In this document: piece after piece, positions 1 to 64,000 of the stretch
Position numbering within the stretch: position 1 is the stretch's first letter
Layout of the letters: each line of letters starts with the position of its first letter
NCBI GenBank assembly: GCA_965208325.1
Contig: OZ242326.1
Location: 3,520,001 to 3,584,000 of the forward strand
Direction of reading: 5' to 3'
Origin: Candidatus Poribacteria bacterium
Lineage (GTDB): Bacteria > Poribacteria > WGA-4E > PCPOR2b
DNA length: 64,000 nucleotides
Translations under genes and position numbers: made by a program
Notes under the pieces: model-generated
What the model was told of the DNA's origin: nothing
Database searches by the model: none
The model's input: the letters and a program-made list of their open reading frames with translations, nothing else

Positions 1-17
1 TAGATTACGAATTCGGA

Positions 18-629
18 ATGGAGAACAATCGGATGAACATAGAACAACGCTTCGATGAAATCATTGAGAATCGGAATTTGCTCAACCACCCCTTTTATCT
101 AGCTTGGAGCGCAGGCCAGTTGCCCCAAGACGCATTGCGAACATACGCCCGTGAGTACGGCGCCTTCATCGCGCTTGTACCTGATGGTTGGCAAACTTTG
201 AACGAACAGGAAATTGCGCAAGAAGAAAAAGAACATCTCGAACTGTGGGAAGACTTTGCACAAGGACTAGGAACACACGTTGGCGAAGCCCATGTTCCAC
301 AGGTCAAAAATCTGGTTGGCGTCGCACGGTCGCTCTGGGAAAACCCGGAAACTGCACTGGGCGCGCTTTATGCCTTTGAAGCCCAACAGCCCGCCACATC
401 AAAGTCTAAACTCGAAGGGTTGAGAGCGTTTTACCAACTGCCGGATGAAGTAGAGCCTTACTTTGAAATCCACTCTCATAATGAGCACGAATCGGAAAAA
501 CTGCTGCATCGAATGCAACAACTCGCTCCAGACGAACAAGATTCTGCTTTTCAAGCCTGTGAGAAAATGTGCGACGCGCTTTGGTCGGCGCTCAGCGGTA
601 TTTATGATGCGGAATGCGCGGTTAACTAA
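18..629 (+). CDS. CADD/PqqC/TenA-like heme-oxygenase-fold di-iron protein
   Basis: HPFYLAWSAG, EEKEHLELW, ALYAFEAQ and YFEIH..EHE motifs typical of CADD/PqqC-like redox enzymes. Confidence 0.75.
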   Translation: MENNRMNIEQRFDEIIENRNLLNHPFYLAWSAGQLPQDALRTYAREYGAFIALVPDGWQTLNEQEIAQEEKEHLELWEDFAQGLGTHVGEAHVPQVKNLVGVARSLWENPETALGALYAFEAQQPATSKSKLEGLRAFYQLPDEVEPYFEIHSHNEHESEKLLHRMQQLAPDEQDSAFQACEKMCDALWSALSGIYDAECAVN

Positions 630-847
630 CGCTCAATATTAAACCGGTATTCCGGGCGCTACAAATGGCTGAAGGCATGAGCAACGGCATTCTTCTCTCA
701 TTAAATTTCAGTCTGCTATGCCCCTAGATTTCCAGTCCACAAACCTCACCTACCCGTGTACGGTTGAGAGCTATTTTGTATAATCAGATGACAGTTTAAT
801 CGTTGATACGCTCAACTGCTTATATGGAATTACAATATACGGCAACT

Positions 848-1231
848 TTAGTAGCTGTTAGACTCATCTGATTTGGGATCCGATCCAAGTCGCAAAACGA
901 GATTATCAAGGTCTTCCACTTTCATTTCGCACGACTAGACGTAGTTTGTTGGAACCTCTCGAATCGTAGCACCGCTCACCTAGTATTCTTCATATAACTT
1001 CTCGACATACTCGACACTTATCCAAGTCCAGGTTGCAGCTTGTCCATGATCGCCGTGGCATAGGATTATATGACAGTGGCCGCGTGATACAGACCCAAAG
1101 CCTGGCGGATCTCTCCAATCCCAATCCTTCTTAAAACCGAGCACTTTTACATAATAGTCGATACTGGCTGGAACATTCTTGAAATTGAAGACGGGTATGA
1201 TACACGCAAACTTGGTTTCTGTCCTTTTCAT
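848..1231 (-). pseudogene. VOC/glyoxalase (bleomycin-resistance-like) protein with two in-frame TAG stops
   Basis: N-terminal PVF..NVPASIDYYVKVLGF. Reading through TAG at 980-982 and TAG at 935-937 gives VSGATIREVPTNYV*SCEMKVEDLDNLVLRLGSDP, a normal VOC C-terminus ending at TAA 848-850. Confidence 0.75.
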
Positions 1232-1294
1232 TGCATCCGCACTCCGCCTTTCAAGAATTCCATTCAGTCAGAATTGTGTCCGCAAGTGTTGACC

Positions 1295-1324
1295 ATTATG
1301 GCACAATTGGCCGTATTGTGTCAA
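1295..1324 (-). promoter_or_regulatory. sigma70-type promoter for the VOC gene
   Basis: TTGACA-N18-CATAAT on the minus strand. Confidence 0.5.
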
Positions 1325-1428
1325 ACAGTATTCCCCACCCACTGGCATACGTAACAAACGCTTTAGTCTTCTTTCTCGCCTCGATTTCCCACTCAACAAA
1401 TTTCCCGCTGAATTTTTCGTAAAATCTG

Positions 1429-1457
1429 TGAACTTTTCATTTCCTTGCGGTGTCATT
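1429..1457 (+). promoter_or_regulatory. candidate ECF (sigmaE-like) promoter upstream of the sigma/mini-RNAP operon
   Basis: TGAACTT-N16-GTCATT resembles the sigmaE consensus GGAACTT-N16-GTCnnA. Confidence 0.5.
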
Positions 1458-1568
1458 TAGAATGGAAGCTTACCAGATGACCTATCGCCCCGCCTTTCGC
1501 CGGTAATTCTGAAAAGCAATATCAAAATGTCCTGAACCTAAGTCGGTACTTTCTTAAGCTGATGAGCA

Positions 1569-2174
1569 TTGATATTACAATCCGATGAACTTCTCATTGA
1601 TAAGATTCTTCAACGCGATGCGGAGGCGTTTGAAGTGCTTTGGGCACGATATAGCGCGTCCGTCCGCCAACACATCATACGCACCGTACAGGACGAAAGT
1701 GCGGCCGAGGATTTGGTTCAGGAAGCATTCTTGCGTCTATGGACATCCGCTGAACAGTGGGACGGACGCGGTAGTTTCAAGGGGTGGTTCTTCCGCATCG
1801 CTACAAATCTCGCTCTCAATTATCTGCGCGCGCTGCGGCGGCGGAAGCAACAGCCCCTCGAATTACCGCCGGATGATTTTGATGATGCGGACGAATCCGC
1901 GCCCGATCCGGATTGGATGATTGACACGTCAATACGTAGCCCCGACGCGATGTTAGTACAAGCCGAGCAGTCTAATTTGCTTTGGCGGCTTGTTGAAGAA
2001 CTCCCCGAAGATAAACGAGACGTGCTTCAGCTTGTATACCTGAAAGAGATGAATCTTCGCGACGTTGCCGCTGAGATTGGCGTCCCGGAAGGCACTGTAA
2101 AGTCGCGTTTACACTATTCGATTCGGCGCCTCGCTCAAGAATGGAAGGAGATTGCAGACGAAAACGAAGAATAG
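1569..2174 (+). CDS. ECF sigma-70 family factor
   Basis: Region 2 AEDLVQEAFLRLW...FKGWFFRIATNLALNYLR and region 4 LPEDKRDVLQL...VAAEIGVPEGTVKSRLH; TTG start. Confidence 0.95.
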   Translation: MILQSDELLIDKILQRDAEAFEVLWARYSASVRQHIIRTVQDESAAEDLVQEAFLRLWTSAEQWDGRGSFKGWFFRIATNLALNYLRALRRRKQQPLELPPDDFDDADESAPDPDWMIDTSIRSPDAMLVQAEQSNLLWRLVEELPEDKRDVLQLVYLKEMNLRDVAAEIGVPEGTVKSRLHYSIRRLAQEWKEIADENEE

Positions 2175-2221
2175 AGTAAGTGAGTAGGCGAGCGGAAGCG
2201 CAGCAAAGGCTATTTCTCGCC

Positions 2222-2263
2222 ACGCATTACGCATTACGCATTACGTATTACGCATTACGTATT
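2222..2263. repeat. tandem heptamer (ACGYATT)x6
   Basis: acgcatt acgcatt acgcatt acgtatt acgcatt acgtatt read directly. Confidence 0.9.
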
Positions 2264-2315
2264 CCACATCACGATTCACACTACACGAAATTCCCAATGG
2301 GAGGAGGAGACCGCA

Positions 2316-5300
2316 ATGTCACACAACGTCACCGCATTTTGGCACAAAGAATCTTTTGGCAAACTGATGGGCAATCGGTTGCCAGGGCTACTCGCCGAGC
2401 GATTACCGTTAGCTGGCTTCCATTTTGAATCTGTCAGTGCTTACACCGGTTGTATCAAAATCTCCCTCACGTCAACTGATGGCGACGTTGAAGTTGAATA
2501 CGCCGACATACCGCAGCCGGACGATGAAGGGATGTTCAAAATCGACGGAGAAAATTATGTAGTTGTTCCAACGGCTTCGACCCATAAACTTAAAAAGGCA
2601 AAAATAAGATGTGTTGGGGACCAACTATACAGTTATTTCAAAATGCGCTTGAAGGGTGCTTCCCTAGACCTGTCGTGGGAAGCAGCTTCTGTACGGTCAT
2701 GGCTCCCACTTGATGAATGGTCACAGCAATTTTTTCGCGACACATTTCACGCACAGAAACTACAGGAGACCAACTGGCTCGACAAGTATAGGCATCTTCG
2801 ACGGTTATACGTTCTGAACCGCGAGAAGGTGTTCACCCCCTCCCACTTCGGGCGGGCATGCCCTTTCGAGACGCCAGAGGGACCAAACATAGGTCGAATC
2901 CTTACGATTGCTAGGGGCGCCGAGATTCGCGGCGGAAAACTGGTCGTTGTTGATGAAAACCCAGAGGCAAACCTCGGCATAGCATCGGCAATGATCCCAT
3001 TTCTTGAACACAACGATCCTGCCCGGACAATGATGGGGGCTAACATGTTGTGTCAGTGGATGGCGCCTTCGTCTCCGGAGACAGCTCCACTACGCCAAGC
3101 CAAAGAGATTCCGAGGTTGGCTGCTGCTCCGGAGCCCGCACTTGTCCAAACGGGTTACGAACCGGATGTGCCTGACTTTTGGTGCGGTCGCAACCTATTG
3201 ACCGCTTTCATTTCATGGGGCGGCGATACCTTTGAAGACGGCATCGTGATAAGCCAGTCGTGCGCAGCGCGTCTGGATTTTCCTTACGCCGTTGAACCCG
3301 GCGATAAGATTGGCAACCGCCATGGAACGAAAGGGGTCGTTTCGCGCATCCTGCCTGACGATGAGATGCCGCACCTTGACGACGGTACACCGGTGGAACT
3401 TGTATTCAGTTTCGGTGGCTTACACGCGCTAATGAACGTCGGTCAATTACGAGAGGCGGTGATGGGGCGTATTGCACGATTGGAAAATAAGCCAGCAATC
3501 GTGACGCCATTCCACGCACCGAGTGCAGGCGAATTACGCGAACGCATCAAAAACGCAGGACTTCCCGAAGACGGCATGGAGATCCTCACACTTGGGCGAG
3601 ACGGTAAGAAGTTGGCAAGACCTAGCACAGTGGGTTGGGTTTACTGGGGACGTCTGGCTCACATTGCGTTAGATAAAATAAAAGCATCCGACTCAACCAA
3701 TATTGAAGACCATAGGTACTTCCAAACGCTCGGTGAACTTGAATACGATAGACTACGCAGCGCCTCAGTATTTGAAACATTGAGGGAACATTTTAACACA
3801 CGCGCCATGAATCGGACTGATGCGTATACGTTAGCGGAGCGCCTCGCAATAGGCGAAATTGAGCAGGCGGACCCACCGACGCCGATGTTCGCTAACCTCA
3901 CGAACCGGCTCTCGGCAGCAGGAATTCGGGTTGTATTCAGCGGCGGCAAGTTGACTTTTGGATTTGCGCCGCCGAATGGGAATACGCTCAAGCTTGCTCA
4001 GCCCGTCCCTCATCCGTGGTGCCGCGATCAATTCCTTGATGAGGTCGGTATCCGTGAAGACATCCCTGAATATCACGGACTTGCCGATGTTAACGCCAGG
4101 ACTGAACGGATGCTTGCGAGTCGTACACCGGCAAGTCTAACCCGCCAATCCCTCAAGCAGCTCCAAACGCGCGTGGCAGAATATGTCAATGCGCTCCTAA
4201 GTCCAACTGTCATGAACTTTAAGTCACGGAGCCTCTTCAGCGGACGCGCCGTCATTGCGCCGTCCGCAGAGTTGCGCGCTGATCAGGTCGGTATTCCGGT
4301 AGAGATGGCGTGGTCACTCTTTGGACATCATGTTACAAAGAGACTTGGTGGAGCAGAGGAAGTACGGCGGCGTAGTCAAGATGCAACACATGTCCTGGAT
4401 GAATTGATGGCGGGTTCGTGGGTAATTATGCTTCGTCCACCGGCACATACACTCACTAACCTTGTTGCGTTTCATCCGGTGCGGCACCCCGACCGCGTCA
4501 TCCGCGTGCACCCATTCGTGTGCGAGTTGATGAACGCCAATTTTGACGGCGATCAAGCAGCAGTCTTTCTCCCAATCACTGAAAGCGGACAACGCGAAGC
4601 CGGTGAACGGCTTTCCATCGCCGGGCATCTGAAATACGACCCAAGTTTATCCAAATTGCTGGCACCGACGCATGACGCGATGTGGGGATTGGCGCATTTA
4701 AGCCTCACCCCGGAAGGGCGCGGCGAAATCGCGGAGATTATCGGCACCGACATCCCCGCCCCACACGGTCTGGTTAGACAAGATTCGCTGGCAAAGTCAC
4801 TAGAAGCCATCCTCAAATGCGATGGAATAGACCGCACGATTGAAATAGCCGAACGTCTAATGCGGCGCGGGCTCGCAATTGCTAAGGAATCGGGTGCTTC
4901 CATGAGCGCATTCATCAGCAGCCCCGCCGGCAGTCCATCCGTCCCGGTAGATCCCGACGATGCACCCGCTTGGAACGCTTATGCTGAAGAGCTGGTCGAA
5001 TGGCTTGCCGCGTGTAACGACTTCGCAGACAACAACTTGGGACCGCACATCCTTGCGGCAAAAAGCCAACACGCACATAGTAGATTTCATCGAATCGCTT
5101 GTTGTGTCGGGGGGAGAGGTACGGTTTTGGACCTTCAAGGAAGAAATATCATCGTTCGCAACGGGTATAGCGACGGTTTAACACCCGAGGAACTTTACCC
5201 GCTTTCCGTCACTTCGCGGGAGGAGATTGTGCGGCTCAATTTGGAACGGCAACGGATAGAATTGGAATTGCGCAACGACAGTGAGCCGGCAGGATTCACC

Positions 5301-5435
5301 GTCCTAGTGCGTGCAATGCGTGCCAAACACCCAGGTTTCGTTTTCGCCCGAGCCGCTGCTACCGGCGAGACCGATCCGCTTACTGATGTGGACAGCCGTC
5401 TTTTCGTCGGGCTACCTGTATCAACGGAGGAGTGA
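2316..5435 (+). CDS. single-chain minimal RNA polymerase beta/beta' fusion-like protein (two-barrel fold) with variant catalytic motif NANFDGD
   Basis: beta motifs HFGRACPFETPEGPNIG, IPFLEHNDPARTMMGANM, FEDGIVIS, GDKIGNRHGTKGVVSRILP..EMPHLDDGTPVEL. Then beta' motifs LAQPVPHPW, FSGRAVI, GIPVEMAWSLF, HPFVCELMNANFDGDQAAVFLP and C-terminal AAATGETDPL....LFVG. GGAGGAGG SD before ATG 2316. Confidence 0.93.
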   Translation: MSHNVTAFWHKESFGKLMGNRLPGLLAERLPLAGFHFESVSAYTGCIKISLTSTDGDVEVEYADIPQPDDEGMFKIDGENYVVVPTASTHKLKKAKIRCVGDQLYSYFKMRLKGASLDLSWEAASVRSWLPLDEWSQQFFRDTFHAQKLQETNWLDKYRHLRRLYVLNREKVFTPSHFGRACPFETPEGPNIGRILTIARGAEIRGGKLVVVDENPEANLGIASAMIPFLEHNDPARTMMGANMLCQWMAPSSPETAPLRQAKEIPRLAAAPEPALVQTGYEPDVPDFWCGRNLLTAFISWGGDTFEDGIVISQSCAARLDFPYAVEPGDKIGNRHGTKGVVSRILPDDEMPHLDDGTPVELVFSFGGLHALMNVGQLREAVMGRIARLENKPAIVTPFHAPSAGELRERIKNAGLPEDGMEILTLGRDGKKLARPSTVGWVYWGRLAHIALDKIKASDSTNIEDHRYFQTLGELEYDRLRSASVFETLREHFNTRAMNRTDAYTLAERLAIGEIEQADPPTPMFANLTNRLSAAGIRVVFSGGKLTFGFAPPNGNTLKLAQPVPHPWCRDQFLDEVGIREDIPEYHGLADVNARTERMLASRTPASLTRQSLKQLQTRVAEYVNALLSPTVMNFKSRSLFSGRAVIAPSAELRADQVGIPVEMAWSLFGHHVTKRLGGAEEVRRRSQDATHVLDELMAGSWVIMLRPPAHTLTNLVAFHPVRHPDRVIRVHPFVCELMNANFDGDQAAVFLPITESGQREAGERLSIAGHLKYDPSLSKLLAPTHDAMWGLAHLSLTPEGRGEIAEIIGTDIPAPHGLVRQDSLAKSLEAILKCDGIDRTIEIAERLMRRGLAIAKESGASMSAFISSPAGSPSVPVDPDDAPAWNAYAEELVEWLAACNDFADNNLGPHILAAKSQHAHSRFHRIACCVGGRGTVLDLQGRNIIVRNGYSDGLTPEELYPLSVTSREEIVRLNLERQRIELELRNDSEPAGFTVLVRAMRAKHPGFVFARAAATGETDPLTDVDSRLFVGLPVSTEE

Positions 5436-5472
5436 TACATTGTCGTGAACACAAGCAATATCCGTGATTCAG

Positions 5473-6279
5473 TCATTCATCAAACACTTCACTGCCGATT
5501 GAGCCGCCGGCATTCATCGCCAAATTGCCGCCGTCCATCGGAATTATCGCACCGGTAATCCATGAAGACTCGTCCGATGCGAGAAATACCGCCAGGCCGC
5601 GAATGTCGTCAGGGCGGCCGAATCGTCCCATTGGAATGCCGCTGAGGAACCGATCCTTAATTCGCGGATCAGCGTCGATGCGTTTCTGCAAATCTGGGTT
5701 TAATACTTGTGCGGGTAAAATCGCATTGACCCGCACACCGCGTCCCGACCATTCGGTGCTCAGTTCCCGTGTCATCTGGACAACCGCACCCATCGCCATG
5801 CTGTATGCGATGTGCCCGCGGCCCATACCCGTGATGCTCGCCAGAGAACCGAGACTTACGATGCTCCCACTTCCAGCGGCAAGCATCCGCCGACCGGCTT
5901 CCTGACAACAACAGAATCTGCCATAGACAAGGTTGCGCCAAGTCTGTTCAACGTCTTCTAACGAGATAACCTCCGGTTTTGCTCGGATCGCTTCGCCCGC
6001 GACATTACCTAGAAAATCGATCCGACCAAATTCCTCGTCCACTCGTGCAAACATGGCGCGAATTTGATCCGGATGCGATACGTCACAATCAACAGCGATG
6101 GCGCGGCGTCCCATCTCCCTGATTTCGCCAGCAGTCTTCACCGCACCAGCCAAGTCAATATCCGCAAGCATCAAGCCCGCACCCGCCTCTGCCAAAGCTA
6201 ACGACATCGCACGACCCATGCCGCTTGCCGCTCCCGATACAACTGCAACTCGTCCGGCAAGATTGAACATCTCCGTCAT
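5473..6279 (-). CDS. SDR family NAD(P)-dependent oxidoreductase
   Basis: SGAASGMG Rossmann motif, GVRVNAILP, ITGAIIPMDGG; YxxxK appears as YSMAM. Confidence 0.9.
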   Translation of the reverse strand: MTEMFNLAGRVAVVSGAASGMGRAMSLALAEAGAGLMLADIDLAGAVKTAGEIREMGRRAIAVDCDVSHPDQIRAMFARVDEEFGRIDFLGNVAGEAIRAKPEVISLEDVEQTWRNLVYGRFCCCQEAGRRMLAAGSGSIVSLGSLASITGMGRGHIAYSMAMGAVVQMTRELSTEWSGRGVRVNAILPAQVLNPDLQKRIDADPRIKDRFLSGIPMGRFGRPDDIRGLAVFLASDESSWITGAIIPMDGGNLAMNAGGSIGSEVFDE

Positions 6280-6396
6280 AATCCCCTCTCTGTTTTCATT
6301 TTAAATCCAATTACGCTCTCATAGTTGGTGACCGGGATTGAAGCCCTTCTATTTCGTGATGCCTTGGCGTGGATTCAACTCTTTAATCGCTAACAC

Positions 6397-6424
6397 ATTT
6401 TACACACTGCGCCAAGCGTGTCAA
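6397..6424 (-). promoter_or_regulatory. sigma70-type promoter for the SDR gene
   Basis: TTGACA-N16-TAAAAT on the minus strand. Confidence 0.5.
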
Positions 6425-6811
6425 GATGAGAAAATCAGGATTAACACGAAAGACCGCAAGCAAACGTCATTAAGATTGGCGGCTGTTTTTACCTGTTGAC
6501 TCTTTCCTTTCCAATCAACGATACAAGTTTTTCTGCAACTGGAAAGTCCTTTCGAACTTCTCTGTCCGCTGCTTCTATCGTCTCTCGTAGGGCTCGATTT
6601 GCCTGAACGGCGCCGGCTCCATTGCTTTGCACCTGCTTGTCAATTAAGATTGTAATCGACGCCGCTTCGACAATTTCATGCCGCCGGCCGCACACGGTTC
6701 TCTGTTCAATTTAATCCCCGACAAGTGCGAATTTCACCGAATTAAACTATTTTCTTTCGCTCTCGGTCTATAAGTAACGCAAATTCAACTCAAACGCTTG
6801 GAGGACTTACT

Positions 6812-7219
6812 ATGCACAACCCGTTTGACTGGTCCCTTAGACCAGCCGATCTGAATACATCAACGACGCAGGCGCTTCCACTTATGTCATTGGCAGAAAA
6901 CCTTATGAAAGAAGCAACGCTTAAGGCGTCCGGGCGGTCCGCGCTGACATTAGCCCGCGGCGATGAGCTTACGGTGGTATTGGCCGTACTCAAAGCCGGA
7001 CATGAACTCGCCGAGCATCCCGCGCCAGCCGCAGCCACCGTCACTTGCCTCGGCGGAAACATCTCGTTTAATACTGACGCTGAGAGAATTACGCTAGAGC
7101 AAGGCGAGGCAGTTGTTTTTACCGCCGATGTCCTTCACTCTGTTTACGCCAACGAGGACAGTGTGTTTTTAACCGTAATTGGCGGCGCAGAGGCTAAACA
7201 CAACCAATGCAGCCAATAG
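6812..7219 (+). CDS. cupin domain protein
   Basis: LKAGHELAEHPAP...LEQGEAVVF...HSVYANEDS; GGAGG SD. Confidence 0.8.
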   Translation: MHNPFDWSLRPADLNTSTTQALPLMSLAENLMKEATLKASGRSALTLARGDELTVVLAVLKAGHELAEHPAPAAATVTCLGGNISFNTDAERITLEQGEAVVFTADVLHSVYANEDSVFLTVIGGAEAKHNQCSQ

Positions 7220-7392
7220 CGAATTTTATTCGATAACCATAGACCACTATGATGCGTTTAACCATTTCTCAATTTACTCGCCTTTTCCTGATTGTCATCG
7301 CAATTTGCGCCGCAGAAATTTGCCACGGCAAAAGCGGTGCATTCCGTTTGGTTGGTCTGGGTGCTTAGGGATGCTACGTCTCCGGCTGCTGC

Positions 7393-8553
7393 TCAGATTA
7401 TGGCGCTGTGGGCACGTAGATACTGCGCCACCTCAACACGGTCTTCGTGTTCTGCCCATGCAAGCGGGGATAGGTGATGAGCACCGTCTTTATTATTTAG
7501 GTTTGCACCTCGCTCTGCGAGAAGCATGACTATCGCGAGATGGCCCTTGAACGCCGCAAAGTGGACCGGCATCCACACTGCACCTAAGCCGGGCGGCATC
7601 GCATCTACTCGCGCGCCTCGTTCAAGCAGCAACGCGGCAACCTCCGCACGACCGTTCAAACTGGCAATACACAATGCTTCTTCGAGAATCTCTTGCGGTT
7701 CGTCCGACCGAGACTCCTCTTCAAACCAGCCGATGTCGCCGAGGTTCGGCCGATCAGATGCCGCCTCCGGCTTCAGGGTTCCATCTTCAGCAAAGTAAGA
7801 CTTTACCGAGTCAATGCCGCCGGCGCCCGCCGCCATCCAAAAGCTACACGGCGATATACCACGTTCAATCCAAAAATCGACAGCATCCCGATTCCCGTGC
7901 AACATGGCCGATTTTATCTGCCAAACGGCGGGCGATTCGTCCGAGCGTAACGCGCCGGTTTCGATGAGGAGTTGGACAGCTTTTAGATTGTTTGCCCAAA
8001 ACACTTTTTCCATTCGAGCCCCTGCTCCGATAAGGGCGCGCATTATGGGAAGTCGAGTGTCGGTGGAGATGCCTTCGATCGAGGCGGCGTATTCAAGAAG
8101 TGTGATATAGTCCTCAGATATCTCGGGCGCCTTTATCATCGCGTTGACAATGGAGGGGGCATGTTTTAACAGTTCTCTCAGTGTGTTTGAATCGCCTTTC
8201 CGGATGGTTTCAAACGCTGCACTCAAGGTTTCGTCAGTGCGCTCCGAAGGGTCGGCTCCGAGCATGATTGCACGCTCGATGAGTGCCTCCCAACTCGTAA
8301 ATCCTCTTTCACGCGCAATCACGAGTTGCGCCTCTTTTAATGACAGGTCCGAGGCGCGGACTTGTTCATATTTTGCACCCGCAAATCGCGGCAGGTATTC
8401 CCGAAGGCGGTGAGCAGCCCAACGCAAACCGGATTGATGCGCCTTCAATAGAATTCGCGCTAGTCTCTGGTAGTAGGCGCCGCCTTTCCCCCATCCCCAC
8501 AACATATGGTCGCGCGGATCTCGCGTGGCGTGCTCGATCGAGTTCGCAGTCAT
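7393..8553 (-). CDS. ankyrin-repeat protein
   Basis: N-terminal EAQLVIARERGFTSW motif; ankyrin repeats ALCIASLNGRAEVAALLLERGA and PVHFAAFKGHLAIVMLLAERGA. Confidence 0.85.
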   Translation of the reverse strand: MTANSIEHATRDPRDHMLWGWGKGGAYYQRLARILLKAHQSGLRWAAHRLREYLPRFAGAKYEQVRASDLSLKEAQLVIARERGFTSWEALIERAIMLGADPSERTDETLSAAFETIRKGDSNTLRELLKHAPSIVNAMIKAPEISEDYITLLEYAASIEGISTDTRLPIMRALIGAGARMEKVFWANNLKAVQLLIETGALRSDESPAVWQIKSAMLHGNRDAVDFWIERGISPCSFWMAAGAGGIDSVKSYFAEDGTLKPEAASDRPNLGDIGWFEEESRSDEPQEILEEALCIASLNGRAEVAALLLERGARVDAMPPGLGAVWMPVHFAAFKGHLAIVMLLAERGANLNNKDGAHHLSPLAWAEHEDRVEVAQYLRAHSAII

Positions 8554-8604
8554 TGATTAAAATTGCCCTCACAAATCTGACGGTGTGATTAACGGTTGGC
8601 TTAT

Positions 8605-8828
8605 TTCAATCTTCATTCCCATCCTTATCAAGGAGGAGATAGGGGGACCGTAGAATGCGTGTAACAATCATCCGGCCGAACAGGTTCAACTGAATAAATT
8701 GGGAAGCCGATAGTAAACCCTGTGCGATAGTTTACATGCCGCTCCCAAAATCGGCAATCTTATTCGGTTCATTCAATCTTCATTCCCCTCCTTGCCATGG
8801 AGGGGTTAGCGGAGGTCGCAGAATGCGT
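8605..8828. repeat. two diverged direct copies (8605-8660, 8772-8828) of a REP-like CCCTCCTT...GGAGGGG palindrome; third partial copy near 59720-59752
   Basis: ttcaatcttcattccc(a/c)tcctt....ggagg.g.tag.gg...cg.agaatgcgt in both copies. Confidence 0.75.
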
Positions 8829-8895
8829 TAAGCGTTCAACCGACCAAACAGCGAAGTCGATAGTCTTCACTAATCTTAGACGTTCCTACCCCATT

Positions 8896-10158
8896 TTATA
8901 AGATCTGCGGTAGTTTGCATTTTTTGGTTGGAGTAACTATTATTGCCACTGCAATGACAGTCCCGGCAACGCCGATTGGCCAGAACCCCCCGACTAAATC
9001 GACCGTCCAACCGAGCAACGGCGCAAGAACAACTGTCGCCGCCGATTTGGACTGCGATTCAATCGAAAGCACTGTTGCGGTCATATCCGGCGTGGAATGC
9101 GCGTTGAATCGGCTAATCAATACCGGACGCCAGAAATTTTCAAGAACTGCTAACGCCACGAAAAGTAAAATTATCGCGGGATACAAGCCGAACCACAGCG
9201 AAGGAATCAACATGGCGAACACAACGCCGTTAATCCACCACAAAAAACGCGCGGCACCGTCATCGCTGCCCCGCCAATCGGCAATTTTGTGCGAATTGCG
9301 AGAGGCGAGTGAAGACAGGAAATAGAGTGCAAAATAAACGGCCGCTACCAGTAACGCCGTGCGCTTTTCCGCATCAAATGCCAAAAGCAACGGTATTGCT
9401 ATCGCCGTCTGCTTGAGAATGGGTTGGAGATAGTCCTTGCATGCCTTGTACATGCCTTCAAACCCCATTGATTCGAGGTTCAGTCGCCGGAGCGGGGCGG
9501 ATTGGCGGAGCTGTTTCAGGGCTTTGCCGAGAAGGATGAATACCGCTTTGAGAGAAACCCGACTCTTTCGATCGCCATCCAGTTGTGCCGGATAGCCGAA
9601 AAAGTTAATGATATTCAAAGCGTATGGAATGATTGAGAACCAGAAGATGTCCGTAAAGTTGCCGCGGTAAAAGACCAACGCACCTGCAATTAGCACTGAG
9701 ATTGCAGATCCCATCTGCGACCACGAGCGGGTGTAGCCGTAAACCTTCGTTTTCTCGTCTGACCGCCCTTCAATCCGCAGCCAATCAAAAATTATCGCCT
9801 TATGCGTTCCGCTGCGAAACGCCTCGCCTAAGCCGAAGAAAAACATTCCGCCGAATAACGGTGCGAGCGAGTTGCTCAACGCAAACGTCACAAAGGACAT
9901 GATGTATGCAGAGAATGCGAAAATCATTGCGCGGCGGCGGCCGTAGAGGTCCGCTGCTGCGCCAGACGGCACTTCAAACACATTGGATACGACCTCACGA
10001 AACCCAATCAAGATGCCAATCTGAAAAAATGAGAACCCCTTCTCGCGAAATGCGAGAATCAGGAACGGGTCATAGTAGCGTTGATTCTTGAGCGCACCGT
10101 AAAGTGAAAAACGAAACAACATCGGCATCCGCATGGCAATCTTTCCTTGTGTGAACAA
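8896..10158 (-). CDS. MFS transporter
   Basis: FEVPSGAAADLYGRR motif A, GLGEAFRSGT, multiple TM helices. Confidence 0.9.
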   Translation of the reverse strand: MFTQGKIAMRMPMLFRFSLYGALKNQRYYDPFLILAFREKGFSFFQIGILIGFREVVSNVFEVPSGAAADLYGRRRAMIFAFSAYIMSFVTFALSNSLAPLFGGMFFFGLGEAFRSGTHKAIIFDWLRIEGRSDEKTKVYGYTRSWSQMGSAISVLIAGALVFYRGNFTDIFWFSIIPYALNIINFFGYPAQLDGDRKSRVSLKAVFILLGKALKQLRQSAPLRRLNLESMGFEGMYKACKDYLQPILKQTAIAIPLLLAFDAEKRTALLVAAVYFALYFLSSLASRNSHKIADWRGSDDGAARFLWWINGVVFAMLIPSLWFGLYPAIILLFVALAVLENFWRPVLISRFNAHSTPDMTATVLSIESQSKSAATVVLAPLLGWTVDLVGGFWPIGVAGTVIAVAIIVTPTKKCKLPQIL

Positions 10159-10660
10159 TCAAATCCTATGTCCAACCCGCGTCCCTGTTTATATATTATA
10201 ACGTGAGTTTGACCGCAAGCAAACGCAAGTTTTTATTGCCTGAATCGCAAATTGCAGCCATCTACATGCATTCAAATATTCTCCCTATAAAGTTATAGTT
10301 ACCCACAGGTCCAAAAAAGTGAGGATGATTGTAAACGGCGCGCGATGGTCAGATGCCTCTTCCACAGTGGGTAATCATTTTCGGTTCGTTCAAATTTCAT
10401 TCCCCCCGTACATGCTGCATACGCTTGGAACAATTTCCGAATCGCGGCATGATATATACATGTATACTATGAATGTATTAAGTTGTCTAGAGTTCCTTGG
10501 CTCCCATTTCCCCATGATCTCCCGATTGAAATATTCTCATCCTTGTCATCCTCATCGCTATCCCTCGGCGCGGCCGGCGCATTTAAGCCATTGGTATCCG
10601 TTCTCTACCCATGTGACTTCGACGCCAACCTTGAACGCTCTAGACCTTCAAGAAACCGTG

Positions 10661-10795
10661 AAATTTCACAGTAAGGATGTCCGGTTAATGAGAAAACGAC
10701 TGATAGAAATGCAGTCCCAGACTGGATTTAACGCCTCCAAAATCATGTTTCAATGTCCGGTTCCAAGTCAATTTACTGTGAAAACTGTGAAATTT
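10661..10795. repeat. ~135 bp MITE-like element with terminal inverted repeats; inverted homologue at 58321-58448
   Basis: AAATTTCACAGT (10661-10672) and ACTGTGAAATTT (10784-10795); internal cagtcccagactg hairpin shared with the 58.3 kb copy. Confidence 0.7.
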
Positions 10796-11253
10796 AAAAT
10801 TGCCGTTCAATGAGTTTTTCCATGCCAATCCGCGTTTGCGCAACCATGTTCTCCTATGCGTCTCGGAGTATATGAATGATGCGCAGATTCGTTTGGCACG
10901 AGAATCATTGAGTGAAGCAGGACGGAACAAATTATCTAGGGCGAAGGCGAAATCTCGCATCAGAACGGGATTCCGTTCAAAGGTAGGGTTGTACAGTTCT
11001 GAGTTGGGCGCTCAATGGCATGAAATTGTCAATGTGGGGCGTAAGAACGTCAGTCACGTATGATGTCCCGCCCGTTTTATGCCGCAAAATAAAGCCAAAA
11101 CTTAATCGGTTTGTTGTGAATCACTGTGAAACCTTTTGAATTGGTAATAATCGGAGTTACCGCTTTTACTCATTACGCATTAGGCAATACTCAACACCCT
11201 TTTCGCATTACTCCTGCGAGCACTTTTAGGTTTTTCAAAAACGTGTTTGCGGC

Positions 11254-13089
11254 TCAATTGAGTCCTCCACCAACCCCCGTCTGTTCTAACCTATGAATAC
11301 CCGTTATCCACTCACGCCGCATTTGCGGGGAATAATCTTCAGGAAGCAATGACTTTATAGTGCAATTCGTTAGGGCTTGCAGCGTTTGATATTGCCTGAC
11401 AGGTCCGATATTCGGGAGAATGCGATCGTCCGCGATTTCAAGAATTTGCTCGATCGATAGCGAACCGTCTTTGGCGGCTGCGCTAAGGTCGGAACGGAGT
11501 GAAGCGAAACTTGCCGCGGAATAGCCTTTTGTAGCTTGGAACAACTTATCCATGAACGAATCTCCAATTGTTTCGTTGATAATGTCCCGCACTGTCCACC
11601 TGATAAACGCTTCCCGATCCCTGCCTTCAGGATCAAGCACCGGTATAATCATGTCGCCGACTCTTCCCTCTCGCCGCAAGTCCGGTGATAGATTGTAAAT
11701 CCTAGCGGTCATCAGCAGCCACGTAATGTTGCCCTTGAGTTGGGGGTCTGACATCATCGCCTGTATCCTTCCTGTCAGTCGCCGTTCGGTGGCATGTGAT
11801 TCTCGTCCGACTTCACCGAATTGCGTGTCCGCCTCATCCACGAAAATCATGACTTTAACCAGCGCCGCCAATAAACGCCGGAGACGTTCAAAGATGACAT
11901 CCGTTTGCCCAAACCACATACTCCTGATGTTTTTTAAAACTAAAACAGGAATATCCAAGTCGCCCGCAAGGCCCTCGAAAATAAACGTCTTCCCGCTTCC
12001 AATCGGACCGCAAACCGCCGCGCCCGAGATTGCATCCGCTCCAGTTGACGTGATGCGAGGTAACAGTTTGGTCTGAATAAAGGAGACCAACCGCTCATTT
12101 CCGATCACTGCTTTCAAGCCGTGTGCCGGTTTTTTAAATTCGACGACATCTTCACCCAACTGTCCCTCAATAAAGTCGGAAACTTTCTCTATGACATCGC
12201 CCGGCTGAATTTTATTTCCTGAGTAGAGCCCCATTATCAGAAGTTGCCGCAGCGCATGGATGGAAATCCCGGCCGTCAGTATAGCAAGTTGTTCCTGTGT
12301 TCCCCAGAGTTGCAACCGCTTCTCTTTAGGTTTTTGGAGCCGATTGAACCAAAAAATGAAATGTCGTCGTTCTTCAACGCCGGGCGACGGGATTTCAACG
12401 GTCGCGATTTGAGGTAACCGGGTGATTCTGGAGTTCAACAAGCTTTTGGATTCCGCGATAAACATAACCGTGTCATCCCCATTCATGAAATCAGGGTCAA
12501 GAATCCAATCTTGGACAATGCTGACTCGATGCCTATCCGCTTGGGACAGACTCTGAATTTCACCCACTGGAAGCAACATGTCAGCCGCTTCAATTATTAT
12601 CACTAGCCTTTCTCTCAACAAATTATCGCCAAGTGACTCAACTGATCGCGAGAGTAAACACAATTGCCGGAGGAATTCCAGGGCGACCGTTGGGTGTCCT
12701 ATCGAACCATTCAGATGTGCGTCAAATTGCTCCTCCGCGGATTTCACCGGTTTATCTGGGATGAGATAGTCAAAGGTGTTTCTGGAGAGAGGGTTTTGAT
12801 CTGAATCTTGCCGCCACAATCCGAAGGATTTTTTCAGTTTTTCCCTGTCGCTGACTCTCAAAAACCTGATTGGGCCATTGAGTTCATAAACCATGAGGAT
12901 AAAACCTGCCACATCCCAGCTCTTCGTCAAAAATGAAACTAGTGGAACATAGTCTCCCTCGTCTTTGGCTTCAGCGCAATAGAATAGATCGTGGATGTTT
13001 CCTGCAAGGATAAGCGTTCTCGACGTTCCTGCGTTGATTATTGTTCCCGTTTGAGATAGAAACTCATATTTCGGCTTTTTGACGGCTAT
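11254..13089 (-). CDS. AAA+ ATPase with degenerate first and intact second AAA module; probable ATA start
   Basis: Walker A GPIGSGKT, pore loop SMWFGQ, Walker B IFVDEAD, Arg finger LRREGR. Frame is open 53 codons upstream of the tracked TTG, to GGAGG-N9-ATA at 13089. Confidence 0.85.
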   Translation of the reverse strand: MAVKKPKYEFLSQTGTIINAGTSRTLILAGNIHDLFYCAEAKDEGDYVPLVSFLTKSWDVAGFILMVYELNGPIRFLRVSDREKLKKSFGLWRQDSDQNPLSRNTFDYLIPDKPVKSAEEQFDAHLNGSIGHPTVALEFLRQLCLLSRSVESLGDNLLRERLVIIIEAADMLLPVGEIQSLSQADRHRVSIVQDWILDPDFMNGDDTVMFIAESKSLLNSRITRLPQIATVEIPSPGVEERRHFIFWFNRLQKPKEKRLQLWGTQEQLAILTAGISIHALRQLLIMGLYSGNKIQPGDVIEKVSDFIEGQLGEDVVEFKKPAHGLKAVIGNERLVSFIQTKLLPRITSTGADAISGAAVCGPIGSGKTFIFEGLAGDLDIPVLVLKNIRSMWFGQTDVIFERLRRLLAALVKVMIFVDEADTQFGEVGRESHATERRLTGRIQAMMSDPQLKGNITWLLMTARIYNLSPDLRREGRVGDMIIPVLDPEGRDREAFIRWTVRDIINETIGDSFMDKLFQATKGYSAASFASLRSDLSAAAKDGSLSIEQILEIADDRILPNIGPVRQYQTLQALTNCTIKSLLPEDYSPQMRREWITGIHRLEQTGVGGGLN

Positions 13090-13147
13090 TTTTCGACACC
13101 TCCGTCTCTTTTTACTATACGGCGTCTGCCAAAAGAAACTCTAAAAT

Positions 13148-13960
13148 CTAAAACGTAAAGTTGAGTCCATTGACGATTTCCAAGTCATGCTTCTTGACAT
13201 TAGCGGGCGGTTCATTGTCGTAACGGAAACCCAACCATGTCGTAAATCCAAGCTTCTTGGTCAATCGAAATCCGATGCTTCCCTCAAATAGAATCCGGTA
13301 ATCGGAGAAGCTTGCCGGCTGAAACTGATAGTAGCCCGTTGCAGCGGAGGTTAGCCGTTCATCAATCCGCCAGGTCCATGTAACGTAATTGGTCGAACGG
13401 ATAATGTTTGATTCGATTTTTGCTTCGCTTGTGTCATCATTGATGACCTCGTCTTCCCACATTAGACCGATGCCGATATACGGGTTAAACGCCCTATGGC
13501 TTTTCGATTTGGTTACTTCCCTCAACGGCGAAATTCGAAATCCGCCGCCAACTAAATTACGGTCCTGCAACCGGATGAAATCGTTGAATTGCTTTTGAGC
13601 GAAGGTCTCAACCGCTGCATTTTGACTGAGGGATCGAATACCGCGCAAGTGAATCAGACCCTTGTCAATAAACGATTTGCTGTCCTTGTTTCCTTGATGG
13701 AGGTTTGCCAAAATGAATAGATGGTAATTTTCAGCTAGAAAATCCGAACGGAATCGGGTTTTCAGTGTCAGCAAATCCGTATTGCCAGCATGAGCCGTGA
13801 GATTAAAGGCGATTTTGTTATACCAGCCGTGCCCCAATTCCATTTGTTGTGAGGTTTCGGCGTCGAAGATATTGACTTGGGCTGATGTGGACCTGCAAAG
13901 CGACAATGAACATGCAAAGTATAGCGCACATTCAACTAAAATGACTGCACGTAACCTCAT
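13148..13960 (-). CDS. DUF481-like outer-membrane beta-barrel protein
   Basis: Signal peptide, GNTD..., R.LVGGGFR, YDNEPP, terminal aromatic residue (LNFTF). Confidence 0.7.
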   Translation of the reverse strand: MRLRAVILVECALYFACSLSLCRSTSAQVNIFDAETSQQMELGHGWYNKIAFNLTAHAGNTDLLTLKTRFRSDFLAENYHLFILANLHQGNKDSKSFIDKGLIHLRGIRSLSQNAAVETFAQKQFNDFIRLQDRNLVGGGFRISPLREVTKSKSHRAFNPYIGIGLMWEDEVINDDTSEAKIESNIIRSTNYVTWTWRIDERLTSAATGYYQFQPASFSDYRILFEGSIGFRLTKKLGFTTWLGFRYDNEPPANVKKHDLEIVNGLNFTF

Positions 13961-14031
13961 GCTTTCCTATTCCTCAATGCGTCCTTGTAACTAGATAAAT
14001 GTCGAAGACGCAATATTTACGGATTGTGTCA

Positions 14032-14859
14032 TTAGACAGGAAGCTTCGATTCCGTATCAGCCGAGGATTTTCGATCTTCTGCTTGATCGGTTTGTTGCGC
14101 CCCAAAAATCAACTCGTCAAATTCGTTGGTCCCCGTCGATTCTCTGGCCGCTGCAAGATATGTTTCCTCCTCGGTGCGAGAGTCGGTGCCGGCTAATTCT
14201 TGAGCAACGTGCGCTCTGCTTTTCGCCTTTTGCCGAACATCCCGCATCCTTGCAAGTTCCGCTGATGTGCCGTCGGTACTGATGCCGGATAGCATATCGG
14301 CAATTTGTTCTTGCTCTCTCGCGGTAATTAAATCGGCGACAGCTTCCGCCTGTTCCTGCTTGATTTTGTCCAAATCTCGATGTAATGCACTGATTTGCGT
14401 CATATGCCCGCTAATGTCCTCTTGAGCGCTTTCGATGTCGGCCTCAAGCTCTTGGATTCGCGCATTTTTTTCTTCCAGCGTTGAATTAAAATCGTTGTAA
14501 GCATCAACACAACGCGTGTACTCAGGATTTTGTTTGATTGAGTCCTGTGCCTGCCCCTGCTTCTGAAGATCTTCGGCTATTCGCTTTGCCTTCGCTAAAG
14601 CCCCGGTTTTGAGTCGTTCGAGCCTATCTACATCGTCGGTAAGGTTTTGAACAGTTCCCTCTTTACGCTTAACTAGCGACATCAGTTGACCAATTGCCGA
14701 CTTGTAACGCTGGACATTCGCTTTTTTATCCGCGATAATTTTTTCATACGCCCCTCTGATAGCTTCAGGGTTTTCCATCACCCTATCGGAAAGCTCGTGG
14801 GCTCTGCCTGTAAGCGCATACCACATAGATTTGAAAAGTCTTCCGATTCCACTCGCCAT
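14032..14859 (-). CDS. PspA/IM30 (Vipp1/ESCRT-III-like) coiled-coil protein
   Basis: Amphipathic N-terminus GIGRLFKSMW, ENPE motif, long heptad coiled coils; AAGGAG SD. Confidence 0.7.
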   Translation of the reverse strand: MASGIGRLFKSMWYALTGRAHELSDRVMENPEAIRGAYEKIIADKKANVQRYKSAIGQLMSLVKRKEGTVQNLTDDVDRLERLKTGALAKAKRIAEDLQKQGQAQDSIKQNPEYTRCVDAYNDFNSTLEEKNARIQELEADIESAQEDISGHMTQISALHRDLDKIKQEQAEAVADLITAREQEQIADMLSGISTDGTSAELARMRDVRQKAKSRAHVAQELAGTDSRTEEETYLAAARESTGTNEFDELIFGAQQTDQAEDRKSSADTESKLPV

Positions 14860-15502
14860 TTTGCATTCTCCTTCTATCCATGATTAAAGGTTAAACTTTT
14901 AATAGCAATTCAAGTTACCAGCCAAGACGCGAAACTTCAATTGGTACGTTTATGGCCACCCCAATACTCCATGGATACCTGTTATTGCAAGACATTGTAC
15001 AATATTTGGTTAAGTTTTACAATTGGAATTCCATGTTGACCAGGACCATCTCTTCAGAAAAAAGGATTGTAATCTAGAGCCTAGCAACCTCTCCCTTTTG
15101 CGTGTAGGGACTGAAAAAACGGGTCAAATTCTTTGATTGCGGAGCCAATATGGATGGGTAATGTGTTATAATTCACCTCATACTGGCCCATGGAAGCCGA
15201 AGATGATTATTGAAAAGCCTTTATCGACAGCGGATGCGCGGAATCATGGCGACGCGATTCCGGTGTGTGCGGGGCCTTACCACATGAATGAAAAGCGCAT
15301 GTGGCGTTTGGGCAGAAACACTGAAACTAGGGGATTCGCTTGCGGGCTGGTAAACAAGTTTTTATGTCAAGCGAACAAAACTGAGAAGGGCATCGTTTAA
15401 ATGGAAATTGGATGTCTAGCACTGTTTGGGCGATGCTTGAAACCTCTGCTATACCAATGATAACCGTCTTAAGATTTATTTTTTTCGCAGGAGTAGCGGC
15501 CA

Positions 15503-16681
15503 ATAAGACGACGTGATTTCTTCAAACTCATACCATTCGGCATTTCCACCTACTGGTTGTCCGGGTGTTCAGAATCGGAAAATCTGCTGAGCGATGCCAT
15601 TGACGACAAAAAAATTTCCCTTGGCCCGCTTCGTGCTGAAACGCTTGTATCCGGCCTGGATACACCGTGGGATATCGCATGGGGACCGGACGACTTCATC
15701 TGGATGACCGAACGTAGGGGAAGAATTTATCGCGTTAATCCCGCCAACGGTCAGGTTGCACGAGTTGCCCAAGTCGATGTGGTTGAGGTCGGCGAAAGCG
15801 GATTAATGGGTATAGCCTTCCACCCCGACTTTGATACGCAACCCTTCGTCTACTTCGCCCATTCCTTTGGCGCACGGAATGCGATTCGGAATCGGCTGGT
15901 AAGGATGCGTTTCGATGGCATTTCGCTCGGCAACCCAGAAACTCTGATGGACAATATCCCCGGCGCCACCTTTCACAACGGTTCACGCCTTGCCGTGGGA
16001 CGAGATCGTTTGCTCTACATGACAACAGGTGATGCCGGAAATCCGGCTTTATCTCAAAACCTCAACTCTGTTGCTGGGAAGGTGCTTCGCCTTACGTTGG
16101 ACGGTCAACCGGCGCCGGGCAACCCGTTTGGCACAACCATATATTCTTACGGGCACCGTAATGCGCAAGGATTGGTCTTTCACCCTGAGACAGACGACCT
16201 TTATCTGACGGAACACGGTCCATTTGACAATGACGAGGTTAACCGCGTGGAGATTGGTCGAAACTATGGGTGGCCAGATGTTAGCGGATTTTGCGACGAT
16301 GATGTTCGCGGGGAAGGCAACTTCTGCGATAGAAACAACGTCGCCGAGCCCGTCGCGGCTTGGACGCCCACAATCGCTCCTGGAGGGGCGGATTTCTACA
16401 ATGCCGATCTCATCTCCGGCTGGAAAGGTAGTCTTCTCTTCACCACGCTCAAGGGTTCGGCGCTAATCAGGCTAACGCTTTCCACAGACGGAGATAGGGT
16501 GGTTGGCGAGGAATTCCTTTTTCAGCACGAGTTTGGACGGCTGCGTGATGTACTGGCAGCACCCAACGGTCCGATATACCTTGCAACGAGCAACCGCGAC
16601 GGCCGGGGCAGACCTGCTGCAGATGATGACCGTATCTTGCGAATTGAACCGGAGTTGATTGTAGCCGAAAATGGGCAGTGA
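15503..16681 (+). CDS. PQQ-dependent soluble aldose sugar dehydrogenase (GSDH/YliI-like) lipoprotein with Tat-like signal; probable ATA start
   Basis: GLDTPWDIAW, GLMGIAFHPDF, HNGSRL, YGHRNAQG, GRNYGWP, GRLRDV. Upstream in-frame extension I-RRRDFFK...LSGC follows AGGAG. Confidence 0.85.
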   Translation: MRRRDFFKLIPFGISTYWLSGCSESENLLSDAIDDKKISLGPLRAETLVSGLDTPWDIAWGPDDFIWMTERRGRIYRVNPANGQVARVAQVDVVEVGESGLMGIAFHPDFDTQPFVYFAHSFGARNAIRNRLVRMRFDGISLGNPETLMDNIPGATFHNGSRLAVGRDRLLYMTTGDAGNPALSQNLNSVAGKVLRLTLDGQPAPGNPFGTTIYSYGHRNAQGLVFHPETDDLYLTEHGPFDNDEVNRVEIGRNYGWPDVSGFCDDDVRGEGNFCDRNNVAEPVAAWTPTIAPGGADFYNADLISGWKGSLLFTTLKGSALIRLTLSTDGDRVVGEEFLFQHEFGRLRDVLAAPNGPIYLATSNRDGRGRPAADDDRILRIEPELIVAENGQ

Positions 16682-16905
16682 TAAGCGTTTGCCAATTCGC
16701 CCGGTCTGGATTTGGTATTCTAGACGCGCTGCGTCGAATTAAATCGTTCGGATTTATCTTAATCTAGCAGCATCATCCCGAAATTAGCAGCCAGATTGCG
16801 GGATGACGCTCCTAGTGCGCACTGAACGATTTTCAATCGGCTGATTCGCAACTCCGTTCAGCTACAATTTGATTGGCATTTGCAGTTTCATCAGTAATCG
16901 GAAGA

Positions 16906-19578
16906 TTATTTGAGGATAACCATACGTCTTGCAGCGGAGGAGTCTGCTGTGTCGAGCTTATAGAAGTATGGACTACTACTGACTCGCTCGCCGCGGTCAT
17001 TCCGTCCATCCCAATAGGCGGCTTTCGCCCGAGTCAGATAAGAACCAGCGGCTTGATTCCCCAGTTGGAGTGTACGTATACTGCGTCCGGATGCGTCATA
17101 AATGGTAATGGACACATCGGACGACTCCGCTAGCTGATACGGAATCCATGTTTCAGGATTGAACGGATTTGGGTAATTCTGAAGCACTTGAGTCGTCATC
17201 GGCACCAAGTTGGCAAGCGTCGAATGCAGTGTTGAGTAAGCCCGCCGCATATCCTCCAGCGTAACCAGTTTATCTACCTTTCCAATTGGTTCGCCTGAAG
17301 TGACATCTGTCACAGTCAAACGCAGTGTATCTCCAACGTGGACTAATGGGTTCCGGTTCATATCGGCGAAACCTAACGTCAATCGGGCCCCTGATTCCAC
17401 GTTCGCGGTTGTAAGCAGGTTGTTCGTTCTGAGGTTTTTCACGGAAACATGGTAAGGTCCAGGGTAACCTTCTCCGTCTATCACGCCGTCGACAACAAAT
17501 GCCCATAGATTTTGCGGTATCGGCGTTGCCGATGGGGCTGCGATACCTTCCGCGTCCGGTGAATCGCTCCAGCCTGCTCCCGTGAACTTGACATCGCCGC
17601 CATTAGGCGTATTGACGATATAACCGCGTCCGCCCTCAATCTGAAATCCGTCGCCCGGCGTGTCACGAGTCCATGAGACGAATCTGCCTTCGTCAGAGAT
17701 ACTGATTATCATCGTCGCGTTGATAAATTCCATGAAACTTTGAGCGGTAAACGGTTCCAATGGACGCAAAGGCGGTGAAATAATGTTCAAGCCGTTGTTT
17801 AGGGGCACCGTAAACGAGAGTTTGCCGGTAGCTTCCTCCGGCAAAACGACATCTTCAACAGAACCATCCAGTGTACTGACCATGGTCGCTAGATTGTTTG
17901 TAGCGCGGTGAAAAAACGGCGGCCAAAAACGTCTAACAGCTTGAACCTTTTCAATCTCTTGCGTCACGGGTGCCGATTCACCCATTGTCAGGAGAATAAA
18001 TGCGACGCGAAAATCCTTTTGGGAGGAATCAGCATGTGGAATTCGCTCTCCGTTTGCTGCAACTATGCCTTCAATGGTAACTTCCTCTTTCTCGCCGCGA
18101 AATGAAACGTCTGCCATGGGGTTCAAAAATCGCAAATTACCCCACAAAGACGGATCGTCGAACGGAGGTGGAATATCTATATCATGGGCGTTAACAACTA
18201 GGAACGTCGGAGGAACCTCCTCCGGCCTCAATAAGCCCATCAAATATAAATCGAGTGGACCGAATATGTCCTTCGGGTCTAAAGTAGTGAAAGTCCCATC
18301 GCCATTATCGCGAATATCGTTGCCGCCCATAACCGAGCCACCGGTATGCAGGAAGAAGTTCCAATGCGTGAAGCCGCGTCCTAACAACTGGGTTGGGTTT
18401 AAATCAACTGCCCATCCATGTCCGAACTCGTGCAAAACGACACTCAAAGTTGATGTCGCGGAACCGCTGACGTTCTCCAATGGATTGTCAGACCATACCT
18501 TTAAATTCTTCATCACGAGAAAAGTCCTCAACCTGCCCTGACTCCCGTAATCATCGGTATGATCGAAGATAGGAAAAATGCCCTTGCCGGAATAGACGCT
18601 GCCAATTCCCAACACATCATTTTTGACGGGAACGGCAAAGGCGAGGACGCGAAAGATGTCTAAATCCGATTCAAAATTGGTGAAGAGAACCAAGCTATCA
18701 AAATCGTCGCCGTGGCTTTTATAAAACTCTCGTGCAACATTTTGGATGTTGACTGTCGCTTTGTCCACGAAAACTTCGGCGATGGCGCCTGCCGATCTTT
18801 CAAACGGCAAATCGTCGGAATAGTCGACCAAAGCTGTCTGTGAGGCGTCGTTAAGCCCCCCGGGGGACAATCCCACAATTCCTGTTCGGACTCTAGACGA
18901 TTCGAATCGGATGTCGATGACGCCCGTATCGAACAGAACTACCTGCATTGTAACTTGTGAGTCAATAGCTTCAAACGTCGGAACATTGAACCAAGTGATT
19001 GTAATTTGGCCCGGAGAATCTTTAACTTCGACCGCGGTCGCTTCCTCACTAAAGGGCACTGACGATCCAGGGTTCAAATCCGCATACAGCGCACCAATGC
19101 GAGGCGGTCCCCCCAAGAAGTTTTGCAAATCCCTAGCACGCGGATTGGTGTCGCCTGTACCGAATGTGAAGTTTCCATCGGAGTTAACGAAGACATCGGT
19201 ATATGCTTGTCCGAAAAATGTGAACGGGAATCCGATGGCAATCTTTCTGCTGTCGTCATCGGTCAAATCCAATACTTGGCCGAAAGCGGCTTCAAATTCA
19301 ACCTCGTCGGGTCTGGACACATCGTATCCGCCCGCAGCATTGGGGGTAAACCGCAAGCTACTATTCGCTAAATCGAAAAAGTTTGTGGGTTGGACGAGGT
19401 GTTCGTTGCCCTGAATGACTACCACGTGACCTACATCAGTGGATGTTGATGGGAAGCTGACTTCTCGCGCAGCGTTTATTTTTAGCTGTTGATACGGCGA
19501 ATCACCCGGTCTTGCTTGGGTTTCAAGACTGACAAGAATTAAAAGTGTTGTGCTGAAAAGCGCTAGTCTTAACTTCAT
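16906..19578 (-). CDS. secreted multidomain protein: NIDO-like region, HEXXH metallopeptidase, C-terminal FlgD-Ig/T9SS-like sorting domain
   Basis: Signal peptide, VNSDGNFTFG, HEFGH, GPLDLYLMG, QNYPNPFNPETWIPYQL...YWDGRNDRGERVSS. Confidence 0.8.
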   Translation of the reverse strand: MKLRLALFSTTLLILVSLETQARPGDSPYQQLKINAAREVSFPSTSTDVGHVVVIQGNEHLVQPTNFFDLANSSLRFTPNAAGGYDVSRPDEVEFEAAFGQVLDLTDDDSRKIAIGFPFTFFGQAYTDVFVNSDGNFTFGTGDTNPRARDLQNFLGGPPRIGALYADLNPGSSVPFSEEATAVEVKDSPGQITITWFNVPTFEAIDSQVTMQVVLFDTGVIDIRFESSRVRTGIVGLSPGGLNDASQTALVDYSDDLPFERSAGAIAEVFVDKATVNIQNVAREFYKSHGDDFDSLVLFTNFESDLDIFRVLAFAVPVKNDVLGIGSVYSGKGIFPIFDHTDDYGSQGRLRTFLVMKNLKVWSDNPLENVSGSATSTLSVVLHEFGHGWAVDLNPTQLLGRGFTHWNFFLHTGGSVMGGNDIRDNGDGTFTTLDPKDIFGPLDLYLMGLLRPEEVPPTFLVVNAHDIDIPPPFDDPSLWGNLRFLNPMADVSFRGEKEEVTIEGIVAANGERIPHADSSQKDFRVAFILLTMGESAPVTQEIEKVQAVRRFWPPFFHRATNNLATMVSTLDGSVEDVVLPEEATGKLSFTVPLNNGLNIISPPLRPLEPFTAQSFMEFINATMIISISDEGRFVSWTRDTPGDGFQIEGGRGYIVNTPNGGDVKFTGAGWSDSPDAEGIAAPSATPIPQNLWAFVVDGVIDGEGYPGPYHVSVKNLRTNNLLTTANVESGARLTLGFADMNRNPLVHVGDTLRLTVTDVTSGEPIGKVDKLVTLEDMRRAYSTLHSTLANLVPMTTQVLQNYPNPFNPETWIPYQLAESSDVSITIYDASGRSIRTLQLGNQAAGSYLTRAKAAYWDGRNDRGERVSSSPYFYKLDTADSSAARRMVILK

Positions 19579-19792
19579 GAATGTATTTTTCCTTAATTTT
19601 TTGCGGTTAATTCAAGATTTGTTCCACAGCAACCAGCCTTAGAATCCATTGCTAGATTCAGCAGAATCTTCACGAATTTGGTATAACGAGAATCCTTCCG
19701 TAAACCGAAATTTTCAATTCAACACTCTACCGCAATACGCACATGGCGCGGCGGCACATTGCCTTATGCAAGGTCGTAAAAAATTGCAAACC

Positions 19793-19821
19793 ATTATATT
19801 CCGCGATGCTAGAGATGTCAA
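19793..19821 (-). promoter_or_regulatory. consensus sigma70 promoter
   Basis: TTGACA-N17-TATAAT, perfect match on the minus strand. Confidence 0.75.
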
Positions 19822-20085
19822 GACGTTTTTCCATTGTGCAATTCAACCTTCAAGCATCATTCGGTGGGTAAGCGAACTTCATCTGAAGGAAAAGAGGGGC
19901 TTCACCGATGGAAAGCATGGCAACTGTAGATGGCGCCATTTACGTGAACGCTCTACATTCTCTTTTGATGCCGTACTTGAACGTTTGGTAAAGTTTGCAG
20001 GTAGGTACAACCTCGGTATCGGTAGATTGTGGTAGAGAGTGGAGGGAGTCTATGGTGGGTAATATGGAATTGGTTTAAGCGGGAC

Positions 20086-20944
20086 TTATTTTAGCACTTG
20101 GCACTGAGGGCAGTAATATGTTGACCTCTGCTTTTGCACGATACGCTCAATGGCAGATTTGAACGTTGGGCAGGGTTTACCCTCTTTCCCATATACATAG
20201 TGTAAACCTTGGGACTGTGCCGTACCAACAGCGGTTTGGTAATTGGCTACGGTAACTCCATTTTGCTCAAAGGCACGTCTTAAAATTATACTGACTGACT
20301 GTCCCAAGCATTTCTTCTCTGAACTCGAGAGCTCATTTGCGAATGTGTTTGGGTCTAGTTTCGCTAAAAACAAAATTTCTGATTTATATACGTTACCTAT
20401 TTCTGCAACCAGCCGTGAAGAAATTAGAATTTCTCCTAACGGCTTTGTCTGATTTATGGGCAAACTCAAAAGCTGTTCAAACTGCTCCTGAGGGAAGTGC
20501 TCTTGTAAACCGTTTATACCGAGGGTTTTCACGCTAGGAACTTGTTCCAATAGTTCTTGCTCAGAGCTAAATACTTGAAACCGCCCAAAATTTCGCATAT
20601 CATCAAAAATAGCTCTCATGCCGCCATCGAAATCCAAAACCACTTTCGCATAGTTTGAGGGTATCTCACTTGACAGATCTTTTGCCGGTTTCTCAATGGT
20701 CCACACGCCGGTCATTCCAAGGTGGGCTAGCGCGAGAAAACGCTCGAACCACCAGATTAGGAATTTTCCGCGGCGTTCGAGGCGTTCAAGGGTTTTTCTT
20801 TAGAAGTAAACCCAATTTGCCTTGTTGCTCTTGATAGCGTCGGTATTTTAAGGCTAGTGGGGTAAAAGCTACTTTCTGAAGTCGTTTTTTCTCAAGAACC
20901 AGCAAATCGCGCCGGTGCCGCTCAACCTCAGGACCTTCAGGCAT
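20086..20944 (-). pseudogene. mutM: Fpg/Nei DNA glycosylase, frameshifted
   Basis: MPEGPEV start at 20944; one extra A in the A5 run at 20793-20797 separates it from RRGKFL..HLGMTG, DMRNFG, IGNVYKSEILF; zinc finger degenerate (CPTF...CPQC). Confidence 0.8.
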
Positions 20945-21374
20945 AATTTTTAATTTATTAGGAACGTTAATTGACTCTGGCACAGAAACATCTAACAAGC
21001 AGCACCTCCTCGTAGCTGCTTTTCTCATACACGCTCGTGGTAACTGGCCAGATTGAAATTGAGGTCGTCAGAAGCGGCGGGTTGAATGCTGCAGCGTTGG
21101 CGGAGACTACATTCTGCCAAATAACGTCTCGCTTAAAACATGGCAGTGAGCGGAGTAACTTCAAAAAAACCCGATGTCCGAGAAGAATTATAGTTTCTCG
21201 GCGGAAACTCTGCCTTCACAGAAGCGAAGAGAATCGCCCTGACTTTACGGGTTATTTCCGAAGATGAGGCATAATCCGACCTAGTCAAAAATTTTGCCGA
21301 TTGTAAGACCGCCGCAAACCAGACTAAATCAACCCGTTAAAGGTTGTTCGATCGATACAAAACTAAAATTGCGA

Positions 21375-21719
<345 letters not shown>

Positions 21720-21755
21720 TTACTCCTTCGTCCAAAGCGATTTTGGTAAGTTTAG

Positions 21756-21787
21756 CAAGCCCCGATTCGTTTTCCAATCGGGGCTTG
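21756..21787. other. 12-bp stem hairpin between glnA and glnB
   Basis: caagccccgatt-N8-aatcggggcttg; no clear U-tract on the coding strand. Confidence 0.6.
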
Positions 21788-21796
21788 GGTTTCTGA

Positions 21797-23215
21797 TTAA
21801 ATATCGTGGTAAAGATGGAATTCGTATGGATGTGGACGTAAATTAATCGCATCGACTTCGTTTTCATGCTTATACGCTATCCACGAATCAATCACGTCCT
21901 GAGTAAACACATCACCTTTGAGGAGATACTCGTGATCGTCTTCCAAGGCGTCAAGTGCTTCCGACAAGGAACTTGGGGTGGAATCAATGGCAGCCATATC
22001 CTCCGGTTCGAGATCGTACAAATCTTTATCGACAGGATTTCCCGGGTGAATCTTATTCTGGATTCCATCAAGGCCTGCCATCAGTAAGGCACTGAAAGCG
22101 AGATATGGATTGCAAGATGGATCTGGCGTTCGGAATTCAACGCGTTTTGCCTTCGGGTTCTTGTGATATATTGGGATTCGGACACATGCGCTTCGATTCC
22201 GTTGAGAATACGCAATATTGACGGGTGCTTCAAATCCCGGCACCAATCTTTTGTAAGAATTTGTCGTTGGTGCAATCAGCGCACATAATGATTGTGCGTG
22301 TTTGAGCAGCCCACCGATATAATATAACGCCGTTTCACTCAAAAGCGCATAACCTTGCGCATCAAAGAAAATGTTTTGATTGTCCCTCCATAAACTCTGG
22401 TGGATGTGCATGCCCGAACCATTGTCTTCAAAGAGCGGCTTCGGCATAAAGGTTGCCGTCAGATTGTGTTCGCGAGCAGTGTTCTTGATGATGTATTTAT
22501 ACAGTGCCAGCTTATCGCCCATCCGTGCCAAGGTATCGTACCGCATGTCGATTTCACCCTGTCCACCTGTACCTACTTCGTGATGATGAACCTCCACATC
22601 AATCCCGCATTCAATCATCTTGAGGATAATTTCAGAACGAACATCTTGCAGCGTATCGGATGGAGGTACCGGGAAATACCCTTCTTTATAACGGGGCTTG
22701 TATCCAAGATTAGGCCCTTCATCGCGTCCTGTATTCCAGCTTCCCTCGACTGAATCGACAAAGTAATATCCCGAGTGATGATCTTGGCCATAACGGATAT
22801 CATTTAGGAGATAAAACTCCGCTTCGGGCCCCCAGAAACTAGTGTCGGCAATTCCTGTCGATTGTAAATATGCTTCCGCCTTCTGGGCGACGTGCCGTAC
22901 ATCGCGTGAATAACTTTCCAGCGTCACCGGATCCTTAATATTGCAGACAAGACTCAACGTATCAATCTTACAAGCTGGATCAACTATTGCTGTTGCAGGA
23001 TCTGGAAAGAGCAGCATATCGCTTTCGTGAATCTGTTGAAACCCACGAATACTTGAACCATCAAAGCCTACGCCGTCTTCAAACAAATCTTCGGTTAATT
23101 CCGATATTGGCATCGAAAAGTGCTGCCACATACCTGGCAAATCCATGAATTTGAAATCAACAATCTTCAGTTCCTTTTCTTTTGCAAAAGCAATCACTTC
23201 ACTCGTTGTCATCAA
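21797..23215 (-). CDS. glnA: type I glutamine synthetase
   Basis: FDGSSIRGF, HHHEV, TFMPKP, NGSGMH, NRSACVRIP, adenylylation loop DKDLYDL. Confidence 0.98.
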   Translation of the reverse strand: MMTTSEVIAFAKEKELKIVDFKFMDLPGMWQHFSMPISELTEDLFEDGVGFDGSSIRGFQQIHESDMLLFPDPATAIVDPACKIDTLSLVCNIKDPVTLESYSRDVRHVAQKAEAYLQSTGIADTSFWGPEAEFYLLNDIRYGQDHHSGYYFVDSVEGSWNTGRDEGPNLGYKPRYKEGYFPVPPSDTLQDVRSEIILKMIECGIDVEVHHHEVGTGGQGEIDMRYDTLARMGDKLALYKYIIKNTAREHNLTATFMPKPLFEDNGSGMHIHQSLWRDNQNIFFDAQGYALLSETALYYIGGLLKHAQSLCALIAPTTNSYKRLVPGFEAPVNIAYSQRNRSACVRIPIYHKNPKAKRVEFRTPDPSCNPYLAFSALLMAGLDGIQNKIHPGNPVDKDLYDLEPEDMAAIDSTPSSLSEALDALEDDHEYLLKGDVFTQDVIDSWIAYKHENEVDAINLRPHPYEFHLYHDI

Positions 23216-23458
23216 AAATCCTCCGCAAATGATTCAGAAGTAGTGATAAAATCAATTCTTAATTGAAACTGTCCGACGTTAATGAAACAGAATCAATCAG
23301 AGCAAACTAATACAGGGTTCTATGACTAAAATTTTTCTTCGCCGGGTTGAGCGGCAATGACTACCAATTTAGAGATTTTGTAGACTTGATCTTAATTAAA
23401 ATCAGGTAACGTTTACGCTATTTTCCCGACAGAAACATGGACAAATACTTGAAACATG

Positions 23459-23475
23459 AGCAAGTGTTATGCCAA
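23459..23475 (-). promoter_or_regulatory. sigma54 (-24/-12) promoter of glnA-glnB
   Basis: TTGGCATAACACTTGCT matches TGGCAC-N5-TTGC. Confidence 0.8.
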
Positions 23476-23692
23476 CTTTCAGAACAGATCGAGTTACCTG
23501 ACGACAATTGCAAGCGAATAACTGAAATGTGTGATTCGAGACTTCACAATGCGTTGAAACCGTGTCCACCAAGTCACATCTACGCGACAGCACAATGCAC
23601 CCACTAAAAATTTTTGAAAAATTGTTGCTGCTGAAAATTATAGCACTATTGCTTAAGGTTTCAGCATTCTGATCCGTTGCTGTAGTCGGCTG

Positions 23693-24268
23693 CTAACTGG
23701 TCAAATCTTCACCAAAACGACTTGCTTCCGGTTCAATCTGCCCTGCATATTTGTTCCCCGGTTTCTGGCGATATGGTACTTTTGCAGGGGAAGATAACAT
23801 TTCAAACGTAAACGCGCAAATCCGCATGCCAGGATAGAGTCTAACTGGCATGCGTCCAAGATTGCCAAGTTCTAAGGTTGCTGTACCGACCCAGCCGGGA
23901 TCAAATAGTCCTGCGGTGCTGTGAACAATAATGCCGATTCGACCAATGCTGCTTCTCCCTTCCAGCCGCGCCATCACGTCGTCTGCCAGTTCAAGGGTTT
24001 CGAGCGTCGCAGCAAGGACAAATTCATCCGGCTGTACGGTAAATGCCTCTCCGTCAGGCACCTCAACTTTGTGCATCAATCCATTAATGTCAATCCCAGA
24101 TTGGAAATCAATATATGGATATTTGCTATGTTCAAATACACGAAATGTATTTCCCAACCTAAAATCAACAGAACAGGAACCCAAGTGTTTCGTGAGGTCC
24201 GGAGCAGGCGTAATTTTGATTTTCCCTTTCTCCAAATATCTTAAGATATCCTGATCCGATAGAACCAT
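23693..24268 (-). CDS. dcd: dCTP deaminase
   Basis: LSDQDI, SVDFRLG, EGRSSIGRIG, DPGW.G..TLE. Confidence 0.95.
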   Translation of the reverse strand: MVLSDQDILRYLEKGKIKITPAPDLTKHLGSCSVDFRLGNTFRVFEHSKYPYIDFQSGIDINGLMHKVEVPDGEAFTVQPDEFVLAATLETLELADDVMARLEGRSSIGRIGIIVHSTAGLFDPGWVGTATLELGNLGRMPVRLYPGMRICAFTFEMLSSPAKVPYRQKPGNKYAGQIEPEASRFGEDLTS

Positions 24269-24844
24269 TAGTGTACCTCTGTATCAGCCGGTGCATCAAC
24301 TGCGTGTCGATTATCCAAAAAAACTCGGTGGCCACCTTTAGATATTTTACGCTATTAAACTCCTGGCTAAATAAACAATGAGCATTAAACCCACTTTACG
24401 GCACGATAAGACTTAATTGCAATGCCGATTTCGAAGATTGTAGGCATGCTTTCACTCGGAAAGCTGATTGGATTAGAAACACATTTACGACATTTTTATC
24501 ATTATATCAAATTTTAAAGCAAGTGTCACGTTTTTTTAATCGAAGAGAAAACACAAACTATTATCATCTATAACGATCTATGGGTTATGAAGTTTAGGTG
24601 AATTGGTAATGATAAAGATGGAAGGATGGGATAGAACGAATGGAGTTCTTTCACCCTTATTGAAGGCCGCGCTCGATTGGCGTTTGGGATAATATGAAAC
24701 TCTGCTCCAGGAATTATTCATCACCTTTCCAAGGATCTTCTACCTTTTCGCTGTACATTATATCGAAGCTGTGATAGACTTTTTTAATCTTTCAGAACAA
24801 CTAGATTCGTCACGACAATCTCCGAAGTTTTTGGGAGGCAACCG

Positions 24845-25738
<894 letters not shown>

Positions 25739-26574
25739 GAAGAAAAAATTTATCCCGGAACGCGATGGCTGTGCAGTGCACGCATTTTGCTTTATATTTT
25801 CTCCCGTGTGTTTACCGAATGAAGTTGCCGATCTGAGGTTCATCCAAAACACCGCCCCCATTGAATTCCCGCAGTAGCAAGAGACCGTCCAATTGATTCT
25901 CGCAGAGACCGCCGAATTTAAGTATTTTTGACCTGATCAATTCGGTTATTTGAAACGTTCATCTCGACACGGGATTTCCCTCATTGCAATTTCACGCCAA
26001 GCTGTTCTCAATTCGGATTGAAAACTATCCAAGGATTGATTTGCCCCTAGTTTTTTGGACTACATCTTATCGGTATTAAGAACGTACTTTTAATTTTGAC
26101 TTGCTAGCTGTTGAGTTTACGGTATTGTCGTTTTAGCGTCAAAGAGCAATCATACCTACTCCATGTCCCGACGGATTTTAGCATTACGCTTGCATTTGGA
26201 ACGGTATTAGAAACTATTCCGAGACAGACTGTGTACATCATCAAAAGGGTGATGTTGCACATTCTGCTTCCCGGTTCCGCCCATTCTCACTGTTGCTTAA
26301 CCGAGAGACGAGGTAGCTCGATGCTTTTTTAAATAGATGGGGCCTGCCACAATTTGCCGCCGAGATGCTTCAGCTCAGCGACGTGTACATTGGATGCACT
26401 TTGGTGATATTTTTTCCAAGGGAAAAGAGAGTTATGGCGATATCACATTCATCAATGGGACGGCGGCTTCTTTCATGTTTCTTAGGATGTTTCTAGTATT
26501 GATTGATATAGGGATTTGTGTTAAAATGGCGGTCTGCAAAGAAGTGAAGGGTGTATATCTTGAGAAGGAATAAC

Positions 26575-27939
26575 ATGGCACCGAGGAAGAAACTGTTAAA
26601 ATTGGGAGGCGGCTCGGCCTGTCCGGGGGAAAGGATTGAGCCAGCGGTAGAACTAGTCGAAAAGGGCGGGATTGACTACATTGTGTTTGATTCCCTTTCA
26701 GAGAGTGAGATGCTAGCTTTTGAAAGACACAAATTGAGCCACCCTGATGAGGGATTCGATATTTACACGGAAAGACGGCTCAGGGCAATCTGGCCCATTT
26801 GCGCCCGCAAAGGGATAAAAATTATAGGCAACATGGGAGCCGCAAATCCCAAAGCGGCGCAGGATTTGGCGATTAGGGTGGCACGAGAATTAGGGCTTGG
26901 CGGTGTGAAGGTTGCTGTGGTATTAGGTGATGATGTTCTTTCGCTCGTCAAAGAACTCGATCTGAAGGTTAACGAGACTGAAAAGAGGATCAGTGAATTC
27001 GGCGACAGACTCATTGCGGCGCATGCCTACATACCCGCGGACCCTGTCGTGGAGGCTCTTGAAGCCGGGGCAGATCTCGTTATGACGGGAAGGGTCGGCG
27101 ATGCTTCATTGTACCTAGCGCCGATGATTTTTGAATTTGGCTGGCGTGAGGATGAGTGGGATTCATTCGCCAAGGGCATTATACTAGGGCACCTGTTTGA
27201 GTGCGCTGGACAGTTGACCGGCGGATATTTTGCAGATCCGCCTTACAAGGTTGTTCCCAATCTTTATCGCTTGGGTTTCCCCATCGCTGAGGTCGCCCCA
27301 AATGGCGATGCCATTATAACGAAAGTTCCGGGAAGCGGAGGGCTCGTGAGTCCGGCTACTTGTGCGGAGCAGATGTTATACGAGGTCGGCGACCCGACCA
27401 GATACATTGAGGCGGATGTAATCTCGGATTTTAGTGATATGGGTTTTGAGCAGATTGGTCCCGATAGAGTTGCAATCACCGGTGTTATCAAGGGAAACCC
27501 CAAACCCGAATTGCTGAAGGTCAACTTAGGCGTCAAAGACGGGTATAGAGCGGAAGGTACAATTTTCTACGCAGGCCCCGGTGCCTACGAAAGGGCTAAA
27601 CTAGCTGCGGATATCATCAAAAAGCGGTTGGAGTTGATTTCACATCTGAAGGCGGATGCGTTACGGTTCGACCTGTTGGGAATCAATTCACTGTATGGCT
27701 CCTCCGATGAAAAACCAGAAACTGTTCCGTGGGAAGTGGGGCTTCGCGTTGCAGGTAGAACTCGAGAAAGCGCTGAAGCTTGGAAGATAATGCATGAGAT
27801 AGAGACAATTGACAACAACGGTCCAGCTGCCATTGGCCGCGGTTTAAGGAAAGAGGACGTTACTGAGATTCTTGGTTACTATTCAACGTTCATACCGCGG
27901 GTTAAGGTTAAGACTGAAGTCTTGATTGAGGAGGCATAG
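26575..27939 (+). CDS. AtuA-family (DUF1446) acyclic terpene utilisation protein
   Basis: GNMGAANP, GRVGDASL, GHLFECAGQLTGGYF, EQMLYEVGDP. Confidence 0.85.
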   Translation: MAPRKKLLKLGGGSACPGERIEPAVELVEKGGIDYIVFDSLSESEMLAFERHKLSHPDEGFDIYTERRLRAIWPICARKGIKIIGNMGAANPKAAQDLAIRVARELGLGGVKVAVVLGDDVLSLVKELDLKVNETEKRISEFGDRLIAAHAYIPADPVVEALEAGADLVMTGRVGDASLYLAPMIFEFGWREDEWDSFAKGIILGHLFECAGQLTGGYFADPPYKVVPNLYRLGFPIAEVAPNGDAIITKVPGSGGLVSPATCAEQMLYEVGDPTRYIEADVISDFSDMGFEQIGPDRVAITGVIKGNPKPELLKVNLGVKDGYRAEGTIFYAGPGAYERAKLAADIIKKRLELISHLKADALRFDLLGINSLYGSSDEKPETVPWEVGLRVAGRTRESAEAWKIMHEIETIDNNGPAAIGRGLRKEDVTEILGYYSTFIPRVKVKTEVLIEEA

Positions 27940-27942
27940 CTC

Positions 27943-28263
27943 ATGGGGAAGGTCCAGTTGAGAGAAATCTGTCACGCAAGGTCCGGGGATAAGGGGAATA
28001 CCGCGAACATCGGTCTGATTGTATATGATGAACAACACTATGAATTGATTAAAAGAGAAGTAACCGCAGAACGGGTCAAGGTGTTTTTCAAAGGAACTGT
28101 GAAGGGCGAAGTGGAGAGATACGAACTGCCTCGGATGGGCGCACTCAACTTTGTGCTGCATCAGGCGTTGGATGGTGGATCCACCCGAACTCTCTCGTTC
28201 GATGTTTGTGGAAAAGCGCTGAGTTCCGTACTTTTAAGTCTTATAATTGAAACTTCGGTTTAA
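27943..28263 (+). CDS. small AtuA-associated protein
   Basis: HARSGDKGNTANIG, VERYELP, ALNFVL..ALDGG. Confidence 0.85.
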   Translation: MGKVQLREICHARSGDKGNTANIGLIVYDEQHYELIKREVTAERVKVFFKGTVKGEVERYELPRMGALNFVLHQALDGGSTRTLSFDVCGKALSSVLLSLIIETSV

Positions 28264-28311
28264 CCCGCATTAAATGGAATCACCAAGCTTTATGCTATGG
28301 GAGGTACAGCA

Positions 28312-29388
28312 ATGAAATTGGGTATGTTCATGATGCCCTTACATCCACCGGAAAAAGACCGAACTGAATGTTTTGAGGAAGATATCGAACTGGTAGTTCA
28401 TGCCGACGAGCTCGGATTCACCGATGTCTGGGTTGGTCAGCACCACTCGGCTGCTTGGGAACCCATACCTGCCAACGACATGTTCATTGCCCACATGCTA
28501 CCGCTCACGAAGAACATCCGTTTTGGTCCGGGTGTGGTGATCGTCCCCCACCATCATCCAGTCAATGTAGCAGTTCGTATTGCATACCTAGATCACTTAG
28601 CGCGCGGTCGTTTGAATTGCGGCTTTGGTCAAAGCGGCGTGCCGACCGATTGGGAATTGTTCGATTTGCCGGATCCAAGGACGCAGGGTCTGATGACGCT
28701 AGAGGGAATTGATATGGTCCTCAAATTATGGCAGGCCGAGGCGCCATTCGACTTCAAGGGTGATTTCTGGCGGATCCGAATCGAAAACCCAAATCCTGAA
28801 GTTGCCCTAGGGCCAATGCTTAAACCGTATCAGAAGCCTCACCCGCCAATCGCGATGAGCGTAGTTAAGGGAACGTCAATGGGAGCCCGAACGGCGGGTG
28901 AGCGCGGTTATATCCCGGTGAGCACAAATGTGGTACCGGCGGCTACGGTTGCCCAGCATTGGCAAACGTACTGCGCTGGCGCTGAAGGCGCCGGTCGTCC
29001 AAACCCTGACCGATCCATTTGGGGTGTATCGCGCAGCATCTTCGTAGGGGAATCAAAAAAGGAAGCTTGGGACTTCGCAGTCAACAGTACTTTCGGACGT
29101 TCATGGGACTACATGATTAAGATTGTCAAAGCAGCGAACCTGCTAGACATTATGAAAATGCATCCAGACATGCCCGATGATGAGGTCACTCCGGAATACG
29201 TCCTAAAGAACATATGTATTATCGGCGATGTAGCGGAATGCGTCCGTCAATTGGAAGATTTATGGGATGTGACCGGTGGTTTTGGTACACTGCTGATGAT
29301 TGCCCACGACTGGGACGACAAAGCGAGATGGATGCAATCCATGATGTTGCTGGCGGATGAGGTCATACCCGCATTGCCATCGGTCTAA
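28312..29388 (+). CDS. LLM-class (luciferase-like) flavin-dependent monooxygenase
   Basis: GMFMMPLHPP, ADELGF..VWVGQHH, HHPVNVA.RIAYLDHLARGR, PYQKPHPP. Confidence 0.9.
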   Translation: MKLGMFMMPLHPPEKDRTECFEEDIELVVHADELGFTDVWVGQHHSAAWEPIPANDMFIAHMLPLTKNIRFGPGVVIVPHHHPVNVAVRIAYLDHLARGRLNCGFGQSGVPTDWELFDLPDPRTQGLMTLEGIDMVLKLWQAEAPFDFKGDFWRIRIENPNPEVALGPMLKPYQKPHPPIAMSVVKGTSMGARTAGERGYIPVSTNVVPAATVAQHWQTYCAGAEGAGRPNPDRSIWGVSRSIFVGESKKEAWDFAVNSTFGRSWDYMIKIVKAANLLDIMKMHPDMPDDEVTPEYVLKNICIIGDVAECVRQLEDLWDVTGGFGTLLMIAHDWDDKARWMQSMMLLADEVIPALPSV

Positions 29389-29528
29389 ATTCATTTCATC
29401 GCTGTTTGCATCGTTTTGAGAAGCCTCACTGCATTTCTCAGAATGGCAGTTCAGAATCGAAGAAGACGCGTAACCTTGGAAGTTTCAATCTTAATTTGCC
29501 ATTGATTCTGGTTAAGGAGGTGTTTGGC

Positions 29529-30026
29529 ATGGCGTTTGATCCGAAGTTGCAGCGGCAGATAATGGGCTGCTTTGCAACGGGCGTCACGGTGGTGACAACG
29601 CGATACGGCGACCACATCACCGGCATGACAGCAAACGCCATCATGTCTCTGTCGCTGAAACCGCCGCGCATCGTCGTTTCCGTTGACAAGTTGAGTCACA
29701 TGCACGAATCGCTCTTGCAAGGCAAATGCTTCGCCATCAATGTGCTGCGGGCCGATCAGGAGTCTACTTCTCGCCAGTTTGCAATGCCGGGACCGAAAGA
29801 CTTTTCCGGCTTGCCGCTAACCGTAGCGGAGACCGGGGCGCCCGTTTTGGTTGAAGCGCTCGCGTTCGTCGATTGCCGGCTCGTCGAGATTCTTTCGGGC
29901 GGCGATCACGACATGTTCCTCGGTGAACCCGTTGTCGGTGAGGCGCGTGATGGCGAACCGCTTATATTTTACGGCGGAGGTTACACGCAGCTAGCGTTAT
30001 CAAACGGGCAAGAGGGGATTCCATGA
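29529..30026 (+). CDS. flavin reductase (HpaC/RutF-like)
   Basis: MGCFATGVTVVT, SLSLKPP, GDH; AAGGAGG SD before ATG 29529. Confidence 0.9.
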   Translation: MAFDPKLQRQIMGCFATGVTVVTTRYGDHITGMTANAIMSLSLKPPRIVVSVDKLSHMHESLLQGKCFAINVLRADQESTSRQFAMPGPKDFSGLPLTVAETGAPVLVEALAFVDCRLVEILSGGDHDMFLGEPVVGEARDGEPLIFYGGGYTQLALSNGQEGIP

Positions 30027-30433
30027 ATCCCATGCTTTGGAATATTGGCTTGAAAATTGAGGAGCTAGATACGGAAATCGGTTTTTTGGAAGCGATTGGC
30101 GCCAAACTCCGGTATCGCGAACGCCGAATAAATCCAAGTGGGGGAAAATACAATACCGCGCTGCTGGAGTTCGGTGGAACCCGTGCTTTTCTAGTCGATG
30201 AACCGGTTTTCGAACACAAGCTCGAACATCAACTCATCTCCGGATTAACCCACATTGTGTTTGAAGTTGACAACCTTGCGGAAGCGTACGTACAGATTAC
30301 CGGGCTAGGTGCAAAAGTGCTTATCGAGCCAAAACTGGTCAGTGGCGGGTATGGGTCGCGCCGCATCGCCTTTTTCCAATCCCCCAACGGCCTTGTATTC
30401 GAGATGATTGAAATCCTAGAAGCAAAGGTGTGA
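30023..30433 (+). CDS. VOC family protein
   Basis: GLTHIVFEVDNL, IAFFQSPNGLVFEMIE; ATGA overlap with the reductase. Confidence 0.85.
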   Translation: MNPMLWNIGLKIEELDTEIGFLEAIGAKLRYRERRINPSGGKYNTALLEFGGTRAFLVDEPVFEHKLEHQLISGLTHIVFEVDNLAEAYVQITGLGAKVLIEPKLVSGGYGSRRIAFFQSPNGLVFEMIEILEAKV

Positions 30434-30446
30434 AATTTTCGCACGC

Positions 30447-32258
30447 TTATTGTTCCCTTAAACCCATTCCTTCCTGCGCGGTTAGAAATTGATTCCCCTT
30501 CACATTTTCAAATCGGTTTACAAGTCCACTGGGCCAGTGAATCTCTACTAAATCTGCCGTATCGGACTGACCAAGCCCAAAGTGTAATCGCATATCGCTA
30601 TGCGAAGGGTAGCTTCCCCCGCTTTTAACTTCTTTAATTTGTGATTTACCGCCTGACACGACCATAATACGGGTCCCGATACCATCACGGTTGCTTTGCA
30701 CGCCAACTGTTGTAAATGTAAGCCAGTGGTTTAGATGGTTGCTGTCATTGCGCAGGAGATTTGGCGTCTGATGACAGTTGGTAACTAAGATATCAATATC
30801 TCCATCGTTATCATAGTCGCCAAACGCCGCACCGCGACTCACACTTTTCAAAAGTAACCCTTCGCCCGATTGACTGGAAACATCTTCAAACGTGCTGTCG
30901 CCGCGGTTTCTGAAAAGTTGGTTTTGCTGGGCATAAGTGAGGTTCGGATTGATGAGATGGATGTTATCGTTCAGGTCTCCGGTGGCGACAAAAAGATCTA
31001 TGTATCCGTCGTTGTCAAAGTCTGCGAAATCTGCACCCCAAGAGAGTCGCATGAGTGTTTGGGCACCGATGCCAGATCGGTACGTGATATCTGCAAAAAG
31101 CCCGTTTCGTTCGCTGCGGTAGACAGCGTTGGGCTCACCACTGAAATTTGTTACAACCAGATCGAACCACCCGTCGTTGTCAATATCGCCAAAAACCGGT
31201 GCCATGCTGCTATATGCGCTACCCGTTTCATCGACCGCAACCCCGCTGAATAAGGCGACCTCGGTGAACACCCCATTGCCTTGATTCCGAAAAAGCCAGT
31301 CGGCTTCTAAGTCGTTTGCCACAAACAAGTCGAGGTCGTGGTCGTTGTCGTAGTCGCACCAGACAATTCCCATTCCTTTACCGTTTGGGTTAAACACACC
31401 GGCTTCACGGGTTACGTCCGTGAATGTACCGTCGCCATTGTTTTGGTAAAGTACACTCGGCGTCCCCTCAAAGTTTTTAGGCGAACAATATGTTCGCACG
31501 TTAAACTCACCGCACTGGGGATTGTCCTCCAATTCAAACGCAACATAATTCGCGACATACAGGTCCAGGTCACTATCATTATCATAATCGGCAAAAGCAG
31601 CAGAAGCTCCCCACAGGGTGTCACCTACTCCTGCCTGAACTGTCACATCCGTGAAAGTACCATCACGGTTGTTGTGATAGAGTACGTTTGGGCCAAAATT
31701 AGCGACATAAAGATCTGGAAAGCCGTCATTGTCGAAATCTCCCACGGCGCAACTGAAACCATAACTGCCATCGCCCACGCCTGCCTGAACTGTTACATCT
31801 GAGAAGGTGCCATCGCCATTATTGCGATAAAGTGCGTTTGTTGGCGGCACAACGGAGTGCATGCCTGGTAGGTCTGCCCCGTTCACGAAATAGATGTCTA
31901 TATCTCCATCCCGATCATAATCGAACCATGCCGCACCAGCTCCAATGGGCTCGAGATAATACTTCGCGCCGCTGCGTCCATCTTCATGCTTAAATTGAAC
32001 GCCGGCTTCAGATGTGACCTCGCTAAATTTTAGGTCAGCCCGCGTTGGCAGCACGGAACACCGAAAGAGCAGAACGCAAATCAAAAAATGTACCGCGGTT
32101 TGTAGTATGTACCGCGTAGCAGTTAAAGCAGCGAACGGATGTTTTTGTTTCTTCTCCCTCTGTTCCTTGTGTACACAATTCACAACTGTAACGAATCCTT
32201 CCCTGCGTATCGTTTGGACATCTGCCAATTTCGAACTCGTTCTATTGCTTCCGTCCAT
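30447..32258 (-). CDS. CRTAC1/ASPIC-UnbV FG-GAP repeat protein (start uncertain)
   Basis: Repeated DYDNDGDxD and NNGDGTFTDVT, NRDGIG, LHFGLG, IHWPSG. Confidence 0.9.
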   Translation of the reverse strand: MDGSNRTSSKLADVQTIRREGFVTVVNCVHKEQREKKQKHPFAALTATRYILQTAVHFLICVLLFRCSVLPTRADLKFSEVTSEAGVQFKHEDGRSGAKYYLEPIGAGAAWFDYDRDGDIDIYFVNGADLPGMHSVVPPTNALYRNNGDGTFSDVTVQAGVGDGSYGFSCAVGDFDNDGFPDLYVANFGPNVLYHNNRDGTFTDVTVQAGVGDTLWGASAAFADYDNDSDLDLYVANYVAFELEDNPQCGEFNVRTYCSPKNFEGTPSVLYQNNGDGTFTDVTREAGVFNPNGKGMGIVWCDYDNDHDLDLFVANDLEADWLFRNQGNGVFTEVALFSGVAVDETGSAYSSMAPVFGDIDNDGWFDLVVTNFSGEPNAVYRSERNGLFADITYRSGIGAQTLMRLSWGADFADFDNDGYIDLFVATGDLNDNIHLINPNLTYAQQNQLFRNRGDSTFEDVSSQSGEGLLLKSVSRGAAFGDYDNDGDIDILVTNCHQTPNLLRNDSNHLNHWLTFTTVGVQSNRDGIGTRIMVVSGGKSQIKEVKSGGSYPSHSDMRLHFGLGQSDTADLVEIHWPSGLVNRFENVKGNQFLTAQEGMGLREQ

Positions 32259-32318
32259 ACTTCATATCTCTTTCGCAGTGAAATTGAGGGTTTTAATCTG
32301 CTTCCGGTTTGAGGCGAG

Positions 32319-32347
32319 ATTATAACAATCGTACTCTCTGTTGTCAA
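32319..32347 (-). promoter_or_regulatory. consensus sigma70 promoter
   Basis: TTGACA-N17-TATAAT, perfect match on the minus strand. Confidence 0.75.
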
Positions 32348-32738
32348 GGTATGGTGAGAAGCAAATAATTTGCCCCTAGGGACCGGTACAGAGTGATGAA
32401 ACTCCCTTAAAATGGACTTTCTTTTCAGAATGGCATCAGGTATACTCTTACAATAACGCCGCTTCTCCGTTCATCTGCAGTCTGCGTGACTGACCCACCA
32501 AAGTCCTGTGGAACCCAGATGACGGTGACTTGCGTTTCCTAACAGCCAAGTAAAACAGATTAGCGCCCTGCTTCGAGAGCGTCAAGCAAGTCCAAATCGA
32601 AGTGCTCCACGTGAGATTGAACGGATCGTTAATTCACCTGCCATCAGTTTCAAGCGTCTGAATTTTGTTTCTGTTGTGGCAGGGTCATCATATAACTGTT
32701 TCAACCCGTCGGTGCATGGGTGAAAGGATTTCTGAAAC

Positions 32739-34109
32739 TTGAAGGTCTGGCGAATGAAGAGAACAAAATTGCGAGTTGTCGTGCTAACGTGGACGGTGGT
32801 AGGACTTTTCGTTGGTTCGATGAACTCAGAAGCGAGTGCAGCATACATTATTCAGGAAGGAAATACGATGGTCAAGACCAGGATTAAAGTCGCACGATCA
32901 CCTAATCTCCTAGATAACCGTATTGGCGGGGATTACGGCAGCGATCCCAATGTAACCGAACACATCTTTGATATAGGACTCAAATGGGTTCGACTGGGAT
33001 TCTGGAACAGCGGACTTAACTGGCAACGCGTTCGTAGGGCGCCGGGAAGCTATTCAATCGACACAGCGCCGGATAATTTTGTGACTGATCTCGCTGAGGG
33101 CGGTGTAACGGTTGTAATGACGATGGGTGTTGGCGATGGTCGATCCCGCGGGGACGATATGTGGCGGTTAACACCGTCAGTGATGAACGACTACCGAGAA
33201 TACGTGCGAACGCTCGTTCAACACTTCAAAGACCGCGTCCAGTATTTCGAGATTTGGAACGAACCAGATACCGGTACTGATTGGGGCCGCATCCCTCCGA
33301 TTGACTATGCGAGGCTTGTTAGGCATGTTGCACCGGTGATACGCAAAGAGGCGCCAGAAGCCAAGATTGTCATCGGCGCAATCGGCGGCTGGTGGCAGCC
33401 GAAATTCCCTGGATATGGTAACGCAAGCCGCTACACGCTTCACCGCGAATACTTGGAAGAGGTGCTCTGCTCCGGCATTGCTCCACTCGTTGATGTAATC
33501 TCTTGGCATCCGTTTTACGGGCATCGACCGGACGATCCTTACTACCAGAATTACACTAAGATGGTTGAGGAAATACGGCACCTGGCTGCCGTTCAGGGTT
33601 TTAAAGGGGAATACCTTGTGGAAGAAGCGCTATGGCGTGTCGAGAGCGCCGATGAACCACAGGGGCCAGTGTCCGCCATAGTTTCCGCCAAATACATCGC
33701 ACGTACCATAGTTATGCACCGGGGCATTGACATAACGGTGACGGTAAGCGGCATGTTTCCGGGCAAATGCCCGGAGGTGGCTCGGCGCCTGTGCACCATC
33801 CTTGCGGGCGCTGAAGCGGATGACTTCACGGTTGTGTTGCATACCGAGTCGTCTGAGATTGTCCATTACGGATTTCAACTGCCAAATGGCGATCTACTGG
33901 TAGCCCTGTGGTCCAATGGAGTAGCGGTGGACGACGACTCCGGCATAGTTGCCGATATTACGTGCCAGCTGCCTGTCAGCGGTGCAATCGGGATGGACGT
34001 GCTGCACGGCTATCAACAAGACTTGGATATTGAAGGCGGGGTTGAAAACACTCGAATTCGCGGTCTGTACGTACCCGATTATCCGATGCTCATCCGGCTA
34101 CAAAGATAA
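32739..34109 (+). CDS. clan GH-A glycoside hydrolase (GH39/GH5-like); start uncertain
   Basis: FEIWNEPD acid/base motif, PEAKIVIG, DVISWHP. Confidence 0.7.
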   Translation: MKVWRMKRTKLRVVVLTWTVVGLFVGSMNSEASAAYIIQEGNTMVKTRIKVARSPNLLDNRIGGDYGSDPNVTEHIFDIGLKWVRLGFWNSGLNWQRVRRAPGSYSIDTAPDNFVTDLAEGGVTVVMTMGVGDGRSRGDDMWRLTPSVMNDYREYVRTLVQHFKDRVQYFEIWNEPDTGTDWGRIPPIDYARLVRHVAPVIRKEAPEAKIVIGAIGGWWQPKFPGYGNASRYTLHREYLEEVLCSGIAPLVDVISWHPFYGHRPDDPYYQNYTKMVEEIRHLAAVQGFKGEYLVEEALWRVESADEPQGPVSAIVSAKYIARTIVMHRGIDITVTVSGMFPGKCPEVARRLCTILAGAEADDFTVVLHTESSEIVHYGFQLPNGDLLVALWSNGVAVDDDSGIVADITCQLPVSGAIGMDVLHGYQQDLDIEGGVENTRIRGLYVPDYPMLIRLQR

Positions 34110-34578
34110 CAGGGCTTCCGTCGGACGTTCAGACATTTTTAGGACGATAGTTTTATTCCACGGTATGTGAAGTTCTTTTCCCTTCCAACTGACATTGAAA
34201 TTCCTCATCTGATGCCATAGCAGTCTGCGATCGAATCGTTGTTACATCCCTGAATTGTCGAAAAATGGATCCACCATTGTTTTTCTCTTTTCTCATTGGC
34301 AGAACTGAACAGCCTTCAGCTAGCCACGGAAATCTATTGACAACTCGTAAGGATTTGTGTTACTGTTACTCATGTTGCTACTACCGAAAGTTCCTGACAT
34401 CATTGGGCGCTTCTTTTGTCCTAGCGGTGTACCGATTCGATAGCATTAACTGAACGGGGTCGGACATTCAGAATAGTCTACTTTTAGGAAGTTGCAACCT
34501 GAAATATAAAGGGAAATGTAGGTTTTACAAACAGCGAAAGCGGCTTCGAATCGGAGTCTCGCCTAACTTCGACAAAGA

Positions 34579-35772
34579 TTGGAGTCTTATTGGATGAACA
34601 CGTCCGATTTCAAAAATAGTTCACAACAAATTCCAAACCGCCTTCTCCTTGGACCTGGACCTAGTAATACCCCGCCGCGCGTACTTACAGCAATGAACCA
34701 ACCCATGCTCGGATATTTGGACCCTGTTTTTCTGGAATTGATGGATGAGACCATGGAACTGCTTCGCGGCGTGTTTGGCACCGAAAATCAGTTGACGTTC
34801 CCAGTGTCAGCAACAGGGAGTGCTGGCATGGAAGCTACCTTGTGCAATCTGATTGAACCGGGTGATGAAATCATCGTTTGCGTCAACGGTTTTTTTGGCG
34901 CGCGAATTGCTGATATTGTGAAACGATGCAGGGGAAAACTGCATGTTGTTGAAGGGGATTGGGGAAACATTATTGACCCTGAAGATGTTGAAAACAAGCT
35001 AAATGCAGTAAACGCCAAGATTGTGTGCATTGTTCATGCAGAAACGTCCACGGGTGTCTTACAGCCTTTAGACGATATTTCCGCCATGGCAAAACGCAAT
35101 GATGCTCTCTTACTCGTAGACTGCGTGACTTCATTGGGCGGAGTTCCTGTCAATCTGGATGCGTCAGGTATTGATGTAGCTTATAGCTGTACACAAAAAT
35201 GCCTGGGCGGCCCGCCAGGGCTTTCTCCGGTGAGTTTTAGCGATCGGGCGGTCGAGATTATACACAAACGGAAAACAGAAATACAGAGTTTTTACCTTGA
35301 TATGCGGCTGCTTTCGAACTACTGGGGCAAAGAGCGAGTTTACCACCATACCGCGCCTATTTCAATGAACTACGCCATCAATGAAGCACTGAAACTAGTC
35401 GAAGAAGAGGGGCTAACTCAGCGATACCACCGCCATCAATTGCATTCGCAGGCACTAGCGGCTGGATTGGAATCAATCGGAATTGAGCGGATTGCGCAAG
35501 AGGGACACCGTGCCCCAATGCTGACTTCCGTGTCTATCCCCGATGGTGTGGATGATGCCGGCATCCGCCGCCGGTTGCTGGAAGAATATAATATTGAAAT
35601 TGGTGGTGGACTCGGCGTTTTTAAAGGAAAAGCGTGGCGAATCGGGCTGATGGGTGAGTCTTGCCGCAAAGAGAGTGTCATTCGTCTGCTCTCCGCACTT
35701 GAGGACCTCTTACCTGACGTTACACAGTTAGCAGGCGTAGAGGCAGCCGAAAGGGTTTACGCCGCCGAATAA
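34579..35772 (+). CDS. alanine-glyoxylate/serine-pyruvate aminotransferase (class V PLP)
   Basis: LLGPGPS, VHAETSTG, DCVTSLGG, TQKCLGGPPG, WRIGLMG. Confidence 0.93.
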   Translation: MESYWMNTSDFKNSSQQIPNRLLLGPGPSNTPPRVLTAMNQPMLGYLDPVFLELMDETMELLRGVFGTENQLTFPVSATGSAGMEATLCNLIEPGDEIIVCVNGFFGARIADIVKRCRGKLHVVEGDWGNIIDPEDVENKLNAVNAKIVCIVHAETSTGVLQPLDDISAMAKRNDALLLVDCVTSLGGVPVNLDASGIDVAYSCTQKCLGGPPGLSPVSFSDRAVEIIHKRKTEIQSFYLDMRLLSNYWGKERVYHHTAPISMNYAINEALKLVEEEGLTQRYHRHQLHSQALAAGLESIGIERIAQEGHRAPMLTSVSIPDGVDDAGIRRRLLEEYNIEIGGGLGVFKGKAWRIGLMGESCRKESVIRLLSALEDLLPDVTQLAGVEAAERVYAAE

Positions 35773-36008
35773 TACCGCAAGATTACCCTTACGGATGTTC
35801 GCGCTACGACTTTCCGTTTGAAGCAGCACACCGCTAACCGCGCCAAGAGTTTCCAGAACATGAATTTTGCAAGGTGAACGCGAAATGCCGCATATATTCC
35901 AGTCGGTCAAAAACGACATCTATTGGAGGCGCAACATTCCGTAAGACCACTTTGTCAGAATTAATATGAATCCGTTTGTGACGAAAATTGCGTTTGCCGG
36001 CGATATAA

Positions 36009-36608
36009 ATGAACCGGGTACCAATACAACCATTTGAGCGATTTCTTCAACAACAGGGTTATCACCGTATTGCGGGGGTTGACGAAGCTGGACGAGGTGC
36101 TTTAGCGGGGCCAGTCGTTGCTTCCGCCGTTGTCCTTCCGTTCAACTGTTCCATCCCAGGGCTCACGGATTCAAAACAGTTGACACCCAAGCAACGCGAC
36201 GATTTGTTTATTGAAATTGAGAAATCAGCGGTGGCTGTCAGTGTCGGCTGCGTAGGAAATGAAGAAATCGATCGAGTGAATATTCTCCAAGCAACACTGA
36301 TAGCAATGAGTGAAGCCATCGAACGTATTTCCCCTTTACCCGATTTTGTTCTCGTTGATGGCACACAACTTCCTCCCATCTCCGTTCGCGCTCACGCCAT
36401 TCCAAAGGGAGATTGTCTCTACCAATCAATTGCCGCGGCATCTATCATCGCAAAAGTTAAACGGGACCGCTTCATGATTGAGTTAGGCAAGGTTTATCCA
36501 CACTACGGATTTCAACGGCACAAAGGATACGGTACAAGGCAGCATCGGCAGGCAATTTCTAAAGTTGGAGTGTGTCCGATACATCGGCGTAGTTTTAAAC
36601 TTCAGTAA
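36009..36608 (+). CDS. rnhB: ribonuclease HII
   Basis: GVDEAGRG, DSKQL, KGD..SIAAASIIAKV, HKGYGT, HRRSF. Confidence 0.97.
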   Translation: MNRVPIQPFERFLQQQGYHRIAGVDEAGRGALAGPVVASAVVLPFNCSIPGLTDSKQLTPKQRDDLFIEIEKSAVAVSVGCVGNEEIDRVNILQATLIAMSEAIERISPLPDFVLVDGTQLPPISVRAHAIPKGDCLYQSIAAASIIAKVKRDRFMIELGKVYPHYGFQRHKGYGTRQHRQAISKVGVCPIHRRSFKLQ

Positions 36609-36609
36609 C

Positions 36610-36990
36610 ATGAGCAACTCGAACATAAAGATTGGCAAGATTGGCGAAGCGTTTGCCGTCGATTATCTTAAAGCACAGGACTATTGGATACTTGAGCGGA
36701 ATTACCGCCTGCGTTTCGGTGAAATTGACCTCATCGCTCGCCAAGGGAGGCGAACCGTATTCGTTGAAGTCAAGACACGTCGAAGTCTCAAGTTTGGCGC
36801 ACCGCAGACCGCCGTGACGCCAACCAAGCAAAAGCAGATTTCGAAGGTCGCTTTGAGTTACTTGCAAGAACACAATCTTCTGGATGGCGCTTGCCGATTC
36901 GATGTTATCGCAGTATACCTCTCGTTAAAATGCGAGCTCATCGATCTCCAACACATAGAAAATGCATTTGAGTTTCGTACGAATGCTTGA
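36610..36990 (+). CDS. yraN: YraN family endonuclease-like protein
   Basis: GEIDLIA, VFVEVKTR, RFDVIA, IENAF. Confidence 0.93.
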   Translation: MSNSNIKIGKIGEAFAVDYLKAQDYWILERNYRLRFGEIDLIARQGRRTVFVEVKTRRSLKFGAPQTAVTPTKQKQISKVALSYLQEHNLLDGACRFDVIAVYLSLKCELIDLQHIENAFEFRTNA

Positions 36991-37034
36991 TGCTTTGTCA
37001 TCAACAGCGTGGGTAAAACACAGAAAGGCGATGG

Positions 37035-37721
37035 TTGATGCAAGCTATTATTTTATGCGGAGGGCTTTCGACACGGCTTGGTGACCTAACAAAAAGGGTG
37101 CCGAAAATTCTGCTAGATGTACGCGGGCGGACGGTGCTTGAATGGCAAATTGAACTATTGAAGCAAGCCGGCGTGGATGAAGTCATCCTTGCATCAGGTC
37201 ACTTGCATGATACGCTAGTAAAAGCAGTTGGGACGAGGTGCAATGGCGTATCCATGCAATACGCCAGAGAGGAAACAAGGTTGGACACGGGCGGCGCAAT
37301 CAAACATGCGATGCAGTATATTTGCGCGTCGCCCTTTTTTGTGCTGAATGGCGATGTGTTGTTGGAAGGTTTTGCTCTGTCCGCGATGTTGAATTGCTCT
37401 CATCGAGAGGCAGTGGGCATTTTACTTGGTGTGTTGGTTGATGATGTCAGTGCTTACGGTGAGATTGATTCGGACGATTGGAATAGGATTACAGGATTCC
37501 GTGAAAAGCAACGGATTCAGCGGTCTGGATTCATCAACGCAGGCGTGTATCTATTCAATCAGTCAATGGCAAATTACTTCCCCAATCAAGACGTGTTTTC
37601 TATTGAGAAAGATGTCTTCCCTTACGTGCAAAATCTTTATGTGCACAAAGCGGCAATCAATTGGATTGATGTCGGCGATCCAAAACGCCTTGCGTACGCC
37701 CGCGAGTGCTTTGGTACGTAA
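37035..37721 (+). CDS. sugar-phosphate nucleotidyltransferase
   Basis: ILCGGLSTRL...PK, LDTGGAI, LNGD, INAGVY, WIDVG. Confidence 0.9.
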   Translation: MMQAIILCGGLSTRLGDLTKRVPKILLDVRGRTVLEWQIELLKQAGVDEVILASGHLHDTLVKAVGTRCNGVSMQYAREETRLDTGGAIKHAMQYICASPFFVLNGDVLLEGFALSAMLNCSHREAVGILLGVLVDDVSAYGEIDSDDWNRITGFREKQRIQRSGFINAGVYLFNQSMANYFPNQDVFSIEKDVFPYVQNLYVHKAAINWIDVGDPKRLAYARECFGT

Positions 37722-37869
37722 GCCATCGCGTTGAATTTAGGTTGACTATTTTTTGCCCGAAAACACCTACAAAATGTATTTCAATGGAAAAACCGATTGG
37801 TACAGTTTTTTCGTAAATTCTGATTTCACACCAAATTTTTTTTGATTTTCAAACTTACTGGAGGAATTT

Positions 37870-40347
37870 ATGAAAGTCAGACTTTTTATAGCATTTTCAA
37901 TGCTTGTATTGTTTGCTTTTTCCCTTAAAGCAGAGGAGACGACAACTTCAATAGAGTTAGAAGAGATTATCACCGTCGGTACGCGCGTGCCGGAGCGGAG
38001 TAGGCTTGATTCGCCAGTGCCGGTTGATGTCATTAACGAAGACGCAATCCGGAAGACAGGACATACTGAAGTTGGCCGTGTACTGCAGACATTGGCACCG
38101 TCATTCAACTTTTCGAGTTCATCAATTAGCGACGGTACGGATGCGCTGCGGCCCGCGACACTCCGAGGCTTGGGCCCCGATCAGGTACTTGTGCTTGTGA
38201 ACGGAAAACGGCGACACGGAAGCGCATTGATTCACGTAAACACTTCTGTCGGCCGCGGTACGGCGGGCGTGGATATGAATGCGATTCCCGCTAGTGCCAT
38301 CAAACGAATCGAGATTCTGCGCGATGGTGCGTCGGCGCAATACGGTTCAGATGCGCTCGCTGGAGTCATCAACCTTGTGCTAAAAGATGACAACGAAGGA
38401 GGATTAGGATACTCTTACGGCTCTACTTTCGCCGGCGACGGTGAAACGTTCACACTAAACGCCCATAAAGGGTTCAAATTCGGAAATGATGGTACTATTC
38501 ACGGCGCAATTGAGTACCGAGACAGACAACCCACTAACCGTGCTGGCTTGACGGGCGTGATTCAATACCCCGGCAGCGAAGTTAAAGAGGGTAGTCCTGT
38601 CCAGCTAGTAAATGACGCCGGCAACAAAGAGCATAGCTTTGACCGCCAAAATTTCCGTCTTGGCGACGCGGAATCTCGCCAAGGTGCCGTAGTATTGAAC
38701 TTGGACAAGCCGATTGACAGCATTTGGCAAGGCGCCGCTTTCTACAGTTTCCTTGATTATTCTAATCGACAGAACACCAGCGCAGGATTCTACCGAAGAG
38801 CCAATCAACTTGACCGTAACCCGGAAGGATCGGACTATCCCGATGGATTCCTTCCGTTAATCAACACAAGTGTACTTGATTACTCTATTGGGGTGGGAAT
38901 CAAGCAGAAGTTCAACAGTGGCCTGCGGATGGATGCGAGCGTCGTCACGGGCGGCAATAGCTTTGCGTTCAACATCAGCAATTCACACAACGCCTCGCTT
39001 GTCGCTGCGGATGGCTCAAGCCCATCATCCGCTGACGCAGGCGACCTGCGGTTGTTCCTCAACACGGTGGACCTCGATTTTTCACTTCCGACGGACTGGG
39101 GAAACGTTGCAGTCGGAGGCGGATTTAGGAACGACATCTACCAAATCACAGCAGGTGAGGAAGTTTCGTACAGAGATTATGATGGTCCCGGCGGCGCTTC
39201 AGGCGGCATCCAGGTTTTCCCTGGCTTCCAGCCCTCAAATGAAGTGAACGAACTGCGTACGGCTTTCGCATTCTACACGGATGTAGAGCTAAATCCCATT
39301 GAGTCGGTGTTCATCAATCCTGCTGGGCGGGTTGAGAACTATAGTGACTTTGGATCAACCGTGAACGGAAAGCTGGCGCTGCGCTATGAACCGATTGAAG
39401 AGCTAGCACTGCGTGGTTCAGCAAGTACGGGATTTCGCGCGCCCTCTATGCAGCAACTGTATTTCAACAACGTAAGCACGCAATTCAATACGGTTGACGG
39501 CCAGTCGGTCGCCCAAGAAATTGGCACATTCCGAAACGATAGCGGTATCGCAAAAGCTGTCGGTATTCCGGAGTTGACGGAAGAGACCGCGGTGAATGTC
39601 AGCAGCGGATTTATCCTCCGTCCGCTTCCGCGCTTGACGCTCACGGCAGATGTCTACCGGACAACCATTAGCGACCGCATAATCATTAGTGGACGCTTGG
39701 CGAGCGGCAATGAAGGGATTCCGTCAGAGATAAGAAAGAGTCTCGCCGATTCAGGCGTTGCAGGCGCGCAATTTTTCATGAACGCAGCCGATACTCAAAC
39801 ACAAGGCGTAGACGTTGTGGCGTCCTATACGTACCCGGTGTTCGAGCAAGGAAGACTCTTACTTAGCTTCGCCGCAAACTATACGGAAACCGAGATTACC
39901 GACGTAAATCTCCCCGCGAATCTCCCTGAATCCCTCTTCACTGAGCAAGACCGCTCAATCATTGAGACGTGGCAACCGAAAGACAGGGTTTCTATGTCAA
40001 CCCGATATACGAACGGTTCACTAGGGGTGGACTACGCAGTCCATCGGTATGGTGAATACACCGTGATTGATGGCGGTAAAAGCCAAACTTTTACACCGAA
40101 GTATCTTACCGACATTCAAATTAGTTACGGGGTGGGCGAGTACGGCCGAATCAAAATCGGTGCGAATAACTTGTTCAACGTCACGCCGGATGAAAACCAT
40201 ATTGGGCAATCGCGGGGCGGGAAAATCGTGGATCCGTGGGGTAACGTGATTGTCGATTCGCCGGGCGTTTTTACCTATTCGCGGCGTTCTGCACCGTTTG
40301 GTTTCAATGGCGGGTTGTATTATATCGGCTGGGAGAATACGTTTTAA
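37870..40347 (+). CDS. TonB-dependent receptor
   Basis: Signal peptide, TonB box-like EEIITVGTR, LRGLGPDQVLVLVNGKR, IEILRDGASAQYGSDA, STGFRAPS, terminal F. Confidence 0.95.
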   Translation: MKVRLFIAFSMLVLFAFSLKAEETTTSIELEEIITVGTRVPERSRLDSPVPVDVINEDAIRKTGHTEVGRVLQTLAPSFNFSSSSISDGTDALRPATLRGLGPDQVLVLVNGKRRHGSALIHVNTSVGRGTAGVDMNAIPASAIKRIEILRDGASAQYGSDALAGVINLVLKDDNEGGLGYSYGSTFAGDGETFTLNAHKGFKFGNDGTIHGAIEYRDRQPTNRAGLTGVIQYPGSEVKEGSPVQLVNDAGNKEHSFDRQNFRLGDAESRQGAVVLNLDKPIDSIWQGAAFYSFLDYSNRQNTSAGFYRRANQLDRNPEGSDYPDGFLPLINTSVLDYSIGVGIKQKFNSGLRMDASVVTGGNSFAFNISNSHNASLVAADGSSPSSADAGDLRLFLNTVDLDFSLPTDWGNVAVGGGFRNDIYQITAGEEVSYRDYDGPGGASGGIQVFPGFQPSNEVNELRTAFAFYTDVELNPIESVFINPAGRVENYSDFGSTVNGKLALRYEPIEELALRGSASTGFRAPSMQQLYFNNVSTQFNTVDGQSVAQEIGTFRNDSGIAKAVGIPELTEETAVNVSSGFILRPLPRLTLTADVYRTTISDRIIISGRLASGNEGIPSEIRKSLADSGVAGAQFFMNAADTQTQGVDVVASYTYPVFEQGRLLLSFAANYTETEITDVNLPANLPESLFTEQDRSIIETWQPKDRVSMSTRYTNGSLGVDYAVHRYGEYTVIDGGKSQTFTPKYLTDIQISYGVGEYGRIKIGANNLFNVTPDENHIGQSRGGKIVDPWGNVIVDSPGVFTYSRRSAPFGFNGGLYYIGWENTF

Positions 40348-40513
40348 TGGGTTATAGCACAAAAATGGGAATTTGGCTGAGGTGGAGAAACCCCGCCTCA
40401 GCCAGTTAATAAATGGAACGAAATCATCCGGCAAGTTCTGCCGATAGGTTCACCAAAAAAGCTACGGTCGGGAGAATGCCGTTGTAAGATAATTTCTATA
40501 TTTGAGTCAGTGA

Positions 40514-40801
40514 GTGAACATTCGCATTGACATCGATCCGGCAAACGGCTTGCCTCAAAATTACCACCATGATGTTGATGAAAAGGAAAATGAGGAGGTG
40601 TTACGGAATCCGGGGGAGTATCGAGACGGGCGTGAAGAATCACGCGTTGCTATCGGTCAGACGCAAGCAGGACGCTACTTACGAGTCTTTTACGTTCCAG
40701 ATCCGCAACCTGATAGCGTGTTTGTAGTTACGGCATACGCATTGAAGGGCAAACCCTTAACGGAATATCAAAGAAGCCAACGAGGGAGAGGACGACGATA
40801 A
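40514..40801 (+). CDS. BrnT/DUF4258-like toxin (RelE-fold)
   Basis: RVAIGQTQAGRYLRVFY...FVVTAY pattern and basic C-terminus. Confidence 0.65.
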   Translation: MNIRIDIDPANGLPQNYHHDVDEKENEEVLRNPGEYRDGREESRVAIGQTQAGRYLRVFYVPDPQPDSVFVVTAYALKGKPLTEYQRSQRGRGRR

Positions 40802-41016
40802 ACCAGAACAAATTTCCCCTCAACTGGAATGAAAAACGGGTTCAGAAGGTCGTCACCCATTACGAAAAACAGGCGGCGGATGAAGCCACGGCCGAAGATG
40901 AAGTTGCATTTGCGGATTCATCTCAAACAGTTATACAAATTCCTCAAGAATTAATTCCAATTGTTAGCGAACTAATTGCCAAGCATTCAGGTAATAAAAC
41001 CGTACAACCTAGTTAA
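40798..41016 (+). CDS. 72-aa acidic putative antitoxin, ATA start overlapping the toxin stop (absent from the ORF track)
   Basis: Translated by hand: (M)NQNKFPLNWNEKRVQKVVTHYEKQAADEATAEDEVAF...IPQELIPIVSELIAKH; GGAGAGG upstream. Confidence 0.6.
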   Translation: MNQNKFPLNWNEKRVQKVVTHYEKQAADEATAEDEVAFADSSQTVIQIPQELIPIVSELIAKHSGNKTVQPS

Positions 41017-41257
41017 CGAAGCGTGGCAGCTTTCTAAGTCTCAAGCTGTTGGAACGCTTGCTAAATGTAGGCACCAGCCGATTCACCAGGAGGAACCTTG
41101 AAAAAATAGGAGGTTTTCTACACTAGCGAATGTCCAAAGTATACCGACCGATAAGCCTATTCCGTCTATCAATCGCCGGTTAGCTTAGGTAAGCGTAGTT
41201 TGTTGCAAGTGTTGATTCGGGTTGTTGGGTGCAAGTAGGGGCATCACTAAAGGGGCA

Positions 41258-41962
41258 ATGGATCTTCAGGAAGCCAAAATTCAATTAGACGATGAAGGTT
41301 TTTGCGTATTGGAAGACCAGATCGATGCGCACGAAGCCGATTACCTTAACATGCGAGCGTGCGACCTGATGGAGTCTACTCTAGGGCAGGGAACGTATCT
41401 TAGCTTGGAGGGTTCATTGGACCTCATTCCTGAACTCGCGCCGCTATGCATCCATCCCTCTATTCTTGAATTGGCAGAAACGGCGCTGGGGGAAAATTTT
41501 ATCCTTGCAAACAATGTCGCTATGAAGTTGTGTAAACCCGGGGCGGGATTGGGAGGATTACACGTGGATTGGCCGTTACCGAGTATCCCGAAGCCTTGGC
41601 CAATTTCGCCCACAGGATTGGCGGCGTTCTGGATGCTCACGGACTTTACAGCGAAGAACGGTGCGACTGCGGTGATTCCGTTTAGCCATCATACGCGGCG
41701 AGATCCTATTTCCAACCGTACATATCAACATGAAGTACCTGTCGTCGGGAAAAAGGGATCGGTGTTAGTTTTTGTCAACGGAATTTGGCATCGCAGCGGC
41801 GCAAACACTACCCAGAATGAAAATCGTATGGCCGCCAGCGTATTTTATGTGCCTTCTTTTATCTACCGCCCCAGAGATGGCTGGCCAATTATGAAGCGGC
41901 ATGTCTACGATAAATTCCCGCCACAATTGCAAATACTGTTGAAACGGTCGGTTGAAGAGTAA
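41258..41962 (+). CDS. PhyH-family Fe(II)/2-oxoglutarate dioxygenase (HVD...H)
   Basis: LHVDW, LTDFTAKNGAT, WHRSGAN..NRMA. Confidence 0.9.
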   Translation: MDLQEAKIQLDDEGFCVLEDQIDAHEADYLNMRACDLMESTLGQGTYLSLEGSLDLIPELAPLCIHPSILELAETALGENFILANNVAMKLCKPGAGLGGLHVDWPLPSIPKPWPISPTGLAAFWMLTDFTAKNGATAVIPFSHHTRRDPISNRTYQHEVPVVGKKGSVLVFVNGIWHRSGANTTQNENRMAASVFYVPSFIYRPRDGWPIMKRHVYDKFPPQLQILLKRSVEE

Positions 41963-42006
41963 CGCGGCGAGTGAATGATATTGAACTATGCGGAGAGCAG
42001 AAGAGA

Positions 42007-42720
42007 ATGGAACTGAAAGAAGCCAAGAGGCAGTTGGATGAGCAAGGCTATTGTATATTGGAAGATTTGCTAGATCCCGATGAAGCCGGTCATCTTGATG
42101 CCCAAGCGCGCTCCTTCATGGGTCATCAGAACGCGCATATCTGGGGTACAAATGGATATCTTAGTCTGGAAGGGGCATTAAATCCCATACCGGAGTTGGC
42201 TCCGCTGTGTACGCATCCCACGATTCTTGAATTGGTGAAGATGGTACTCGGCGATGATTTTATCCTAGCGAACAACGTAGCAATGAAGTGGTGTAAACCC
42301 GGTGCAAAGGCAGGGGGTCTCCATTCTGCTTGGGCGGCAAGGGAGAGATCTCATACGTTTGTGGATTATTCGATTGATCTCCAAGTCTTCTGGATGCTTA
42401 CGGATTTTACGGCAGAAAATGGTGCTACGATGGTCGTGCCTTTTAGTCACCATTCGCGCCGTTCCCCGACACAAGAGCGCTACCCGCAGGAAATTCCCGT
42501 GGTTGGGAAAAAAGGCTCGGTGTTCGCGTTTTACGACACACTCTGGCATCGCAGCGGCGCCAACACCAGTAACGACCAGCATCGCATGGCTGCCAACATG
42601 CTTTATCTCCCTTCGTACATTTATATCCACACGGGACAGTGGCCGCCGATGAAACGTGAGCTCTACAATCAATTATCGACCCGCTTGCAGGAGCTACTAT
42701 CACGGTCGGTTGAAGCATGA
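42007..42720 (+). CDS. PhyH-family Fe(II)/2OG enzyme paralogue with HSA...H motif
   Basis: LHSAW aligns to LHVDW of the upstream paralogue; LTDFTAENGAT, WHRSGAN..HRMA. Confidence 0.88.
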   Translation: MELKEAKRQLDEQGYCILEDLLDPDEAGHLDAQARSFMGHQNAHIWGTNGYLSLEGALNPIPELAPLCTHPTILELVKMVLGDDFILANNVAMKWCKPGAKAGGLHSAWAARERSHTFVDYSIDLQVFWMLTDFTAENGATMVVPFSHHSRRSPTQERYPQEIPVVGKKGSVFAFYDTLWHRSGANTSNDQHRMAANMLYLPSYIYIHTGQWPPMKRELYNQLSTRLQELLSRSVEA

Positions 42721-42967
42721 TGGCGGCGGTTTAGTCATCAGTTCCCCAAGATTTGATGATGTGTTACACCTTTTCCTTCGACCCGCGCACGCACCTAAAC
42801 CCGTACAGACTATTCCTGCCCCCCAGTTCTTTGTTGATTGAATGAAATCTCATGCCATTGACGTAAAAGTTTACTTTGCCATTTGCAGTGCGTTATGCCG
42901 CCGGTTTGGCTAACAAGACATTCAAAAACCTGCCCCAATAACAGATACCTGAAGGTTGGAGGACATT

Positions 42968-44776
42968 GTGAAAACTGAAGAGACTGGCGGGTTACCGTCG
43001 TGGGATCTGTCGGACCTTTATTCAGGCATAGAAGCCCCGGAGCTAGAAAAAGATTTGACGTCGATGACCGCTAAAGCGGCGGCATTTGAACAGGAATACA
43101 AAGGGTGTATTGTCCGACGTGATGTAACCGCCGATTTACTCCGATCGGCGTTGGAAGCCTATGAAAAATTACTGCAGGCACAGTACAAGCCCGGTGCATT
43201 TGCTAGCCTGCTGTATTCAACAGATACCGTAGATAGCCGCCGCGGTGCACTACTACAACGAACACGGGAGGTTGGTTCAGCTGCGGCAAAGCATTTAATT
43301 TTCTTCGAACTCGAAATTGGAAACATCCCGCAGGACACTTTCGATGGTTTAATCGGTCAACCGCAACTCGAACCATACCGTCATTATCTTCAACACCAAC
43401 GTGAGCTTGCAAAACACAACTTAAGCGAGGCGGAGGAAGGGATTTTAGAGGAAACCGCCAATACACGCGGCCGTGCATTTGAACGGTTATTCACCGAGAT
43501 AACATCACGTCAAATTTACCGCCTTGGCGCAGAAGAGCTGACTCAAAGCGAGCTGCTTGCGCGCTTCCACGACCCCGTCCGTGAAACGCGTAAGGCCGCC
43601 TCAACCGCCTTAACACATGCGCTCAAAGAGGGCGCCCACATACTGACATTTATCTTTAATACGCTGCTTCACGAAAAGCAGGTAATTGACCGTTTGCGCG
43701 GCTTTTCGACGCCAGAAGCAACACGTCACCTCGACAATGAGGTAGACGAGGCAGTTGTCAATATGGTTGTGGACGTGTGTGTGGACAATTATGGAACCGT
43801 CGCCGACTATTATCGCTGCAAGCGCGAGTTGCTAGGGCTGGATGAGTTGACCCACTACGATCGGTATGCTCCTATAACGAGCAAGCGCACTAAGTTCTCG
43901 TTCGAGGAAGGCAAAGACATCGTGCTCGACGCCTTTGGACGATTTTCAACGAAACTCACCGAAATTACCGAACCGTTTTTCAGCAGACGTTGGATTGATG
44001 CTGCCCTGCGAACCGGTAAACAGGGCGGCGCATACTGTGCCGCTATCACACCAGATTTACATCCATATGTTCTCATGAATTACACTGGCGAGCCGCGTGA
44101 CGTGATGACGTTAGCGCACGAATTGGGACACGGCGTTCATGATGTCCTTGCCAGCGAACAGAACTTACTTAATTACTACCCTGTCCTACCGCTGGCAGAG
44201 ACCGCAAGCACCTTCGGTGAAATGCTGGTCTTTGACGCGCTTCAAGCTAAGCTGTCTTCGCCGCATGAGCGGCTGGCTCTATTGTGCGGGAAGATTGAAG
44301 ACACTTTTGCGACTGTGTTTCGTCAAATTGCAATGTACCGCTTCGAGCGAGAAGCGCATCGCCTACGGCGTGAACAGGGCGAGCAGCCTACCGAAGCCTA
44401 CTGTGAACTCTGGCAGCAGACGATGCAGGAAATGTTCGGCGACTCACTGACGTTGGGCGAAGAACACCAGTGGTGGTGGCTTTACATCCCGCACATTAAC
44501 CAAAGTCCGTTTTACGTCTATGCCTATGCATTCGGCGAGTTGCTGGTGCTGTCACTTTATGCGAAGTATCAACACGAGGGCGGAGCGTTTGTGCCCGCCT
44601 ACTTTGAATTGTTGCGCGCTGGTAGTTCTGCGCCGCCTGCAAAATTAATCGCTGACATGGGAATTGACATCACATCTTCTGACTTTTGGCAAGGCGGATG
44701 CAATTTGATTCTCGAAAAAGTCAAACAGGCGAAGGAACTGGCAAAGACTATTAGCGTGGATAATGGCAGGTATTGA
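42968..44776 (+). CDS. M3 family oligoendopeptidase (PepF-like)
   Basis: WDLSDLY, GKQGGAYC, TLAHELGHGVH, LAETASTFGE, FYVYAYAFG. Confidence 0.93.
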   Translation: MKTEETGGLPSWDLSDLYSGIEAPELEKDLTSMTAKAAAFEQEYKGCIVRRDVTADLLRSALEAYEKLLQAQYKPGAFASLLYSTDTVDSRRGALLQRTREVGSAAAKHLIFFELEIGNIPQDTFDGLIGQPQLEPYRHYLQHQRELAKHNLSEAEEGILEETANTRGRAFERLFTEITSRQIYRLGAEELTQSELLARFHDPVRETRKAASTALTHALKEGAHILTFIFNTLLHEKQVIDRLRGFSTPEATRHLDNEVDEAVVNMVVDVCVDNYGTVADYYRCKRELLGLDELTHYDRYAPITSKRTKFSFEEGKDIVLDAFGRFSTKLTEITEPFFSRRWIDAALRTGKQGGAYCAAITPDLHPYVLMNYTGEPRDVMTLAHELGHGVHDVLASEQNLLNYYPVLPLAETASTFGEMLVFDALQAKLSSPHERLALLCGKIEDTFATVFRQIAMYRFEREAHRLRREQGEQPTEAYCELWQQTMQEMFGDSLTLGEEHQWWWLYIPHINQSPFYVYAYAFGELLVLSLYAKYQHEGGAFVPAYFELLRAGSSAPPAKLIADMGIDITSSDFWQGGCNLILEKVKQAKELAKTISVDNGRY

Positions 44777-46260
44777 GGCGAGAATCAGTGATTCGCCTCT
44801 TTCCAAAAGACGATTGTAGAAAGATGAAATTAAACAATCAACGGAATCGGTTTATAAACTACCTCGAATCAATCCCAATCCAATGTCTCGGCGCAGCTAT
44901 CTTCTTTTGGATTTACCACAAGTTCCTAGTCTATCTGATGATGGATGGGCTCAATCTTGGCGCTGTAAAATTCGACAGCCATGTTGCACCGCTCTATGCG
45001 GAACCACAACCCAACCTGAGTTTGTGGGTATTTCCGGCGTTAATTATCCTCGCGGGGTTCGTTCTAATTTGCCGAAAAATACTACTCCGTCAAGCTACTT
45101 CGCGCGCTCGGTTTTTTGCAATTTCAATCTTGAGTTTTCTAGTCATCGGCATCAGCGTTGCGATGATTGACGGTTATCAAGAGGTGGATGGGCAGCACAT
45201 ACCCGCCTTCCTCGAACCGTACACACGGACTAGCTTGGAATACTATGGGGATGTACCGAAAGTTGACGCGGTGGGCGTCGAATCCTTTCTGCGAGACTAT
45301 GCGAAACCGGAACTGTTCCAAACTTTATCGCTACATTCCCAAACTCATCCACCGGGCGGCATTCTGTTTCTATGGATGGCCAGTAAATGCTTTGGTTATA
45401 ATCTACTGTCCGCCGCCCTTGCGACCATCTGCTTTACGAGTATAACCGTAATTCCAATCTATTGGCTCGCGAAGGACTTATACGGTGAAGTTGTTGGACG
45501 GTACGCCACGGTACTATTCTTGATTATGCCCAACTTTGTCATGTTCACGACAACATCCATGGATGGGCCGTTCAGTGTATTTCCCATGGTTAGCGTCTAT
45601 CTATTTTACAAAGCCACGTCCACCAGATCAACGCTTTACGCTGCCCTAACAGGAATTTCACTCGGATTTGGGATGTTTATGACCTTTTCAACTGTTTTCA
45701 TTGGACTGTTTTTTGGTGTTGTGACACTGCTTACACTAATGATGGATCGCAAACGGTTCAAAGGTGTGTTGACAGCATTGTTCATTGCCGGCGCGGCATT
45801 CACCGGATTCTATCTTCTAATGTTTGCGCTCACTAGGTTCAACCTACTTGACGTGTTAATGGCTGCGATTGAAAAGGACGAGAATTTAATGGGGACAGGG
45901 TACGAATCAATTTCGCGGTACTTTCACGTAAGCATTGCGAACCTGTTTGCCTTTTTAATCGGCATCGGAATACCCATAACGATAGTATGGTCGAATCAGA
46001 CTCCACGGATGTTTCGGCGAAGAGACATCTATGCGATTGGCTATTTTATCTCGTTGCTCGTAATTGCTTTTTCAACGCTGTACACAATGGAGGTGGAACG
46101 CATCTGGCTATTCATGGCACCGTTTGTCGTGATTCCAGTTGCAAAGTACCTTCGAGATCTCTGCGACGATCAACGGAGCACATCTCCATTCTATTGGGTT
46201 GCGGGGTTGTTGTGCCTTCAATTGACTCTGTTTGAGGCTACACTGTATACGTATTGGTAG
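44773..46260 (+). CDS. GT-C (ArnT/PMT-like) integral membrane glycosyltransferase; start uncertain
   Basis: THPPG motif, many TM helices, MEVERIW. Confidence 0.65.
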   Translation: MRRESVIRLFPKDDCRKMKLNNQRNRFINYLESIPIQCLGAAIFFWIYHKFLVYLMMDGLNLGAVKFDSHVAPLYAEPQPNLSLWVFPALIILAGFVLICRKILLRQATSRARFFAISILSFLVIGISVAMIDGYQEVDGQHIPAFLEPYTRTSLEYYGDVPKVDAVGVESFLRDYAKPELFQTLSLHSQTHPPGGILFLWMASKCFGYNLLSAALATICFTSITVIPIYWLAKDLYGEVVGRYATVLFLIMPNFVMFTTTSMDGPFSVFPMVSVYLFYKATSTRSTLYAALTGISLGFGMFMTFSTVFIGLFFGVVTLLTLMMDRKRFKGVLTALFIAGAAFTGFYLLMFALTRFNLLDVLMAAIEKDENLMGTGYESISRYFHVSIANLFAFLIGIGIPITIVWSNQTPRMFRRRDIYAIGYFISLLVIAFSTLYTMEVERIWLFMAPFVVIPVAKYLRDLCDDQRSTSPFYWVAGLLCLQLTLFEATLYTYW

Positions 46261-46323
46261 GACGAATTTGGGGGCTCTCCGATGCAATCGACAATATTTG
46301 CGACCAGCTTATTGACTAATACA

Positions 46324-48078
46324 TTAAACATCAGCAATACGAACTGCTTTATTCCTTCTCCGCCTCTTCTTTGACTTTTTCGAAGTCGGAGCGATCCGCG
46401 GCTTTTCATGTTCCTGTTTGGCACCCTTTGGTAGCTGTTTCCCATGCGCAGCCGTCTTTTCCTGCGTTGTTATCCCCTTCTCCAATCGAACATGGGCTTC
46501 ATATTCAGCGTAAGTCCCGATGAATTGCTTAGCTGTGCCGTTCTCAAAAACTACCAGTTTGGTGGCGAGTTTGTTCAGAAAGTAGCGATCGTGGGAGATT
46601 ATCAGGATTGTTGCGGGATACGCCGCCAAGGCTTCCTCAAGCACTTCACGAGATGGGATGTCGAGATGGTTAGTCGGTTCATCAAGAAGAAGCACATTCG
46701 CGTTTTCCATGAGCAACTTAGCTAGCATAACGCGGCTCTGTTCGCCGCCGCTGAGATCGCCAACCCGCTTGAACACTGAATCACCGGAAAACAGGAATTT
46801 TCCAAGGTAATTGCGAATCTCTCCTTGGGTGTGCGTTGGGCGCAACTCCCAAATCTCGTCGATTACGGTGTTCGCTGGATTCAGCCCTCCCAGTTCCTGA
46901 TCGTAATATCCGAACTGAAGATTGTGCCCTGTCTTTAGATTTCCCGTGGTCGGCTGTTCCTGATTGAGAATCAGTCGGAAAAGCGTTGTCTTTCCAACCC
47001 CATTCGGTCCAATGACTCCGATGACATCTTCACGGTGCGCTTCAAAGTACAAGTTTTCAAAAATTGACACACCTCCATATCGTTTGCCCAAATTCTCGCA
47101 TTGTAAAATGTCATTTCCGCCGCGCTCAGCCAGCGTGAAGTTGAGGTTCATTTTTGGTGTTTTGGTATGGGGCTTTTCGATTCGCTCTAACCGATTCAAT
47201 AGTTTCTGCCGCCCTTTCGCTTCGCGTGTGCGTTGCCCAGCGATGTTACGTTGAATAAACTCTTCCTCGTGAGCGATGTGCCGTTGCTGTTTTTTATACT
47301 CGCGTTCTTGGGTCAAAGTCTCGAGGTTTTTGGTTTCGAGATACTTGGTGTAATTTCCGCGGTACGTCTTAATCTTGTGATTATGGAGTTCCACAATTTT
47401 TCCAACAACGCGATCCAAAAAATAGCGGTCGTGTGAGATGACGATTGCCGCTCCTTGGTATTCAGTATTCAGGAAATATTCCAACCACTCAATCGCCTTG
47501 ATGTCAAGATGGTTGGTTGGTTCATCAAGAAGGAGTAGATCGGGCGCTTCAAGCAGCAATTTAGCTAGTGCGGCTCGGCTTTTCTGGCCACCGCTCAAAA
47601 TACCGCATCTTAGGTGAAAATCAGCATCACAGAACCCTAGCCCTCCCAGCGTTTTGTTAATCCGGTGCTCATAGCCGTAACCGCCGATGTTTTCATGCTG
47701 TTCCTGCATCCGGGCATATTCCTCTAATATCACCGGGTTATTCCTGTCGTCCTCCAGCCGTTCGCTTAACAAGAGAAGCCGATCTTCCAGATCTCGCTGT
47801 GCTTGAAATACCTTCAGCATCTCCTGGCGTAACGTACAGTCGGGATGTAAGTCGGTCTCTTGGCTGAGGTACCCAATCCTTGTCTTTTTCCCATGAACGA
47901 CCCTCCCTCGAAAATCTGGGATTAAACCCGATATAATTGAAATTAACGTGGTTTTACCGCTGCCGTTCGGACCAATGAGTCCGATCCGATCCCGATGTTC
48001 AATTGATAGAGATATATCATCAAGGATGAGGTAAGGGTCATACGATTTTGTGACGTGTTCCAATCTGACTAAAGACAT
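46324..48078 (-). CDS. ABC-F family ribosome-associated ATPase
   Basis: Two ABC domains (GPNGSGKT, GPNGVGKT; LSGG; LLLDEPTNHLD; ISHDRYFL), no TM segments. Confidence 0.95.
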   Translation of the reverse strand: MSLVRLEHVTKSYDPYLILDDISLSIEHRDRIGLIGPNGSGKTTLISIISGLIPDFRGRVVHGKKTRIGYLSQETDLHPDCTLRQEMLKVFQAQRDLEDRLLLLSERLEDDRNNPVILEEYARMQEQHENIGGYGYEHRINKTLGGLGFCDADFHLRCGILSGGQKSRAALAKLLLEAPDLLLLDEPTNHLDIKAIEWLEYFLNTEYQGAAIVISHDRYFLDRVVGKIVELHNHKIKTYRGNYTKYLETKNLETLTQEREYKKQQRHIAHEEEFIQRNIAGQRTREAKGRQKLLNRLERIEKPHTKTPKMNLNFTLAERGGNDILQCENLGKRYGGVSIFENLYFEAHREDVIGVIGPNGVGKTTLFRLILNQEQPTTGNLKTGHNLQFGYYDQELGGLNPANTVIDEIWELRPTHTQGEIRNYLGKFLFSGDSVFKRVGDLSGGEQSRVMLAKLLMENANVLLLDEPTNHLDIPSREVLEEALAAYPATILIISHDRYFLNKLATKLVVFENGTAKQFIGTYAEYEAHVRLEKGITTQEKTAAHGKQLPKGAKQEHEKPRIAPTSKKSKKRRRRNKAVRIADV

Positions 48079-48209
48079 GATAAGCGTTTCACTTGAAATT
48101 AGGTTTCTGCGCTTGATGTTGCAGCGGCAACATTAGGTTGAGCGAAGATTGACTTTCTCCGAAAAACTGTGATACCATTCCGAAATATTGTCTCTAAAGG
48201 ACGTAAAAA

Positions 48210-49163
48210 ATGTCCATCGGAAATTATCTCTATCTGACAAGTGTCCCCAATCAAGAGGCAGAGCTGGTAAACGCTGAATCCGCGATTTTAACGGGTCACG
48301 CCCCAAATGCTTGCGGGATAACAATCTCAGAAAGATGTGTTGATGTCACACGTGGCGCCTATGTGAAGTCTTGCATGGAAATTCTGTTCGAAGGAGAAGA
48401 TATCCCAGAGGTTTGCGAACAGATAGAAACCTCAGGATTATACGCTGAAGATTTTCGTGTGTCGGTCGTCAAACGACCGCGCCGTCTGGCAGTGGACACA
48501 ATGAAAATCGCTCATCTCATTGGCGGAGTCATTGAGGGTGCAGTGTGTTTGGCACGACCGCGAGTGGTGTTTTTGGCCGTAATCACGAATGAAAAAGTCT
48601 GGTTGGGAAGGCTTTTGTCTGAATCGGACGGCTGGTGGCTTGTCCACCGAAAGCGTCCGTACATGACATCAAGCGCGCTTCCAACAAAACTCGCAAGAGC
48701 GATTGTCAACCTGATTGCCGACCCTTGCGACCGGCTTGTTGATCCGTGCTGCGGAACAGGTACAATTGTGTTAGAAGCCGCGCACATGGGGATTCGGGTC
48801 GTTGGGTATGACATCAATCCCAAGATGGTCAAGGCAACGCAGGGGAATTTGGCGCATTACAATTTGGACGCCAGTGTTTTACTCGGCGATGCGCGTCAAA
48901 TTAGCGAGCCGTTTGACGCCTTAGCGGCGAACCTACCTTACGGTATTATGCTGGATCGCACCCCGGTACAAGACCGGGAGATTTTGCAGAATCTCAATAA
49001 CGTAGCGCCCAAAGCTGTGTTTGTTGCAATCCAAGACCTAAGCAAACCGCTTGAAGATTTGGGGTATCGAGTTCGACAGATTGTGCACGCTCCCAAACAA
49101 AACATGGTGCGACGAATCTATATCACGGACACTGGATTTACGAGTAGAAGCATTGGAGAGTGA
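48210..49163 (+). CDS. putative RNA methyltransferase (Trm11/UPF0020-like)
   Basis: DPCCGTGT, GYDIN, ANLPYG. Confidence 0.75.
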   Translation: MSIGNYLYLTSVPNQEAELVNAESAILTGHAPNACGITISERCVDVTRGAYVKSCMEILFEGEDIPEVCEQIETSGLYAEDFRVSVVKRPRRLAVDTMKIAHLIGGVIEGAVCLARPRVVFLAVITNEKVWLGRLLSESDGWWLVHRKRPYMTSSALPTKLARAIVNLIADPCDRLVDPCCGTGTIVLEAAHMGIRVVGYDINPKMVKATQGNLAHYNLDASVLLGDARQISEPFDALAANLPYGIMLDRTPVQDREILQNLNNVAPKAVFVAIQDLSKPLEDLGYRVRQIVHAPKQNMVRRIYITDTGFTSRSIGE

Positions 49164-49290
49164 TGCGTGGAAAGTTAAGACTATCACACTCACTATCCGT
49201 AGGATTTATTTATTAGCTCAGTTGACCGCTCAACCCAACCTACATTAACCAGATAGCGTGTCACCGAGCAGTTACGGAAAGACAGCGAAT

Positions 49291-50067
49291 TTATTCGTCG
49301 GCGCCGCGATACATTTCCTGCATCACTTCGCAGATATCTGGAGCATCTGCGAGGTATTGATTCTCTACCAGTTCTTTAAACTCATTGGGAATGCCGTGCA
49401 GCGCCTCGGCGATGGGACCTGCAATTGCGGCGAGCGTGTCGGCATCGCCGCCCAGCGAAATTGCATTACGCACTGCGTCTTCAAAACTCTCAGATTCCAG
49501 TGCACATGTGATTGCCTCCGGCACCGTTCCCTGACAGGTCTCGTCAAAAGAATAACCGGGACGGATATCGTCCACGGTTCGGCTCAGGTCGTAGCCGTAT
49601 TTGATAGCGATAGTTCGGCGAATGTCGGTTGTTGTCTCCCCTTGATACGCGAGCCAGATAGCGTGTGTTGTTGCCCGTGCGCCCTTCATCCCTTCTAGAT
49701 GGTTGTGAGTGATTCCCGTCACACTGTCGGCGGCATTTAGGGCAGCGTCAAGGTCGCCTCGGTTGAGGAAAGCGGAAGGCGAGACGCGCATTGCGGCTCC
49801 GTTGCCGTAACTTTCATAGGGTTCTGGTTCCCAATAAATCCACTGACCAAAAAATCCTCCGTATCCACGGCCCGGATGCCTGCGGCACCACTCCTGCATC
49901 GACTGCGCTGGTGGGAGGTTATTCATCAAGATATGAGCAACAGCCGCCGTGCAAACCGAATCATCTGTGAAATCGCATTGCGGGTCGAAGAATGAAAATT
50001 CTTTGGTTTTTATACGGTTCCACTCGTAAATTGATCCGACAATGTCGCCAATAATCGCACCTAGCAT
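49291..50067 (-). CDS. ADP-ribosylglycohydrolase (ARH/DraG family)
   Basis: GAIIGDIVGS, FTDDS, GNGAAMRVSP, THNH, GGDADT. Confidence 0.93.
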   Translation of the reverse strand: MLGAIIGDIVGSIYEWNRIKTKEFSFFDPQCDFTDDSVCTAAVAHILMNNLPPAQSMQEWCRRHPGRGYGGFFGQWIYWEPEPYESYGNGAAMRVSPSAFLNRGDLDAALNAADSVTGITHNHLEGMKGARATTHAIWLAYQGETTTDIRRTIAIKYGYDLSRTVDDIRPGYSFDETCQGTVPEAITCALESESFEDAVRNAISLGGDADTLAAIAGPIAEALHGIPNEFKELVENQYLADAPDICEVMQEMYRGADE

Positions 50068-50094
50068 ATCTCCTCCAGGTTACATTCAGTGTCT

Positions 50095-50529
50095 TTAATT
50101 CTCCTCTTCATCGTAAAAATCTGTTTCGCCAACGTATTCATCGTCTTCGAGTTCGTCTTCCTCCTCGTACTCTTCGTATTCATCGGACCCCATCAAGATA
50201 TCGAGTTCTCTAGGTCCCTCTATAGTCATCTTACAGATCCAACCATCTCCCTCCGGCGAACGATTGATTAGATCTGGATTATCTTCAAGGGCGACGTTCA
50301 CCTCGATAATTTCCCCTGTAACTGGGGCATACACGGGAAAAGTACCTCCGTCGGCAACTTCAATCCTGCCAAATGTGTCTTCCTGCTCAAGTTCGTCTCC
50401 AACCAACGGAAGTTCCACAAATACAATGTCGCCATAGGCCTGTTGGGCACGTTCGGTGATGCCAACAACCCCTTCTGAGTTAATAACCTCAATCCATTCA
50501 TGTGTGGTCGTATATTTTACTTCACTCAC
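50095..50529 (-). CDS. GcvH-like protein lacking the lipoyl-acceptor lysine, with acidic tail
   Basis: THEWI, VGIT..AQ..GDIVFVELP, VYAPVTGEIIEVN, INRSP.GDGW; EVADGG where ESVK is expected. Confidence 0.85.
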   Translation of the reverse strand: MSEVKYTTTHEWIEVINSEGVVGITERAQQAYGDIVFVELPLVGDELEQEDTFGRIEVADGGTFPVYAPVTGEIIEVNVALEDNPDLINRSPEGDGWICKMTIEGPRELDILMGSDEYEEYEEEDELEDDEYVGETDFYDEEEN

Positions 50530-50764
50530 GGTTCAGCCTCCCGAAGTTCCAAATCCCCAGTATTCACGTATTTTTTACGGGGTAGATAACTTCAATACCT
50601 GAACGGATGTTCTGCTTATGCTGAAATATGTCCTCATGGTAGCGTATTCAATTTGCTTTCGTGCAATGTCTTTTTGCTATGCGGTGCAAAATAAATAAAC
50701 CATCGCCTGTCTTTTGAGATAACACCATTGTGAAAATCCCTCCGAGTCGCATTCCGCTGTCGCG

Positions 50765-51535
50765 CTAGTATTTGGCGGCAAACACTGCGAGTTTCCCAGG
50801 GTTTTCCCATGCGAGCTGAACGCCAGAAAAACCCGCTTCTCGAAGCAACCGGTTCTGGGTCGCTACAGAAAGCGTAATGTCGTAGTTCCATTCAGCACGA
50901 TTTCCACCGGGGAGATTGGAGATCCATCGGTTGAACCAGTATAAGGTCTCAATTTCACCGTCAGGAGAATTCGACTGATCGCCCTCAATGTACAAGCCGG
51001 TGGGACGCAGCGCATTTCTCACTTTTTTGTAGACGCGAACCTTCTGCTCGGGTGGTAGATGGTGCATGGTAAGGGTTGAGATTGCATAGTCATATTCGTC
51101 CTCACCCAGTGGCAGGTCGAGTAACGACCCTTGAACGAGTTTCAATTGAGCGGCAACACTGTCAAACTTAGACTTCAGTTGCTCAAGCATTTTGGGAGCC
51201 AGGTCAATTGCAGTTACCTTAGCATTAGGGGCTTTGGCAAAAACGAATTCGAGTTGTATGCCAGTGCCGCAACCAAGATCTAGAATGTCCACCTCTGCTT
51301 GAGTCATTGGGATTGGACGCGCAACAGCTTGGTAAAACGGGTCATCTGACTCGACACCGAACTTCTTGTCCCATATGTCGGCAGTGTCATTGAAGCATCC
51401 GTACAGTTCCTCAATACCGTCGCACATCCACTCTGGAACGTCATCACCAGCTGGTCCCGGCGCGATACGGAGTTCCTCTTTCCTCCGCAGAAACTCCTCG
51501 TCTACTTTGTTCGCCTCGTACGTTTGATTAGTTAT
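50765..51535 (-). CDS. class I SAM-dependent methyltransferase; possible ATA start at 51535 (tracked ATG at 51427)
   Basis: ILDLGCGTG, IDLAPKML, LTMHHL, LRPTG; open frame upstream to GAGGAG-N7-ATA. Confidence 0.85.
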   Translation of the reverse strand: MTNQTYEANKVDEEFLRRKEELRIAPGPAGDDVPEWMCDGIEELYGCFNDTADIWDKKFGVESDDPFYQAVARPIPMTQAEVDILDLGCGTGIQLEFVFAKAPNAKVTAIDLAPKMLEQLKSKFDSVAAQLKLVQGSLLDLPLGEDEYDYAISTLTMHHLPPEQKVRVYKKVRNALRPTGLYIEGDQSNSPDGEIETLYWFNRWISNLPGGNRAEWNYDITLSVATQNRLLREAGFSGVQLAWENPGKLAVFAAKY

Positions 51536-51603
51536 GGTAATGCTCCTCTTAGCTCATCTAGTATGTGTTATTCTTGCTTTGGTTCACATTGCTATAGTTC
51601 TTT

Positions 51604-52716
51604 TCAGTGACTCCGACCGATTGAAAAATAATACACCGATTGTCCTCGATCGATTCGTATTTGCTCCGAGGTATTGGCTTGAGGTTTAATCTGAGGCATG
51701 TAGGCAGCGTTGATATTCATCGTTCCCAGATTCATCCCCATTCCGACGGTCAATCCTTCCATTTTCCAAAGGCGGTATTCAACTTCAGTATCTTCTGTCT
51801 CAAGATTGAATATCGAACCAATCCGGTTTTCGGTATGGCGCAGATAGCCGATTCGACCTGCAATACGCCCACGATACCACACTTCTGCCCCGAAGCCGGT
51901 ACGGATGCCGTCTTCAAAGGGGGGATTGAGATCGAACGCAACGTGCACGGTGACATCTTTATGATGCCGCTGATAGGCTGCACCAAACAGCACATCACGG
52001 CGAATTTTATCTGGTATCGAATCATCAGAGAAGGACAAACCGTTGCTGAGATTTCTGACTAGAATCCCAAATCGGAATTCTTTACCAACTTGTTGTATCG
52101 CCCCCAAGTTGTAAGCGTATCCGTGTCCGATGTGTCCTCGGTACTCAGACTCATGTACTTTAGATCTAATCCACTTCGCGTCTCCGCCGATAAACAATTC
52201 ACCGATCAGGCGTTTTCCGTAACCAACTCCAATTGCTAGGTTATTCGCTGGGAAATTGTTTGTGGATTTGCCAAGGTGGTTGACACGGCTAAACTGCCCT
52301 TCATATTCAAAGGTGACATCAAAACCGACGACACCGCCGTTATCCATGGGCTCAATATAATTTATCGACTCAAACCCCGACGCGCGGAGGTCATACCGTC
52401 CATAATCTTCATGCCGTTCAACGTCATTCACTTTGGAAACCACCGCGACTGTGCGAGGGAATCTCGCGGCGTGGGCAACAAATCGATTGCCCTCAATTAA
52501 ACTAATTCCCGCCGGATTACCATTCAGCGCATTTGCACCTGTAATCGAACCGACAAAGCTGCCGCCCATGCCCTGATGCGGCGCTGCGGTTAACCTCCGC
52601 AGAAATACGTCGGCTGCAGATTGAGCTGCGCCATTCACATCTGCCGCGGATGCTAGGTTGAATGCGTCCAAAAGACAAAACGCCAGAATGAAAATGTTAA
52701 CCCGTTGGCATCTCAT
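51604..52716 (-). CDS. outer-membrane beta-barrel, PorV/UPF0164-like
   Basis: Signal peptide, FL.....GMGG......NPAG motif, alternating beta-strand pattern. Confidence 0.6.
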   Translation of the reverse strand: MRCQRVNIFILAFCLLDAFNLASAADVNGAAQSAADVFLRRLTAAPHQGMGGSFVGSITGANALNGNPAGISLIEGNRFVAHAARFPRTVAVVSKVNDVERHEDYGRYDLRASGFESINYIEPMDNGGVVGFDVTFEYEGQFSRVNHLGKSTNNFPANNLAIGVGYGKRLIGELFIGGDAKWIRSKVHESEYRGHIGHGYAYNLGAIQQVGKEFRFGILVRNLSNGLSFSDDSIPDKIRRDVLFGAAYQRHHKDVTVHVAFDLNPPFEDGIRTGFGAEVWYRGRIAGRIGYLRHTENRIGSIFNLETEDTEVEYRLWKMEGLTVGMGMNLGTMNINAAYMPQIKPQANTSEQIRIDRGQSVYYFSIGRSH

Positions 52717-52973
52717 AACTATAGCAAAACCATAAATTTTTTATACACTGCGTTAGGTTCAGACTCCTAACCAATCCGGTATTTGTTCAATCCGCAGGCA
52801 CGGCTGGAAACCACGCCTACTTAGGTTAGAACTCTTATGTTAGGCGGTGTTTCCGACTGCTCTTATGCAGTGCGGATGATCGCCTCACCTACTGAAAAGT
52901 GTGTAGACTCTACGAATTAATCGAAGAGTTGTATTGTCAAATCGGCAGTTGTTTAATGGAATTCGTTATCAGA

Positions 52974-53405
52974 CTATTGCAATTCGCCCCAAAGGATGAC
53001 ATTAGCGACTGCGTAGTTGTCCGTATGTGCCAGCGTTACAAAGGTTTGGGACACACCCAGTGAATCTGCATGTTGACGTGCCCTACCGTTCAGGATTAAC
53101 TCCGGTTTGCCGAGTTCACCCGTGATGACTGACACATCGTGCCACCACATACCAGGCCTTAACCCGGTTCCAAGTGCCTTAAAGGCGGCCTCTTTCGCGG
53201 CAAATCTGGCAGCGAGCCTTTGATAGCGTATATCTGTGCCGCCGCAGTATTTTATTTCTTCCGGCGTGTAAATCCGCCCCTCAAATCGGTCTCCCCACCG
53301 CGAACTCGCGACTCTAATTCGTGAGACTTCAACGATGTCGATTCCCACGCCTCGAATCAATACAGGATTAGCGTAATTTGTGATGCTATTTAAAGCAGGC
53401 TTCAA
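52974..53405 (-). CDS. acpS: holo-ACP synthase
   Basis: GVGIDIVE..RI, AARFAAKEA..KALGTG, GKP, LAHT. Confidence 0.95.
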   Translation of the reverse strand: MKPALNSITNYANPVLIRGVGIDIVEVSRIRVASSRWGDRFEGRIYTPEEIKYCGGTDIRYQRLAARFAAKEAAFKALGTGLRPGMWWHDVSVITGELGKPELILNGRARQHADSLGVSQTFVTLAHTDNYAVANVILWGELQ

Positions 53406-53416
53406 ATTCTGGACCC

Positions 53417-54277
53417 TCAGGAAGAAATTGAATTTGCGCGGCGATAGATTGCGTCTGTCATTTGAGCAACTCGACGCATGGCTTTTACATTATGGACACG
53501 GACGACGTCTGCGCCTTGAGCAATTGCCCAAGCGACCGTAGCAGCGGTGCCTTCCATCCGGTCATTGACTGGAAGATCAAGTATTTTGCCAATGAAAGAT
53601 TTGTTGGAGGTACCAATTAGGATGGGCTTATTCAAGGGTTGAAAATCACGAAGCCGGCGTAAAATTTCCAAATTATGTTCAGTGGTTTTCCCAAATCCGA
53701 TGCCGGGATCAATTAAAATGCAATCCGGATGAATTCCATTTTTTTCTGCTTCCTCAATACGGTCTTGGAAGAATAGGCAAATCTCCGAGGTTACATTCTG
53801 GTAGGCGGGCGCGTGTTGCATTGTTCGAGGATTACCCTTCATGTGCATCAGGACTAATCCTGCGTGCATTTCGCTGACGACCGATGCCATGTCTGAATCG
53901 CCGTTTAGCGCCGAAATATCATTAACGATATGGGCTCCGGCTTGAAGCGTTAGGCGCGCGACATGCGCTTTGCAGGTGTCAATGGAAATGGGAACAGGGA
54001 TTTCGCTTGCGAGCGCTTCAACAACTGGCAGGATGCGGGCGAGCTCTTCATTGGCGGAAATTGATAATGCGCCCGGTCGAGACGATTCGCCGCCGATATC
54101 AATGATATCCGCCCCATCCTTAACCATGCTTTTGGCATGGGCAATAGCACTATCAACCTCAAAATAACGCCCGCTCTCTGAAAAGGAATCCGGCGTTACA
54201 TTCAACACGCCCATAATAAGCGTGCGTTGTCCAAATACGAGTTGCTTTCCGCGGCATTTCATAGATTGCAGCGCCAA
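53417..54277 (-). CDS. folP: dihydropteroate synthase
   Basis: MGVLNVTPDSFS, DIGGESSRPG, DPGIGFGK, VRVHNV. Confidence 0.96.
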   Translation of the reverse strand: MALQSMKCRGKQLVFGQRTLIMGVLNVTPDSFSESGRYFEVDSAIAHAKSMVKDGADIIDIGGESSRPGALSISANEELARILPVVEALASEIPVPISIDTCKAHVARLTLQAGAHIVNDISALNGDSDMASVVSEMHAGLVLMHMKGNPRTMQHAPAYQNVTSEICLFFQDRIEEAEKNGIHPDCILIDPGIGFGKTTEHNLEILRRLRDFQPLNKPILIGTSNKSFIGKILDLPVNDRMEGTAATVAWAIAQGADVVRVHNVKAMRRVAQMTDAIYRRANSISS

Positions 54278-54279
54278 TA

Positions 54280-56151
54280 TTAGGTAGTAGAAACCTGGTG
54301 GCGAGGCCCGAGAATTTCCTCAATTTCGTCGCCAATGAGCGTTTCCCTTTCTAACAGAGCATCCGCAAGTTTTTTCAGCCCGTCAAGATTCGTCTCGATG
54401 AGATGCTTGGCTTGATTATAGCAACCTGTGATGATGTGATGAACGGCTTGATCGATTTCAACGGCAGTTTTTTCGCTATAGTCTTTGTGGTGGGCGATTT
54501 CCTTGCCCAAAAAGACCTGTTCATCGCGCCTGCCGAAGGAAAGAGGTCCAAGTTCGCTCATTCCCCATTGCGTAACCATCTTACGCGCCAGATCCGTGGC
54601 TTGTTCGAAGTCATTTTGTGCGCCCGTGGTCAGCTCGCCAAAGATAAGTTCTTCAGCGACACGTCCGCCAAGCGCTGTGGTAATGCCGGCAATGAGATAT
54701 TTTTTGCTGAAGTTACGGCGCTCTTCGAGCGGCAAACCCACCGAGACACCGAGTGCTCTCCCTCGTGGAATAATGGTAGATTTATAATGAGGGTCGTTGT
54801 CCGGAATGATATGCCGCAACAACGTGTGCCCCGCCTCATGATAAGCCGTAACCTGTTTGTCATCTTCGCTAATGACTAGACTACGGCGTTCAGGCCCCAT
54901 CATGACTCGGTCTTTGGCTTCATCAAAACAGCTCATGTCAACTGCATCTTTATCTTCCTTGGCTGCAAGCAGTGCAGCCTCGTTCACCATGTTTGCGATG
55001 TCGGCGCCTGAGAAGTATGGCGTTGCCCGCGCCAATATTTCTAAGTTTACATCCTCACCGACCTTAATCGGCGATGCAGCGTGCACTTTGAAAATTTCTT
55101 CGCGCCCTTTGATATCGGGGAGATCGACGACAATCTGGCGATCAAAACGCCCAGGACGAAGTAAAGCAGGGTCTAACACATCCGGGCGGTTCGTCGCAGC
55201 AATGAGAATGACTCCTTCGGACGTATCGAAGCCGTCCATTTCGACGAGCAGTTGGTTCAAGGTCTGTTCGCGCTCATCGTGTCCACCGCCGATGCCAGCG
55301 CCGCGATGCCTGCCTACAGCGTCGAGTTCGTCAATAAAGATGATGCACGGCGCATTCTTTTTTCCAGTCTCGAAGAGGTCGCGCACGCGGGATGCACCGA
55401 CACCTACGAACATCTCAACGAAATCAGATCCGCTGATGCTATAGAACGGGACGTTTGCTTCTCCAGCAACTGCACGCGCAAGCAAGGTTTTTCCTGTCCC
55501 CGGCGGTCCCATTAACAAAACGCCCATGGGGATACGCCCGCCGAGCCGCTGAAATTTCTTCGAGTCCTTGAGGAATTCGATAACTTCTTCTAAGCCGTCC
55601 TTCGCCTCATCGCATCCTGCAACATCTGCGAATGTCCTCTTGGGTTGGTTTTCAGAGTGGAGCCGCGCGCGGCTTTTTCCGAACGATAAAGCCCGATTTC
55701 CGGTTCCTTGTACTTGCCTTGAAAGGAAAATCATAATCCCAATAAAAAGCATAATTGGCAGTATTGATGTTAAAGAGATCATGATCCATTGCGGCATCTG
55801 CGACGGCGGTTCAACGTTGTACGGTATGCCCTGCTCCATCAATTTCTTTTCAAGTGGATACTCCGAATATATGTCGCGATAAATTCTGAATTCCCCTTTT
55901 GGATTTGCTTTTAATGGTGGGTTGTTGTCTTGCATAGCCCGCTCATTGAGTTGACCTTTAATCCACTCCTTGCCAATCGTAATTTCGTCAAAATAAGTCC
56001 TGCCATCGCCGTTTTCGATGAGTTGATAGAATTCAGAGGTCTTCGGGTCATTTTTCACGTTATCAACGGGGTTGATAAGGCGCCACATTACAATGGTAAC
56101 GATGGATGCCATGATTAGCCAAACCACTATGTTTTTTGCATTTTTGTTCAC
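54280..56151 (-). CDS. ftsH: ATP-dependent zinc metalloprotease FtsH
   Basis: Two TM helices, [29 protein letters not shown]. Confidence 0.98.
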
Positions 56152-56467
56152 AACACATGAACCTTTCTTTTTAGTTCATCGGCAGAACGAGCTAAAAACA
56201 GCTTTAAATTGCAGGGTGCGACAGTTCTTTTACGCCACCATCCGGCATTGAGCCGAAGTCGGATAAAGCAGTCAGAAAAAGTATACCAAATCCTTTTTGA
56301 AATATCAATGGAAATTAGAGTATCCGCGAGTATGCTACGCTGGGCAACGGATTAAGCGCAGCTGCGGTCTTATAGCCGCTGAGCGCACCTAACTCCATAT
56401 GATTAGTTAGGACACTGAGCCGTTAAAGAAGGTTTATGCGGTTTCAACTTATTGGGACGATTCTGTG

Positions 56468-56788
56468 TTATTGGAGAACGGACTTGGGAGTCGCTTGTAG
56501 ACGTGTGATTACACTTCGCTCTCGATCAATCATGTTCGGAACATGGGGGTTAATTTCGTTTTTCCAGTAGTCGCTTTCGTAGACTGCTTGATACAGCTGC
56601 TGCCGCTCCTCTTCACTCTCGAAACGGCGAATCCAGACGAACAAATCGTCTTCTTCCAGCCCAACAAAACTCCCTAATACTACCATTCCCTGCGAGATTT
56701 GGAACGGGATAATCTTTTCTTCCATAAACTTCACCCAATTATCACGTTGACCGAGTTTTGTACGATACTGACGCAGTTCAAGAAACAT
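56468..56788 (-). CDS. NIPSNAP family protein
   Basis: ELRQY, FVWIRRF, LQATPKS; AAGGAG SD. Confidence 0.85.
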   Translation of the reverse strand: MFLELRQYRTKLGQRDNWVKFMEEKIIPFQISQGMVVLGSFVGLEEDDLFVWIRRFESEEERQQLYQAVYESDYWKNEINPHVPNMIDRERSVITRLQATPKSVLQ

Positions 56789-57282
56789 GTCAATCTCCTT
56801 TGTATTTTCAAAATGTTAACGCTTGCGTACGATGAATCAAATGACATCATTGTACATCTGCCTTTTGTCCCTGTGCATCTTTTTGGATTAGGATTCTTGG
56901 GAGAATTACCTGGATAACACCACTAATCCACATTTACGGCCGGAAATTCAGAGGTATCGCCGCAGTAAATTCTACCATACATCCGTCTTGTGGTGTAGAT
57001 GATTGGTTCGCACCGCGTACGAAAAACTCCGACGCACGTTCATGCCAGTCTCCGTCTTCAGGCGTTCGGTGTGTGTACGCCGCAATGGATACGATCCTCC
57101 GGAGACGAAGCGCGCAAAGAGAAATGTGCTTGAAACTTTGCCGATTTTCAGATAATATTGACGAATTAGAGAGTATTTAAATTAACATCATTTGGAGGCA
57201 GTTCATCCGCCTCCTTGCATAATGAGGCTCACAGCAGTAGGCGAAATCAAGCGCCACCGGAGATTCCTCAAGGAATAGTTGG

Positions 57283-57777
57283 ATGCCGATTTACGAATTT
57301 TATTGCAAAGCATGTCATACGGTCTATCAATTCTTCTCCAGAACGGTTAACACAGAGAAAAAGCCGGGTTGCCCGAGATGCAAAAACACCGAGTTAAAGC
57401 GCAACGTGTCGAAGTTCGCCACAATTTCCGTTAGGAACGGCGAAGGCGGCGATGGCGCAAATTTGTCGCAGATGGACGAAGCAAAAATGGAGAAAGCCAT
57501 GGCGATGCTTGCCAGCGAAGCGGATAACATCAACGAAGATGACCCGCTCCAAGCAGCCGACCTGATGCGAAAGCTCTCCGATGCAACCGGACTGGACATG
57601 GGATCGGGGATGGAAGAAGCCCTGAGCCGCCTTGAGCAGGGAGAAGATCCCGCCAAGATTGAAGAAGAGATGGGCGATTTGCTCGGAGCGGATGAACCGA
57701 AATTGTTAGAAGCACGCTGGAGGAAGGGCAGCAGCGAATCTAAGCCGGATGTCGATGAGACACTCTATGAGCTATGA
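57283..57777 (+). CDS. FmdB-family zinc-ribbon protein
   Basis: MPIYEFYCKAC...CPRC. Confidence 0.85.
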   Translation: MPIYEFYCKACHTVYQFFSRTVNTEKKPGCPRCKNTELKRNVSKFATISVRNGEGGDGANLSQMDEAKMEKAMAMLASEADNINEDDPLQAADLMRKLSDATGLDMGSGMEEALSRLEQGEDPAKIEEEMGDLLGADEPKLLEARWRKGSSESKPDVDETLYEL

Positions 57778-57911
57778 GCGGAAGAACGTGGATGGCGTTG
57801 ACATATCGCTCATGATTTGCTAGAATCGAATTCTGACGTTCGACACATTGGAAACAAGAGTTGATGCCTTAAACTCAGGCGAACATATTCATACCAAGGT
57901 GTAAAAGCAAA

Positions 57912-58238
57912 ATGAAGAAAATTCAGCTCCGAGAAATCTGCCATTCTAGGTCCGGCGACAAAGGCGATACAGGAAACATCGGACTCATCGTTTATGACAA
58001 AAAACATTACGAATTGATTAAGCGGGAAGTCACTGCGGAACGCGTCAAGGATTTCTTTAAGGGAAGTGTCAAAGGAGACGTGGAACGATACGAGTTGCCG
58101 CGAATGGGAGCGCTCAACTTCGTGCTCTATAATGCGCTGGATGGCGGCGCCACCCGCACGCTAACAATGGATGCCTATGGCAAGGTATTGAGTTCCGCTC
58201 TGCTGGCGCTAGAGATTCAAGTGCCCGATGACTTTTAG
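57912..58238 (+). CDS. second copy of the small AtuA-associated protein
   Basis: About three-quarters identical (manual count) to 27943-28263. Confidence 0.85.
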   Translation: MKKIQLREICHSRSGDKGDTGNIGLIVYDKKHYELIKREVTAERVKDFFKGSVKGDVERYELPRMGALNFVLYNALDGGATRTLTMDAYGKVLSSALLALEIQVPDDF

Positions 58239-58320
58239 ATTTACGTTGTTCGAATTGGCAAACGCGGCGAAAACGCGAGTGGGAAAGCACTAGTAGAAAC
58301 GGTGTAAATGACGGGAAGAC

Positions 58321-58448
58321 ATTTCACAGTTTTCACAGTAAATTGAAACGAATCGGACATCGGATTGAAGTTCGGGAGGCGTTAAACGCAGTCTGGGACT
58401 GGCTCTCAATCTGTTATTTTCCGAGAATCGGATATGCTAACTGTGAAA
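58321..58448. repeat. second, inverted copy of the 10661-10795 element
   Basis: atttcacagttttcacagtaaattga...ggaggcgttaaa..cagtctgggactg...actgtgaaa matches the reverse complement of the 10.7 kb copy. Confidence 0.7.
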
Positions 58449-58666
58449 CTCCGACGATTCTCGGAGCAAGGAAAATTCAATGCTGGCACAAGTCTTCGTA
58501 GGGTGGGTCGATTGGTGCGGGTGAATCACGTAAATTGTAAAAATGGGATTCGATTGATTGAATGCGTTCGTGAATATTCACGTGTAACGTAACCCTACGC
58601 TATTTGTCGTTTCGATGTTTGTATTGGCGTGATTCACCGAATGGTCATTTCGGAGATTTAAAAACG

Positions 58667-59614
58667 TTGGGTTTCCCACATGCTTTTTGAATGTGAAGCG
58701 GTATCGCCTTACGGAGATGAATTGGAATTCGAGGCGTCTTCATTGAATCCGGTCTCCCCAACCTACAAGTAATTGCCGCCCATTCAGATTTGAAGCGGGA
58801 ACTTAGGTTGGGAGACCCAGCCCCTACGAGCGTTGGTGTATCTGTGCGCTGCACTTGATTGTCGGGTTTCAATGATGAGTCAGCAGAACCTACCAGTTTG
58901 AAAAGCGTTGGGTTTGGTGTCAACTAAGTTGAAAGGAACGCCAATGGGTATTAGGACATATTTTGCGTATGGTTCCAACATGTCTTTGAAGAGAATCAAA
59001 AAAAGGGTACCGTCCGCCAAGCCGATTGGAGCGGGAATACTCCGTTGCCACCGTCTTGAATTTCACAAGAAGAGTAAGGATAAATCCGGCAAGTGCGATA
59101 TTGTACTTTCATCAGCGGCTGATGTGGTATGGGGACGCGTGTTTCACATTAATAGTAAGGAGAAGGAAACCCTTGATTGTTATGAGGGATTGGGACGCGG
59201 GTATTTTGAGAAATACGTTACAGTCGAATTGGATTGTGGTTCTACCGTCCGTGCTGTAACTTACTATGCTAATCCCAAGAAAACAAAGCTAGGTCTAAAG
59301 CCTTATGCTTGGTACAAGAGGCATGTCTTGAAGGGGGTAAAGGAAGCGCATCTTCCTCCAGAATATATCAAGCGTATAAAAGCAATATACGCGAAGGAAG
59401 ACCGTTGCAAGGAGCGGGCGGCGAGAGAGCTTAAGATATACTGCTGCTGAACACTTGTAAGGTGAGTTGAAGCATTGTAGGGATTATGTTTAGGGTAGAT
59501 TGAAAAGCGATGGGTTTCGCTGCATTCTTATTGAATTTGAAGCGGTATCGCCTTACGGGGATAAATTAGATATCGAAGCGACTTTCATTGAATCCGCTTA
59601 ACCCAACCTACAAG
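58667..59614. repeat. ~100 bp REP-like direct repeats (58667-58769, 59510-59614) flanking the GGCT gene; third copy 62971-63080
   Basis: Shared tgaagcggtatcgccttacgg...ttcattgaatccg...cccaacctac; the third copy shares the tggg start and the ttcattgaatccg...cccaacctac end. Confidence 0.8.
58944..59450 (+). CDS. gamma-glutamylcyclotransferase family protein
   Basis: YFAYGSNM, VWG, LDCYEG, LPPEY. Confidence 0.88.
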   Translation: MGIRTYFAYGSNMSLKRIKKRVPSAKPIGAGILRCHRLEFHKKSKDKSGKCDIVLSSAADVVWGRVFHINSKEKETLDCYEGLGRGYFEKYVTVELDCGSTVRAVTYYANPKKTKLGLKPYAWYKRHVLKGVKEAHLPPEYIKRIKAIYAKEDRCKERAARELKIYCC

Positions 59615-59786
59615 AACTTCTACAAGAACATGAAGACTTGAAGACCATCGCCCTCACTATTCGTTCGGTTGATCCGTCTCCCACGGAGGACGTTCTTGCT
59701 TGTTCATTCAATCATCGTTCCCCAACTTGCCGAGGAGGGGTTAGAGGAGGTCGTAAGTTGAGATTCGCCGTTGACGCAGCCCCAAC

Positions 59787-62700
59787 CTACATTCGCTTAT
59801 ATTCCGTCTCTAGCCTGATATTGCTAGGAGGTTTGTCGACAATGATGGTGTCTTTTAGGAATGCGTCCCAAGTCTGGCCGTTTAGCTTTACACAGCGCAA
59901 GCCCTTACCGCTGGGGCCGCGGACGTGTATCAGTAACCGACTGGGTTTGCGCTGGGGGCACAGTTGGACATCACCTCGAATCGTCGTCTGATTCGGGTCT
60001 GCGGAAAAATGATAGGTCACCCGTCCAAAGTGGCTCGGTGCGTTTTCCACGCCGATGGGTTCGGGTTGTGCGAGCCACTTACGCGGTGTGGCTGGGGCAA
60101 TATGGAGAATCTCCTCTTCGTCTTCAAGCAGCATCAGGTTGCGCAAGAAATGGATGTAGTTGGAGCAGGCTTCTGAATGCGGCGAATCGCCGCCACCCTT
60201 AATCCCTCGTCTCGGCGGAGTGAACTCGGAATACTTGACGTTGAGACTTTGTACCTCGCTCCAGTCGTGCGTGGTCGAGCCGTTGGCTAAAAAGGCGTAG
60301 AACAAATTGGCTGCACGATCCGGCTCGCCGCGATGAATATAGCCCAACGCCAGATCGACAAAGATATAGGGCCAAACCATTAACCCGCCGGTGGTGTTTC
60401 CGAGATATTCTCGAAACCGAAAGAAAGCGTCCATAAGCGGGTCGTGCGGTCCCATCACGCGGGAAGGATGGACGAGAATTCCGCCGAAAGCGGTTTCGAA
60501 GGTGCCCTCCTTTTGCGCTTCGCCGATTGCAACATTTGTGGGGATGGTGCCCGAAAAGTCGTTAAAGCGGACAAAACTCATTTCGATGGATCGATGAAGC
60601 GCCCGCTTCAGGTCTTCCGCTTGTTCCGCGTAGTAGGAAGCGTCTTGAGCCTTGTTCAACGTCCCCGCAGCTTTAGCCAACAACCGCAAACCCAGATATG
60701 CGAACGCATTGACGTAGAAACAGTGTCCGCCGCCGCCGCCTTCGCCGGACGATGGCGGCAGTAGTCCATATTCCGGCCTCTCAGGTTGGTTCAGGCGGTG
60801 GCATTCCGCTTCTCTCATGCGGATAACCCAATCTGCGCCGCGAGTGAGGGAGCGATAGTTTTGCGCAAGCCATTCGTTATCTCCGCTCAAAAGCCAGTAC
60901 TCAAGCGCGCACCATAGCGTTTGGCCTTGTGCATCGAACTGACGAGTCCGCGTCACCCAAATGCCGTCACGGCTAGGGTCGCCCGTACCCCACTGTCCTA
61001 GCGTCCATCGGGTTCGAGGGAGCTCCTCCCGCGGCGTTAGTACGGTTTGAACCAGGGCGCGGTGTTCATCGAGAAATCCGGCATATCCCATCGCAATATT
61101 TTGGTAAGCGCAGTCTCTTATAGTGTGATCCCAGTAATAGAAAGGGCCGCACATCATGAGCGGCAAATCCTTTTTGCCGAGATACGTTTGATGGAGAACT
61201 AATGTTGCAAGGTGGTGGCGATATGTGGCTTCAATGACCGGTTCCGGGGTTATGAATCGGGTTGAAGACGCAATGAAGCCGTTCCAATAGGATGAAACTC
61301 GGTCCAATGCCTCTTCCCAACGAATGTTTCGGGCGCTCTTTTCTTGTTCAAGCCAGAGTGTTATGGGTTTGGGGCCGTAGATTGCGTATTCGCCCGGGTT
61401 GCGATCAGGCGGCACATCTTCGCCATAGTCCGCCGGGTTATCGGGGTAGCGCGGTTCAAGATGCACGCGCCAACTTTCGCCAGTGTCATACGGGTGATAG
61501 GGATTACCGTAAGGCGCCGGTTCCGGACGGTCGATTGCCGGGACTCGCAATAGGTATTGGCGCTCTTCACCGGGCTGCAACGTGGGCGCATAGTGTAAGC
61601 GTTGGGAAAACGCAGTGAGGTCGACACCGAACGAATCGCGCAATCCCGAAATTCCATCGTTGAAATCACGGCCAACGTCCATCTCGTAGCGAAGCAGCGC
61701 ACCTATCATTTCTTGCGCGTCGGCATCCGACTTCACTTCGCGCAGGAACGCCCCGGGGCCGCCCGCGTGGTGTTCCGAATCGATGATATATTCGCCAATA
61801 GTTCCATCAACGTCAGCCTCAATCACGTCGGGTGTGAGTTCGACATCCGTTTTGTAGGCGCGAATCCAACTGAGCATGGCGGGCTGACGCGACTCTGGCG
61901 TCGATCGAACCGAAATTTTGATGTATCCATCTCCGTCCGTATCTTCTCCGACGAACCGCTGAACAACGTGTTTCAACCGTTCTAATTTAAGTTTTTGCGG
62001 GTTCGGATCGCCCTCGACTGACGCGATTATCTCTCTGGGCAATGGGGTATGCAGGTCACGGATGTCCGGTTCCATCTTATCGTAGGGTTCATCCCAATTG
62101 GGGGTAGTGATGTTCGGGACGCCGCTGTAGCCGAGAAACACTTGAAGTTTCTCGCCATTGTCAACCTTCATCACGTATTCGATCGGGGTGCCGTACCATC
62201 CGTTCCGGTGCCGCAGCCATATTGTGGTTCGCGGAGCATCGTGCTCCCAGGGTGCGGCGGGCGTGGCGCGGGGATCGACGCAGCCGATCGGGCGTGCGAT
62301 TCGCTCGGTTGACACGACAGGATCCATTATCACCATCGGCTTGCCCCGATCGGAGATAAGGCCGCCGTCAGGCTGCAGGGAGGGCGCGCCGTCGAGCGTC
62401 ACAATTAGTTTTCCTTTTTGCGGTTCGCTTGCTGTGTTCCTGAGCGAAATAGCGTAGAGGTCGAACGGCTGCGGGTCATTTGGAACCACAATGACGGAAA
62501 CGCTGTAATGCACCCCTTGATGGTCCCATTGGTTAATACAGCCCGGCATCCAGCCGCCGGGGGATTCCTGTTTGAAATTGTCGAGGACGTAGGGGAGAAC
62601 CTCTGTTCCGTCATCCGATAACAAGCCGAAACGCAGGTCAAATTCGCTATACCGGGCTCGCATCAAGTAACTGAATGGCAACGGAACGGTGCCGGGAATT

Positions 62701-62873
62701 CCAATCGTGGTTTGGTTGTTGATTGGTGCGTGGCGTCCGAGATTCGCCTCGTAGAAGGTCGTCTGATAATCGAGGGGTTGGTAACCAAACCGCTCTCTCT
62801 GCGCATCGTTGGGCGGCGGCGAAACACGAGTTCCCCAAGTTTCGCCAGTATCGACGTTTTTTTCATGTTCCAT
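59787..62873 (-). CDS. large protein with a C-terminal (alpha/alpha)6 glycoside hydrolase-like domain
   Basis: Y..HTIRD.AY, QFDAQGQTLW, YGLLPP, NAFAYLGL, PH......YIHFLRNLML, APSHFG.V. Confidence 0.6.
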   Translation of the reverse strand: MEHEKNVDTGETWGTRVSPPPNDAQRERFGYQPLDYQTTFYEANLGRHAPINNQTTIGIPGTVPLPFSYLMRARYSEFDLRFGLLSDDGTEVLPYVLDNFKQESPGGWMPGCINQWDHQGVHYSVSVIVVPNDPQPFDLYAISLRNTASEPQKGKLIVTLDGAPSLQPDGGLISDRGKPMVIMDPVVSTERIARPIGCVDPRATPAAPWEHDAPRTTIWLRHRNGWYGTPIEYVMKVDNGEKLQVFLGYSGVPNITTPNWDEPYDKMEPDIRDLHTPLPREIIASVEGDPNPQKLKLERLKHVVQRFVGEDTDGDGYIKISVRSTPESRQPAMLSWIRAYKTDVELTPDVIEADVDGTIGEYIIDSEHHAGGPGAFLREVKSDADAQEMIGALLRYEMDVGRDFNDGISGLRDSFGVDLTAFSQRLHYAPTLQPGEERQYLLRVPAIDRPEPAPYGNPYHPYDTGESWRVHLEPRYPDNPADYGEDVPPDRNPGEYAIYGPKPITLWLEQEKSARNIRWEEALDRVSSYWNGFIASSTRFITPEPVIEATYRHHLATLVLHQTYLGKKDLPLMMCGPFYYWDHTIRDCAYQNIAMGYAGFLDEHRALVQTVLTPREELPRTRWTLGQWGTGDPSRDGIWVTRTRQFDAQGQTLWCALEYWLLSGDNEWLAQNYRSLTRGADWVIRMREAECHRLNQPERPEYGLLPPSSGEGGGGGHCFYVNAFAYLGLRLLAKAAGTLNKAQDASYYAEQAEDLKRALHRSIEMSFVRFNDFSGTIPTNVAIGEAQKEGTFETAFGGILVHPSRVMGPHDPLMDAFFRFREYLGNTTGGLMVWPYIFVDLALGYIHRGEPDRAANLFYAFLANGSTTHDWSEVQSLNVKYSEFTPPRRGIKGGGDSPHSEACSNYIHFLRNLMLLEDEEEILHIAPATPRKWLAQPEPIGVENAPSHFGRVTYHFSADPNQTTIRGDVQLCPQRKPSRLLIHVRGPSGKGLRCVKLNGQTWDAFLKDTIIVDKPPSNIRLETEYKRM

Positions 62874-63096
62874 ATTTTGTCCTCGCTTGGTTGGGGGGTA
62901 GGGATTCGCTACAGATGTATTGGATTTCTATCGCAGTGACTAGAACACTATCGCCTTCGCCATTCGCTCAGTAGATCGATGGGTTGCGCTACGTTCTTGT
63001 TCGAGTTGATGCAGTATCGAATAACCGGGTTCAATTGGAGTGCGAGACATATTTCATTGAATCCGCGCTACCCAACCTACGTTGCTACGTTACTCA

Positions 63097-64000
63097 TTAC
63101 TTACCCACCGCGTTGAGCATGTCGGAGAGGTTTACGAACTTGTCACGGACTTTTCCTGCTTTTTTCCCGTTCTCGGTCTCTAGGGAATCCAGTTTCTTCC
63201 AGTCTGCGAAAGTCAGATAGACGATGTTTCTGGAACTCAAGAGCCGTTCGACGGCTTGCGGCTGCATATTTTCGGACACCGGCGCGACTTTACCGTCAAT
63301 GTCCTCCATCATGCAGCGGACGGTCTCTGCTGAATCCGGTTTGTTGTCGCCCACGAGTCCTGAAGGACCGCGCTTCATCCAACCCACCACGTACTGTCCC
63401 GGTACGAATTTCCGGGTCTTGGGATCGATTACACGACCGCGTTCATTCGGGATAATTCCCCATTTCTCATGGAAGGGAACACCCGGCAGCGGGACACCGT
63501 GATATCCGACGGATCGGAAGACGGCGCCGCACGACAGGGTTTCGTATTCATCGGTTCCGCGAGGTCGGAGGCTGCCCGTGTCATCTTTATAAAGCACATT
63601 CTTCTCAATCTTGACGCCGGTCACCTTTCCATTTTCCCCTGTAATTTCGACGGGCGAACGCAGGAGTCGAAGGAAGACCTTTTTTGGATTCGTCCCCAGC
63701 CCTTCACCGGACTTTTCTGTAAGGTATGTGACATTCTGCCGCGCCTGTTTGCTATCAGTCAGTAATTTTCTGGAATCCTCGTCAAGTGCGACATCGGCGG
63801 GATCTACAACCAAGTCTACGCCTTCAAGCGCCCCAATTTCCTTTATTTCCTTCGGCGTGAAAGCTGCCTGTGCGGCGCCCCGGCGGCCGAGAATCACAAT
63901 TTCCTTTACGCGGCTTTTTCGCAAGGATTCCAGTGCGTAGTCGGATATATCGGTCTTTGCCAACTCATCGGTCGACTTTGCGAGAACGCGCGCTACATCC
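63097..64000 (-). CDS. ferredoxin--NADP+ reductase (FprA/adrenodoxin-reductase-like), 5' end beyond the window
   Basis: DVARVLAK, GRRGAAQAAFT.KE, RSVGY, GWMKRGPSG. Confidence 0.9.
   Translation of the reverse strand, partial: DVARVLAKSTDELAKTDISDYALESLRKSRVKEIVILGRRGAAQAAFTPKEIKEIGALEGVDLVVDPADVALDEDSRKLLTDSKQARQNVTYLTEKSGEGLGTNPKKVFLRLLRSPVEITGENGKVTGVKIEKNVLYKDDTGSLRPRGTDEYETLSCGAVFRSVGYHGVPLPGVPFHEKWGIIPNERGRVIDPKTRKFVPGQYVVGWMKRGPSGLVGDNKPDSAETVRCMMEDIDGKVAPVSENMQPQAVERLLSSRNIVYLTFADWKKLDSLETENGKKAGKVRDKFVNLSDMLNAVGK

Follow-up and report, generated by a model that had tools for sequence, protein, structure and literature searches.

A two-gene unit in the 4.7-Mb genome of a Candidatus Poribacteria sponge symbiont encodes, beside the normal RNAP, an ECF σ factor and a fused mini RNAP, which is a pruned, in-order fusion of the bacterial RNAP β and β′ subunits. 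The reading that we prefer, and to which we give an even chance, is that the two genes form an autoregulated σ/mini-RNAP module whose polymerase-like component was ancestrally catalytic and, in this genome, is probably a non-catalytic partner that binds the σ. Within the window, which is the whole stretch of 64,000 nucleotides that was analyzed, the unit has the following features:

1429-1454, + strand: predicted ECF-type promoter of the operon, TGAAC-N14-CGGTGTC, with a −35-like TGAAC(T-rich), a fixed spacer and a −10-like CGGTGTC
1569-2174, + strand: ECF σ gene (group IV), 201 aa, TTG start
2222-2263, + strand: six tandem heptamers ACGCATT/ACGTATT in the spacer between the σ and mini RNAP genes, read from the sequence
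2300-2309, + strand: Shine-Dalgarno sequence GGAGGAGGAG of the mini RNAP gene, 6 nt 5′ of the ATG, read from the sequence
2316-5435, + strand: mini RNAP ORF, 1039 aa, ATG start; β-like half approximately residues 1-530, β′-like half approximately residues 540-1039
3300-3335, + strand: β double-psi barrel motif GDKIGNRHGTKG, intact
4068-4196, + strand: clamp helices, forming a helical hairpin (residues 585-627) that corresponds by profile alignment to E. coli β′ ~267-310
4533-4553, + strand: β′ catalytic loop NANFDGD, residues 740-746, in which the first Mg-binding Asp, D460 in E. coli, is replaced by N742

Three Pfam domains follow one another along the mini RNAP: Rpb2 domain 3 (residues 148-204, E 5.8e-9), Rpb2 domain 6 (best stretch 326-458, E 7.3e-39) and Rpb1 domain 2 (best stretch 690-763, E 4.7e-16). 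The family profile aligns with E. coli β at 119-147, 474-580, 651-707, 791-821, 1054-1148 and 1177-1341, and with β′ at 267-516, 591-640 and 706-794; a further β′ segment (1317-1354) falls below significance (−2.2 bits, i-Evalue 0.076). The AF2 model is confident (pLDDT 94.1, pTM 0.91), and its best Foldseek matches are bacterial and plastid RNAP β and β′ chains (cellular β, E 1.3e-22). With two double-psi barrels, one β-like and one β′-like (Rpb2_6, Rpb1_2, profile alignment and model), the protein belongs to the two-barrel RNA polymerase superfamily; it scores below the cut-offs for RpoB (TIGR02013, 161.7 bits in three stretches against 801.15), RpoC (TIGR02386, 73.3 against 963.5) and the full-length β/β′ fusion (NF011417, ~2840 positions, 152.9 against 4632). 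What is kept includes both catalytic barrels, the fork/Rif-pocket region, the F-loop, the N-terminal half of the bridge helix and the β′ clamp helices (H585-601 and H606-627 in the model), which are the main docking site for σ region 2; what is missing is the β lobe, the flap with its flap-tip, the rudder, the zinc site, the trigger loop and the jaw. The flap-tip helix is the normal dock for σ region 4 and, since it is deleted, canonical holoenzyme geometry is not expected on the mini RNAP.

These results bear out much of a preliminary description of this DNA. It had placed an ECF σ gene before a 1039-aa ORF with a strong Shine-Dalgarno sequence, as the ORF calls and the match at 2300-2309 do; the β and β′ motif strings that it quoted are all found in the translation; and the stripped-down cellular-type β-β′ paralogue that it proposed agrees with the order of the Pfam and NCBIfam matches, the profile alignment and the model, the Foldseek and AlphaFold comparison being one that it had itself suggested.

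The canonical rpoB and rpoC genes, whose separate presence in the genome the same description had wished to see confirmed, are at C1:3943866-3951993, ~420 kb from the mini gene at C1:3522316, and score above their cut-offs in a profile search (1783 and 1663.9 bits). Ribosomal, phage and transposon genes, already said to be absent, are indeed not found among the ORFs scanned in the nearest 12 kb, where the neighbors encode a haem-oxygenase-like protein, a glyoxalase fragment, an SDR, a cupin, an ankyrin protein, an MFS transporter and an AAA ATPase. Arrays of ACGCATT/ACGTATT-type heptamers number 30 in this genome, against none for five permuted units; the array in the spacer is a genome-dispersed repeat and is probably not specific to the system.

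The σ partner matches Pfam Sigma70_r2, r4 and ECF, with no r1.1 or r3 matches, scores 119.7 bits on TIGR02937 (σ70-ECF; cut-off 42.9) and belongs to ECF group IV; in an alignment of 24 orthologues, its σ2-σ4 linker is conserved and acidic, with a P-x-W-M-I-D motif. Upstream of the σ gene, GAAC-N15-[GT]GTGTC recurs at fixed spacing in 30/30 genome loci, so that a GAAC-type −35 and a GTC-type −10 precede the σ's own gene, the arrangement of an autoregulated operon, in every one. Exact TGAAC-N14-CGGTGTC occurs once in the 4.7-Mb genome, at this operon, and never in a reversed-genome control; the promoter PWM scores 42.2 here and 21.5 at the next site in the genome. Among 59 metagenome loci not used for training, the PWM gave 22 matches (control, 1), all of them just 5′ of the σ gene, or of the mini gene where the σ is absent. 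At one locus (L108), the σ and mini genes have been parted by an insertion, and the promoter is present a second time, 5′ of the mini gene. From these patterns, one conserved ECF-type promoter is predicted to serve both genes, and we infer that it is recognized by this σ. Position 1429, where the preliminary description began, is the first base of the conserved promoter. In genus g9, a second promoter copy lies 5′ of two ABC-2 permease genes in 4/6 genomes, suggesting that the σ can act like an ordinary ECF σ with other targets.

Is this pairing peculiar to one genome? The family, a large one of ~1000-aa “hypothetical proteins”, has 412 representatives at E ≤ 1e-30; among the matches listed, all 120 near-length homologues are 990-1106 aa long and carry PF00562 and PF00623, so that homologues with the same deletion pattern, which the preliminary description had counted on, are many. 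A σ orthologue lies directly upstream on the same strand in 31/32 genome loci, the sole miss being a truncated pseudogene, and the conserved ECF linkage that had been anticipated also extends to 16/17 metagenome lineages (15 linked throughout and 1 mixed; the remaining one lacks the σ). Identities of the σ and mini proteins run in parallel (88/89, 82/83, 66/68, 52/50 and 43/43%). Both genes are present in 31 of 176 genomes surveyed from the phylum and neither in 142, while one has only a σ pseudogene and two have only mini remnants; cases of decay comprise a split gene (G049), remnants (G031 and G010) and the σ pseudogene (G056). The two genes are thus co-inherited, and co-lost or co-decayed, with intact copies in the phylum found only together. 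The distribution of the mini family is patchy (33/176 genomes of the phylum, 2/401 sampled Chloroflexota), which suggests some horizontal spread; carriers belong to Poribacteria and Chloroflexota and, by source names, to Hydrogenedentota and Latescibacterota. No published description of the σ/mini-RNAP pairing was found, and the system, conserved in several phyla, is apparently undescribed.

Could such a small protein be a polymerase? The family consensus has a complete catalytic center, which favors a polymerase for the family as a whole. The equivalents of β′ D460, D462 and D464 are conserved in 77, 79 and 78 of 81 representatives, and those of β K1065, K1073, R678 and R1106 in 73, 77, 78 and 79. 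In solved RNAPs, the first catalytic Asp bridges both metals. This is the role of β′ D739 in Thermus thermophilus (PMC2919709), and eight residues are described as invariant in two-barrel RNA polymerases in the same source, which we mapped to E. coli as β′ D460, D462, D464, R425 and P427 and β D814, K1065 and K1073. Conservation of the individual residues among these eight ranges from 71 to 79 of the 81 representatives; the window's protein has seven, the first Asp being N742.

The preliminary description took the active-site motif to be intact, overstating the case for a mini-polymerase in this genome: the window's protein has NANFDGDQ in place of the invariant NADFDGD. In the D460 column, N is found only here and in one congener among the representatives; at residue 742, all genomes of the genus (4/4) carry N and the remaining 19 loci of the alignment carry D. 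Changes extend to the nucleotide site, where the equivalents of β R687 and R1106 are lost and that of β′ R731 is a His; at catalytic and nucleotide-site positions the protein thus has N742, C246, L372 and H921. Arginine losses differ between genomes of the genus (Q or R at 237, C or R at 246, L or R at 372). Intact are D744, D746, E307, D308, R237, R707, P709 and, in GDKIGNRHGTKG, K331, R335, H336 and K339 (E. coli β K1065, R1069, H1070 and K1073). Since Mg can also be liganded by Asn, the window's copy may retain some catalysis; N742 and the lost arginines nevertheless shift this copy toward a non-catalytic RNAP mimic, and it seems, from its residues, to have lost catalytic activity. Of the two roles offered earlier, a dedicated mini-polymerase or an RNAP mimic, the first is thus favored for the family, with its complete catalytic center, and the second is the more probable for the degraded copy in the window.

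The probable loss of catalysis has not been followed by loss of the gene. All four genomes of the genus retain the full 1039-aa frame, the σ gene, the promoter and the Shine-Dalgarno sequence, and the mini gene is still under purifying selection (dN/dS 0.18-0.27 across the four genomes at dS 0.21-0.48; 0.14-0.19 in the sister genus). Values for the σ gene are 0.21 in this genus and 0.13 in the sister genus; those for the clamp helices are 0.27 and 0.12, and this region is not singled out as better kept.

How might the module work? In the mechanism that we propose, host RNAP carrying this σ would fire the promoter, whose geometry is that of usual ECF promoters, and the mini RNAP would then bind the same σ through its clamp helices. 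In most lineages, in which the catalytic center is complete, the σ-mini pair would probably be a small second transcription enzyme; in this genus, the mini RNAP would most likely be a non-catalytic σ-binding (possibly DNA-binding) partner in the anti-σ position, and may feed back on its own promoter. The predicted σ-mini complex scored 0.36 (best of three controls, 0.00), which was graded as weak support and yielded no interface; at least 44% of contacts are shared between runs, with partner pLDDT at least 68. The mark was reached by 116/157 solved complexes and 2/215 mismatches, scores of 0.60 or less comprising only 18 of the 157 solved complexes but both passing mismatches, and the pass may reflect likeness to solved σ-β′ complexes. 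Equivalents of R275, E295 and A302 of the E. coli clamp helices, which we take to be σ contacts, are not conserved in the mini RNAP family. If the only promoter of the σ is that of its own operon, neither a mini holoenzyme nor a decoy would have an obvious output in this genome.

Might the copy in this genome be an active σ-dependent mini RNAP too, its Asn and lost arginines being tolerated? Specific templates would then be transcribed by a σ-mini holoenzyme, whose promoters might differ in architecture from the one that host RNAP reads. The family-wide conservation of the active site, the remaining catalytic residues of the window's protein (D744, D746, K331 and others) and purifying selection on the whole mini RNAP all fit, but we regard this as unlikely, because the nearly universal first Asp is N here, and variation of R237, R246 and R372 within the genus is as expected of a nucleotide site under relaxed constraint. 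Quite improbable, in our estimate, is that the entire family consists of non-transcribing decoys, a novel kind of anti-σ whose clamp helices would sequester the ECF σ from the host core polymerase. The mini gene does sit where an anti-σ gene usually does, with no other anti-σ-like ORF among the listed ORFs of at least 100 aa within ~1.5 kb on either side of the genome loci; profile alignment and model both show that the clamp helices are kept, the two genes are lost together, and the complex prediction gave its weak pass in the range that includes both passing mismatches. A decoy, however, would not need the two-metal center, the NTP-binding lysines and arginines or the bridge helix, yet these are kept in ~90% or more of the 81 diverged representatives, and a σ that targets only its own inhibitor would have no output in this genome.

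That the module in this genus is a relic in decay, without any function left, is very improbable: although catalytic residues have gone and differ from one congener to another, dN/dS of both genes is somewhat above that in the sister genus, and true decay is known in G049, G031, G010 and G056, everything from promoter to full frame persists in 4/4 genomes at the dS given above, and dN/dS is far from neutrality. Nothing was found that speaks directly for an assembly chimera, or for chromosomal capture of a polymerase from a phage or plasmid, and the probability of either is almost negligible. The mini ORF is bridged in three independent sponge-metagenome assemblies, one contig covering 1300-5500 and two others 2222/2234-5500, which disposes of the chimera that the preliminary description had allowed for; in other metagenomes, read depth piles up and contigs break at the heptamer array. 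A C-terminal pattern search of 2.9 million viral contigs found no viral relatives, and 0/33 phage and 0/67 plasmid records cover at least 80% of the query, the top matches listed falling on canonical rpoB/rpoC where annotated; a phage or plasmid origin was rejected on these grounds.

We preferred above an ancestrally catalytic module with a non-catalytic partner here; a broader proposal, held tentatively and rated somewhat short of even, is that some bacteria carry, in addition to the housekeeping RNAP, a second, self-contained transcription machine (a single-chain β-β′ core of ~1000 aa with its own ECF σ and a private promoter), which in at least one genus has turned into a catalytically dead mimic under selection. 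If true, this would be a case in nature of a polymerase that has become a σ-directed regulator. Textbooks credit bacteria with one RNAP core only; a core one-third that size, encoded with its own σ in a conserved chromosomal module, would be an exception. It would also offer (i) a natural minimal σ-dependent RNAP, from which to learn which parts of the ~400-kDa enzyme promoter-directed initiation needs; (ii) a compact orthogonal transcription unit for synthetic biology; and (iii), in the degraded copies of this genus, a built-in comparison with which to ask what role the RNAP fold has after polymerization ends. The system lends itself to direct tests through its promoter motif and the strict co-loss of its two genes.

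Among known systems, canonical RpoB and RpoC are the best sequence and structure matches of the mini RNAP, and these subunits and their full-length fusions (NF011417, NF007172) share its fold, block order and bacterial-type motifs, the fusions also its β-then-β′ order. Unlike them, the mini RNAP is about one-third the size (~1040 aa against ~2750; E. coli, 1342 + 1407), scores far under every family cut-off, is additional to the housekeeping genes and is encoded with a σ instead of with ribosomal protein genes. The phage enzyme YonO lacks a trigger loop, and we know of no σ partner for it. YonO, from the Bacillus prophage SPbeta, is a single-chain two-barrel RNAP (PMC5467207) and, as described there, resembles the mini RNAP in being a single polypeptide of ~100 kDa related to multisubunit RNAP, but is phage-borne. 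Comparison with the mini RNAP (BLASTP best E 3.5; hhalign probability 0.2% over 26 columns at the DxDGD loop) revealed no sequence relation beyond that loop; a YonO-like single-chain RNAP was rejected, and the preliminary description had rightly set YonO apart.

By its description, Orf6 of the yeast cytoplasmic killer plasmid pGKl2, a 982-aa Rpb2::Rpb1-like fusion from which about half of the coding sequence is deleted (PMC2919709), is also a single chain of ~1000 aa with a pruned two-barrel core and the second-largest subunit before the largest; as described, it is eukaryote-derived, plasmid-borne and without a σ, whereas the mini RNAP is bacterial-type, chromosomal and paired with a dedicated ECF σ. 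Beggiatoaceae β′-like ORFs that lack most catalytic residues have been proposed to be negative regulators (PMC4679880); compared by description, they are β′-only, not β-β′ fusions, and lie beside sensor kinases without a σ, but they illustrate a similar idea, that a paralogue of an RNAP large subunit can lose catalysis and serve as a regulator, and heptamer direct repeats lie upstream of them too. Class I anti-σ genes, like the mini gene, directly follow an autoregulated ECF σ gene, and sequestration of σ region 2 may be common to both; the mini RNAP has no anti-σ domain among its Pfam matches, which are to three RNAP families only, is about ten times larger and has the fold of the σ's normal target.

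The ECF σ gene and the single-chain β-β′ RNAP-like gene (the mini gene) of the window represent a real, conserved family of σ-coupled miniature RNAPs, of which the window's own copy is probably a derivative with impaired catalysis. The two genes form an operon with the following parts, to which one scanned flanking gene is added.

Features in the window
1429-1454, + strand: promoter, about 115 nt before the TTG of the σ gene; 1429 is also where the preliminary description began
1569-2174, + strand: ECF σ ORF, 201 aa, TTG start
2222-2263: six tandem heptamers ACGCATT/ACGTATT in the σ-to-mini spacer
2300-2309, + strand: Shine-Dalgarno sequence of the mini gene, GGAGGAGGAG
2316-5435, + strand: mini RNAP ORF, 1039 aa, ATG start
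7393-8553, − strand: ankyrin-repeat protein, 386 aa

The upstream ORF is an ECF σ factor (Pfam Sigma70_r2 and r4; TIGR02937 at 119.7 bits against a cut-off of 42.9). All RNAP motif strings that the preliminary description quoted are present in the translated mini ORF, bearing out its observation; Pfam places Rpb2 domain 3, Rpb2 domain 6 and Rpb1 domain 2 along it, in this order, and its scores fall far below the rpoB and rpoC model cut-offs (161.7 bits where rpoB requires 801, and 73.3 bits where rpoC requires 963.5). The genome, a single 4.7-Mb contig, also carries the separate canonical pair that the preliminary description wished to see: full-length rpoB (1783 bits) and rpoC (1663.9 bits) lie ~420 kb from the mini gene. 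The flanking genes scanned encode an SDR, a cupin, the ankyrin protein, an MFS transporter, an AAA ATPase, a haem-oxygenase-like protein and a glyoxalase fragment; as first described, none is ribosomal, phage- or transposon-related, and Rfam returned no match at E ≤ 1 within 1200-2400. The spacer heptamer is a genomic repeat, with 30 arrays of 3-17 units against none for five permuted units; it recalls the intergenic heptamer repeats in the available text of PMC4679880. In other lineages this spacer contains short tandem repeats of other kinds, or palindromic insertions.

Nor is the ORF an artefact of chimeric assembly, a danger raised at the outset. Positions 1300-5500 were compared with contigs of four sponge-metagenome runs, each from a different study: one 24-kb contig covers the entire interval, and two more cover 2222/2234-5500, including the β/β′ junction, so that independent contigs bridge the mini ORF. 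Each of the three spanning contigs differs by at most 79 letters, and assembly breaks are confined to the short repeat at 2222-2263.

What has the miniature enzyme kept of RNAP? A profile of 81 family members was aligned to E. coli β and β′.

Segments of E. coli RNAP matched by the family profile
β 119-147, 651-707 and 1177-1341: matched
β 474-580: Rif-pocket and fork region
β 791-821: holds E813/D814
β 1054-1148: barrel with K1065/K1073
β′ 267-516: clamp helices, then barrel with NADFDGD
β′ 591-640: matched
β′ 706-794: F-loop and N-terminal half of the bridge helix
β′ 1317-1354: match not significant (−2.2 bits, i-Evalue 0.076)

We take the parts missing from the family to be the β lobe with its lineage insertions (148-473), the entire flap including the flap-tip (β 822-1053), the rudder stretch (a ~25-residue gap around β′ 311-335), the zinc cysteines, and the full stretch from the bridge helix to region H, which comprises the trigger loop and jaw. 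An AlphaFold2 model built from the 81-row alignment (mean pLDDT 94.1, pTM 0.91) predicts a helical hairpin, residues 585-627, at the aligned clamp-helix position. In Foldseek searches of the PDB, bacterial and plastid β chains come out on top (E 1.3e-22, TM on query ~0.41), with β′ chains lower; a PDB sequence search returns canonical RNAP subunits only, and the viral structures of BFVD yield weaker matches to giant-virus RNAP subunits (best E 8.1e-17).

This deletion pattern recurs in a large family of ~1000-aa proteins, the homologues that the preliminary description had called for. A word-indexed protein search covering homologues of 571-1819 aa returned 2245 hits from 8000 scored candidates; in length the best 120 all fall within 990-1106 aa, and all contain PF00562 and PF00623. 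An exhaustive search of 50%-identity representatives found 412 proteins at E ≤ 1e-30, ~80 of them full-length members with 32-57% identity. Named members are all “hypothetical protein”, except one (P0094) annotated by JGI as Rpb2 domain 6/Rpb1 domain 2/Rpb2 domain 3; the source organisms named are Poribacteria, Hydrogenedentes, Chloroflexi and Ktedonobacteraceae, to which a look-up adds Latescibacterota. Within the phylum, 33 of 176 genomes carry the gene, distributed by family as 22/28 in f1, 9/11 in f2, 1/8 in f8 and 0/112 in f4; a Chloroflexota sample has it in at least 2 of 401 genomes, a lower bound with two candidates scored per genome. Searches of phages, plasmids and viral contigs found no relative. 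A contig scan with the full-length alignment returned 80 loci (L007-L086) that were uninformative for gene context, being mostly canonical rpoB/rpoC, because one of its patterns was the universal NADFDGDQ; the five genomes of other phyla reached through five of these loci lack the mini gene.

The σ and mini genes are inherited together and lost together. In 31 of 32 genome loci (30 belong to the phylum, two to Chloroflexota), the gene immediately upstream on the same strand is a σ orthologue, and the sole exception is a 5′-truncated mini gene with an internal stop. Identities to the window's pair fall in step (σ/mini 88/89, 82/83, 66/68, 52/50 and 43/43%); in many lineages the intergenic gap is only 6-17 bp, with the Shine-Dalgarno sequence within the last σ codons. 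Scanning metagenomes with a C-terminal alignment specific to the family yielded 59 loci, 31 of which include the mini N-terminus and form 17 clusters at ≥90% identity: 15 are σ-linked throughout, one is mixed (σ present in six loci and absent from eight, where it appears to have been deleted), and one (L129/L130) lacks σ and has an IS200-type transposase gene upstream. The expectation of a conserved ECF linkage thus held in both sets. When a σ search of the 176 phylum genomes (32 hits at E ≤ 1e-35) is combined with the mini counts, both genes are found in 31 and neither in 142; one genome (G056) has σ alone, with two in-frame stops, and two (G031 and G010) have mini remnants alone. Among the 36 neighbouring proteins of the metagenome loci, nothing is conserved beyond σ and mini; neighbours of the HD_3 and HTH_17+T2SSE kinds are shared only within a single group of related loci.

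Several loci show individual peculiarities. Transposase genes of the IS200 and ISL3 types (L129:3995-4423 and L150:8331-9581) adjoin σ-less mini copies. At G049:C2:821095-824204 (L106), σ and promoter are intact and mini is broken into ORFs of 610 and 495 aa, possibly by a recent frameshift or through an error in sequencing. Five loci (L170, L175, L176, L133 and L147) retain the promoter, some with and some without an N-terminal part of σ, directly followed by only the last ~35-140 mini residues, and look like remnants of internal deletions. In L168 (3420-4343, − strand) the divergent neighbour of the pair is a TPR protein with two RNAP α C-terminal domains. A 1214-aa metagenome protein (P0271), in which the N-terminal part of σ runs into the mini frame, was not counted as a Rosetta-stone fusion: it is probably a frameshift read-through because σ region 4 is lost.

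The pair also shares a promoter. GAAC-N15-[GT]GTGTC precedes the σ gene in 30 of 30 genome loci examined (consensus tGAACtTTt-N-tGCGGTGTCat), ~20 nt before the σ start in the sister genus. The geometry is that of an ordinary ECF promoter, which suggests that host core RNAP with this σ fires it. The exact pattern TGAAC-N14-CGGTGTC has a single occurrence in the 4.7-Mb genome, at the operon, against no site in the reversed-genome control; a weight matrix from 16 sites scores the operon site at 42.2 and the next best at 21.5, and the next-best sites are within ORFs and do not have the core bases. On the 59 metagenome loci, which were not used for training, a two-block matrix finds 22 sites at a score ≥15 against one in the control, all on the gene strand and directly upstream of σ or, in the σ-less L129/L130, of mini. 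In L108, where 793 bp are inserted between the genes, the motif occurs a second time, ahead of the mini gene.

Does σ control anything else? A regulon search in the window's genome yielded nothing beyond the operon's own promoter, and relaxed patterns occur at chance (5 vs. 7, 12 vs. 12 and 62 vs. 79). Three sister-genus genomes have the operon's T-rich copy only, plus a few sites without the T-rich tract after TGAAC, which we take as chance. In another genus of the phylum (g9), a second good promoter copy stands before two ABC-2 family permease genes (510 and 479 aa) in four of the six genomes checked, making these genes a candidate regulon member and suggesting that σ can have a small regulon.

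Second promoter copies in genus g9 (L191-L194)
G023:C1:550146
G025:C1:1777631
G027:C1:2128738
G024:C1:5486998

Could the mini protein still polymerize RNA? Active-site columns, at which residues serve in metal and NTP binding, were mapped to E. coli through the family profile.

Active-site residues (E. coli numbering) kept among 81 representatives
β′ D460: 77
β′ D462: 79
β′ D464: 78
β′ R425: 71
β′ P427: 72
β′ R731: 69
β D814: 73
β K1065: 73
β K1073: 77
β R678: 78
β R687: 79
β R1106: 79
β H1237: 74

Eight “invariant” RNAP residues and the metal-bridging first Asp are described in the available text of PMC2919709. Judged by these columns, the active site is intact in the family and degraded in the window's copy, which departs at four mapped residues: N742 for D460, C246 for R687, L372 for R1106 and H921 for R731; C246 is the only Cys, and L372 the only Leu, at their columns among the 81. 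N742 is present in all four genomes of this genus, and R237, R246 and R372 are lost in differing combinations; the first Asp is present throughout the 19 other aligned loci, and 18 of them, the divergent L119 being the exception, also retain the equivalents of R237, R246 and R372. The codon ratios argue that the mini gene in this genus is not drifting: pairwise dN/dS is 0.18-0.27 (dS 0.21-0.48) vs. 0.14-0.19 in the sister genus, with σ at 0.21 vs. 0.13, and no region of mini is specially protected or abandoned.

How might the two proteins work together? We propose that σ on the host RNAP would start the operon and that the mini protein would then bind the same σ via its clamp helices; because the flap is gone, σ region 4 would be unable to dock as usual. 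In lineages that keep the first Mg-binding Asp of NADFDGD, the pair is probably a small polymerase; in the window's genus, mini is probably a non-catalytic σ-binding partner in the anti-σ position, feeding back on a single promoter, and no output gene of the module is visible in the window's genome. Complex prediction with mini residues 241-1039 and σ, both as alignments, offers a weak hint of binding: the score is 0.36, graded “weak support”, against 0.00 for the best of three controls, with runs agreeing in at least 44% of contacts and a partner pLDDT of at least 68; it gave no interface. In calibration, 116 of 157 solved complexes and 2 of 215 mismatches attained this mark, of which only 18 of the solved complexes but both mismatches did so at scores ≤0.60; since σ-β′ complexes are among those solved, the pass may reflect likeness rather than evidence.

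The family is apparently undescribed in print: a full-text literature search found no description of an ECF-linked ~1000-aa β-β′ protein, and an ECF classification paper mentions neither an RNAP-subunit gene context nor Poribacteria in its main text and part of its supplement (PMC7826278). Mini had been set apart from YonO-type enzymes from the start, and the two have no sequence relation (BLASTP E 3.5; hhalign probability 0.2%). A Beggiatoaceae β′-like ORF without catalytic residues has been proposed to be a negative regulator; as far as the available text goes, it is β′-only and kinase-linked, whereas mini is a σ-linked β-β′ fusion (PMC4679880). The closest architectural analogue that we could document is Orf6 of the yeast plasmid pGKl2, in the available text a 982-aa Rpb2::Rpb1 fusion that has lost roughly half of the sequence (PMC2919709); Orf6 is of eukaryotic derivation and has no σ, whereas mini is of the bacterial β-β′ type and comes with its own σ.

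What the first reader, a model, noticed from the sequence alone, without database searches (positions are those of the whole stretch)
4533..4553. Catalytic motif reads NANFDGD instead of NADFDGD
Seen: AAC GCC AAT TTT GAC GGC GAT, so the first Mg-ligand Asp is Asn (one base from GAT). The beta PSRMN arginine appears as HALMN (L at 3429-3431) and beta' SGARG as SQHAHS. The FED acidic pair, both lysines of GDK....HG.KG and the RLAH histidine are kept. Established: the three Asp residues bind catalytic Mg-A. Inference: the protein may be a pseudo-enzyme (sigma or nucleic-acid scaffold), may have altered chemistry, or this may be a strain-specific inactivating change in an otherwise active family.
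Basis: partly seen in the sequence, partly recalled or inferred. Interest (0 to 1): 0.85.

Follow-up and report, generated by a model that had tools for sequence, protein, structure and literature searches.

The report
Asn-for-Asp variant of sigma-coupled mini RNA polymerase
A sponge-symbiont bacterium carries, beside its normal RNA polymerase, a small one-chain polymerase-like protein paired with its own sigma factor, and in this whole genus its first magnesium-binding aspartate has been replaced by asparagine while the gene stays under selection, so it is probably a polymerase turned into a non-catalytic or very weak one.

Summary
Window 4533-4553 reads NANFDGD in a 1039-aa ORF (2316-5435, +). 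The ORF is a pruned beta::beta' fusion encoded just after an ECF-type sigma gene (1569-2174).

It is neither a sequencing error nor a strain allele:
- All 4 genomes of the genus carry codon AAT, and 8 of 8 protein clusters of that clade have Asn.
- In the wider family, 175 of 187 full-length members keep Asp, 10 have Asn and 2 have Gly.
- Trees require at least 4 independent Asp-to-Asn changes.

The Asn-clade gene is under purifying selection (dN/dS 0.18-0.27, against a median of 0.14 in the Asp-bearing sister genus). Its sigma partner is too (0.14-0.21).

Within the Asn clade, three otherwise near-invariant arginines are being lost patchily: the equivalents of E. coli beta R678, R687 and R1106. 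The two lysines, the other two aspartates and most other conserved columns are kept.

Best reading (about 0.5): a catalytically dead or crippled mini-polymerase kept for a sigma- or DNA-binding role. The main rival (about 0.3) is a slow or chemically altered but still active enzyme.

I found no paper describing the sigma-plus-fusion family.

The parts
1429..1454 (+). Promoter-like motif TGAACTTTT-N9-GCGGTGTC upstream of the sigma gene (ECF-type -35/-10 look; function inferred)
   Evidence: The same motif is conserved upstream of sigma in 7 of 7 sister-genus loci examined. It is the only zero-mismatch match in the 4.7-Mb genome. The 2-mismatch hits (2) are at control level (1).
1569..2174 (+). 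ECF-type sigma-70 family gene, TTG start, 201 aa: the conserved partner of the fusion protein
   Evidence: Pfam Sigma70_r2 4.6e-18 and Sigma70_r4 1.5e-12. NCBIfam sigma70-ECF 119.7 bits against a cut-off of 42.9. An orthologue lies upstream on the same strand in 65 of 69 family loci; the other 4 have no upstream DNA. dN/dS within the genus is 0.14-0.21.
2222..2263 (.). Tandem heptamer ACGCATT x6 in the sigma-polymerase spacer (role unknown)
   Evidence: Tandem Repeats Finder: period 7, 6.0 copies, 91% matches.
2316..5435 (+). 1039-aa single-chain beta::beta' fusion ('mini RNA polymerase'), preceded by a GGGAGGAGGAG ribosome-binding site
   Evidence: Pfam Rpb2_3 (aa 148-204, 5.8e-09), Rpb2_6 (326-458, 7.3e-39) and Rpb1_2 (690-763, 4.7e-16). 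PDB hits to beta (4.6e-40) and beta' (3e-18). AF2 model with pLDDT 90.9 and pTM 0.88. Foldseek top hits are RNAP beta chains, E 5e-23. RBS seen.
3024..3026 (+). R237, equivalent of E. coli beta R678 (NTP gamma-phosphate contact). Kept in this allele; Gln in 4 of 8 clusters of the clade
   Evidence: The role comes from passages of PMC13198411.
3051..3053 (+). C246, equivalent of E. coli beta R687. The family has R in 182 of 187; all 4 Cys are in the Asn clade
3231..3239 (+). FED (aa 306-308), equivalent of beta E813/D814. Kept
   Evidence: The names of the residues come from passages of PMC5856549.
3300..3335 (+). GDKIGNRHGTKG (aa 329-340). K331 and K339 are the equivalents of beta K1065 and K1073. 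Kept
   Evidence: (query 323-388 aligned to E. coli beta 1057-1122).
3429..3431 (+). L372, equivalent of beta R1106 (NTP gamma-phosphate and pyrophosphate contact). The family has R in 181 of 187; both Leu are in the Asn clade
4533..4553 (+). NANFDGD (aa 740-746). The first Mg-ligand Asp (E. coli beta' D460) is Asn742, codon AAT at 4539-4541
5064..5081 (+). SQHAHS (aa 917-922) in place of SGARG. H921 sits where beta' R731 would be
   Evidence: (low-scoring alignment).

Best explanation
The gene encodes a member of a widespread two-gene module, so far found in no paper I could search. The module is an ECF-type sigma factor followed by a roughly 1000-residue single chain that joins the catalytic cores of RNA polymerase beta and beta'. 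The flap is removed, and there is probably no trigger loop.

In most lineages the chain keeps the full set of catalytic residues. It is presumably a small sigma-dependent RNA polymerase, although no member has been assayed.

In this Poribacteria genus the first aspartate of the metal-binding triad became asparagine in the common ancestor. In E. coli that residue (beta' D460) helps hold both catalytic magnesium ions.

I infer that this abolished or crippled nucleotide addition, because the arginines that grip the incoming nucleotide's phosphates then began to drift in different sublineages. The rest of the protein and its sigma partner stayed under purifying selection.

So the protein is most likely retained for something that needs the fold, the sigma contact and nucleic-acid binding, but not synthesis. 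Examples would be holding or titrating its sigma, or sitting on or opening its one recognisable promoter.

Shown: the substitution, its fixation and recurrence, the selection figures, the arginine erosion and the sigma linkage. Inferred: loss of activity and the non-catalytic role.
For: (1) Fixation.
- Codon AAT is present in 4 of 4 genomes of the genus, against GAC/GAT in 12 of 12 sister-genus orthologues.
- Asn is present in 8 of 8 clusters of the clade.

(2) Selection.
- Nei-Gojobori dN/dS is 0.18-0.27 over 6 pairs, with dS 0.21-0.48. The sister genus has a median of 0.14 (range 0.10-0.19, 66 pairs).
- Sigma shows 0.14-0.21 against a sister-genus median of 0.13.
- Of 251 columns conserved at 85% or more in the other 177 proteins, 9 are flagged as differing in the clade, and 8 of those differ in all 8 of its clusters.

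(3) Erosion concentrated at the NTP pocket.
- Among 187 full-length proteins, every Gln at aa 237 (4), every Cys at aa 246 (4) and every Leu at aa 372 (2) lies in this clade.
- The 30 sister-clade sequences, including the two young Asn ones, have none.
- At 102 ultra-conserved columns the clade deviates 2-5 times per sequence (mean 3.4), against 0.83 in the sister clade.

(4) The same pairing in other Asn lineages.
- L071 (Chloroflexota) has D742N with R237H, E307A, D308E and R372G.
- L084 has D742N with R372Q.

(5) The first Asp is hit preferentially.
- At least 4 independent Asp-to-Asn changes occur there.
- Across 187 sequences, the third Asp is Asn once and the second never.
- This pattern fits a tolerated or selected switch better than random decay.

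(6) Role of the residues.
- D460 ligates Mg A and Mg B.
- Beta R678 and R1106 hold the gamma-phosphate, and K1073 holds the alpha-phosphate (passages of PMC13198411; PMC5856549).

(7) No second copy of the fusion exists in the genome that could supply activity.

(8) Sigma linkage.
- A sigma orthologue lies upstream in 65 of 69 loci. In 60 of them it lies within about 270 nt or overlaps the polymerase gene.
- Nothing else is conserved around the module.

(9) Weak only: a complex prediction of sigma with residues 460-1039.
- Score 0.46, best of 3 controls 0.00.
- That mark was reached by 116 of 157 solved complexes and 2 of 215 mismatches. At 0.60 or under it was reached by only 18 of the 157 solved complexes and by both mismatches.
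- The runs agree in at least 32% of contacts, and the partner pLDDT is at least 58.
- Sigma-beta' complexes are solved, so the pass may come from memory.
Against: No activity was measured for any family member, so 'dead' is an inference.

Asn can still ligate a metal through its carbonyl oxygen. D744, D746, K331, K339, E307, D308, H449 and R707 are kept in all 8 clusters of the clade. That retention would also fit a still-working, slower active site.

The young Asn lineage (P0027, P0031) and P0002 have no other key change.

Erosion of single key residues is also common in Asp-bearing members: 64 of 175 deviate at one or more of the other 11 key positions, most often E307. The association with Asn is therefore not exclusive.

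The rise in dN/dS is modest. The pairwise Nei-Gojobori figures come from my own script, not from a branch model.

Kin are not independent: the clade counts as one event, so there are only four Asn lineages in all.

In this allele the sigma has lost the ATG that its relatives use and starts at a TTG without an obvious ribosome-binding site. This could point to decay of the module.
Confidence: 0.5

Rival explanations
1. The protein is still an RNA polymerase. Asn742 with D744 and D746 still binds metal A. Catalysis is slower, or prefers Mn, or uses a substrate or reaction that does not need the gamma-phosphate pocket (for example hydrolytic or primer-type chemistry). The Asn would then be an adaptive tuning of rate or chemistry.
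For: - The other 8 charged key residues are kept in 8 of 8 clusters of the clade.
- Asn itself is unchanged in all 8 clusters and in four independent lineages, as if that residue were selected.
- The residues lost (R678, R1106 and R687 equivalents) all lie on the triphosphate/pyrophosphate side. The residues on the alpha-phosphate/3'-end side (K1073, K1065, D462 and D464 equivalents) are kept.
- The gene and its sigma are under purifying selection.
Against: The triad is described as invariant and D460 as a ligand of both metals (passages).

I recall that single substitutions of the triad in E. coli sharply reduce all activities (Sosunov 2005). I saw that paper only as a reference entry and could not read it.

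Beta R678 and R1106 are called universally conserved NTP contacts, so losing them as well is hard to square with normal NTP use.
Confidence: 0.3
2. The module is a functionless relic in this genus, decaying slowly toward loss. The Asn was the first hit.
For: - The family is dispensable. It was not found in 4 of 16 sister-genus genomes. It is split in two in G020 and reduced to a 159-aa remnant in G006. It was not found in two other families of the order (0 of 6 and 0 of 5).
- dN/dS is higher than in the sister genus.
- The sigma start codon is degraded in this allele and in L037.
- Further catalytic residues have been lost.
Against: - The full-length frame is open in 4 of 4 genomes at dS up to 0.48, with dN/dS of 0.18-0.27, far below 1.
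- Sigma shows 0.14-0.21.
- In this allele 97 of 102 ultra-conserved columns are intact.
- A strong ribosome-binding site is kept.
Confidence: 0.12
3. The Asn is a sequencing or assembly error, or a private allele of this strain.
For: It is one base away from GAT.
Against: - AAT is present in 4 of 4 genomes of the genus.
- Asn is present in 8 protein clusters drawn from several sources.
- Contigs of 3 independent runs cover the site, and no difference is listed there.
Confidence: 0.01

Closest known systems
Bacterial RNA polymerase beta (RpoB) and beta' (RpoC), including the natural full-length beta/beta' fusions (NCBIfam NF011417, NF007172)
   Same: - Both double-psi barrels are present.
- The shared motifs include ETPEGPNIG, IPFLEH..R..MGANM, FED, GDK..HG.KG, FSGRAVI and xADFDGD.
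- The order is beta then beta'.
- HMMER E-values are 4.6e-40 to beta and 3e-18 to beta'. NCBIfam hits lie far below the equivalog cut-offs.
   Different: - The protein has 1039 aa instead of about 2700.
- About 20 residues lie between FED and GDK, where beta carries the flap.
- The chain ends about 50 residues after the presumed bridge helix, so a trigger loop is unlikely.
- The first triad Asp is Asn.
- The genome has separate, normal rpoB and rpoC genes.
Sigma-coupled single-chain mini RNA polymerase family (unnamed; scan note e1-1516490; no paper found)
   Same: - Same architecture and length.
- 50-89% identity over the full length.
- The ECF-type sigma orthologue lies directly upstream.
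- The family is spread over Poribacteria, Chloroflexota, Planctomycetota, Latescibacterota, Armatimonadota, Hydrogenedentota and others.
   Different: - This clade has Asn at the first Mg ligand; 175 of 187 members have Asp.
- This clade also shows clade-specific loss of the R678, R687 and R1106 equivalents.
Yeast killer-plasmid pGKL2 Orf6, a 982-aa Rpb2::Rpb1 fusion (passages of PMC2919709)
   Same: It is a single chain of about 1000 aa in the order Rpb2/beta then Rpb1/beta', with about half of each subunit deleted.
   Different: It is of eukaryotic plasmid origin and has no sigma partner. I did not compare the sequences, and it is described as keeping the DxDxD signature.
YonO-type single-subunit two-barrel RNA polymerases of prophages (passages of PMC7824862)
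   Same: Both barrels are on one chain, as a small accessory polymerase in bacteria.
   Different: According to that paper, YonO-type proteins are closer to the eukaryotic RNA-dependent polymerases and lack the beta-type inserts. The present protein gives strong direct hits to RpoB and RpoC, and PHROGs returns only beta/beta'-like families.

Membership tests
Two-barrel, multisubunit-type RNA polymerase catalytic core | Beta-type double-psi barrel with the two lysines (GDK....HG.KG) | tested here: met
   K331 and K339 align with E. coli beta K1065 and K1073. Pfam Rpb2_6 scores 7.3e-39.
Two-barrel, multisubunit-type RNA polymerase catalytic core | Beta'-type barrel with the invariant Asp triad (NADFDGD / DxDGD) | tested here: not met
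   The motif reads NANFDGD; the first Asp is Asn742. The barrel itself is present: Pfam Rpb1_2 scores 4.7e-16.
Two-barrel, multisubunit-type RNA polymerase catalytic core | Universally conserved NTP-contact arginines (beta R678, R1106) | tested here: not met
   R237 (the R678 equivalent) is kept. The R1106 equivalent is L372.
Two-barrel, multisubunit-type RNA polymerase catalytic core | Bridge helix and trigger loop | tested here: inconclusive
   The model has a long helix at 957-988, placed after the SGARG-like stretch. Only 51 residues follow it. The sequence alignment in this region is below significance.
Two-barrel, multisubunit-type RNA polymerase catalytic core | Template-dependent RNA synthesis | not testable with these tools
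   This needs a biochemical assay.
Sigma-coupled single-chain mini RNA polymerase family (undescribed) | About 950-1100 aa, beta::beta' order, with Pfam Rpb2_3 + Rpb2_6 + Rpb1_2, and full-length similarity to the family | tested here: met
   In one search the 119 listed relatives all have E = 0, with 49-89% identity and 95-100% coverage.
Sigma-coupled single-chain mini RNA polymerase family (undescribed) | Orthologous ECF-type sigma gene upstream on the same strand | tested here: met
   Window 1569-2174. The same arrangement is seen in 65 of 69 loci; the other 4 lack upstream DNA.
Pseudoenzyme (dead homologue kept by selection) | Loss of a residue essential for catalysis | tested here: met
   D742N, plus R372L and R246C in this allele.
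Pseudoenzyme (dead homologue kept by selection) | Purifying selection after the loss | tested here: met
   dN/dS is 0.18-0.27 within the Asn clade. These are pairwise figures, not a branch model.
Pseudoenzyme (dead homologue kept by selection) | Demonstrated absence of activity, together with a separate function | not testable with these tools
   This needs an assay of wild type against an Asn-to-Asp revertant.
Known anti-phage defence systems (PADLOC) | A match to any PADLOC model | tested here: not met
   0 families matched for either the fusion protein or sigma.

The most novel reading that the evidence does not exclude
The Asp-to-Asn change at the first metal ligand is a recurrent, selected switch. 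It converts a sigma-dependent mini RNA polymerase into a natural 'dead polymerase'. Such a protein would still bind its sigma and promoter DNA, or an RNA 3' end. It would act as a regulator, for example as a sigma sink or a promoter-bound roadblock. Alternatively, the change shifts the enzyme to a chemistry that no longer uses the triphosphate pocket. Either way this would be the first natural multisubunit-type polymerase core shown to work without the 'invariant' NADFDGD triad.
Probability: 0.3. Interest if true: 0.8.

Novelty: new variant of a known kind. Interest (0 to 1): 0.62.

Why it matters
The NADFDGD triad is treated as invariant in all RNA polymerases of this type. Here it is broken at the same residue at least four separate times, inside a family that is itself uncharacterised: a one-chain, sigma-coupled miniature of the bacterial enzyme found in many phyla.

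If the Asn forms are inactive but selected, they show that the polymerase scaffold has a use apart from synthesis. They would also provide ready-made natural controls, as Asp and Asn orthologues at 67-69% identity, for working out what the family does.

If the Asn forms are active, they bear on how strictly the two-metal site needs three carboxylates.

The module is small (two genes, about 3.9 kb) and has one recognisable promoter, so it is directly testable in vitro.

Tried and rejected
- Expression. No RNA holder was listed among the 24 runs returned, so nothing can be said about expression.
- Reads. Only Logan contigs could be laid, not raw reads. Run X8 did not cover 4384-4559, and 28 differences were not shown.
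- Regulon. The promoter-like motif with up to 2 mismatches finds only the module's own promoter. It gave 3 hits, one with 0 mismatches, against 1 control hit. A looser motif was not tried, so this does not show that there are no other targets.
- Defence system. PADLOC gave 0 hits. PHROGs gave only beta/beta'- and sigma-like families.
- Conserved neighbours. All-against-all clustering of ORFs from 70 loci found only the fusion (70 loci), its antisense shadow frames and sigma (66 loci). The next cluster covers 18 loci and holds a frame lying inside the sigma gene itself. The largest cluster outside the module covers 10 loci.
- An apparent link between the ankyrin protein at 7393-8553 and the sigma cluster was a single-linkage artefact (BLASTP E 2.1).
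- Complex prediction gave only weak support: 0.46 against a best control of 0.00. No interface was returned, so the idea that helices 584-627 are the sigma-docking clamp helices rests only on their position before FSGRAVI in the model.
- Literature. Searches listed no paper describing a bacterial sigma-plus-beta::beta' mini-polymerase or an NANFDGD motif.
- Papers that could not be read: Iyer & Aravind 2012 (J Struct Biol), which might mention the family, and Sosunov 2003 and 2005.
- Earlier findings of this scan looked up by sequence: none.
Full report
**What is there**

Window 4533-4553 reads AAC GCC AAT TTT GAC GGC GAT. It is in frame with an ORF at 2316-5435 (+) of 1039 aa. The ORF matches three Pfam domains:
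- Rpb2 domain 3 (aa 148-204, 5.8e-09)
- Rpb2 domain 6 (aa 326-458, 7.3e-39)
- Rpb1 domain 2 (aa 690-763, 4.7e-16)

It also hits solved bacterial beta chains (best 4.6e-40) and beta' chains (3e-18) in that order along the chain. It is therefore a pruned beta::beta' fusion.

An AlphaFold2 model built on 33 relatives is confident (mean pLDDT 90.9, pTM 0.88). Its best Foldseek matches are RNAP beta chains (E 5e-23).

The genome is one 4.7-Mb contig. It has its own separate rpoB and rpoC, and that rpoC keeps NADFDGD. There is no second copy of the fusion.

Record titles of near relatives and the run labels point to a Candidatus Poribacteria bacterium from sponges.

All are confirmed:
- N740-A-N742-F-D-G-D746
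- HALMN at aa 370-374, with L372 at nt 3429-3431
- SQHAHS at aa 917-922
- FED at aa 306-308
- GDK....HG.KG at aa 329-340
- RLAH at aa 446-449

Ungapped HMMER stretches to E. coli chains fix the numbering:

| Residue here | E. coli equivalent | Source |
|---|---|---|
| K331, K339 | beta K1065, K1073 | |
| L372 | beta R1106 | |
| R237 | beta R678 | |
| C246 | beta R687 | |
| N742 | beta' D460 | |

Passages of PMC13198411 and PMC5856549 describe the roles of these residues:
- D460, D462 and D464 ligate Mg A.
- D460 and D462 also ligate Mg B.
- Beta R678 and R1106 hold the NTP gamma-phosphate.
- K1073 holds the alpha-phosphate.
- Beta' R731 and beta R1106 hold the leaving pyrophosphate.

**The family**

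The protein belongs to a large family of similar length:
- 119 relatives are listed with E = 0 and 49-89% identity.
- 412 cluster representatives score at E <= 1e-30.

The 69 loci kept come from these groups:
- Poribacteria
- Chloroflexota
- Planctomycetota
- Latescibacterota
- Armatimonadota
- Hydrogenedentota
- a Gemmatimonadaceae genome
- a Limnochordia genome
- a Moanabacter genome

The gene upstream in the window (1569-2174, +) is an ECF-type sigma. A strongly similar sigma (E 1e-27 to 1e-116) lies upstream on the same strand in 65 of the 69 loci. The other 4 loci begin at or within 141 nt of the polymerase gene. In 60 of the 65 the gap is at most about 270 nt or the genes overlap. In 5 it is 0.9-3 kb.

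Clustering all ORFs of 70 loci found nothing else shared beyond 10 loci. The unit is therefore two genes: sigma plus the single-chain core. PADLOC does not know it.

My reach the same picture independently.

I found no paper on it. Iyer & Aravind 2012, which I could not open, might mention it.

**Asp or Asn in the family**

In a MAFFT alignment of the 187 full-length proteins held (900-1120 aa), the column of residue 742 has D 175, N 10 and G 2. The second and third Asp are D in 185 and 184 sequences.

The ten Asn sequences fall into two groups:
- the eight clusters nearest the query (79-100% identity)
- P0027 and P0031 (67%)

Whole-genome searches give the same picture. The gene is present in 24 of 41 genomes searched, including all 4 of the window's genus and 12 of 16 of the sister genus. 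All 4 genus orthologues have AAT. The 12 sister orthologues have GAC or GAT.

Among the genome loci, two more Asn forms appear: L071 (Chloroflexota) and L084 (another Poribacteria lineage, whose sister L080 has Asp).

Two trees bear on the number of origins:
- A quick IQ-TREE of 47 rows forces at least 2 changes of the label.
- A FastTree of 64 rows forces at least 4. I chose those rows: all 58 locus proteins of at least 900 aa, the query and five added clusters.

The change is therefore neither an error nor a private allele. Contigs from three other studies also cover the site with no listed difference (with the caveats given under Tried and rejected).

**Is the Asn gene alive?**

Pairwise Nei-Gojobori estimates from my own script give:

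| Gene | Asn genus | Sister genus |
|---|---|---|
| Fusion, dN/dS | 0.18-0.27 (6 pairs, dS 0.21-0.48) | median 0.14, range 0.10-0.19 (66 pairs) |
| Sigma, dN/dS | 0.14-0.21 | median 0.13 |

Other evidence of constraint:
- Of 251 columns conserved at 85% or more in the other 177 proteins, 9 are flagged as differing in the clade, and 8 of those differ in all 8 of its clusters.
- Of 102 columns conserved at 95% or more in 148 outgroup proteins, the query keeps 97.
- A strong ribosome-binding site precedes the ATG.

So the gene is constrained, somewhat less than in the sister genus.

**What has decayed**

The clade's departures at ultra-conserved columns (mean 3.4 per sequence, against 0.83 in the sister clade) are concentrated in the nucleotide pocket:
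- aa 237 (R678 equivalent) is Gln in 4 of 8 clusters.
- aa 246 (R687 equivalent) is Cys in 4 of 8.
- aa 372 (R1106 equivalent) is Leu in 2 of 8.

These are the only Q, C and L at those columns among 187 proteins. The 30 sister-clade sequences have none.

The changes are patchy within the clade, so they came after the Asn.

L071 combines D742N with R237H, E307A, D308E and R372G. L084 combines D742N with R372Q.

By contrast K331, K339, E307, D308, H449, R707, D744 and D746 are kept in all 8 clusters.

The SGARG motif was already degenerate before the Asn arose. The sister genus has KSRAFTS, while distant members have KSGA-RG.

**Counter-evidence**

- The family as a whole is not uniformly canonical. 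Only 111 of 187 proteins have all 12 key residues. 64 of the 175 Asp-bearing ones deviate somewhere, most often at E307.
- One Chloroflexota subclade (L083, L087, L093, L095) keeps DFDGD but has E307A, D308Y and R372T.
- P0002, P0027 and P0031 carry Asn with no other key change.
- No member has been assayed.
- Asn can still ligate a metal.

**Mechanism proposed**

Sigma and the core probably form a two-protein holoenzyme. This is inferred from the invariant pairing. It is also suggested by two long helices (584-601 and 606-627) that sit where the beta' clamp helices would be, just before FSGRAVI.

A complex prediction gave only weak support:
- The score was 0.46 and the best of 3 controls was 0.00.
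- That mark was reached by 116 of 157 solved complexes and 2 of 215 mismatches. At 0.60 or under it was reached by only 18 of the 157 solved complexes and by both mismatches.
- The runs agree in at least 32% of contacts, and the partner pLDDT is at least 58.
- A pass could come from memory of solved sigma-beta' complexes.

A conserved ECF-like promoter motif, TGAACTTTT-N9-GCGGTGTC, precedes sigma in both genera. It occurs only there in this genome at 0 mismatches. This suggests autoregulation.

In this genus the loss of the bridging carboxylate, followed by loss of the gamma-phosphate arginines, most likely means nucleotide addition is gone or very poor. The protein would then be kept for sigma or nucleic-acid binding. 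I put this at about 0.5. The other readings are:
- a still-active but altered enzyme, about 0.3
- a slowly dying relic, about 0.12
- an artefact, about 0.01

**Novelty and verdict**

The two-barrel polymerase is a known kind. The sigma-coupled single-chain family seems undescribed in print but was already noted by this scan.

The new point here is a natural, fixed and recurrent Asn at the first ligand of the 'invariant' triad, under purifying selection and with secondary erosion of the NTP pocket. I class it as a new variant of a known kind, interest 0.62. It is surprising to a transcription specialist and directly testable. But the function of the family, and even its activity, are still unknown.

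Noticed in passing
window 2222-2263: A tandem heptamer ACGCATT x6 lies in the 141-nt spacer between the sigma stop and the polymerase start. The upstream in-frame translation of the closest orthologue locus, L006, shows the same repeat-derived peptide.
   Followed up: no
L009, L011, L013, L019, L020 (sister-genus orthologues), aa about 537-542 of the protein: Many sister-genus proteins carry a second 'ANFDGD' in a beta-hairpin about 200 residues before the catalytic motif. Its DNA (GCT AAC TTT GAT GGT GAC) is almost the same as that of the catalytic ADFDGD. A short intragenic conversion from this copy could create the Asn. This is pure speculation; a single G-to-A change suffices.
   Followed up: partly
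window 1455-1575; L037, L043, L044: In this genus about 110 nt separate the promoter-like motif from the sigma start. In the sister genus the ATG follows the motif by about 25 nt. The window and L037 have ATA where relatives have the ATG, and must start at a TTG one codon upstream. L044 has no canonical start at that place.
   Followed up: partly
G020:C2:821095-824204 (L021, L029); G006:C1:2648692-2649147 (L028): One sister-genus genome has the fusion gene split into two open frames (610 and 497 aa). Another genus keeps only a 159-aa C-terminal remnant. 4 of 16 sister-genus genomes gave no match. The module is therefore dispensable and sometimes lost.
   Followed up: no
L083, L087, L093, L095 (Chloroflexota): This subclade keeps DFDGD but has E307A, D308Y, R372T and SGTGG. 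It is another, different route of active-site erosion in an intact ORF.
   Followed up: no
sigma orthologues in L036-L103: The sigma proteins of the module often end in an acidic W-E-E/D tail. Their stop often abuts or overlaps the polymerase start, which suggests translational coupling.
   Followed up: no
L059, L061, L065, L097, L045: In 5 loci the sigma gene lies 0.9-3 kb upstream rather than adjacent, so something is inserted between the two genes. I did not look at what.
   Followed up: no

Follow-up and report, generated by a model that had tools for sequence, protein, structure and literature searches.

Retention of the sigma-docking clamp helices in a single-chain mini RNA polymerase encoded beside an ECF sigma factor

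The window, a 64,000-nucleotide stretch of contig OZ242326.1 from a Candidatus Poribacteria genome, carries near its start a two-gene unit on the forward strand. A predicted RpoE-type ECF promoter (1429..1454, +), with the elements TGAAC(TT) and GTGTC separated by 16 nt (equivalent to GAAC-N18-GTC), lies 5' of a gene assigned by Pfam and NCBIfam to a dedicated ECF (group 4) sigma factor of 201 aa with a TTG start (1569..2174, +). Within it, residues 46–58, AEDLVQEAFLRLW (1704..1742, +), form the region 2.2 helix, the presumed clamp-helix-binding face. After a gap of 141 nt, in which no terminator-like site was found, follows a gene for a single-chain beta::beta' mini RNA polymerase of 1039 aa (2316..5435, +; Pfam Rpb2_3, Rpb2_6 and Rpb1_2). 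The host is a sponge-associated bacterium and the mini-polymerase is an extra RNA polymerase there: the genome also encodes a canonical core and nusG, with rpoB at C1:3948175-3951993 and rpoC as the neighbouring 1433-aa frame, elsewhere in the genome. The locus is flanked by ordinary chromosomal genes, and a search of window positions 900-5600 against Rfam gave no match.

The beta-like half of the mini-polymerase covers residues 1 to ~545 (2316..3950, +) and its end corresponds to the E. coli beta C-terminus. The segment at the centre of this study, residues 585–628 (4068..4199, +), corresponds to E. coli beta' 268–311, the clamp helices or beta' coiled coil, with a predicted helix 1 at ~585–603, a tip at P605 and a helix 2 at ~606–628. 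The 44 residues quoted for it in an earlier, sequence-only reading of this DNA are the exact translation of 4068-4199 (+). A 13-residue linker (residues 629–641; 4200..4238, +) then takes the place of the ~25-residue rudder segment and accounts for the single gap in profile alignments to E. coli beta'. The beta' double-psi barrel begins, by hhalign, with SGR at 642–644 and runs through the catalytic loop (4239..4715, +); the loop itself, NANFDGD by its motif, occupies residues 740–746 (4533-4553, +).

Both the beta- and the beta'-type double-psi barrels are present (Pfam Rpb2_6 7.3e-39, Rpb1_2 4.7e-16), and the NCBIfam equivalog scores fall far under their cut-offs (rpoB 161.7 bits vs 801.15; rpoC 73.3 vs 963.5). 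When a profile built from 72 members of the mini-polymerase family (A1) was aligned by hmmsearch to E. coli beta, profile positions 56–86 matched 118–148, 107–202 matched 474–580, 265–296 matched 790–821 and 301–395 matched 1054–1148, the alignment continuing up to 519, equivalent to 1341. The beta lobe (E. coli 149–473) and the flap (E. coli 822–1053) are thus missing from the beta-like half, and a flap profile of 47 sequences found nothing in A1 (P 0.46). On the beta' side, ~39 residues (546–584) occupy the place of 267 residues in E. coli and gave no significant match to beta' 1–265; the rudder, the beta flap and ~265 N-terminal beta' residues are without a counterpart. Judged from these alignments, the losses comprise the lobe and flap of beta and, in beta', the zinc finger, the zipper, the lid and most of the clamp core, as well as the rudder and the trigger loop. 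We also considered the junction 520–584 as an equivalent of E. coli beta' 76–126 (LxLAxPVxHxW vs IELASPTAHIW). Both hmmsearch (score -3.3) and hhalign (probability 8, P 0.0043) point there, insignificantly, with no match in the genome, so that this is a lead only.

The first catalytic Asp of NADFDGD is replaced by N742 in the protein of the window and in its two closest A1 relatives, and is D in 67 of the 72 members; D744 is kept in 70/72 and D746 in 69/72. As 67/72 members have NADFDGD together with other polymerase motifs, the family as a whole looks catalytic. In the genus of the window, purifying selection acts on both genes (dN/dS 0.18–0.27 and 0.15–0.21).

The first point to note about the hairpin is that single sequences do not find it. 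In a phmmer search of PDB chains with the query alone, the beta' match begins only at residue 638, and Pfam Rpb1_1 has no match in the 1039-aa protein at E up to 1, so that profiles are needed. With the A1 profile, the beta' alignment reaches back as far as residue 585, at profile position 560 (on PDB chains, for example, 6j9e_D 267–521 and 5uh5_D 342–594), and it begins at position 559–560 in 25 of 26 canonical beta' frames. Positions 560–773 align to E. coli beta' 267–516: ungapped over 267–311, then with one 25-residue gap at the position of the rudder, then into the SGR block. The hairpin thus ends at 628, collinear with the adjacent barrel at 642–644, in agreement with the earlier placement of the coiled coil just before SGR. 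With hhalign, query residues 583–809 matched E. coli beta' 266–527 with probability 100 and E 4.8e-40.

The segment also carries the signal by itself. A 44-column HMM of the segment was run, with filters off, against every stop-to-stop frame of 60 aa or longer (28,642 frames) in the organism's own genome, and its best non-self match was the canonical beta' (E 0.0025, frame residues 303–341; self 4.5e-15), followed by a 63-aa frame at 0.012. Extending the HMM to 73 columns gave 6.1e-5 for canonical beta' and 0.14 for the next match. In hhalign against an alignment of 27 canonical beta' N-terminal sequences, the 44 columns scored 44.3 (probability 94.4, P 8.9e-8), with columns 2–42 placed ungapped on E. 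coli beta' 269–309; 40 column shuffles reached at most 17.8 (median 12.0) and the reversed segment 17.9. The proposal that 4068-4199 encodes the beta' clamp coiled coil is therefore borne out, with none of the 40 shuffles near the observed score. A failure of profile alignment to map the segment to the clamp helices had been named beforehand as a possible refutation; the segment does map to them. The earlier by-eye alignment agrees with ours over helix 1 and the tip and is off by four residues at its extreme C-terminal end (NALL vs DALL).

Query residue r thus corresponds to E. coli beta' r-317. Residues 588–628 are gapless in all 72 members, P605 is kept in 68/72, hydrophobic residues recur every 3–4 positions, and the motif N-x-R-L-x-R-x-L-x3-A-P is common to the mini-polymerase hairpin and beta'. 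On this profile evidence we regard residues 585–628 as truly homologous to the clamp helices of bacterial beta', and the segment probably folds as a helical hairpin. The contrary view, that it is an unrelated helical linker which happens to look like clamp helices, could appeal to the weak similarity of the query alone, where phmmer stops short and Rpb1_1 is unmatched. That view is close to refuted by the segment-only profile–profile score and its far lower shuffled and reversed controls, by the ungapped collinearity with the adjacent barrel, by the selection of canonical beta' from the whole genome and by the shared motif.

Compared with canonical clamp helices (E. coli ~265–309), the hairpin sits at the same place, on the immediate N-terminal side of the SGR that opens the double-psi barrel, and is equally long, none of the 72 members having an indel. 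It shares N276, R278, L279, R281, L282/L283, A287-P288, I291, L299 and V303. The difference is that it stands almost alone, the surrounding zinc finger, zipper, lid, clamp core and rudder being gone. The earlier claim that most of the clamp had been deleted around a retained hairpin also holds, as nothing else within the first ~340 beta' residues is detectably kept.

The clamp helices serve as the attachment site of sigma2 domains, of ECF and other sigmas alike (PMC6648896, PMC10216364), and the beta' residues reported to contact sigma are R275, R278, R281, L282, L285, I291, E295 and M298 (PMC10216364). In the mini-polymerase family, mean conservation is 0.585 at the positions equivalent to these published sigma32 contacts and 0.412 at the remaining 36 of the hairpin (one-sided Mann-Whitney p 0.009, permutation p 0.021). 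Four of the eight contacts are kept in kind: R278 (R in 50/72), R281 (R in 47/72), L282 (L or M in 46/72) and I291 (L in 64/72). The other four are changed, R275 to A in 50/72, L285 to S in 28/72 or G in 10/72 and E295 to A in 45/72, with M298 variable. In the 27 canonical beta' sequences six of the eight contact residues are invariant, and R275, L285, E295 and M298, there invariant or nearly so, have given way to small or variable residues. For the hairpin as a whole, the mean top-residue fraction is 0.44 vs 0.88 for canonical clamp helices, its conservation of 0.443 vs a protein average of 0.523 lies at the 21st percentile of 44-residue windows, and its dN/dS within the genus (0.15–0.62) is not below the gene value. 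The clamp helices also dock NusG, for which R270, R278 and R281 are key residues (PMC12364105); the R270 equivalent is unconserved in the family. Covariation between the hairpin and sigma region 2.2 over 40 pairs was unusable, because region 2.2 hardly varies and the pairs come from few lineages.

The sigma factor has sigma2 and sigma4 domains only (Pfam Sigma70_r2 4.6e-18, Sigma70_r4 1.5e-12) and scores 119.7 bits against NCBIfam sigma70-ECF TIGR02937 (cut-off 42.9); among solved chains, that of E. coli sigmaE is nearest (1or7, E 3.5e-21). Across 14 paired sigmas, residues A46, D48, Q51, E52, R56 and W58 show no variation, and across 40 pairs they are nearly invariant. By motif, the residues of the 2.2 helix appear to align with the sigma32 contacts D77, E81, I84 and M87 (contact list from PMC10216364). 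Of the seven sigma4 positions which bind the flap tip in sigmaE, 4–5 remain hydrophobic, so that the sigma may still work with the canonical core, although this feature does not decide which core it uses.

The promoter blocks are invariant in 5/5 aligned loci, and the motif recurs with identical spacing in 37/37 assessable loci and in 6/7 loci of a second phylum (43/44 together). In E. coli the consensus for sigmaE reads GGAACTT and GTC (PMC6648896), and by this likeness the promoter is of RpoE type and predicted to be autoregulatory for the sigma and mini-polymerase operon. TGAAC-N16-GTGTC has 7 matches in the genome vs ~9 expected by composition, and short-motif genome scans for a regulon showed no enrichment beyond the operon's own promoter. 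With RpoE-like ECF sigmas such as E. coli sigmaE (PMC6648896) the protein has in common the sigma2 and sigma4 domains, the DLVQEAF(L/I)xxW core-binding helix and a predicted autoregulated GAAC...GTC promoter. Unlike them it has no anti-sigma partner, and the adjoining gene is a polymerase. Its orthologs form a sharply separate score class, found only where the mini-polymerase exists; the text and one supplement of the ECF reclassification paper mention no Rpb1, Rpb2 or rpoB neighbours.

An ECF sigma gene lies directly upstream on the same strand in 48 of 53 mini-polymerase loci from at least two phyla (17/21, 24/25 further and 7/7 loci, with 5 recognised duplicates removed). In 17 of these 48 loci the sigma stop codon overlaps or adjoins the polymerase start (-20 to +10 nt), which suggests production in fixed proportion. 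Among 14 lineage representatives, the sigma is the sole conserved neighbour of the mini-polymerase, and no anti-sigma or other regulator was found in the module. The two genes occur together and are lost together across 176 genomes of the phylum: the polymerase is present in 33, the sigma ortholog (at least 267 bits, with paralogs at or below 151.5) in 32, and both in 31. There are three exceptions: G031 has a 152-residue remnant of the polymerase and no sigma, G010, a genome that is 79% complete, has a partial gene, and G056 has a sigma pseudogene and no polymerase. Two loci, L012 and L017, have an intact hairpin and no adjoining sigma. An apparently split gene in G219 was merely a contig break.

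The family is large: 412 representatives (50% identity) reach E 1e-30 or better, a count which also takes in canonical subunits. The ~1,000-aa form occurs in records of Poribacteria, Chloroflexota, Hydrogenedentes, Ktedonobacteraceae and Capsulimonas, where it is mostly labelled 'hypothetical protein', if at all, and the family is nameless in databases. We found no description of it in the literature, although prior mention in the polymerase-evolution papers of Iyer and Aravind is possible. As to a mobile or defence origin, PADLOC gave no match, no close relative was found among the 80 IMG/VR loci listed (best 30% identity, over part of the protein), and nowhere in phage records (tblastn, 50,697 searched; 0/44 records) or plasmid records (0/67 records) was 80% of the query covered. 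Viral beta'-like frames were rejected as a control because their start positions are too heterogeneous: the family profile starts at 562–589 in 29/50, at 608–616 in 20/50, including all 3 fused frames, and at 693 in 1/50.

Several known enzymes resemble the mini-polymerase in part. YonO of the B. subtilis prophage SPbeta is a ~100 kDa single-chain RNA polymerase (PMC5467207), likewise a polypeptide of ~1,000 residues akin to multisubunit polymerases, without trigger loop, lid, rudder or flap. It shares only a few catalytic residues with multisubunit enzymes (PMC5467207), where the mini-polymerase gives matches of 7e-39 to Rpb2_6 and 5e-16 to Rpb1_2. From YonO as described there, the mini-polymerase is set apart by its clamp helices, its chromosomal location and its dedicated sigma. 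Orf6 of the yeast killer plasmid pGKl2 is a 982-aa Rpb2::Rpb1 fusion, similar in size, with the second-largest subunit first and about half of each subunit deleted; it differs in its eukaryotic, plasmid origin and in having no sigma factor (PMC2919709, where the word 'clamp' is absent). The full-length beta::beta' fusions PRK14844 and PRK09603 (2839 and 2890 positions) have the same order in one chain and match at E 5.7e-45 and 2.2e-40, with 153 and 137 bits vs cut-offs of 4632 and 5372. These are complete canonical subunits joined together, and the mini-polymerase is about one third of their length.

The hairpin most likely keeps its canonical role, the docking of helix 2.2 of sigma domain 2, and the sigma docked would be the product of the gene directly upstream, the dedicated ECF sigma that is co-translated with the polymerase. 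We give slightly better than even chances to this reading, in which the clamp hairpin still docks sigma domain 2 and the mini-polymerase forms a minimal holoenzyme with its own sigma. The expected contacts would join sigma D48, E52, L55 and W58 to R595, R598, M599 and L608, the resulting complex would transcribe, and the altered half of the interface (R275 to A or V, L285 to S or G, E295 to A or S) may make the pair mutually specific. A physical partnership with the adjacent ECF sigma, as the sequence-only reading had argued, is plausible and is indirectly supported by the two-gene operon in 48/53 loci, the co-occurrence and co-loss, the conservation of the sigma-facing positions, and the kept R278 and R281 equivalents along with the invariant sigma D48 and E52. 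Co-occurrence and operon structure are, however, equally expected if the sigma only regulates the polymerase gene. The sigma, bound to the clamp helices and flap tip of the host core, would then switch on the operon, and the mini-polymerase would act without it, its hairpin kept for NusG-like docking or for a structural part in holding DNA or hybrid. For this speak the RpoE-like -35 and -10 elements at fixed standard spacing in 43/44 assessable loci, in an operon whose polymerase lacks the flap that positions sigma4; no flap tip helix for sigma4 and yet a standard-spaced -35 and -10 fit a sigma reading its promoter on the host core. The sigma also retains a generic core-binding motif and most of the hydrophobic sigma4 positions, a canonical core and nusG are at hand in the genome, two of the three key arginines shared with the NusG site (R270, R278 and R281; PMC12364105) are kept, and the single-chain relative YonO is described without a known sigma requirement (PMC5467207). 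We nevertheless consider this unlikely, though not remote. It leaves unexplained why the sole survivor of ~340 N-terminal beta' residues should be the sigma-docking hairpin and why the sigma-facing positions should be its best conserved. The module has no anti-sigma or other regulator, the overlapping stop and start in 17 loci suggest a fixed proportion, and no other sigma target is visible in the genome, given 7 motif matches vs ~9 expected; a NusG role has to contend with the unconserved R270.

A purely regulatory use of the hairpin itself is also conceivable, in which the mini-polymerase, at least in the genus of the window with its altered catalytic triad, binds sigma through the clamp helices to sequester it or as feedback, much as an anti-sigma would. 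The predicted positive autoregulatory promoter with no anti-sigma gene alongside, the N742 of this protein and its two closest relatives (67/72 members have D) and the retention of the hairpin and its arginines would suit such a sink. It is improbable in view of NADFDGD and the other polymerase motifs in 67/72 members, and of purifying selection across the whole 1039-aa gene, beyond the hairpin; a decoy of 1,000 residues would also be costly.

Returning to the minimal holoenzyme, we put forward a fuller picture tentatively, as somewhat less than an even prospect: a two-protein transcription machine present in several phyla, in which a ~115 kDa single-chain two-barrel core keeps the clamp hairpin as its only initiation-factor handle, a private ECF sigma docks there through a remodelled half-interface (R275 to A, E295 to A), and sigma4 works without a flap tip helix. 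The remodelling of half the interface would insulate the pair against the remaining sigmas of the cell and its core. If this picture is right, no sigma-dependent RNA polymerase known would be smaller. Should the private sigma indeed dock on the hairpin, one catalytic chain and its sigma would make up a natural minimal holoenzyme that does without alpha, omega, flap, lobe, rudder and trigger loop. The positioning of sigma4 without a flap tip would become testable, and synthetic biology could gain a promoter-specific polymerase that is compact and possibly orthogonal. Such a holoenzyme would reveal which parts of the bacterial enzyme sigma-directed initiation really needs.

The 1039-aa open reading frame at window 2316–5435 (forward strand) fuses a β-like half to a β′-like half. 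Pfam places Rpb2 domain 3 at residues 148–204, Rpb2 domain 6 at residues 326–458 (E 7.3e-39) and Rpb1 domain 2 at residues 690–763 (E 4.7e-16). This protein cannot be classed as canonical RpoB or RpoC: the NCBIfam rpoB and rpoC models give it 161.7 and 73.3 bits, far under their equivalog cut-offs of 801 and 963.5. Normal rpoB and rpoC genes, and also nusG, are present elsewhere in the source genome, a single 4.7-Mb contig whose close relatives are found in records named Candidatus Poribacteria. The 1039-aa protein is thus a miniature polymerase additional to the normal enzyme. Its catalytic loop (residues 740–746, window 4533–4553) reads NANFDGD, the metal-binding Asp triad having Asn at its first position. 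We aligned 72 full-length family members, chosen by length (~940–1,110 aa) with fragments excluded; the two closest relatives in this alignment also have NANFDGD, and Asp occupies the first catalytic position in 67 of the 72. The NANFDGD-bearing genes are intact and under purifying selection (dN/dS of 0.18–0.27 for the mini-polymerase gene within the genus). A few genes downstream lies a 386-aa ankyrin-repeat protein (window 7393–8553, reverse strand; Pfam Ank_2, 3.5e-13). In one relative (L212, G049:C2:819500-826500) the polymerase gene consists of two overlapping frames of 610 and 495 aa, the frameshift falling near residue 555, just ahead of the HPW motif and clamp helices; this is either an error in the sequence or a genuine disruption of the gene. 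An apparent split gene in a further genome, G219, was merely a contig break.

Like YonO (PMC5467207) and the yeast plasmid Orf6 fusion (PMC2919709), as described in passages of those papers, the mini-polymerase is a cut-down single chain. Unlike either, it is chromosomal, has a private sigma and is far nearer in sequence to bacterial β and β′. No close relative was found among the IMG/VR matches listed, phage records, plasmid records or PADLOC. Database names for the family, where there are any, are mostly ‘hypothetical protein’, and no description of it was found in the literature covered, which included the ECF reclassification paper. Other fused Rpb2_6 + Rpb1_2 proteins come in several size classes, of about 1,200–1,800 aa in the ESM Atlas and of 1,457–1,982 aa on three viral contigs (L091, L120 and L155); on the viral frames, the family profile aligned only from after the clamp helices.

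The sequence-only reading had assigned 44 residues of this protein to the β′ clamp coiled coil, ahead of the SGR block, and these residues are the exact translation of window 4068–4199 (forward strand; residues 585–628). In a single-sequence phmmer search the alignments to β′ chains start at residue 638 and do not reach the segment. The profile of the 72-member alignment, in which position 560 is residue 585, aligns with solved β′ chains from position 560 (6j9e_D 267–521; 5uh5_D 342–594). Profile positions 560–773 correspond to Escherichia coli K-12 β′ 267–516, with 267–311 free of gaps, then one 25-residue gap and the SGR block. For canonical β′ frames from metagenome loci, the family alignment begins at profile position 559–560 in 25 of 26, the remaining frame being truncated. 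Comparison of the family slice 500–830 with a 27-sequence canonical alignment by hhalign (probability 100, E 4.8e-40) matched query 583–809 to E. coli β′ 266–527, again with no gaps in the hairpin. The 44 columns by themselves scored 44.3 (probability 94.4, P 8.9e-8) and were placed on E. coli 269–309; scores for 40 column shuffles peaked at 17.8 (median 12.0), and reversing the segment gave 17.9. As an HMM searched with filters off against every stop-to-stop frame of 60 aa or longer in the organism's own genome (28,642 in total), they recovered the protein itself (E 4.5e-15), then canonical β′ (E 0.0025) and, third, a 63-aa frame (E 0.012); a 73-column version gave β′ at 6.1e-5 and the next match at 0.14. 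Judged by sequence and position, the segment belongs to the β′ clamp-helix element, as had been proposed; the by-eye alignment coincides with that of the profile save for its last four residues, which were shifted.

Query residue r corresponds to E. coli β′ residue r−317. The family has N at N276 (55/72), R at R278 (50/72) and at R281 (47/72), L at L279 (51/72, with T596 in the window's protein) and L or M at L282 (46/72). Further along, A is found at A287 (42/72), P at P288 (68/72), L at I291 (64/72) and at L299 (63/72), and V, L or I at V303 (70/72). None of the 72 members has an indel at residues 588–628. Taken whole, the hairpin is no conservation hot spot, ranking at the 21st percentile among 44-residue windows, and its dN/dS within this genus is 0.15–0.62 versus 0.18–0.27 for the whole gene. 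At loci L195–L201 and in related genomes of one genus, BLAST alignments break at residues 582/585 around ~31 extra residues; this insertion, specific to the lineage, therefore falls precisely on the N-terminal edge of the clamp helices.

Against E. coli β, the β half extends to the last residues (profile 519 = residue 1341) and is without the lobe (E. coli 149–473) and the flap (E. coli 822–1053). A 47-sequence flap profile detected nothing in the family (P 0.46), so that there is no flap tip helix. Only ~39 residues separate the end of β (about residue 545) from the hairpin, where E. coli β′ has 267; this junction has no significant match to β′ 1–265, two methods weakly suggesting β′ 76–126. 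The invariant H566-P567-W568 and its surroundings (LxLAxPVPHPW; window 3903–4052, residues 530–579) resemble E. coli β′ 105–115 (IELASPTAHIW). Two methods picked this same β′ region, without reaching significance (hhalign P 0.0043), and the motif with its surroundings may be what is left, minus the cysteines, of the stretch that follows the zinc finger. Beyond the hairpin, 13 residues stand for the rudder region, and ~15 positions (profile 955–970, residues about 980–1000) replace E. coli β′ 795–1318, so no trigger loop is detectable. A conserved C-terminal block weakly resembles β′ 1319–1354. The hairpin is the sole recognisable piece of the first ~340 β′ residues and, given these losses, it was fair to describe most of the clamp as deleted.

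Directly upstream lies a 201-aa ECF sigma (window 1569–2174) with Sigma70 r2 and r4 domains, which passes the sigma70-ECF cut-off and whose closest solved chain is E. coli σE (E 3.5e-21). We collected 21 loci, then 29 from the phylum's genomes (4 at the same places as earlier loci) and 8 from a second phylum, to which the Capsulimonas-type genome belongs (1 duplicate). Of the 53 distinct loci, 48 (17/21, 24/25 and 7/7) have a sigma of the same family immediately preceding the polymerase gene on its strand. Among the other five, L011 lacks any DNA upstream, L025 and L194 are broken or incomplete, and L012 and L017 carry intact hairpins but no sigma in the 2.4 kb and 0.87 kb that lie upstream. 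Sigma stop and polymerase start overlap or lie at most 10 nt apart in 17 of these 48 loci. The window's own pair is separated by 141 nt, with a strong GGAGGAGGAG ahead of the ATG, and no terminator-like site was found in this gap. Within the gap, a 7-nt unit with the consensus ACGCATT occurs six times in tandem (window 2222–2263) before the GGAGGAGGAG ribosome-binding stretch, and the length of the gap varies from 98 to 141 nt among close relatives. Among 14 lineage representatives the sigma is the only conserved neighbour. Across 176 genomes of the phylum, the polymerase occurs in 33 (E 1e-50 or better), the sigma ortholog in 32 and both in 31, the orthologs forming a sharply separate class (at least 267 bits versus at most 151.5 for paralogs). 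The exceptions look as if the two genes had decayed together: in G031 the polymerase is reduced to a 152-residue remnant and the sigma ortholog is missing, G056 lacks the polymerase and its sigma is interrupted by two in-frame stops, and the third, G010, is a 79% complete genome. Both genes are jointly absent from several separate genera and species; related genomes in this count are not independent of one another. At one metagenome locus (L023) two longer ORFs with a domain of this sigma family (559 aa, 219–1895; 349 aa, 5744–6790) flank the sigma–polymerase pair.

Passages of PMC10216364 give the σ32–clamp helix contacts as β′ R275, R278, R281, L282, L285, I291, E295 and M298, and σ32 D77, E81, I84 and M87. 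Four of the eight β′ positions keep their character in the mini-polymerase family (R278, R281, L282 and I291) and four are altered: R275 to A (50/72), L285 to S or G, E295 to A (45/72), and M298, which is variable. Six of the eight are invariant in 27 canonical sequences. Within the family, conservation averages 0.585 at the contact positions versus 0.412 at the other 36 hairpin positions (one-sided Mann–Whitney p 0.009, permutation p 0.021). Sigma residues D48, Q51, E52 and W58, by motif the likely counterparts of the σ32 contact residues, show no variation in 14 aligned partners and almost none across 40 pairs. Both surfaces thus appear to be maintained, and the putative interface is one of a conserved polar core (hairpin Arg, sigma Asp/Glu) and a remodelled rim.

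Upstream of the sigma is a promoter motif (window 1429–1454), TGAAC(T/C)..., with GTC, mostly inside CGGTGTC, 18 nt after GAAC. It is present with identical spacing at all 37 distinct loci that could be assessed, a count that excludes L015 and L016 (too little upstream DNA) and L020 and L024 (sigma start off the contig), and the second phylum has it at 6 of its 7 loci. The motif agrees with the E. coli σE consensus, GGAACTT and GTC in passages of PMC6648896, so autoregulation of the operon by the sigma that it encodes is almost certain. A simple scan of the organism's own genome found no extra copies beyond chance (TGAAC-N16-GTGTC, 7 versus ~9 expected). This promoter may be read by the sigma on the host core, as favoured by its standard −35/−10 spacing while the mini-polymerase is without a flap, and by the 4–5 of 7 hydrophobic flap-binding positions that sigma region 4 retains. 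Operon linkage and co-loss fit a physical and a regulatory link alike, and cannot tell one from the other. Clamp helices are, according to PMC12364105, the site of NusG as well. The low overall conservation of the hairpin also counts against a sigma-docking role. The partnership between the kept clamp helices and the adjacent ECF sigma argued for in the sequence-only reading is thus partly supported, and the best reading, in which our confidence is slightly better than even, is that the hairpin has been retained as a putative docking site for the co-encoded sigma.
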